In this document: positions 1 to 8,471 of the stretch, one piece after another
Layout: the number at the start of each line of letters is the position of its first letter
Position numbering within the stretch: the stretch's first letter is position 1
Source: a virus
Taxonomy: Duplodnaviria > Heunggongvirae > Uroviricota > Caudoviricetes
Strand: one strand, 5' to 3'
Length of the DNA stretch: 8,471 nucleotides
Virus record (IMG/VR): IMGVR_UViG_2706794694_000001
Position numbers and translations under genes: made by a program
The notes under the pieces: generated by a model
What the model was told of the DNA's origin: nothing
Database searches by the model: none
The model's input: only the letters and a program-made list of their open reading frames with translations

Positions 1-83
1 AGGGACAGCTGATAGAAACAGAAGCCACTGGAGCACCTCAAAAACACCATCATACACTAAATCAGTAAGTTGGCAGCATCACC
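1..83 (-). mobile_element. IS1 terminal fragment (left end of the element, inverted; continues beyond the window start)
   Basis: Positions 1-83 are the reverse complement of the first 83 nt of IS1 as I recall it; 61-83 (ATCAGTAAGTTGGCAGCATCACC) is the reverse complement of the 23-bp terminal inverted repeat. The insA 5' end (GTG start, V/M-A-S-V-S-I-S-C-P) reads on the minus strand from 28 towards 1. Match is from memory, not a search. Confidence 0.88.
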
Positions 84-98
84 TCATTCGTCTGTTCC

Positions 99-605
99 TT
101 AAATCTTCCAGGAAATTTCTGCATTGCCGTCAGCATCACCGGCACCTGTGAATTCAGCGTTGGTCAGCACCACGTTTTTGCCACTGACTGACGTGGACAT
201 GAATCCACCCAGCGGCACTTTGATGGATTCATCAGTGGAGACGACAACGTATACCGGATCGCCTTTTTTGATAGTGCTGGCATCAAAATCAGAACCGAGA
301 TTAACGGTCACGTAGCCACGCTTCATGGCGTCGCCCGGGAAGTTCTTGCCTGTTCCCACCTGGCGAACCATGTCCGGCTGCGACGTGGTCGGATAAGGGC
401 GCACGTAGATCCCCTTCACCTTGTCTGCGGTATCACCATCTGCCAGCGGCACGAAAAAACCGTCATCATCGTATTTACCAGCCAGGCCATAGGCAGCGAA
501 GGCGTTATCGGATTTAAGGACCACCGGTTCGACGGTTAAGTCCTGCGGGCGAGAGACAGCCCCGGCAATGCCAACAGGCATCCGGTACAGAAATACATTA
601 TTCAT
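99..605 (-). CDS. phage head structural protein, 168 aa; possibly head decoration or capsid-associated, function not assignable from sequence alone
   Basis: Uninterrupted ORF in the same orientation as the head genes, 3 nt after the upstream gene. AAGGG Shine-Dalgarno about 7 nt before the ATG; TAA stop at 99-101. Its place after the protease/scaffold gene matches the lambda-type order (decoration before major capsid). No confident family match. Confidence 0.8.
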   Translation of the reverse strand: MNNVFLYRMPVGIAGAVSRPQDLTVEPVVLKSDNAFAAYGLAGKYDDDGFFVPLADGDTADKVKGIYVRPYPTTSQPDMVRQVGTGKNFPGDAMKRGYVTVNLGSDFDASTIKKGDPVYVVVSTDESIKVPLGGFMSTSVSGKNVVLTNAEFTGAGDADGNAEISWKI

Positions 606-608
606 TTT

Positions 609-1829
609 TTACCCTTTACGGTTTGCCCAGAATTCAGCGTTTTGTTTGTTCAGGGAAGCGATACTGGTCATGCCCATGTTTAGGCGCTGTGCATCGCCGG
701 TGGTGGCGCGGGTGTTTCGCCCTTTGGCAACCTCAGACACGGCATTAAACGCCATGTCGACCGATTGTTTCGGTAATTTGCGGATATCCGCATCACCGAC
801 TATCTGGCGAACCAGCGTTTTGTCAGCAGAAGCCAGAACCTCGCGTTTGAACGCGGTCGGTTTCATCTTACGGCTCAGATCGATACCCGGAACGATAACT
901 TCGGCACGCCAGGCTGAGTCACCAGTAATCGTGGTTTCCTCTTCATCGTCCTCGCCGTCACCGGTCGGATTATCGTCAGGCTTATTATCGTTATCGCCCG
1001 TGGCATTTCTTTCCAGCTTAGCCAGCAGGGCTTTCAGTAATGTTTTGAGGTCATCATCACTGTCGCCGGTTGGATCTCCGCCCATCTCTGGTGCTTTGTC
1101 CGGTAGTGGTTGCTGCGGGGACAGGTTGATGTTGAGATTAACGCCCTGCGGCAAATCCCCCTCATCTCCTGTAACCGATGCGGGAGCCGACTCCACCAGT
1201 TCGTTCATGGTGTCGGCATCTCCTGTCTTGATGGCCGCACGCATGCGGTTCCACCAGTTTTTCTTTTGATTTGCCATTGTGTCTCTGTCTCCAATTGCAC
1301 AACGATTTCCGGCTCTGCCTTTAGGGACAAGAGCCACATGGTTTCCGGTAATATCGACCTGCTCGGCTTTACCTGGCTCGGTCTGCTCGTACTCCGCGTC
1401 ATAGCCGCACGACACTTCGCGCAGGCCATCTTCGATAAGCTGAATGGCGCTTTCGTCTTTGACGATAAGGTCAGCCAGCATCAAATCAGACTGCTCACCC
1501 GTCCCGCGCCGGACATTCTGGAGGTGCCCGACAGCAAGCTCTTTCCAGTTCTCGGGATTTACCAGCCGCACATTCCCGTTTTCATCTTCAGGATGCAGGA
1601 TCGTGATGCTCATCCCTTCGAATGAGGCAAGCGTGGCCGGATGGAATACCTGCTCAGGAGAACGCGTGACGACTATTTCACCGAACTTATCGGGTTTCAG
1701 TTTTGGCAGGTCATCAGCACCATAGAGCTGCTTACCTGTTCGTCCTATCGGCACGTCTTTGCACAGCAACGAGCCGTCAGCCAGGCGGTATCGGGTTTCC
1801 CCGAGCCTGGTCTCAAAAAAGTATTTCAT
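609..1829 (-). CDS. prohead protease/scaffold-like protein, 406 aa (protease-like N-terminal domain, acidic low-complexity linker, scaffold-like C-terminal part; Mu I/Z-like or lambda C/Nu3-like arrangement)
   Basis: Long ORF immediately after the head morphogenesis gene. N-terminal ~185 aa is globular; the central region is very D/E/G/P/T-rich; the C-terminus is helical and charged. An internal in-frame ATG at 1277-1275 (M185) is preceded by GGAGA at about 9 nt spacing. Domain assignment is from recall. Confidence 0.8.
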   Translation of the reverse strand: MKYFFETRLGETRYRLADGSLLCKDVPIGRTGKQLYGADDLPKLKPDKFGEIVVTRSPEQVFHPATLASFEGMSITILHPEDENGNVRLVNPENWKELAVGHLQNVRRGTGEQSDLMLADLIVKDESAIQLIEDGLREVSCGYDAEYEQTEPGKAEQVDITGNHVALVPKGRAGNRCAIGDRDTMANQKKNWWNRMRAAIKTGDADTMNELVESAPASVTGDEGDLPQGVNLNINLSPQQPLPDKAPEMGGDPTGDSDDDLKTLLKALLAKLERNATGDNDNKPDDNPTGDGEDDEEETTITGDSAWRAEVIVPGIDLSRKMKPTAFKREVLASADKTLVRQIVGDADIRKLPKQSVDMAFNAVSEVAKGRNTRATTGDAQRLNMGMTSIASLNKQNAEFWANRKG

Positions 1830-1832
1830 GGG

Positions 1833-2615
1833 TTATGCTGCCCTTTTCATTGCGAATGGAACGCGAACAAACACGATCTCTTTATAGCAGCGGCAGTTTG
1901 GCAGCTCGCCCGCGTGGCCGGTCATGCCGTCCAAAGTTGGAGGTGAATCCCAGCGGACGAATTTACCTTTCATGTGATCGTGGGAATCTCGGACATCGCC
2001 ATCATCGGCTGTACGCCAAATATAACCATCCGAGCCAATAGCTATCGCTCGGGCCATATCCAGCGCGCCCGTTGCTCTTCCCAGTTCCGTTCGGGCAATC
2101 AGATCGGCCCTAGACTTAGCAACATCGCCGGTAGATGCAATCTCTTTAGCAAACTGCTCCGCCCGACCACCGGTGACAACAGCCTCTATCGCTTTGTTCT
2201 GGATGTCGTACACCCTGTCTGCGGCCTCGAGAGGCAGAGATTTGATGTACTTGACCTGTTCGGCGATGATGGATTGCATCACCTGGCCCACAGGAGCGCT
2301 TTCCACAAGATTGCGGAGCTCGCGACTGATGTTCTTGCTGTGTTGCCGCCAAACTTTCTCGTTCTGCCGGGTTAGGTCCGCAGTAAAGTTTTCCGCGACC
2401 TTTGTCGCCCAGGGGGTGATGATTTCACTGTAACGCTCCAGCGCCGCAATAATTTCCGTGATACTGTCATTTGAACCATCGTAGCGACCATTTACGATGT
2501 CTCCGACCGCCCTCGCTATCCTGCGTAGGCTGGTTCGATACCGGATTTCCGCCTGACGGCTCCTGCGGTTCGTCATCAGGTTCGCCGATGCCGGGCGGCG
2601 CTTCATCTTCGGCAT
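1833..2615 (-). CDS. phage head morphogenesis protein, Mu F-like / SPP1 gp7 family (minor head protein)
   Basis: 260-aa ORF whose C-terminus carries the PNCRC-type motif of this family (…HAGELPNCRCYKEIVFV). GAGGA lies about 10 nt before the ATG at 2615. The start overlaps the portal 3' end by 149 nt, so the true start is uncertain. TAA stop. Confidence 0.8.
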   Translation of the reverse strand: MPKMKRRPASANLMTNRRSRQAEIRYRTSLRRIARAVGDIVNGRYDGSNDSITEIIAALERYSEIITPWATKVAENFTADLTRQNEKVWRQHSKNISRELRNLVESAPVGQVMQSIIAEQVKYIKSLPLEAADRVYDIQNKAIEAVVTGGRAEQFAKEIASTGDVAKSRADLIARTELGRATGALDMARAIAIGSDGYIWRTADDGDVRDSHDHMKGKFVRWDSPPTLDGMTGHAGELPNCRCYKEIVFVRVPFAMKRAA

Positions 2616-3549
2616 TCTCGATGTCCTCGTCGGTAATGGATGCCCCGATGCCGGTTACGTCAGAATTTTCTCGCAAATCAGTCATAGCGGCTTTCAGTGT
2701 CATCAGACCATCACCCAGCGCCGTACTGATTGCGTTGGTGGTGTTTAACGCCACCGTTGAGCGATCGACATCAGACATTTGCCAGAGCGGGTTAAACTCA
2801 AACGTGAAATCGTCCGGCAGCGGCTTGCCAAGTTCCGAACGATGCATGATGTCCAGTATCCGCCGCACCGGAAGACGTAAACGCCTCTCCTGCAACGAAC
2901 TGATGCGATCGTAATAGTTGGCAAGGTCTGCATCACCGGTAGAAAATCCTTTCGGGGACTGTCCGAACAACCGCACCAGTGGGATACCAACAGCGCCACT
3001 AATCTGTTCTACAAACTGCGAAAGGATGTCATCCAGACCACTGAAGCTGTACTGATGGGTTTCAAACTTATCCCGCGAGTCCATGAGCGTCATGCCTTCA
3101 TTACTCTGGAACTGTCGAATCAGGTCGATATTCTTCAGCAACGCTTCATACGCAGGACCACCAAGTGCGATAAGCTCGCGTAGCTTCTCCACGCTGTAGG
3201 TACGCAAATGCGCCTTGTAGACCAGCTGCGCCGCGCCGACAGTAGCGCTGTCGAACGCGGTAAGACGATCCCAGATACGCTCTACAACCGACATTCCCCA
3301 TTCGTTCTCGGTCATCTTCTGCTGAAATGGCAACGTGACGCCATCAAAGCGAATCAGGCGACTGTGATGAATGCGCCAGGCAGGAATTCCCGTTGCTGTG
3401 GTCACCACATCGTAAAACTCAGGTTTACCCAGGTCCGGCCCCATATCTTTAATGCGGCGGGTCAGTGCCGGGTCGACCATCCAGCGGTCGAGCGGGAGAA
3501 TCCCCTTAAACTTGCCCTTACCGATGGTTTCGGGTCGCAGCGGGGTCAT
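2467..3549 (-). CDS. phage portal protein, largest uninterrupted ORF (C-terminal 360 codons of the portal reading frame)
   Basis: ORF sits right after terL in a terS-terL-portal-morphogenesis order, has an acidic C-terminal tail typical of portals, and ends in TGA. The same frame continues upstream to 3933 but carries two TAG codons (see the pseudogene feature). Confidence 0.75.
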   Translation of the reverse strand: MTPLRPETIGKGKFKGILPLDRWMVDPALTRRIKDMGPDLGKPEFYDVVTTATGIPAWRIHHSRLIRFDGVTLPFQQKMTENEWGMSVVERIWDRLTAFDSATVGAAQLVYKAHLRTYSVEKLRELIALGGPAYEALLKNIDLIRQFQSNEGMTLMDSRDKFETHQYSFSGLDDILSQFVEQISGAVGIPLVRLFGQSPKGFSTGDADLANYYDRISSLQERRLRLPVRRILDIMHRSELGKPLPDDFTFEFNPLWQMSDVDRSTVALNTTNAISTALGDGLMTLKAAMTDLRENSDVTGIGASITDEDIENAEDEAPPGIGEPDDEPQEPSGGNPVSNQPTQDSEGGRRHRKWSLRWFK

Positions 3550-3933
3550 TGGTGCCTACCCCTCAATCATGATGAAACCCACCGCGCCGCCGTAGAGGCG
3601 CGACCATTTCAGCACGTCATTCAGCGCATCCCAGATTTGCAACTCATCCAGTTGTGATTCGAGAATGCCACGATCTTTTGCATCAATTTCCGAAGTGATG
3701 CGAATGCCTTTGCGGGTCATATCATCCGGGATAGCATCGACTGCTTCGCCGATGATCTAGGATGAACGATAGGACCATTCCACCAGCATGCGGTTACGAC
3801 TGGTGAAATTAGCCCGGTAGGTGGATGCTGAGTGCTGGTTAGGTGTCTGCATCCCTACGCGGGCAATAAAATTCTCATAACCATCAGCTGTGGCCTGCAC
3901 AGTTCGCCGCAGGGCTTGTTTGTTTCGTGCCAT
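2467..3933 (-). pseudogene. full-length portal reading frame (~489 codons) interrupted by two in-frame amber (TAG) codons
   Basis: An ATG at 3933-3931 overlaps the terL stop as ATGA. 3933-3549 = 384 = 128x3, so it is in frame with the 360-aa ORF. Translation MARNKQALRRTVQATADGYENFIARVGMQTPNQHSASTYRANFTSRNRMLVEWSYRSS*IIGEAVDAIPDDMTRKGIRITSEIDAKDRGILESQLDELQIWDALNDVLKWSRLYGGAVGFIMIEG*APMTPL…; the stops are plus-strand CTA at 3757-3759 and 3556-3558. No frameshifts. Confidence 0.7.
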
Positions 3934-5336
3934 CAGGCCTGTCTCCCCAGCTGTTCCCAGATATCCAGCGATGTATCGATTGGCGCGAAGGCCATAATGA
4001 ATGCATCAGCAACGTTTGGTGACGGTATCTCGCGTTTTGCGAGGTCTTTTTTACTTTCGACCATCACACGTCCGTTACGGTCGAAATCACGATGAGGTGT
4101 TGTCAGTTCCAGTTTCAGCTTTTCAAGCAACGGACAACGAGAATCTATGCTGATCAGCTCATCCACAGGATACTGTTCTCCGTTGTTAATGGCGTTAAAC
4201 GTATTTCTGAAACGGTCAGCCACCAGCCACCATGCCTGAGCCTTAAGATTTGCGAAAAAGTCTTTGTTGGGGATGCCGTTGTACTCGTCATCTGGCTCAT
4301 GCACACCAGCACCGGCGTTAAACCTCTGGTAATTCACACGTCGCGCGTATGCGTTCTCGCTCTTCCGGTCAGCGTTAATTTCAGAGAATTTAGCACCGGC
4401 AGACGCACCAACACCGATAGAGTCGTAAACAATATCTGCTTCACGCTCCAGCGCCGCCTGATAAGTACGCTGGCAGCTCTTCAGTAATTCATCTTCTTTG
4501 GCCTTCCATTCGTCGGCCCAGAAAACAACGGATCCGTGACGGTAAACGTTAGCGCACTTATCTGTACCACTGTCAGCCACGTCAAAGCCAATACGCTTTC
4601 TTCCACTGGGTTCGAAATTTAACGTTTTGTGCGCATCCACTGCGGCTTCTATCCAAGACAGTTTGATGATTGCCGCATCATCATCAGACTCCGGAACGCC
4701 CTCATACACATGTTTAAAACCATCCGGATCACGGCGTCGCGCCGCGTCGATAACCTTAAGCATGGTGTCAGACAGAAACGGATTTTCGTCATAGTTAATT
4801 TTGCGGATGAGAGTGCCTTCGGGCGGATCAACAACGAAGTTGCGCCAGACGAAATCAGTAACAAGTCCGGGGTTGAATATGAACCAGCATTCCGAACCCT
4901 CTTTACGGATCGTTGGCTCCAGAATTTTCCACTGGTATTCCGTCAGTGCGTGGGCTTCTTCCAGCCACAACACATCGATCCCCTCCAGTGACTTAATTTC
5001 TTCGATGTTGCGCCATAATCCATAAAAAACAAATTCCGAGCCAGTAACCCGGTTAATGATTTTGTTGTTCAGAATACGGAAACGGTGCCGCAGACCAAAC
5101 CTGTCTATCTGAATTTTGAGCAGGGTATACACCGACTCTTCGATTTTATTCTGGATCTGACGGGCACAACAAAAACGCAGGGTGTATTTATTCGACAGAA
5201 ATATGGCAATGCCAGCGGCATCCCATGATTTTGACGATGACCGACCACCATAAAGCACTTTGTTACGTGCCCGCATAGTCCAGAAACTACGTAAAGCCGG
5301 ATTCAGCGTCGGTTTGGATGTCAGAGTAGAAGTCAT
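3933..5336 (-). CDS. terL: terminase large subunit (PBSX / Terminase_3-type ATPase-nuclease)
   Basis: N-terminal motif TLNPALRSFW…ARNKVLYGGRSSSKSW (Walker A) and a WLEEAH-type Walker B region. TGA stop at 3933-3935 overlaps the portal ATG. Start is ambiguous: the ORF is open to 5444 but the upstream part reads as out-of-frame terS sequence; ATG at 5336 chosen (alternatives 5354 and 5363). Confidence 0.85.
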   Translation of the reverse strand: MTSTLTSKPTLNPALRSFWTMRARNKVLYGGRSSSKSWDAAGIAIFLSNKYTLRFCCARQIQNKIEESVYTLLKIQIDRFGLRHRFRILNNKIINRVTGSEFVFYGLWRNIEEIKSLEGIDVLWLEEAHALTEYQWKILEPTIRKEGSECWFIFNPGLVTDFVWRNFVVDPPEGTLIRKINYDENPFLSDTMLKVIDAARRRDPDGFKHVYEGVPESDDDAAIIKLSWIEAAVDAHKTLNFEPSGRKRIGFDVADSGTDKCANVYRHGSVVFWADEWKAKEDELLKSCQRTYQAALEREADIVYDSIGVGASAGAKFSEINADRKSENAYARRVNYQRFNAGAGVHEPDDEYNGIPNKDFFANLKAQAWWLVADRFRNTFNAINNGEQYPVDELISIDSRCPLLEKLKLELTTPHRDFDRNGRVMVESKKDLAKREIPSPNVADAFIMAFAPIDTSLDIWEQLGRQA

Positions 5337-6051
5337 TGAGGTCACGCTCTCCATTGCCATCATCAATACCTGCATCACGGCGAAGACGATCAGCCTCCAG
5401 AGACACCTTATCAGTGGCGGCCTTGCGGTAGGCTGTATCAGCAAATATTTTTCCTACCGTCGCAAGCGTGCCAACGATGGACTCAATACGAACTGTATTG
5501 CGCATCATTGCTTTCTCGGCGGCGCTGATATTTTCAATCAGCATCTTCCTTTCCTGGTCCCCATTAGCATCTTCCAGCGACACCAACCACCGACCAATAT
5601 TCTCTGCAGCGACAAGGTTGTTAGCACGAAGGCGAAATAATTCGTCCTCGAGCGTCAACGCTTTAGCGTCCTCTATCACCTCATCTTTGAGCAGAAGGCG
5701 ACGGGCATAACCACCGTGTTTTAATGCCTGCTGGTTACCGGGTTGGAATGGGTTAGTCGGGGGATCGGTACGCATTCCGCGTATCGGTTTCGTATCCGGT
5801 GTAGATTCTGTTTTTAGTTGCGTACTTTTTTGTGTAAGGCCAGTAATGGCAGGCTTTCTGCTGGTACGCACTTTCCTTTTTTGCGTACCATTTTTGCAAA
5901 CCTGCGTACCGCCACTGCGTGCCCAACCAAGCTTTTTGGCCCTCTTCCTGATAGCCCCTTCTGTAACGCCGTATTTCTCGCCTATATCACGGAGGCTAAG
6001 GACTCCGGCCCGGTATGCCGATTCGATGGCCTCCCAGTCCGGTTTTGCCAT
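5287..6051 (-). CDS. terS: terminase small subunit (N-terminal helix-turn-helix DNA-binding domain)
   Basis: 254-aa ORF directly upstream of terL. N-terminus MAKPDWEAIESAYRAGVLSLRDIGEKYGVTEGAIRKRAKKLGW is a typical terminase-small-subunit HTH. AGGAAG Shine-Dalgarno 7 nt before the ATG at 6051; TAG stop at 5287-5289. Confidence 0.8.
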   Translation of the reverse strand: MAKPDWEAIESAYRAGVLSLRDIGEKYGVTEGAIRKRAKKLGWARSGGTQVCKNGTQKRKVRTSRKPAITGLTQKSTQLKTESTPDTKPIRGMRTDPPTNPFQPGNQQALKHGGYARRLLLKDEVIEDAKALTLEDELFRLRANNLVAAENIGRWLVSLEDANGDQERKMLIENISAAEKAMMRNTVRIESIVGTLATVGKIFADTAYRKAATDKVSLEADRLRRDAGIDDGNGERDLNDFYSDIQTDAESGFT

Positions 6052-6165
6052 GATTATGCTTCCTGTGATTTACTGTTATCGCTGCCTGTCACAATAGGTT
6101 GCTTTAATTCTTCCTCATCACTCACTCCTGCGACGCTCCGTGGCAGGGCCCCCCACAGGAGTACC

Positions 6166-6195
6166 TTGTAAATGTAAGGTGTTTAAGCCTAAATT
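6166..6195 (+). promoter_or_regulatory. putative sigma70-like promoter for the YqaA/DedA-like gene (-35 TTGTAA 6166-6171, 18-nt spacer, -10 TAAATT 6190-6195)
   Basis: Pattern match only, 4/6 to consensus in each hexamer; located about 55 nt upstream of the ATG at 6249 in an AT-rich intergenic region. Confidence 0.2.
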
Positions 6196-6248
6196 AAGTC
6201 GTATCACGGTTAAATAGCAAAGAAAAATTCACAGAAGGAAAGACATTG

Positions 6249-6758
6249 ATGGAGTGGATAAATGCTTTGATGAACTATTTTGTACTTCATCCATATCGCC
6301 TATGGGGGCTTCTTTTTATAATAGCGTTCACAAAATCCACTTTACTCATTTCGGCGATATTGCCACCAGCATCAATTATGATGGCCACTGTAATTACAGT
6401 CAGCAAGACGACTCTTTCACCATGGGAAGCTGGAATCACGGTCATGAGTGGCGCATGGTGCGGTACTATCGTTAATTACCATCTTGGTATAATAATTGGG
6501 CATATCCCTCAACTTGCATGTATAATATCAAGCCGTTCCAATACAATAGAACGGGTTCGCCTTCAGTTGCAAAATAACTCTGTGTCAATACTTTTCACTT
6601 CGCGCTTTATCGCCGTGCTGCGTTATATTGCTCCTTTGGTGGCAGGAATGTTGCAACTTCATCCAGTGAAAGTGTATACAGTGAGTCTGATTTCAGCTGC
6701 TAGCTGGTCAGCACTTTATGTTGGTAGTTTTAGCTTCGTGTTGCCTTTTTTTAGCTAA
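6249..6758 (+). CDS. YqaA-like DedA-superfamily inner membrane protein (likely prophage moron)
   Basis: Only plus-strand gene. ATG at 6249 is preceded by AGGAAAG; an in-frame TTG lies at 6246. Multi-pass hydrophobic protein with DedA/YqaA-type motifs (…LPPASIMMA…SPWEAG…GAWCGTIVNYHLG…SRFIAVLRYIAPLVAG…). Visibly lower GC than the flanking phage genes. TAA stop. Confidence 0.7.
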   Translation: MEWINALMNYFVLHPYRLWGLLFIIAFTKSTLLISAILPPASIMMATVITVSKTTLSPWEAGITVMSGAWCGTIVNYHLGIIIGHIPQLACIISSRSNTIERVRLQLQNNSVSILFTSRFIAVLRYIAPLVAGMLQLHPVKVYTVSLISAASWSALYVGSFSFVLPFFS

Positions 6759-6846
6759 ACTGCCCATAAAAAGCTCTTGCGAATCCAGCTTCCCCCATTC
6801 CTCTGACAACAGAATCTGATTTGAAGGATAATGAGTAAAATTACCG

Positions 6847-7317
6847 CTACCCCCCAAGGCATTGGATCCTGATGTACTCCTGAAGCATTCTCAATGCTGT
6901 CTGGTCGCTGATGATTCCGTCCCGGATACCGAGAACGTTTCGTCCAGCAACTGGAGAGAGTTCGACGGTGGCATCATTGCCCATGCCGGAGGCGCTGGAG
7001 GTTTCGGCTGAGGATGGCACAGGGCATTTTCCTTTGACGAGCACCCGACCACCATTATCAAGCTTGCGCCGAAGAGCATCATTTTCAGCTTTCGCATCAG
7101 CTAACTCCTTCGTGTATTTTGCATCGAGCGCAGCAACATCACGCTGACGCATCTGCATGTCAGTAATGGTTGCGTTCGCCAGCTTCAGTTCTCTTGCGTT
7201 TTTGTCGCGCTGCTCTTTGTAGGTAATGGCGTTATCACGGTAATGATTAACAGCCCATGACAGGCGGACGATGATGCAGATAACCAGAGCGGAGATAATC
7301 GCGGTGACTCTGCTCAT
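6847..7317 (-). CDS. Rz: Rz-family i-spanin (inner-membrane spanin subunit), copy 1, non-lambda C-terminal allele
   Basis: [17 protein letters not shown]…[13 protein letters not shown]…[27 protein letters not shown] is near-identical to lambda Rz in the N-terminal half, with a divergent but homologous C-terminal half. Start taken as ATG 7317-7315, preceded by a 42-nt copy of the endolysin 3' end in ATGA arrangement (the ORF is open from GTG 7329). TAG stop. Confidence 0.85.
6891..7097 (-). CDS. Rz1: Rz1-family o-spanin lipoprotein, copy 1, embedded in Rz in another frame
   Basis: 68-aa ORF nested inside Rz copy 1 in the +1 frame: [19 protein letters not shown] (signal peptide with lipobox VVGC) followed by proline-rich [11 protein letters not shown], the hallmark of embedded Rz1. 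Confidence 0.7.
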
Positions 7318-7369
7318 TGCTGCCCCCACAAACAGACTTCACGCTCAATCTCACGACGGGTCATCAGCC
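7081..7369. repeat. direct repeat copy A of the Rz N-terminal region plus endolysin 3' end (289 bp); the partner is 7530-7921
   Basis: 7081-7146 is identical to 7530-7595 (offset 449) and 7267-7369 is identical to 7819-7921 (offset 552). Identity breaks at 7080/7529 and 7370/7922. Confidence 0.9.
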
Positions 7370-7869
7370 GCTCTCTGAGGGTGAAATAATCCCGTTCAGC
7401 GGTGTCTGCCAGTCGGGGGCTGGTTGCATTATCCACGCCGGAGGCGGTGGTGGCTTCACGCACTGACTGACAGACTGCTTTGATGTGCAACCGACGACGA
7501 CCAGCGGCAACATCAGCGCGCAGAGTTTCATTTTCAGCTTTCGCATCAGCTAACTCCTTCGTGTATTTTGCATCGAGCGCAGCAACATCACGCTGNNNNN
7601 NNNNNNNNNNNNNNNNNNNNNNNNNNNNNNNNNNNNNNNNNNNNNNNNNNNNNNNNNNNNNNNNNNNNNNNNNNNNNNNNNNNNNNNNNNNNNNNNNNNN
7701 NNNNNNNNNNNNNNNNNNNNNNNNNNNNNNNNNNNNNNNNNNNNNNNNNNNNNNNNNNNNNNNNNNNNNNNNNNNNNNNNNNNNNNNNNNNNNNNNNNNN
7801 NNNNNNNNNNNNNNNNNNGACGATGATGCAGATAACCAGAGCGGAGATAATCGCGGTGACTCTGCTCAT
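7314..7869 (-). CDS. Rz: Rz-family i-spanin, copy 2, lambda-type allele; interrupted by the N-run and C-terminally truncated/fused to a duplicated endolysin 3' fragment (probably non-functional as it stands)
   Basis: ATG at 7869-7867 overlaps the endolysin TGA (ATGA); [17 protein letters not shown] then runs into the N-run. After the gap: …[77 protein letters not shown], then reads into [16 protein letters not shown] (the endolysin C-terminal sequence) instead of the lambda Rz tail. Frame continuity across the gap cannot be verified. Confidence 0.55.
7364..7546 (-). CDS. Rz1: Rz1-family o-spanin lipoprotein, copy 2, lambda-type, intact 60 aa
   Basis: [60 protein letters not shown] is near-identical to lambda Rz1 as recalled: lipobox VVGC, PPPPP stretch, embedded in the Rz copy 2 frame. 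Confidence 0.75.
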   Translation of the reverse strand: MRKLKMKLCALMLPLVVVGCTSKQSVSQCVKPPPPPAWIMQPAPDWQTPLNGIISPSESG

Positions 7870-7921
7870 TGCTGCCCCCACAAACAGACTTCACGCTCAA
7901 TCTCACGACGGGTCATCAGCC
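7530..7921. repeat. direct repeat copy B (contains the 223-nt N-run); the partner is 7081-7369
   Basis: See copy A; the flanks on both sides of the N-run match copy A exactly. Confidence 0.9.
7596..7818. other. assembly gap (223 N)
   Basis: Contiguous run of n characters. Its length is not a multiple of 3 and is 103 nt longer than the equivalent interval in repeat copy A, so it is a placeholder of uncertain size. Confidence 0.97.
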
Positions 7922-8363
7922 CTTTCCATTGCTTACCGCCAGCATATGTCCAGCGACATAGCTGGTCACATGCGCCTTTGATATAGCCCTGGTTTATTTT
8001 GCGAAGAAGCGTCGATGTTCTGAAATTGCCAGCGCCCACGTTGTAAACGAACGAGTAAAGAGCGCCGCGCGTTGTTTCCGGTATATCGACTTTGATGTAC
8101 GGGTTAATTTGTCTGGCGACAGTGGCAAGGTCTTTATTCAGGAGAGCTTTGCATTCTGCTTCGGTATACGTTTTACCAGGCATGATGTCTTTTCCGGTGT
8201 GTCCGTGACATACAGTCCATACACCAATGATATCTTTGTATAGTATGTAGCTGACACCTTCCAGACCATCGTTACCACCTGGGCCAGTGATTAACACAGA
8301 TGCTATAGCAACAGCCCCGCCACCAATAGCAACTGCAACAGCCTTGCGTAATGATGGCGACAT
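7866..8363 (-). CDS. R: SAR endolysin (P21 R-like lysozyme with N-terminal signal-arrest-release domain)
   Basis: 165-aa ORF near-identical to the recalled P21/DLP12-type lysozyme: G/A-rich weakly hydrophobic N-terminus [23 protein letters not shown] (SAR domain), catalytic E35/D44/T50 spacing of T4-lysozyme-like enzymes, C-terminal …[27 protein letters not shown] Shine-Dalgarno before the ATG at 8363; TGA stop overlaps the Rz start. Confidence 0.92.
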
Positions 8364-8385
8364 TATTCACCTCTCGCAGCCTTAC
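8363..8385 (-). pseudogene. S: 3' remnant of a P21-type pinholin (S) gene: last six codons KAARGE plus TAA stop, cut by IS2
   Basis: The minus-strand frame ending in TAA that overlaps the endolysin ATG (TAATG) reads …K-A-A-R-G-E-stop, matching the recalled C-terminus of pinholin S21 (…RRKAARGE). Upstream the frame runs straight into the IS2 terminal sequence and is closed by stops. Confidence 0.6.
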
Positions 8386-8471
8386 TAGACTGGCCCCCTG
8401 AATCTCCAGACAACCAGTATCACTTAAATAAGTGATAGTCTTAATACTAGTTTTTAGACTAGTCATTGGAG
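8386..8471 (+). mobile_element. IS2 left end (terminal inverted repeat and leader; continues beyond the window end)
   Basis: 8386-8471 (TAGACTGGCCCCCTGAATCTCCAGACAACCAGTATCACTTAAATAAGTGATAGTCTTAATACTAGTTTTTAGACTAGTCATTGGAG) matches the recalled IS2 left end, with one possible mismatch (CAACCAGTATC here versus CAACCAATATC as recalled). The transposase orfA start would lie just past the window. Match is from memory. Confidence 0.88.

What the first reader, a model, noticed from the sequence alone, without database searches (positions are those of the whole stretch)
3550..3933. Portal gene carries exactly two in-frame amber codons and no frameshifts
The portal reading frame is continuous for about 489 codons from the ATG at 3933, which overlaps the terL stop, to the TGA at 2467. 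It is broken only by two TAG codons, at minus-strand 3759-3757 and 3558-3556. Random decay would normally also leave indels, so this is not typical pseudogene erosion. Explanations are inactivating point mutations (each TAG is one transition from TGG or CAG), amber alleles kept in a suppressor background, or sequencing error. Either way the prophage cannot build a portal without suppression, while terS, terL, the morphogenesis protein and the protease/scaffold gene are intact. TAG is also used as a normal stop by terS and Rz copy 1, so there is no wholesale recoding.
Basis: seen in the sequence. Interest (0 to 1): 0.55.

Follow-up and report, generated by a model that had tools for sequence, protein, structure and literature searches.

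The report
Dead portal gene in Shigella prophage remnant
The two in-frame amber codons are real, but they are ordinary knockout point mutations in the portal gene of a decaying, IS-truncated prophage remnant that is fixed in Shigella sonnei, not a sign of suppression, recoding or sequencing error.

Summary
The minus-strand frame 3933->2467 is 488 codons plus a stop, with in-frame TAGs at 3759-3757 (codon 59) and 3558-3556 (codon 126) and no frameshift.

The closest intact homologues are 488-aa PF06381 (DUF1073) portals of E. coli prophages. They differ from the window by only three bases in this gene: W59 TGG->TAG, Q126 CAG->TAG and A308V. All three are G:C->A:T transitions. The W59 change falls on the methylated-cytosine position of a Dcm site (CCTGG), a known amber hotspot.

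The window is the Shigella sonnei version of this prophage. The three resulting ORF fragments occur as exact products in about 2,600-2,750 blocks of public assemblies, including 53G and Ss046, so sequencing error is excluded. No single-amber intermediate and no E. coli carrier was found.

The element is a remnant. IS2 cuts the holin, and IS1 replaces everything from the major capsid gene onward. Divergence from intact relatives is about 0.1%, so the lack of indels is expected.

A suppressor background is unsupported. Neighbouring genes use TAG as their stop, no CUA tRNA lies in the 12-21 kb S. sonnei loci scanned, and no single suppressor restores both residues. The whole genome could not be scanned. 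This is ordinary pseudogene decay and of low interest.

The parts
2467..3933 (-). Portal pseudogene (PF06381 Phage_portal_3 / DUF1073): 488 codons plus TGA, interrupted by two TAG codons
   Evidence: Translation. The restored protein hits PF06381 at E 3e-106 over residues 55-402. It matches solved portals Pam3 8hds at E 2e-37 and E217 gp19 8fvh at 1e-14. It is 99.8% identical in DNA to the intact E. coli gene WP_000113499.1.
3757..3759 (-). Amber 1: W59 TGG->TAG, a G->A change at window 3758 on the 5-methylcytosine position of a Dcm site (CCTGG)
   Evidence: W59 is conserved in the Pam3 portal (YRNSW) and in E217/Pa193 gp19 (HW).
3556..3558 (-). Amber 2: Q126 CAG->TAG, a C->T change at window 3558, not at a Dcm site
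   Evidence: Q is conserved in the Pam3 portal but variable in more distant portals.
3011..3011 (-). Third lineage-specific change in the gene: A308V (GCA->GTA)
   Evidence: All outgroups, including Salmonella phage SEN34, have Ala.
2467..3549 (-). Residual 360-aa ORF (M129 to the end), annotated in S. sonnei as 'putative bacteriophage protein' (Q3Z426_SHISS). GAGGGG lies 9 nt upstream of its ATG.
3556..3720 (-). Residual 54-aa ORF between the two ambers (M72-G125)
3757..3933 (-). Residual 58-aa N-terminal ORF ending at amber 1
3933..5336 (-). terL (PBSX-family/Terminase_3 large terminase, 467 aa as annotated in relatives), intact. Its TGA overlaps the portal ATG by one base.
5287..6051 (-). 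254-aa gene in the terS position, intact, stop codon TAG
1833..2576 (-). Mu F-like head morphogenesis gene (247 aa as annotated). It overlaps the portal 3' end by about 110 nt.
609..1829 (-). DUF2213 (Pa193 gp24-like protease/scaffold) gene, intact, carrying one lineage-specific S403N change
99..605 (-). Cement/decoration protein gene (PF22758/PF23982). It is the last phage gene before the IS1.
1..83 (.). IS1 end. Homology to intact prophages stops 4 bases into the major capsid (DUF2184) gene.
   Evidence: 100% match to the second IS1 copy in S. sonnei loci; homology to L001 ends at position 9850, and the capsid CDS starts at 9847. IS1 InsA/InsB genes and then chromosomal pgl/ybhD follow.
8386..8471 (.). 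IS2 end, inserted about 23 nt before the end of the holin gene
   Evidence: 100% to the IS2 end in L002; IS3-family transposase genes directly upstream in S. sonnei genomes.

Best explanation
The portal gene of a lambdoid-regulated, Pam3/E217-type-head myovirus prophage was inactivated by two independent G:C->A:T transitions (W59 TGG->TAG and Q126 CAG->TAG) in the ancestor of Shigella sonnei. Both became fixed by clonal descent. The first arose by deamination of a Dcm-methylated cytosine (CCTGG -> CCTAG), a classic amber hotspot. The second is an ordinary C->T change. After the first stop, or after the IS events that removed the capsid and tail genes and cut the holin, the gene was selectively neutral, so a second stop and a missense change (A308V) could accumulate. 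Translation ends after 58 residues. At best, short fragments (54 aa and 360 aa) could be made by re-initiation. No fragment contains the whole PF06381 domain, so no dodecameric portal can form. Shown here: the ancestral codons, the derived state, fixation in the sampled S. sonnei assemblies, the IS truncations and the Dcm context. Inferred: the order of events, neutrality, the deamination mechanism and the absence of any product.
For: The ORF structure is.

Ancestral state: only 3 substitutions separate the window from the intact 488-aa portals of E. coli FDAARGOS_944/943 and VL40. The ancestral states TGG, CAG and GCA are shared by E. coli A34, phage vB_EcoM-606R2 and Salmonella phage SEN34.

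Distribution: the exact 360-, 54- and 58-aa products are listed in 2576, 2758 and 2737 blocks of assemblies. These include HE616528.1, which I recognise as S. sonnei 53G. The source names say S. sonnei, and Q3Z426_SHISS is the Ss046 entry. Of the loci fetched with full-length coverage, 53 have an intact portal and 25 have exactly the two TAGs. None has only one TAG. No E. coli complete genome matches either TAG-bearing 61-mer at 100%.

Identity of the gene: it is a portal by Pfam and by sequence match to solved portals. W59 lies in a motif conserved to Pam3 and E217.

Context: the remnant is bounded by IS2 and IS1, the capsid and tail genes are absent from the locus, and chromosomal genes follow.

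Mutation pattern: 6 of 7 lineage-specific substitutions are G:C->A:T. W59* falls on a Dcm 5mC position.

Background: Shigella genomes are known to degrade through IS, nonsense mutations and indels; 719 CDS are inactivated in at least one S. sonnei genome (PMC7373316).
Against: Two nonsense changes among only 3 substitutions in the gene (P of about 0.007), or 7 in the remnant (P of about 0.044), is more than a flat neutral model predicts. The other four changes outside the portal are 3 synonymous plus 1 missense. The order of the IS events and the point mutations is unknown. Whether the missing capsid and tail module was deleted or moved elsewhere in the genome by IS1-mediated rearrangement was not checked. 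The host genome was not scanned for suppressor tRNAs.
Confidence: 0.88

Rival explanations
1. Adaptive knockout. Loss of the portal, or of the prophage's ability to package and kill, was positively selected in the S. sonnei ancestor. That would explain why nonsense changes are over-represented and concentrated in this one gene.
For: There is a nominal excess of nonsense changes. All three portal changes are non-silent, while 3 of the 4 changes elsewhere are silent. Relatives also carry independent knockouts of packaging and head genes. FDAARGOS_943 has IS2 in terL and an internal stop in Mu F. S. flexneri SFBU1023 has IS2 at a different terL site.
Against: One stop suffices, so selection cannot explain the second. 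If one stop is taken as given, 1 nonsense among the remaining 6 changes has P of about 0.26 (from the 5% rate). One stop is at a mutational hotspot. The numbers are tiny and the feature was picked post hoc. The element has other lethal lesions.
Confidence: 0.08
2. Conditional (amber) alleles maintained in a suppressor host. S. sonnei carries a tRNA that reads UAG, so a full-length portal is made.
For: Both stops are TAG rather than a mix of stop codons. The reading frame is otherwise perfect.
Against: TAG terminates the neighbouring terS-like and Rz genes. No CUA tRNA is found in the window or in the 12-21 kb S. sonnei loci scanned. The prophage tRNA cluster of intact relatives encodes only sense tRNAs. 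By inference, no single suppressor restores both Trp59 and Gln126, and W59 is a conserved residue. The element lacks a capsid gene, tail genes and an intact holin, so a restored portal would serve nothing. Both TGG->TAG and CAG->TAG are simply the G:C->A:T routes to a stop; 28 of the 49 such nonsense routes in this gene give TAG.
Confidence: 0.015
3. Sequencing or assembly error at the two positions.
For: The window is a draft scaffold with a 223-N gap and an assembly-type duplication in the Rz region.
Against: The same two TAGs are present in every S. sonnei-type locus fetched, including finished chromosomes from different projects and four IMG/VR prophage contigs. The fragment ORFs are on record in more than 2,500 blocks.
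Confidence: 0.005
4. Domesticated fragment. The 360-aa C-terminal ORF is re-initiated from its own Shine-Dalgarno-like GAGGGG and kept for a host function, for example poisoning portal assembly of superinfecting relatives.
For: GAGGGG lies 9 nt upstream of the ATG at 3549. The 360-aa ORF is intact in thousands of assemblies. A 360-aa orthologue with the same N-terminus is annotated in S. dysenteriae Sd197.
Against: S. sonnei is a young clone, so conservation carries no information. The S. dysenteriae copy carries 4 derived missense changes in 360 aa, two of them Pro->Leu and two involving Trp (W->R and R->W), which looks like relaxed constraint. The fragment lacks the first ~77 positions of the PF06381 profile, since it matches from profile position 84 where the full-length protein matches from position 7. 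There are no expression data.
Confidence: 0.02

Closest known systems
Nonsense-mutation pseudogenes in degraded (cryptic) prophages of Shigella and E. coli, as catalogued for Shigella by Hawkey et al. 2020 (PMC7373316)
   Same: Intact orthologues exist in relatives. The stops are derived and fixed in a clonal, IS-rich, host-restricted lineage. The same element also carries IS insertions and deletions.
   Different: Nothing essential. The only slightly unusual point is two stops, both amber, within 3 substitutions.
Amber hotspots at Dcm (CCWGG) sites caused by 5-methylcytosine deamination (Coulondre and Miller lacI work, 1978; cited from my own knowledge)
   Same: W59 TGG->TAG is exactly CCTGG->CCTAG, i.e. 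C->T at the methylated inner cytosine of the complementary CCAGG.
   Different: Only one of the two ambers is at such a site. Dcm activity in the S. sonnei ancestor is assumed, not tested.
Laboratory amber (sus) mutants of phage head genes propagated on supE/supF hosts
   Same: In-frame TAG codons in an essential morphogenetic gene whose frame is otherwise perfect.
   Different: This is a natural clinical lineage and no suppressor was found in the sequence available. The element is not a viable phage. The two sites need different amino acids.
PF06381 / DUF1073 portals with solved structures (Pam3 8hds; E217 gp19 8fvh; Pa193 gp19 9b41)
   Same: The restored protein matches them over residues 15-413 and 58-367. 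The gene order terL-portal-MuF-DUF2213-cement-capsid is the same as in intact relatives.
   Different: The reading frame here is broken, so the window encodes no functional member.

Membership tests
PF06381 Phage_portal_3 (DUF1073) portal protein | Match to the family HMM above the gathering score | tested here: met
   The restored 488-aa sequence scores 355 bits against a cutoff of 33.8. The 360-aa and 54-aa fragments also pass.
PF06381 Phage_portal_3 (DUF1073) portal protein | Homology to experimentally solved portal dodecamers | tested here: met
   Pam3 portal 8hds at E 2e-37; E217 gp19 8fvh at 1e-14; Pa193 gp19 9b41 at 9e-15. The comparison is by sequence only; no fold was predicted.
PF06381 Phage_portal_3 (DUF1073) portal protein | Position directly after terL and before the head morphogenesis and scaffold genes | tested here: met
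PF06381 Phage_portal_3 (DUF1073) portal protein | Uninterrupted reading frame encoding the whole domain (a functional member) | tested here: not met
   Two in-frame TAGs at codons 59 and 126, inside or at the edge of the domain (residues 55-402). It is a pseudogene of this family.
Suppressor-dependent amber alleles / UAG reassignment | A tRNA with anticodon CUA in the genome | not testable with these tools
   None in the window or in the 12-21 kb S. sonnei loci scanned. The rest of the S. sonnei chromosome could not be fetched.
Suppressor-dependent amber alleles / UAG reassignment | TAG avoided as a genuine terminator in neighbouring genes | tested here: not met
   The terS-like gene and Rz both end in TAG.
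Suppressor-dependent amber alleles / UAG reassignment | In-frame TAGs recurrent in other genes of the element or in related elements | tested here: not met
   Only the portal is affected. 53 related full-length loci have no internal stop, and none has a single TAG.
Lineage-fixed pseudogene in a decaying prophage | Intact orthologue in close relatives, with the stops being the derived state | tested here: met
Lineage-fixed pseudogene in a decaying prophage | Same lesion in independent genomes of the lineage (not an error) | tested here: met
Lineage-fixed pseudogene in a decaying prophage | Other inactivating lesions in the same element | tested here: met
   IS2 in the holin. IS1 replaces the capsid and tail genes at this locus. 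Further IS elements lie upstream.

The most novel reading that the evidence does not exclude
The double knockout is not neutral decay. One possibility is that the portal was specifically selected against in the Shigella ancestor. Another is that the C-terminal 360-aa fragment, also annotated with the same N-terminus in S. dysenteriae Sd197, is a re-initiated, retained product that interferes with incoming relatives. If S. dysenteriae carries the very same two TAGs, the crippled allele moved between unrelated Shigella lineages or arose in parallel.
Probability: 0.04. Interest if true: 0.5.

Novelty: already known. Interest (0 to 1): 0.08.

Why it matters
It matters little beyond annotation. The three small ORFs at 2467-3933, currently carried in databases as separate 'putative bacteriophage proteins' (one even named 'alpha/beta hydrolase'), should be one portal pseudogene. 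The locus is a tidy example of how a Shigella prophage decays: IS truncation plus G:C->A:T nonsense mutations, one at a Dcm hotspot. For a genome scan, the lesson is that 'stops without indels' is not anomalous when divergence from the intact allele is about 0.1-0.2%.

Tried and rejected
- Sequencing error was rejected on population evidence.
- The alternative start at 3549, with a non-portal upstream region, was rejected. Homologues are full-length from the ATG at 3933, and the 54-aa piece itself hits PF06381.
- Wholesale TAG recoding was rejected.
- A search for single-amber intermediates found none. It covered species-representative genomes (2 loci, both sense/sense), metagenomes (11 loci, all sense/sense), IMG/VR (44 sense/sense and 4 double-amber identical to the window) and E. 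coli complete genomes (no 100% match to either TAG 61-mer).
- I tried to obtain the S. dysenteriae Sd197 DNA to see whether it shares the TAGs. 
- My first genome contigs pattern had the gap one base too long and found nothing.
- A literature search for natural amber suppressors in E. coli isolates returned nothing. A search for S. sonnei prophage nonsense pseudogenes returned nothing specific.
- I did not predict a structure, because the sequence matches to solved portals were already decisive.

Full report
**1. Observation.** On the minus strand, the frame from the ATG at 3933 to the TGA at 2469-2467 is 489 codons long: 488 sense positions plus the stop. It contains exactly two internal stops, both TAG. 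They lie at 3759-3757 (codon 59) and 3558-3556 (codon 126). Mechanical ORF listing splits the frame into pieces of 58 aa (3757-3933), 54 aa (3556-3720) and 360 aa (2467-3549). The ATG at 3933 shares one base with the terL TGA. The terS-like gene and the complete Rz copy both end in TAG.

**2. What the gene is.** With the two stops restored, the protein matches Pfam PF06381 (Phage_portal_3, formerly DUF1073) over residues 55-402 at E = 3e-106. The 54-aa and 360-aa pieces each hit consecutive parts of the same profile. By sequence it matches solved portal dodecamers:
- Pam3 portal 8hds, E = 2e-37
- E217 gp19 8fvh, E = 1e-14
- Pa193 gp19 9b41, E = 9e-15

The neighbouring genes are a terS-position gene, terL (Terminase_3), a Mu F-like head morphogenesis gene, a DUF2213 gene and a cement protein gene. 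This is the order found in intact relatives, where a DUF2184 major capsid gene and tail genes follow. The region 3550-3933 is therefore genuine portal sequence, and 3549 is not the native start.

**3. Ancestral state.** 382 E. coli complete genomes and 7 phage records carry this gene. The closest are FDAARGOS_944, FDAARGOS_943 and VL40. They encode an intact 488-aa protein (WP_000113499.1) and differ from the window by three bases with no gap:
- TGG -> TAG at codon 59
- CAG -> TAG at codon 126
- GCA -> GTA at codon 308

More distant relatives all have TGG, CAG and Ala (GCA, or GCC in SEN34) at these sites, so the window states are derived. These relatives are E. coli A34, the induced phage vB_EcoM-606R2 and Salmonella phage SEN34. 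W59 lies in a motif conserved as far as the Pam3 (YRNSW) and E217 (HW) portals. Q126 is conserved in Pam3 only.

**4. Where the window comes from, and whether the stops are real.**
- The exact 360-aa product is on record in 2,576 blocks of public assemblies, the 54-aa product in 2,758 and the 58-aa product in 2,737.
- The chromosomes returned include HE616528.1, which I recognise as S. sonnei 53G.
- The sources name the proteins as Shigella sonnei; Q3Z426_SHISS is the Ss046 entry.
- All 26 S. sonnei-type loci fetched carry both TAGs. Four IMG/VR prophage contigs are identical to the window across the gene.
- Most carrier contigs are 5-10 kb. That is the distance between the IS2 and IS1 copies flanking this segment, so the 8,471-base window looks like a typical draft S. 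sonnei contig or scaffold.

Sequencing error is excluded.

**5. No intermediates and no other carriers.** A degenerate pattern covering all four allele combinations gave these results:
- Species-representative genomes: 2 loci, both sense/sense (S. flexneri SFBU1023 and E. coli ECMA0423).
- Metagenome contigs: 11, all sense/sense.
- IMG/VR contigs: 48, of which 44 are sense/sense and 4 are double-amber.

Across all loci with full-length coverage, 53 are intact and 25 have exactly the two TAGs. One unrelated contig is frameshifted. Four long-read S. sonnei assemblies show extra indels that look like assembly noise. Neither TAG-bearing 61-mer has a 100% match in 5,426 E. coli complete genomes.

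**6. State of the element.**
- Window 8386-8471 is an IS2 end, inserted about 23 nt before the end of the holin gene.
- Window 1-83 is an IS1 end.
- Homology to intact prophages stops 4 bases into the major capsid gene.
- In complete S. sonnei genomes the IS1 is followed by chromosomal genes: a lactonase, a LysR-family regulator and an aconitase-family gene. Further IS elements occupy the region upstream of the holin.

At this locus there is no capsid gene, no tail module and no intact holin. Relatives decay in other ways. FDAARGOS_943 has IS2 in terL and an internal stop in Mu F. S. flexneri SFBU1023 has IS2 at a different terL position.

**7. Is it more than chance, and why no indels?** Outside the Rz region, which is affected by an assembly gap, the window differs from both closest E. 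coli prophages at only 7 positions in roughly 6.7 kb:
- 3 synonymous changes (DedA, terS, terL)
- S403N in DUF2213
- the three portal changes

Six of the seven are G:C->A:T. The three portal changes are polarised by outgroups. The other four rest only on the three close E. coli relatives, so they could instead have arisen on the E. coli side.

At about 0.1% divergence, the absence of indels carries no information. This is an inference from the usual several-fold excess of substitutions over indels.

Under a G:C->A:T spectrum, 5.0% of coding changes in these genes are nonsense. That gives P(>=2 of 7) = 0.044 and P(>=2 of 3 in the portal) = 0.007. The excess is nominal and post hoc. If one stop was the founding or selected knockout, one more among six changes has P of about 0.26.

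The W59 change falls on the inner, methylated cytosine of a Dcm site (CCTGG -> CCTAG). The gene has only three such sites, and two of their six 5mC positions would create W->amber. This is the classical 5-methylcytosine deamination amber hotspot. That statement rests on my own knowledge of the lacI work; Dcm activity in the ancestor is assumed. Both being TAG is also unremarkable, because 28 of the 49 G:C->A:T nonsense routes in this gene yield TAG.

**8. Suppression.**
- No tRNA is present in the window.
- The only tRNA found in the 21-kb S. sonnei loci is a CAT-anticodon tRNA, present in 2 of the 4 scanned. It is left over from the prophage tRNA cluster, which in intact relatives encodes CAT, TCT, TGT and TCC or TAC anticodons.
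- TAG is used as a terminator next door.
- A Gln-inserting suppressor would restore Q126 but put Gln at the conserved W59. No single suppressor restores both residues (inference).
- A restored portal would have no capsid to nucleate.

I could not scan the remainder of an S. sonnei chromosome, so this rival is excluded by argument rather than by a complete test.

**9. Mechanism, as far as it goes.** Translation from 3933 stops after 58 residues. Re-initiation at M72, or at M129 (GAGGGG lies 9 nt upstream), is conceivable. Each product lacks part of the PF06381 domain. The most likely outcome is no functional portal and no selective consequence, because the element is already a remnant. This fits the documented mode of Shigella genome degradation by IS, nonsense mutations and indels (PMC7373316).

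**10. Loose end.** S. dysenteriae Sd197 and 1617 carry a 360-aa protein (ABB62211.1) with the same N-terminus. It has four derived missense changes of its own and the ancestral Ala308. Its upstream DNA could not be fetched. It is therefore unknown whether S. dysenteriae shares the Q126 amber, acquired it in parallel, or is broken differently.

**11. Verdict.** This is a portal pseudogene made by two transitions in an IS-truncated prophage remnant that is fixed in S. sonnei. It is already represented in public annotation as fragment ORFs. Interest is low.

Noticed in passing
window 7596-7818 and flanks 7266-7595 / 7819-7921: There is a run of 223 N. The 103 bases spanning the lysozyme end and Rz start occur on both sides of it. 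Next to the gap lies a roughly 90%-identical partial Rz segment. Seven clustered mismatches to finished S. sonnei genomes fall at 7120-7152. Finished S. sonnei chromosomes have a single lysozyme-Rz copy here. The low GC in the composition profile for 7501-8000 is caused by the Ns.
   Followed up: partly
window 1-83 and 8386-8471: The window ends in an IS1 end and an IS2 end. About 2,300 of the roughly 2,600 blocks carrying the 360-aa ORF have it on contigs of 5-10 kb. The window is therefore the standard IS-bounded draft contig of this S. sonnei locus.
   Followed up: yes
protein P0003 (S. dysenteriae Sd197 ABB62211.1); no DNA held: S. dysenteriae has a 360-aa orthologue starting at the same Met129. 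It differs from the S. sonnei product at 5 residues (W186R, A308 ancestral, P318L, P459L, R477W). The portal is therefore truncated there as well. Whether the same amber is responsible is unknown.
   Followed up: partly
L002 3262-6001 and 7358-8101 (E. coli FDAARGOS_943); L025 6379-7711 (S. flexneri SFBU1023): The same prophage type decays independently in relatives. IS2 is inserted in terL at two different positions, one of them with a 5-bp overlap that looks like a target duplication. FDAARGOS_943 also has an internal stop in the Mu F gene. The portal is intact in both.
   Followed up: partly
window 6246-6758 (+): A DedA/VTT-domain membrane protein gene lies on the opposite strand between Rz and the terS-position gene. 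It has a moron-like placement and is conserved in the intact E. coli relatives (WP_011069285.1).
   Followed up: no
L001 918-1228, L015 1309-1616, L006 2320-2393: Intact relatives carry a four-tRNA cluster (anticodons CAT, TCT, TGT, and TCC or TAC) downstream of the Q-like gene. S. sonnei 53G keeps only the first tRNA, next to an IS. Other S. sonnei genomes have none in the locus.
   Followed up: partly
window 2467-2576 (-): The Mu F-like gene, as annotated in relatives (247 aa), overlaps the last ~110 nt of the portal gene in another frame. Different annotations choose 152-, 247- or 260-aa starts.
   Followed up: no
database names for pieces of window 2467-3933: The naming is inconsistent. 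The 54-aa fragment is 'Alpha/beta hydrolase' in UniRef. Some homologues are called 'anti-CBASS protein Acb1 family protein' by NCBI, including in E. coli C. Pfam and the solved structures say portal.
   Followed up: partly
L012, L030, L031, L034 (S. sonnei assemblies GCA_0401889xx): These assemblies show extra 1-base indels in the portal region and in neighbouring genes. Other S. sonnei genomes lack them, so they are probably long-read assembly errors rather than further decay.
   Followed up: no

What the first reader, a model, noticed from the sequence alone, without database searches (positions are those of the whole stretch)
6166..6846. AT-rich, oppositely oriented YqaA/DedA-family membrane-protein gene between spanins and terminase
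This is the only plus-strand gene. It has a strong RBS and a possible promoter of its own, a composition visibly more AT-rich than the surrounding phage genes, and sits where lambdoid phages carry morons (the position of bor in lambda). DedA-superfamily proteins act in membrane homeostasis, but a prophage-borne YqaA-like protein has no obvious phage role. It could be a lysogenic-conversion or superinfection-exclusion factor, or a modulator of the adjacent lysis proteins that act on the same membrane. No recognisable defence-system domains are present.
Basis: partly seen in the sequence, partly recalled or inferred. Interest (0 to 1): 0.5.

Follow-up and report, generated by a model that had tools for sequence, protein, structure and literature searches.

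The report
Prophage cargo gene for DedA membrane protein
A decaying lambda-like prophage of Shigella/E. coli carries, just after its lysis genes, an imported gene for a small DedA-family inner-membrane protein; this is an ordinary example of phage cargo, and its only unusual point is a lysine where other DedA proteins have an essential glutamate.

Summary
ORF 6249-6758 (+), 169 aa, matches Pfam VTT_dom/DedA (E 9e-14, above the curated cutoff). It has 42% GC against 52% for the rest of the window, and it lies between Rz/Rz1 and the small terminase, convergent with Rz exactly as bor is in lambda.

It is cargo. Related prophages have 57 bp where this window has 798 bp. Only 6 of 5,426 complete E. 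coli genomes carry the insert.

It is not YqaA-like. It belongs to a small, sharply bounded DedA clade that is otherwise chromosomal in Enterobacter, Kosakonia, Citrobacter, Hafnia, Morganella and Arsenophonus.

A 595-bp unit (the ORF plus about 75 bp upstream) recurs in a different Citrobacter youngae prophage, again convergent with a spanin gene. It also recurs next to dinI in Citrobacter chromosomes.

Every clade member has K where YqjA has E39, and A at D51. Both arginines are kept. The gene is under purifying selection (dN/dS about 0.15-0.23). Half of the nearest relatives are DedA-PAP2 fusions.

Most likely it is a lysogen-expressed lipid-phosphate (C55-P) or phospholipid translocator acting in envelope homeostasis. 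This function is inferred, not shown. No convincing promoter or terminator was found.

RefSeq already annotates it as a DedA family protein. Interest is low to moderate.

The parts
6249..6758 (+). DedA-superfamily (VTT domain) inner-membrane protein gene, 169 aa plus stop. RefSeq annotates the TTG at 6246 as the start (170 aa, WP_011069285.1).
   Evidence: ORF list. Pfam VTT_dom E 9.2e-14. RefSeq annotation 'DedA family protein' in L001. The exact protein occurs on at least 1000 contigs, mostly Shigella flexneri.
6235..6239 (+). Shine-Dalgarno-like AAGGA, 9 nt upstream of the ATG. Citrobacter and Kosakonia homologues have AGGAG at the same place.
   Evidence: Sequence; upstream alignments.
6174..6768 (+). 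The 595-bp unit that travels with the gene: about 75 bp of 5' leader or regulatory DNA, the ORF, and 10 bp downstream.
   Evidence: blastn gives 82% identity to the C. youngae prophage (L007/L039) and 77% to the C. meridianamericanus chromosome (L011/L012). In both, homology starts at 6174-6179 and ends at 6768-6769. Upstream alignment.
6166..6195 (+). Weak sigma-70-like match, TTGTAA-18 nt-TAAATT (8 of 12). It straddles the left junction of the mobile unit. It is a candidate only.
   Evidence: Relaxed scan. Not reported by the consensus scan, which needs 9 of 12. The -10 part is not conserved in Citrobacter.
6059..6856 (.). The whole 798-bp insertion relative to related 'empty-site' prophages, which have a 57-bp spacer here. 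The flanking pieces 6059-6173 and 6769-6856 are of unknown origin.
   Evidence: blastn against L002/L003; junction alignments. The insert is found in only 6 of 5,426 complete E. coli genomes and in none of 50,697 phage records.
6847..7329 (-). Rz i-spanin gene, with Rz1 o-spanin embedded at 6891-7097. It is convergent with the DedA gene.
   Evidence: Pfam PF03245 E 6e-32 and PF06085 E 3.8e-21.
5287..6051 (-). Small terminase subunit gene, divergent from the DedA gene.
   Evidence: phrog_370 'terminase small subunit', E 7.5e-95. It lies upstream of the large terminase at 3933-5444 (PF04466).

Best explanation
The feature is a horizontally acquired cargo gene (a moron in the broad sense). It sits at the lysis/packaging junction of a lambdoid prophage that is now a decaying, IS-bounded remnant in Shigella flexneri and related E. 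coli.

It encodes a short (169 aa) DedA-superfamily inner-membrane protein. The protein belongs to a discrete clade that is normally a stand-alone chromosomal gene in Enterobacterales. In the Citrobacter lineage the gene lies at prophage and att-site borders, and it was probably picked up there by lambdoid phages.

Because it is antisense to the late operon, it is most plausibly expressed in the lysogen rather than during lytic growth.

Its most likely activity is that of its relatives: moving a lipid with a phosphate head group (undecaprenyl phosphate or an anionic phospholipid) across the inner membrane, and so supporting envelope homeostasis of the host. The binding site keeps the two arginines and the tryptophan. 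The conserved glutamate is replaced by lysine, which suggests altered or absent proton coupling.

Shown: identity, cargo status, clade membership, residue pattern, purifying selection.
Inferred: expression in the lysogen, substrate, benefit to the host.
For: Identity:
- Pfam VTT_dom E 9e-14.
- hhalign probability 97% to YqjA, YohD and YabI.
- The AF2 model (pLDDT 76, pTM 0.72) is all-helical, with helix-break-helix hairpins at 15-52 and 111-134.

Cargo status:
- 798 bp here against 57 bp in prophages whose flanks are 88-90% identical.
- Present in 6 of 5,426 E. coli genomes.
- GC 0.42 against 0.52.
- Same topology as lambda bor.

Mobility:
- The same 595-bp unit lies in a different C. youngae prophage, with a GH19 endolysin and a GpA terminase, again convergent with a spanin gene.
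- It lies beside dinI next to icd in C. freundii.
- It lies beside dinI at the end of a Mu-like prophage.

Chromosomal clade:
- 70 species-level loci, including about 25 Enterobacter species and Arsenophonus endosymbionts with genomes of 0.85-0.93 Mb.
- Only 12 representatives at E <= 1e-30 among 1.84 billion proteins.

Selection:
- dN/dS is 0.15-0.23.
- All 20 Shigella/E. coli copies are intact, while the portal has 2 stop codons, TerL is IS-split in 7 loci and Rz is truncated in at least 5.

Mechanism lead:
- R119, R125 and W153 are conserved. They correspond to YqjA R130/R136 and UptA R112/R118/W146, which are implicated in function and C55-P binding (PMC6849406; PMC11474028).
- 71 of about 130 nearest out-of-clade representatives are DedA-PAP2 fusions, against about 1.3% of all dedA genes (bioRxiv 10.1101/2022.02.03.479048). 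That fusion class was used there to argue for Und-P transport.
Against: - No promoter reaches the consensus threshold upstream, and no intrinsic terminator follows. Autonomous expression is therefore unproven, and AT-rich foreign DNA is often silenced.
- The glutamate equivalent to YqjA E39 / UptA E32 is a lysine in every clade member, and D51 is alanine. E39 and D51 are required in YqjA/YghB, and D51A fails to complement (PMC6849406; bioRxiv 10.64898/2026.09.20.752871). The canonical mechanism therefore cannot simply be transferred.
- The scores against the curated UptA and DedA equivalog models are far below cutoff: 19.9 against 250, and 31 against 236.
- The near-identity of the Shigella copies may reflect recent clonal origin rather than selection.
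- No paper in the searchable library mentions this protein.
Confidence: 0.45

Rival explanations
1. Silent passenger. The gene was captured by a phage and is merely hitch-hiking in a dead prophage remnant. It is not expressed, or expressed without consequence, in Shigella.
For: No recognisable promoter or terminator. AT-rich DNA. The surrounding prophage is decaying: portal stop codons, an IS1 end and an IS2 end, and a holin gene cut. The copies differ by only 0-3 nt, as expected for a young clone.
Against: The ORF is intact in all 20 copies examined, while neighbouring genes are repeatedly broken. dN/dS against the other phage-borne copy is 0.23. The 75-bp upstream leader is co-inherited in three different contexts.
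Confidence: 0.25
2. Superinfection exclusion or phage defence. The membrane protein, expressed from the prophage, blocks DNA entry or growth of other phages. It might do so by altering Und-P-linked surface glycans, or by forming mixed dimers with host DedA proteins.
For: Small inner-membrane proteins in moron positions of temperate phages often act this way (general knowledge; PMC3594210). One relative lies beside a DarT/macro-domain locus. DedA proteins dimerise through their re-entrant hairpins (bioRxiv 10.64898/2026.09.20.752871).
Against: No PADLOC match. Most clade members are single chromosomal genes in varied, non-island contexts, including tiny endosymbiont genomes that have little need for phage defence.
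Confidence: 0.12
3. Lysis modulator. The protein acts together with the adjacent holin, endolysin and spanin proteins on the same membrane, for example by tuning proton-motive force and hence holin triggering.
For: It lies next to spanin genes in two unrelated prophages. DedA mutants have altered membrane potential (PMC10846249).
Against: It is convergent with, and antisense to, the late lysis transcript. Related phages with the same lysis cassette lack it. The clade is mostly not phage-associated. It is retained where the holin or Rz is destroyed. This junction is a general cargo hot-spot: bor in lambda, and other AT-rich ORFs in L005 and L007.
Confidence: 0.06

Closest known systems
E. coli YqjA / YghB (DedA superfamily, PRK10847-type)
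   Same: Same Pfam domain. hhalign probability 97.5%, E 6e-12, over 139 columns. The R130/R136 equivalents (R119, R125) and S52 (S42) are conserved, and the predicted re-entrant hairpin architecture is the same.
   Different: About 23% identity. It is 50 residues shorter and lacks the last C-terminal transmembrane helix. E39 is K, G50 is P and D51 is A, invariant across the clade. NCBIfam score is 31 against a cutoff of 236.
UptA / PA4029-type undecaprenyl-phosphate flippases (DedA superfamily)
   Same: The arginine pair and tryptophan implicated in C55-P binding are conserved (PMC11474028). The nearest out-of-clade relatives are heavily enriched in the DedA-PAP2 fusions that were used to infer Und-P transport.
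   Different: It is far below the UptA equivalog cutoffs: 19.9 against 250, and 16.3 against 300. UptA E32, which pairs with R118, is a lysine here. No functional data exist.
Lambda bor and other lambdoid morons
   Same: Same genomic slot and orientation: immediately downstream of Rz/Rz1, convergent, before the packaging genes. Foreign GC content, and absent from close relatives. Its product is likewise an envelope protein.
   Different: Bor is an outer-membrane lipoprotein with a documented serum-resistance role. Here the product is a polytopic inner-membrane protein. Neither the promoter nor the terminator expected of a classic moron could be recognised.
E. coli YqaA
   Same: Short DedA-superfamily protein.
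   Different: hhalign probability is only 23.6% (E 9e-4). YqaA lacks both conserved arginines, which this protein keeps.

Membership tests
DedA superfamily (Pfam PF09335 VTT domain) | Significant profile match above the curated gathering score | tested here: met
   52.4 bits against a cutoff of 33.9, E 9.2e-14, covering 119 of 123 profile positions.
DedA superfamily (Pfam PF09335 VTT domain) | Two conserved membrane-embedded arginines (YqjA R130, R136) | tested here: met
   R119 and R125 align with them. R is present in 137 and 135 of about 150 relatives.
DedA superfamily (Pfam PF09335 VTT domain) | Membrane-embedded acidic residues (YqjA E39, D51) | tested here: not met
   The aligned residues are K29 and A41. 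K occurs only in this clade, while 126 of about 130 out-of-clade relatives have E. The D51 position is variable in relatives (A, S, T, V).
DedA superfamily (Pfam PF09335 VTT domain) | Polytopic helical fold with two re-entrant helix-break-helix hairpins | tested here: inconclusive
   The AF2 model (pLDDT 76.3) shows breaks at 30-40 and 119-123 between short helices. The first hairpin has pLDDT of only 51-56. No solved DedA structure was available for comparison: best Foldseek PDB E-value 2.0.
DedA superfamily (Pfam PF09335 VTT domain) | [F/Y]xxx[R/K] motif after the glycine-rich helix (motif definition recalled from memory) | tested here: not met
   The aligned segment is Y77-H-L-G-I81, against YqjA Y-I-Q-G-R. 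YabI also lacks the basic residue.
YqaA subfamily | Closer profile similarity to YqaA than to other DedA paralogues | tested here: not met
   hhalign probability 23.6% to YqaA, against 97.1-97.5% to YqjA, YohD and YabI.
UptA-type undecaprenyl-phosphate transporter (NCBIfam NF052604/NF052605 equivalogs) | Score above the equivalog cutoff | tested here: not met
   19.9 against 250, and 16.3 against 300. This lowers the claim of membership, not the claim of a similar activity.
UptA-type undecaprenyl-phosphate transporter (NCBIfam NF052604/NF052605 equivalogs) | C55-P binding, or protection against amphomycin/MX2401 | not testable with these tools
   Requires native mass spectrometry or a complementation assay.
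Moron (phage cargo transcription unit) | Extra DNA between genes that are adjacent in related phages | tested here: met
   798 bp here against 57 bp in L002/L003, whose flanks are 88-90% identical.
Moron (phage cargo transcription unit) | Base composition different from surrounding genes | tested here: met
   GC 0.40-0.42 against 0.50-0.57.
Moron (phage cargo transcription unit) | Own promoter | tested here: inconclusive
   No upstream site reaches 9 of 12. The best is 8 of 12 at 6166-6195. A 75-bp leader is co-inherited with the ORF.
Moron (phage cargo transcription unit) | Own terminator | tested here: not met
   No terminator-like site lies downstream. The 3' region folds no better than shuffled sequence, z = +1.08.
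Moron (phage cargo transcription unit) | Expression from the repressed prophage | not testable with these tools
   Needs transcript data from lysogens.
Known anti-phage defence systems (PADLOC) | Match to any defence-protein model | tested here: not met
   0 families at E <= 1.

The most novel reading that the evidence does not exclude
Lambdoid phages mobilise a charge-reversed DedA variant (lysine in place of the otherwise conserved core glutamate). In the lysogen it works as a proton-independent undecaprenyl-phosphate or anionic-lipid scramblase, or as a dominant partner in mixed dimers with host DedA proteins. Either way it would rewire lipid-carrier recycling in Shigella. Consequences could include changed O-antigen modification capacity, polymyxin or cationic-peptide resistance, or susceptibility to other phages. 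This would be a new class of lysogenic-conversion function.
Probability: 0.1. Interest if true: 0.6.

Novelty: new member of a known kind. Interest (0 to 1): 0.3.

Why it matters
If the gene is expressed, it would be a rare case of a temperate phage carrying a lipid-carrier or membrane-homeostasis transporter into a pathogen whose serotype conversion already depends on phage-borne Und-P-linked glycosylation. The clade also offers a natural experiment for DedA mechanism, because the glutamate thought to couple transport to protons is replaced by lysine while the arginines are kept. As it stands, this is a correctly spotted but ordinary cargo gene that public databases already annotate as a DedA family protein.

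Tried and rejected
1. PhoP-box idea. TGTTTAAGCCTAAATTAA at 6180-6197 resembles TGTTTAW-N4-TGTTTAW, but with 3 mismatches. Six such matches occur in the window against 1.6 expected, several of them in this AT-rich patch, and the second half-site is not conserved in Citrobacter. I dropped it as evidence.
2. Sigma-70 and terminator scans found nothing convincing upstream or downstream.
3. An Rfam scan of 5900-7000 gave only a chance snoRNA hit, E 0.53.
4. There are no terminal direct or inverted repeats at the insert borders, so no transposon or att signature.
5. The first AF2 model, from 15 sequences, was too poor to use (pLDDT 58.7).
6. Foldseek of the better model against the PDB and BFVD gave no significant match. 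The best viral hit was a Megaviridae 'SNARE associated Golgi protein' at E 0.94. The afdb50 library was unavailable.
7. A PDB sequence search found no relative.
8. The phage database has no DNA match, and the only protein matches are 24-30% identical, in mostly unannotated or non-phage-looking records.
9. Gene-neighbourhood inference for the chromosomal homologues found no conserved operon. The mgtE neighbour in Enterobacter and the corA neighbour in Morganella are not a consistent pattern.
10. Literature searches for this protein, or for prophage DedA genes in Shigella, returned nothing.
11. I could not test whether Shigella has lost a chromosomal DedA paralogue, because there is no whole-genome access.

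Full report
**1. Observation**

The window is the late region of a lambdoid prophage, read on the minus strand. In order it carries:
- a cement/minor capsid protein (99-605);
- DUF2213 (609-1829);
- a Mu-F-like head morphogenesis protein (1833-2615);
- the portal (2467-3933);
- the large terminase (3933-5444, PF04466);
- the small terminase (5287-6051, phrog_370, E 7.5e-95);
- then, after the region of interest, Rz (6847-7329, PF03245) with embedded Rz1 (6891-7097, PF06085);
- and an RrrD-type lysozyme (7866-8363, PF00959).

Between the small terminase and Rz lies a single plus-strand ORF. It starts at TTG 6246 or ATG 6249 and ends at 6758, giving 169-170 aa. An AAGGA Shine-Dalgarno sequence lies 9 nt before the ATG.

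GC falls to 0.40-0.42 across 6151-6750, against 0.50-0.57 on both sides. The ORF has GC 0.418 and GC3 0.38, against 0.519 for the rest of the window.

The protein matches Pfam VTT_dom (the DedA/SNARE-associated domain) at E 9.2e-14, 52.4 bits against a gathering score of 33.9. The 99.9%-identical locus in E. coli FDAARGOS_943 is annotated 'DedA family protein', WP_011069285.1, and is the only plus-strand CDS within that phage late region.

**2. It is cargo**

About 1,900 complete E. coli genomes carry DNA like the flanks. Only 6 of 5,426 carry the 798-bp stretch 6059-6856, always at 99% identity or more and always beside the Rz gene.

In prophages whose small-terminase and Rz flanks are 88-90% identical to the window (L002, L003), the two flanks are separated by 57 bp instead of 798 bp.

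None of 50,697 phage records has the DNA.

The position and orientation are those of bor in lambda: immediately after Rz/Rz1, convergent, before the packaging genes.

The six E. coli carriers are IS-rich, Shigella-like genomes. The exact protein is recorded on at least 1,000 contigs, mostly S. flexneri, with some S. sonnei, S. dysenteriae and E. coli.

In RMDEC465 the gene keeps the same lysis cassette on its right but has a different terminase module on its left. It therefore sits on a mosaic junction.

No terminal repeats mark the insert.

**3. What travels**

Homology to relatives elsewhere begins at 6174-6179 and ends at 6768-6769. The shared unit is the ORF, about 75 bp upstream and 10 bp downstream.

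The unit is 82% identical to a copy in a Citrobacter youngae prophage of a different type, with GH19 endolysin, separate spanins and a GpA/DUF1441 terminase. There it is again convergent with the o-spanin gene, and on its other side it abuts a 5'-truncated rrrD-type lysozyme plus Rz/Rz1.

It is 77% identical to copies that follow a dinI gene in three settings:
- in the C. meridianamericanus chromosome;
- beside icd, a classical lambdoid attachment site by general knowledge, in C. freundii;
- at the end of a Mu-like prophage, next to a DarT/macro-domain locus.

The simplest reading is that a chromosomal gene lying at prophage borders in Citrobacter was captured by lambdoid phages and carried into the Shigella/E. 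coli lineage. This is inference.

**4. Which DedA**

The clade is small and sharply bounded.
- A word-indexed profile search drops from 146 bits to 82 bits.
- An exhaustive HMM search of 1.84 billion representatives finds only 12 at E <= 1e-30, against 4,761 at E <= 1e-3.
- In a one-genome-per-species collection it occurs in about 25 Enterobacter species (about 50% identity), Kosakonia (72%), Citrobacter (57-78%), Lelliottia, Huaxiibacter, Morganella (37%) and Proteus myxofaciens. It also occurs in many Arsenophonus, including endosymbionts with genomes of 0.85-0.93 Mb. Hafnia appears in the protein search.
- Neighbours are not conserved: mgtE in Enterobacter, and between an EamA-family gene and corA in Morganella.

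Profile-profile comparison puts the clade about equally far from YqjA (probability 97.5%, E 6e-12), YohD (97.3%) and YabI (97.1%), and far from YqaA (23.6%).

Scores against NCBIfam equivalog models for DedA (31 against 236) and UptA (19.9 against 250) are far below cutoff.

**5. Residue pattern**

Alignment with the E. coli paralogues, confirmed by hhalign, gives these correspondences from YqjA to this protein:

| YqjA | This protein |
|---|---|
| E39 | K29 |
| G50 | P40 |
| D51 | A41 |
| S52 | S42 |
| R130 | R119 |
| R136 | R125 |

The protein also lacks YqjA's last transmembrane helix.

K-S-T and P-P-A-S are invariant in 37 clade members. Among the best 150 representatives, every sequence with K belongs to the clade. 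Of the others, 126 have E, one has D and one has Q. The D51 position is commonly A, S, T or V in these relatives. R119, R125 and W153 are almost universal.

E39, D51, R130 and R136 are required for YqjA/YghB function (PMC6849406). D51A, R136A and S52C fail to restore alkaline growth (bioRxiv 10.64898/2026.09.20.752871). In UptA, E32 pairs with R118, and E32A, R112A, R118A and W146A each lower C55-P binding (PMC11474028).

The distinctive feature of the clade is therefore a charge reversal at the core glutamate, with the phosphate-binding arginines retained.

The AF2 model from 54 sequences (pLDDT 76.3, pTM 0.72) is all-helical, with helix-break-helix elements at 15-52 and 111-134. The first has low confidence.

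No solved structure or catalogued viral protein matches significantly.

**6. Selection and decay**

dN/dS between the Shigella copy and the Citrobacter/Kosakonia copies is 0.15-0.23.

All 20 Shigella/E. coli copies examined are intact. There are four alleles, differing by V48I, L89F or A36S.

The surrounding prophage, by contrast, is decaying:
- the portal has two in-frame stop codons in the window;
- the window is bounded by an IS1 end (1-83) and an IS2 end (8386-8471) that removes all but the last bases of the holin gene;
- TerL is split by an IS in 7 related loci, and Rz is truncated in at least 5.

This fits retention of the DedA gene, but the clone is young, so it is not proof.

**7. Function**

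Direct evidence is lacking. There are three leads.

(a) Family biology. DedA proteins include Und-P flippases (UptA, V. cholerae YghB, PA4029), a PE transporter (PetA) and the PMF-linked YqjA/YghB (PMC9876793, PMC12893004, PMC10193950, PMC10846249).

(b) Fusions among the nearest relatives. Of about 130 nearest out-of-clade representatives, 86 are 400 aa or longer. Of those, 71 carry a PAP2 lipid-phosphatase segment. In the Pfam sample, 5 of 6 long proteins had PAP2 and 4 also had LssY_C; a home-made HMM was used for the rest. [quoted passage not shown] Ranking by HMM score is not a phylogeny, so this is suggestive only.

(c) Retention in very small Arsenophonus genomes suggests a housekeeping envelope role.

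Orientation antisense to Q-antiterminated late transcription argues for expression in the lysogen, as with bor (inference). However:
- no upstream site reaches the sigma-70 scan threshold, and the best is 8 of 12 at 6166-6195;
- no terminator follows the gene;
- no Rfam element is present.

A PhoP-box-like sequence at 6180-6197 is no better than chance.

**8. Verdict**

The YqaA label and the promoter are not supported. A role in lysis is unlikely, and defence is unsupported (no PADLOC hit).

The gene is already annotated as a DedA family protein. No paper in the searchable library discusses it.

It is a new, phage-mobilised member of a known protein family sitting in a known cargo slot. The one point of mechanistic curiosity is the clade-wide change of the core glutamate to lysine. 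Interest is low to moderate.

Noticed in passing
window 2467-3933 (-): The portal (DUF1073) gene has two in-frame stop codons, at codons 59 and 126. The 99.85%-identical copy in E. coli FDAARGOS_943 is annotated intact. The prophage in this window is therefore defective.
   Followed up: partly
window 7370-7818: A run of 223 N (7597-7819) is preceded by a second, diverged Rz/Rz1 piece (Rz1-like ORF 7364-7546) and a duplicated lysozyme 3' end. Near-identical contigs (L023, L030) go straight from Rz to the lysozyme without this segment. It looks like a scaffold gap or collapsed repeat from another prophage's lysis cassette.
   Followed up: partly
window 1-83 and 8386-8471: The window ends match an IS1 end and an IS2 end. 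The IS2 end cuts the class II holin gene, leaving only about its last 23 nt. The lysis cassette here therefore has no holin.
   Followed up: partly
L007 7291-7972 (Citrobacter youngae prophage): The DedA unit directly abuts a 5'-truncated rrrD-type lysozyme followed by Rz/Rz1. A complete GH19 endolysin/spanin cassette lies on the other side. This makes two lysis modules, one of them broken, flanking the cargo gene, which suggests recombination between prophages.
   Followed up: partly
L107 (C. freundii record NZ_CP056259.1, labelled plasmid): This 82-kb 'plasmid' record carries ars-dinI-DedA-icd-rluE-mnmA-hflD-purB, which looks like chromosomal DNA. The dinI-DedA pair lies right beside icd, a lambdoid integration site.
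   Followed up: no
L036 9500-14300: Next to the dinI-DedA pair and the end of a Mu-like prophage lie genes for an SRAP peptidase, a SMEK-domain protein, a macro-domain protein and DarT-HD. This is a possible DarTG-type defence island.
   Followed up: no
L046 6614-7723 and L094 8520-9470: The chromosomal homologues lie beside Mg2+ transporter genes in two genera: mgtE in Enterobacter and corA in Morganella. [quoted passage not shown]
   Followed up: no
L002/L003 about 6160-6216 (empty-site prophages): The 57-bp spacer that replaces the insert contains a perfect hairpin, GAGCCACCTCTTGAAGTGGCTC, between Rz and the small terminase. It is absent from the window.
   Followed up: no
L005 5370-5918 (E. 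coli RMDEC465): Another plus-strand hypothetical gene (182 aa) lies between the DedA gene and a different terminase module, and an Acb1-family (anti-CBASS) gene follows TerL. This shows that the junction accumulates cargo.
   Followed up: no

Follow-up and report, generated by a model that had tools for sequence, protein, structure and literature searches.

A tandem Rz/Rz1 arrangement in a draft Shigella sonnei contig is very probably an artefact of scaffolding and gap filling

The two-component spanins of lambda and the lambdoid phages, such as rrrD-rzpD-rzoD of DLP12, are encoded directly after the endolysin gene, with the o-spanin gene Rz1 embedded out of frame within the i-spanin gene Rz. 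The locus described here has the same embedded layout, present in two adjacent units.

A second kind of described system bears on this locus, the false joins made by assembly software. GapFiller extends the edges of a scaffold gap one base at a time, using a 29-nt overlap and majority voting, and closes the gap when the two extensions overlap by n nucleotides (default at least 10), a condition checked after each added base (PMC3446322). The high-throughput pipeline of the Sanger Institute runs Velvet, followed by 16 SSPACE iterations and 120 iterations of GapFiller 1.11; its test set included 299 S. sonnei assemblies, and its authors state that the greedy SSPACE and GapFiller steps may produce false joins (PMC5320598). 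The S. sonnei accession prefixes in the supplement of that study are CWW*, CWX*, CWY* and CWZ*, and the nearby prefix CWUS, that of the record analysed here, is not among the entries of this list that were covered (PMC5320598).

The window (the whole stretch of DNA analysed, 8,471 nucleotides) is the entire record CWUS01000167.1 (8,471 bp) of the draft S. sonnei assembly GCA_001250595.1. From its species, date block and record style we infer that it came through the Sanger pipeline. A literature search for the record accession found no paper. All lysis genes lie on the minus strand. The features on which the argument turns are as follows, in order of decreasing position; P1 denotes the resident prophage and P2 a second one.

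8386..8471, no strand assigned: end of an IS3-family insertion sequence (IS), the last 86 nt of the window; the contig ends inside it, and it begins 22 nt before the start codon of R.
8363..7866, minus: endolysin gene R, 165 aa, phage lysozyme (PF00959, E=1e-43), a real gene of P1.
7869, minus: ATG of Rz copy 2 (PF03245), overlapping the end of R; 17 readable codons, then 223 N.
7819..7921, minus: upstream copy of a repeat arm, containing the last 56 nt of R and the first 51 nt of Rz, collinear with the complete-genome locus L011.
7596..7818, no strand assigned: N-run, 223 N.
7595..7317, minus: Rz copy 2 beyond the N-run, 93 codons beginning QRDVAAL, stop codon at 7316..7314.
7546..7364, minus: Rz1 of copy 2, 60 aa (PF06085, E=6e-20), lambda-like and intact.
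7528..7595, minus: repeat arm beside the lambda-type segment, with an rzpD/lambda-like allele, equal to 7079-7146.
7370..7527, minus: segment specific to the lambda-type Rz (ENETLRADV...DYFTLRER), from P2, with the lambda-like Rz1 (7546..7364) embedded.
7360..7369, no strand assigned: overlap at the join, 10 nt, GTCATCAGCC (coding strand GGCTGATGAC), located by three-way comparison.
7267..7369, minus: downstream copy of the repeat arm (3′ end of R and start of Rz), duplicating 7819-7921; single in L011.
7317..6847, minus: Rz copy 1, complete, 156 aa (PF03245), the true i-spanin gene of P1, with a foreign allele at 7120-7152.
7097..6891, minus: Rz1 of copy 1, 68 aa (PF06085, E=4e-21), an o-spanin lipoprotein gene in the +1 frame inside Rz; real.
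6246..6758, plus: gene for a DedA/VTT-domain membrane protein (PF09335), previously called YqaA-like, moron-like in its position between the lysis and packaging genes.
2467-3933, minus: portal gene (PF06381), divided among three ORFs (58, 54 and 360 aa).

The first-pass annotation had described two Rz/Rz1 units of different C-terminal type, and domain matches to PF03245 (E=6e-32 for copy 1, 5e-35 for the readable part of copy 2) and PF06085 in both units bear this out. The Rz genes fit the i-spanin plan of an N-terminal transmembrane segment and a periplasmic coiled-coil, with a hydrophobic N-terminus, and the C-terminal half of copy 1 is unlike that of copy 2. Rz starts within the end of R (7866-8363), the usual spanin position directly downstream of the endolysin in a holin-endolysin-spanin cassette. 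Both Rz1 proteins, as read from the sequence, contain VVGC (in copy 1 at the end of the signal peptide) and a PPPPPAW or PPAPPAW motif, as expected of o-spanins, which are small Pro-rich lipoproteins with a lipobox Cys. Lambda-type Rz is presumably a near-identical match for the copy-2 segment, as is lambda Rz1 for the Rz1 of that copy. Also as annotated, copy 2 contains the N-run, is cut after DYFTLRERL, and continues in frame into the C-terminus of the endolysin. A duplicated endolysin 3′ end is indeed present there; it is not the 42 nt at 7330-7371 proposed at first, being 56 nt long including the stop codon (7314-7369 = 7866-7921).

Two exact direct repeats frame the arrangement, 7267-7369 = 7819-7921 (103 nt, 100%) and 7079-7146 = 7528-7595 (68 nt, 100%). 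The N-run spans 223 nt where the corresponding part of copy 1 has 120 nt, an excess of 103, and the gap is thus true neither in length nor in reading frame. It looks like an unclosed scaffold gap whose size was estimated rather than measured. Its left edge abuts position 7147, a site that varies among the paralogues, and its right edge (the equivalent of 7267) lies no more than 2 nt from the end of some sibling S. sonnei contigs that carry P2. Since the ends of P2 draft contigs range over the equivalents of 7247-7267, our argument does not rest on the gap edges. The P2 contigs might end at an IS junction, an idea suggested by protein P0042 of Shigella, a lambda-type Rz whose 26-aa N-terminus is foreign.

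Complete chromosomes were retrieved through the protein of the neighbouring DedA-family gene. Two of them, L011 (CP022457.1) and L006 (CP151357.1), are of the lineage to which the window belongs; they match it at 99.83% over 3246-7369 and at 100% over 7819-8471, and have a single cassette: terminase, DedA, one Rz (156 aa) and R. A 103-nt stretch of L011 (4022-4124) aligns to both 7267-7369 and 7819-7921 of the window, which is thus the L011 locus with a 552-nt insert, spanning 7370-7921 with the Ns included. Its collinearity with L011 marks the upstream arm, 7819..7921, as what we take to be the genuine R/Rz overlap of P1.

The inserted material has a separate origin. Positions 7370-7527 are 100% identical to the Rz of a second prophage in four loci (L001, L004, L016 and L021). 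In this Shigella/E. coli prophage, P2, which is separate from P1, HNH and P27-family terminase genes come after the lambda-type Rz. On five S. sonnei draft contigs (L016-L020) an Rz 3′ part identical to the lambda-type one of the window likewise leads into HNH and terminase genes; the inserted sequence thus exists as a distinct locus in the same species. E. coli FDAARGOS_944 has a single cassette at the locus that corresponds to the window (L002) and the lambda-type ‘parent’ in another prophage (L001), 3.6 Mb away. Among E. coli genomes with any match, the number of matching places has a median of 2 and reaches 14. A complete genome containing P2 was also sought through protein P0011; the sole long record found was L027 (CP024693.1, a chromosome-level ‘complete’ record of 5.39 Mb), where a 2,500-nt N-run (1-2500) immediately precedes a lambda-type Rz that is truncated. 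Even in records that look finished, the Rz repeat is not resolved.

The genes around the cassette show what kind of prophage is involved. The exact endolysin protein occurs on 892 contigs, and the exact DedA-family protein on at least 1000 Shigella and E. coli contigs, with its gene in the same position in L002, L006, L011 and L014. The IS end matches DNA beside HTH_Tnp_1/rve transposase genes in seven loci (L005, L007-L010, L012 and L013), and we assume it to resemble the terminus of IS2. Where the window has the IS end, L002 and L014 of E. coli encode a class II holin, so the neighbouring holin seems to have been lost from the S. sonnei cassette. Complete genome L011 also has the portal pieces of 54 and 360 aa, while L014 of E. 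coli encodes an intact portal of 488 aa; we read the split as real pseudogenisation of a decaying prophage and not as sequencing error. With an IS separating R from the expected holin position and the portal gene in pieces, the prophage looks defective. In four Shigella loci (L005, L008, L009 and L012) an IS interrupts the Rz beside the DedA gene, at the position equivalent to 7092, and only a fragment of Rz1 remains.

Allele by allele, the window is a patchwork. Comparison with L011 over 4,124 nt gives 7 mismatches, all of them in 7120-7152, a 33-nt patch inside the repeat, and they make the RefSeq protein WP_052968613.1 unique to the contig of the window. At the patch sites resident P1 reads QQRQRDADAL and S. 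sonnei P2 reads QQRQRDVNAL; the window has neither, carrying a third, rzpD/lambda-like allele that is common in E. coli and matches genes annotated rzpD. Over 7529-7595 the window is 100% identical to L026, an rzpD-type locus of E. coli, and the arm 7528-7595 differs from the S. sonnei P2 contigs at 7569, 7578, 7582 and 7583. After a genuine duplication, each arm should match its own parent in allele, unless both match a single parent. Instead, both arms have the same third allele, beside unique sequences that agree 100% with P1 and P2 of S. sonnei. The patch at 7120-7152, and likewise 7569-7595, is probably a consensus of paralogous reads. A single consensus from pooled reads would account for the identical third-paralogue arms in one step; a biological origin would call for some four template switches within 900 nt of a locus that is clonal and identical in all other respects.

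The join itself falls at 7369/7370, inside the Arg codon before L-M-T. The first-pass annotation gave the bases shared at the junction as CTGATG/CACC; they form instead one 10-nt block, GTCATCAGCC, at 7360-7369. We compared the resident locus from the arm through R (733 nt) with the P2-specific stretch and the 600 nt downstream of it (769 nt). The block is the only 10-mer common to the two, where 0.54 would be expected by chance, and an overlap at chance level needs no biological explanation. Its length is exactly the default minimum of the gap-closing software and no longer than chance provides. The annotation had called this microhomology consistent with recombination, an interpretation not supported by a chance-level 10-mer equal to the gap-closer default, nor by arms that are a patchwork with a third paralogue.

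Taken together, sequence comparisons make it very probable that the tandem Rz/Rz1 arrangement is a scaffolding and gap-filling artefact of the draft assembly and not a property of the genome. The true locus is most likely a single ordinary embedded Rz/Rz1 pair after the endolysin in an apparently defective lambdoid prophage of S. sonnei, with the order endolysin R, Rz with embedded Rz1, DedA-family gene (on the opposite strand) and terminase genes. The annotation had itself offered, as a fallback, a mis-joined repeat from several lambdoid prophages, and this is the reading that the evidence favours; the mis-join lies at the closed join 7369/7370 as well as at the N-run.

The artefact could have arisen as follows. 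S. sonnei has several paralogous Rz genes with near-identical 5′ halves, so that short-read assemblies break there. A fragment of the P2 lambda-type Rz (7370-7595) would have been scaffolded into the gap between the 3′ part of Rz and R. Gap filling would then have extended the edges base by base from the pooled reads of all paralogues, giving both arms an rzpD-like consensus. The left gap would have been ‘closed’ when the two extensions chanced to overlap by the 10 nt GTCATCAGCC at 7360-7369, and the right gap would remain as the 223 N. We infer both the Velvet, SSPACE and GapFiller origin at default n = 10 and the exact order of these events.

Other drafts behave similarly in this region. Dozens of entries named ‘lysis protein, partial’ (102-152 aa) lie at the ends of S. 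sonnei and S. flexneri draft contigs, and a hybrid Rz with a resident 5′ part and a lambda-type 3′ part (P0060) is present on seven S. sonnei contigs. The Rz region thus routinely breaks in drafts, and hybrid Rz genes appear there, which is consistent with an artefact without proving one. P0060 and P0042 may themselves be either further assembly hybrids or IS read-through ORFs, or real mosaics.

Two observations count against an artefact. The foreign patch lies only 41 nt into the repeat, and Velvet k-mers are 66-90% of the read length, so the patch is unexpected from the primary assembler and must be ascribed to the k = 30 gap-filling step. Moreover, a 10-nt microhomology is compatible with real illegitimate recombination too. 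Divergence of lambda-type paralogues at 7370, which might have ended a short Velvet node at that point, gained no support, as L001, L004, L016 and L021 are all identical there.

The junction was sought elsewhere at the nucleotide level. Neither the tandem units nor the junction occurs in 5,426 complete E. coli genomes and 50,697 phage records. With a 121-nt junction probe, the two halves were always found about 459 bp apart in the complete E. coli genomes and in permuted order, as in one normal cassette. A 40-nt probe (7346-7385), designed so that neither parent alone seeds a match, had no match in the same E. coli genomes or phage records. Exact junction patterns (a 38-mer and a 24-mer) were absent from GTDB representatives, IMG/VR and JGI metagenomes, collections that cover one genome per species and make this negative uninformative on S. 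sonnei itself.

At the protein level, among about 15 billion proteins, the Rz protein of copy 1 and the chimeric 93-aa product are each found on one contig, that of the window, and the normal S. sonnei Rz allele on at least 1000 contigs. When the C-terminal 93 aa of the chimera were used as a query, no cluster representative had an endolysin tail, a weak negative as variants hide within clusters: the chimeric product of the window was itself concealed in a cluster whose representative is a normal partial Rz. For S. sonnei, coverage consisted of a few complete genomes, with the others reached through protein look-ups in which 90% clusters hide variants. Within this scope no independent assembly shows the tandem or recombinant junction. 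Further S. sonnei drafts can be screened with the junction string ACGGGTCATCAGCCGCTCTCTGAG.

The main reading of the first-pass annotation, a real recombinant with two adjacent cassettes, has to be weighed against these results. It would be a rearrangement specific to this strain, in which microhomology-mediated recombination or template switching with a second lambdoid prophage inserted about 449 bp, so that a lambda-type Rz, truncated and joined to the tail of the endolysin and with its lambda-type Rz1 intact, came to stand before the resident Rz/Rz1; the N-run would then reflect trouble of the assembler with a 291-nt tandem repeat. The join does lie in continuous sequence and not across the N-run, and De Bruijn and overlap assemblers do not themselves make 10-nt joins. 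The fusion is in frame, with the natural stop of the lambda-type Rz1 inside the 10-nt overlap, the mosaicism of lambdoid lysis cassettes is known, and there are hybrids such as P0060. In addition, a suffix/prefix merge by software needs the left edge of the fragment exactly at 7360 at the time of the merge, a position that the proposed steps do not explain.

We nevertheless consider such a rearrangement improbable. Within 900 nt the sequence would have had to pass at least four times from one of three paralogues to another (P1, the rzpD-like patch, P1, lambda-type, the rzpD-like arm, P1), while both flanks remained 100% identical to a clonal species. The 10-mer at its junction is at chance level and equals the gap-closer threshold, the gap length contradicts a tandem model (223 N against 120 nt), and the arrangement is on one contig only and in no other collection searched. 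The single cassettes of the complete genomes, the identical flanks and a junction found nowhere else all speak against this reading. If it were true, a decaying prophage of one isolate would have two o-spanins of different specificity beside one complete i-spanin, as the outcome of template switching at microhomologies between three paralogous lysis cassettes of prophages.

As an alternative to a software join, chimeric templates could have given reads that really contain the junction and that the assembler then followed; the source might be chimeras formed in the library or by PCR, or a culture in which a second strain or phage was mixed. In-vitro template switching likewise uses short microhomologies, and the arms do mix alleles. 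Random chimeras are individually rare, however, and would fail coverage cut-offs, the mixture of alleles is expected from paralogous prophages in one genome, and the rest of the window matches a complete S. sonnei genome; we regard this explanation as very improbable. A plain tandem duplication within one phage was rejected, as the 3′ parts of the two units differ and the sequence on either side belongs to the resident prophage.

With a gap-filling artefact as the preferred reading, the biological weight of the locus is small: its true lysis cassette is of the ordinary lambdoid kind, the prophage looks defective, and the genes themselves offer nothing new. Its interest is as a case of data quality, in which a public GenBank/RefSeq record carries two proteins, WP_052968613.1 and WP_171554377.1, that are probably products of assembly. 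A false join can sit in continuous sequence, beyond any N-run, if a gap-closer takes 10-nt overlaps among paralogous prophages. Because gap-closers accept such overlaps, ‘microhomology junctions’ in bulk short-read drafts are not evidence of recombination without read support.

Set beside the known systems, the true locus of the window has one pair, like the lambda and lambdoid spanin loci, in a prophage that looks defective (IS, broken portal). The boundary at 7078/7079 (7527/7528), where a shared Rz 5′ part meets two 3′ types, is likewise natural and present in many genomes, as in the mosaic lysis cassettes of lambdoid phages; those mosaics exchange one allele for another, whereas the window has tandem units. 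There is also a likeness to the false joins of SSPACE and GapFiller, and for those of the Sanger pipeline both the membership of this record and the parameter used are presumed: the window has an overlap equal to the default n = 10, an N-run of the wrong length beside the join, and arms that resemble pooled paralogues.

Follow-up and report, generated by a model that had tools for sequence, protein, structure and literature searches.

The window, that is, the whole stretch of 8,471 nucleotides that was analysed, carries its genes on the minus strand, apart from that of a DedA/VTT membrane protein, which lies on the plus strand (Table 1). Read from its right end, it has a lysozyme gene (R), the spanin genes Rz and Rz1, the DedA/VTT gene, an open reading frame in the position of a small terminase gene (no Pfam match was obtained for it), a PBSX/Terminase_3 large terminase gene and a DUF1073/Phage_portal_3 portal gene. 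A Mu-F-like head morphogenesis gene, a DUF2213 gene and a gp24-like gene lie to the left of the portal gene, and just past the last of them the head module is cut by a terminus of IS1. On the right, the window terminates inside IS2, 86 bp into the element, and the start of orfA lies beyond 8471. The window is thus a draft-assembly contig breaking in collapsed IS repeats at both ends. The position of the DedA/VTT gene, between Rz and the terminase genes and on the opposite strand, is moron-like.

Table 1. Coordinates of the features of the window, from left to right (L003, locus of E. coli VL40; L004-L013, loci of ten complete chromosomes with the IS2 junction; L022, second prophage of FDAARGOS_944)
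Feature	Position	Strand	Basis or remark
IS1 terminus	1-83	.	83/83 to the IS1A copy at L003 2025-2107 (VL40)
Portal pseudogene (DUF1073 / Phage_portal_3)	2467-3933	-	Pfam; comparison with the intact VL40 gene
DedA-family / VTT-domain membrane protein gene, 170 aa	6246-6758	+	Kept in E. coli relatives (WP_011069285.1 in VL40)
Rz i-spanin, complete, 156 aa (ATG at 7317)	6847-7317	-	Pfam Phage_lysis (PF03245), E=6e-32
Rz1 o-spanin ORF embedded in Rz	6891-7097	-	Pfam Rz1 (PF06085), E=4e-21
Extra lambda/rzpD-type Rz middle and 3' fragment	7360-7595	-	98.3% to L022 1501-1736
Run of 223 N (gap or mask) in the first Rz copy	7596-7818	.	120 bases normal between the landmarks (L022 1737-1856)
R 3' end and first 51 nt of Rz (ATG 7869-7867)	7819-7921	-	103 bp, repeated at 7267-7369
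SAR endolysin R, 165 aa, intact, R21/RrrD type	7866-8363	-	Pfam and PDB matches
P21-type (class II) pinholin 3' remnant	8363-8385	-	Direct reading; identical to the 3' end of the VL40 holin gene
Target-site duplication GTAAG (CTTAC on the plus strand), one copy	8381-8385	-	Both flanks in L004-L013
IS2 left end (IRL), first 86 bp	8386-8471	+	86/86 to L008 5893-5978

The product of R matched Pfam Phage_lysozyme (PF00959) with E=1e-43 and was aligned over residues 1-165 with PDB entries 4zpu (RrrD) and 3hde (phage 21 R), with E about 1e-103. The catalytic motif E35-X8-D44-X5-T50, the triad of GH24 lysozymes, was present. The N-terminus was weakly hydrophobic and rich in Gly and Ala, with residues 8-26 aligned to the SAR domain of R21 and RrrD, and the near-identity to R21 suggests that membrane tethering of R would be Sec-dependent and its release dependent on the proton motive force. 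Downstream of R, the complete Rz, which is the copy collinear with the VL40 and Shigella sonnei loci, contains an Rz1 lipoprotein ORF in the +1 frame, the arrangement of a two-component spanin.

The flagged junction lies directly upstream of R. By direct reading, the plus strand from 8360 to 8400 is acattattcacctctcgcagccttac followed by tagactggccccctgaatctcc, and the break falls between ...cgacattattcacctctcgcagccttac and tagactggccccctgaatctccagacaacc... The sequence-only reading had placed an IS2 terminus at 8386, which was exact: positions 8386-8471 were identical, at all of the 86 bases, to the terminus of a 1,331-bp element in ten complete chromosomes, and at 85 of 86 to an IS3-family element by essD in E. 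coli 1517k. A near-perfect match over 86 bases, with the break exactly at the IS terminus, excludes simple chance. Position 8415 (IRL, ...CAACCAGTATC...) is a G, as in the S. sonnei copies, and is different in the copy of E. coli 1517k; this is consistent with the reported IS2 variants shared among Shigella and distinct from those of E. coli chromosomes (PMC7373316).

The end of IS2 facing R is IRL, 22 nt upstream of the start codon of the SAR endolysin. The genes orfA/orfAB read rightwards on the plus strand, away from R, so that the start codons of R and orfA diverge and are 113 nt apart. The minus strand from 8385 to 8361 reads GT AAG GCT GCG AGA GGT GAA TAA TG, and the remnant accordingly consists of two bases of codon R65, the codons of K66, A, A, R, G and E71, and TAA. 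The TAA (8365-8363) overlaps the start ATG of R (8363-8361) as TAATG. Coordinates and translation were therefore those given by the sequence-only reading, which had described 22 nt encoding KAARGE and a stop codon in this overlapping arrangement. A good Shine-Dalgarno sequence for R, GAGAGGTGA, is kept within the 22 nt. When the remnant and R were aligned to intact holin-R cassettes, the alignment began exactly at 8385 (L003 5185).

The same junction was located in finished genomes by an exact-protein look-up of R, which led to ten distinct places (L004-L013) in complete chromosomes of 4.8-5.0 Mb. HE616528.1 and CP014099 are among them, and for these 2 of 10 the strain names were taken from the literature, S. 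sonnei 53G and S. sonnei FDAARGOS_90, respectively (PMC5447701). Window positions 7819-8471 were matched at 653 of 653 bases in nine of the ten chromosomes. The copy in L008 occupies 4648-5978, is 1,331 bp long and runs from IRR to IRL as TGGATTTGCCCC...GGGGCCAGTCTA; its characteristic imperfect terminal inverted repeats (IRL TAGACTGGCCCC..., IRR ...GGGGCAAATCCA) were detected computationally, and over its full length it was 99.5% identical to elements annotated as 'IS3-like element IS2 family transposase'. It contains the two overlapping ORFs of IS2, orfA (5522-5887, minus strand; Pfam match to HTH_Tnp_1) and orfB (4659-5564, minus strand; Pfam matches to HTH_21, rve and rve_3), which correspond to the HTH and the DDE/rve products, respectively; in IS2, a frameshift between two such ORFs yields the OrfAB transposase.

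Beyond the element, holin codons 1-66 (ATG TAT CAG ATG GAA AAA ...AAG CGT AAG) directly abut IRR. GTAAG was found on both sides of IS2 in all of L004-L013 and once in the intact holin gene of VL40 (L003 5185-5189), and when the two flanks of IS2 were aligned to this uninterrupted gene, they overlapped by exactly these five bases. The codon of K66 is part of the duplication and is for this reason present on both sides of IS2. The far end of IS2, the 5-bp target duplication and the 5' portion of the holin gene, all of which had been proposed as checks, were hence recovered, and the sequence from 8386 onwards continues as a complete IS2. The comparison with intact P21-like cassettes, also proposed, was made with E. 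coli VL40 (L003) and CFSAN029787 (L002); both were 99.5% identical to the window over R, and the window departs from them only at the IS2 terminus. FDAARGOS_944 carries a further uninterrupted holin-R-Rz cassette. The intact holin genes are distinguished by lacking IS2, and an intact holin ORF with the identical sequence, which would have spoken against a disruption, was not encountered among them. The event was a simple transposition of IS2 after codon 66 of the 71 codons of the holin gene, with duplication of the target GTAAG. For the source strain of the window, the full element, the duplication on the far side and the 5' part of the holin gene are inferred from the identical junctions of the other genomes.

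A junction-spanning query matched none of 5,426 complete E. coli genomes, and the scan of the GTDB species-representative genomes with a 39-mer across the junction gave no match; Shigella is presumably folded into the E. coli species in that representative set. The lack of the junction in the complete E. coli genomes fits an origin within the S. sonnei lineage. The top two-piece matches (strain 1517k and others), which resemble IS2 near essD, were rejected, because there an IS3-family element lies beyond an intact essD and represents a different event. The exact R protein was found in 852 indexed blocks, in 690 of which the longest contig was 5-10 kb, as fits the same IS-bounded fragment recurring in many draft assemblies.

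The interrupted gene encodes a pinholin. The intact VL40 holin (L003 4992-5207; 71 aa, MKSMDK...KIREDKRKAARGE) matched Pfam PF04971, 'Bacteriophage P21 holin S', with E=2.6e-35, and the 5' fragment together with its tail still matched the same profile with E=1.7e-34 over positions 1-62 of 64. The sequence features of a pinholin were found: a dual start, two transmembrane segments (in the family, TMD1 is SAR-like and TMD2 pore-forming) and a position overlapping a SAR endolysin gene. The statement that the holin was split by IS2 is upheld as to the split itself and is to be qualified as to its extent, for the break comes after codon 66 and both transmembrane segments are kept. The upstream fragment retains the dual-start motif M1-Y-Q-M4 and both predicted transmembrane segments, and its hydrophobic profile is that of the intact protein up to residue 66. 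Just the last five residues are lost, and a tail of 28 residues encoded by the IS is gained, as the frame reads into IRR for 28 codons (…KIREDKRK-WICPYISRHLLSLNPLQARCRRYSRGER); the net charge of the tail is thereby raised from +3 to +8 in the fusion of the holin fragment and IS2. By analogy with its family, the intact protein would form small depolarising holes that release the SAR endolysin; the fusion ORF has 94 aa and a tail that is more basic. Gene callers annotate the fragment as a 'Phage_holin_2_1' ORF of 91 or 111 aa. The 22-nt remnant and the upstream 'holin' ORFs of 91-111 aa in S. sonnei are two halves of one pinholin gene disrupted by IS2.

Further upstream, the S. sonnei 53G-type order is a Q-like gene, a tRNA, IS911, about 550 bp ending in a terminator hairpin, the holin fragment, IS2 and R. 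The Q-like gene (DUF1133 with a weak match to Phage_antitermQ) lies within 4 kb in L008 and L012. In the remaining chromosomes the Q region was not found within 6 kb, and most of them have an IS110-family element whose end lies 10 nt 5' of the start codon of the holin gene; L013 has an additional IS3-family element inserted inside the IRR of IS2. IS elements thus cluster in a hotspot 5' of the holin fragment (L008 2393-4647; L004 3017-4440; L013 3381-4660), and IS911 in 53G sits right after the tRNA, downstream of the Q-like gene. The hairpin is strong and terminator-like (L008 4379-4405, plus strand; GGCCATCAG...CTGATGGCC with a T-run); it lies about 45 nt 5' of the holin start, is followed by a G10 run and could represent the late operon's tR'-type terminator.

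This diversity bears on the possibility that IS2 marks the endpoint of a rearrangement in the source strain, in which the 5' part of the holin gene and the late control region would have been lost or moved by an IS2-mediated deletion or inversion. The far side of IS2 is unseen, as the window ends within the element, and the varied architecture upstream of the holin fragment among the ten chromosomes points to active IS-driven rearrangement at the locus. However, in ten of ten places the holin 5' fragment and GTAAG are kept directly across IS2, and the visible side of the window is 100% identical to the places in the complete chromosomes, which makes such an endpoint improbable, although it is the best of the alternatives to a simple insertion.

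With regard to expression, the sequence-only reading had proposed that the late promoter would lie beyond the IS and that the endolysin, spanins and downstream terminase and head genes are cut off from it. As a matter of topology this is right, as the Q-like gene, IS911 and the hairpin are all 5' of the holin fragment and IS2. Between the Q/pR' late control region and the genes behind the insertion, namely R, Rz/Rz1 and those for packaging and the head, there would be 1.3 kb of IS2, read antisense, and in the complete chromosomes IS911 or the IS110-family element would widen the separation. Q-modified RNA polymerase can read through terminators. From the order of the elements on the DNA, the cassette behind IS2 is most likely transcriptionally silent.

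The suggestion that transcription could enter R from IS2, outward or through a hybrid promoter, fared less well. The weak promoter of IS2 itself, P_IRL, is located just inside IRL and reads inward, and it is the outward -35 element in IRR that makes the minicircle promoter Pjunc and hybrid promoters at ampC, acrEF and neo (PMC3299598, PMC9330008); for ampC, the activation was described by Jaurin and Normark 1983, as cited in PMC9330008. At this locus, IRR is turned towards the holin fragment and is antisense to it. The scan of IS2 and the junction with the promoter consensus gave no site directed towards R, and promoter-like sites in the region were 3, as compared with 4.4 expected from shuffled sequences. 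At lower stringency, one R-directed sigma-70-like site, TTAAGA-17-GATACT, appeared in IRL (8444-8416 of the window), with 8 of 12 consensus bases, below the threshold of the scan. An outward or hybrid promoter of IS2 was accordingly rejected as the likely mechanism, given that IRL is the end proximal to R and that the scans were negative, and IS2-driven transcription of R is unlikely.

The remark that, for a SAR endolysin without its pinholin, membrane depolarisation alone could release active lysozyme was correct in principle: the tethered form of SAR endolysins is inactive, and a low rate of spontaneous release without a holin has been reported (PMC9239132). On this basis a functional junction can be conceived: the weak site in IRL, acting outward, or read-through would give constitutive low expression of R and the spanins, and hence an autolysis module that is independent of the pinholin and sensitive to the proton motive force, with the fusion possibly serving as a retimed pinholin. 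If this were true, a collapse of the proton motive force would set off autolysis of S. sonnei, with the release of colicins or some other cargo as one conceivable use. Intact R, Rz and Rz1 genes and the preserved Shine-Dalgarno sequence agree with such a module. Against it stand the orientation of the IS2 promoter elements and the low score and expected number of the sites given above, the decay of neighbouring genes, seen in the nonsense mutations of the portal gene, and the fact that intact lysis genes are expected here without selection. S. sonnei is a young clone whose chromosomes have a median count of 286 IS insertions, IS1, IS2 and IS911 among them (PMC7373316), and at this age the intact R, Rz and Rz1 need no selective explanation. 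The functional junction is consequently held to be very improbable, and more so than the rearrangement endpoint.

A second anomaly of the window was found between R and the collinear Rz. The 103-bp segment that includes the R 3' end occurs twice, with the landmark GACGATGATGCAGATAACC at 7267 and 7819, an offset of 552. Between the copies lies the extra Rz fragment, which was 98.3% identical to the second FDAARGOS_944 prophage and 94.5% to rzpD of L001, and which contains a complete lambda-type Rz1 ORF (7364-7546; Pfam Rz1, E=6e-20). It meets the second R 3' end between 7369 and 7370, within a 10-bp microhomology, GTCATCAGCC. The arrangement was absent from the ten complete chromosomes carrying the junction; among the 5,426 E. 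coli genomes no one-piece match to it was obtained and only the normal gene order was found; and the look-up of the lambda-type Rz1 returned ordinary lambdoid prophages only. All seven mismatches between the window and the complete S. sonnei chromosomes cluster at 7120-7152, 33 bp of the collinear Rz, where the window has the bases of the lambda-type copy (7563-7595); the clustering and this match together indicate repeat mixing or gene conversion. The Rz segment, the 223 Ns and the 103-bp repeat are probably an artefact of scaffolding or gap filling in which the Rz copies of two prophages were mixed, and a real microhomology-mediated insertion with gene conversion at Rz is less likely.

The anomaly at Rz is separate from the IS2 junction, which it leaves untouched. 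The idea that the junction itself is an assembly chimera, an IS2 read end misjoined to the R contig, draws on this probable artefact 500 bp away in the same window and was rejected as having almost no chance of being right, for the identical junction, together with the opposite junction and the target duplication, is present in ten independently finished chromosomes.

The reading that is left, with a probability of about 0.93, is ordinary IS-mediated decay: in a lambdoid prophage remnant of S. sonnei, IS2 was inserted into the pinholin gene at its 3' end. The prophage is defective irrespective of IS2, as the portal gene contains two in-frame nonsense mutations relative to VL40, W59* (base 3758) and Q126* (base 3558), the head module is truncated by IS1 and other IS elements are inserted 5' of the holin gene. 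The portal sequence is identical in S. sonnei 53G. IS2 would thus be one among several inactivating lesions of a dead prophage and would have no function of its own. The exact locus is already contained in published reference genomes and is not a new system; in the literature, no paper discussing this particular insertion was found. Its main value is in correct annotation, namely that the lysis, packaging and head genes behind IS2 belong to a dead prophage, and it illustrates how IS copies fragment Shigella draft assemblies.

Among known systems, the module is closest in plan to S21-R21-Rz/Rz1 of phage 21 and to essD-rrrD-rzpD/rzoD of DLP12, a cryptic prophage of E. coli. The gene order is the same, with TAATG and ATGA overlaps, the holin belongs to PF04971 with the dual start M-x-x-M, R matches 3hde and 4zpu, and Rz and Rz1 belong to the same Pfam families. 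In contrast to both, IS2 breaks the holin gene after its codon 66, the collinear Rz is a variant other than that of lambda and the cassette precedes a head module with PBSX-type terminase and DUF1073 portal; from RrrD of DLP12, R differs by about ten substitutions. In the phage collection, no close relative of the whole module was found, and the best match had 51% coverage and 94.5% identity. The element resembles classic IS2 insertions in its length, its ends (IRR TGGATTTGCCCC..., IRL ...GGGGCCAGTCTA), its orfA/orfB and its 5-bp duplication. It differs from the cases of activation by IS2: there, the activated gene lies on the side of IRR with its outward -35, but at this locus R borders on IRL and the transposase genes are read away from R, which makes the known mechanism of activation inapplicable. 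The closest parallel as a process is the IS-driven degradation of Shigella genomes (Hawkey et al. 2020, PMC7373316), with which the locus shares the clustering of IS1, IS2, IS911 and IS110-family elements in and around one prophage, the pseudogenes and the draft contigs that break at IS copies, and from which it differs in nothing substantive.
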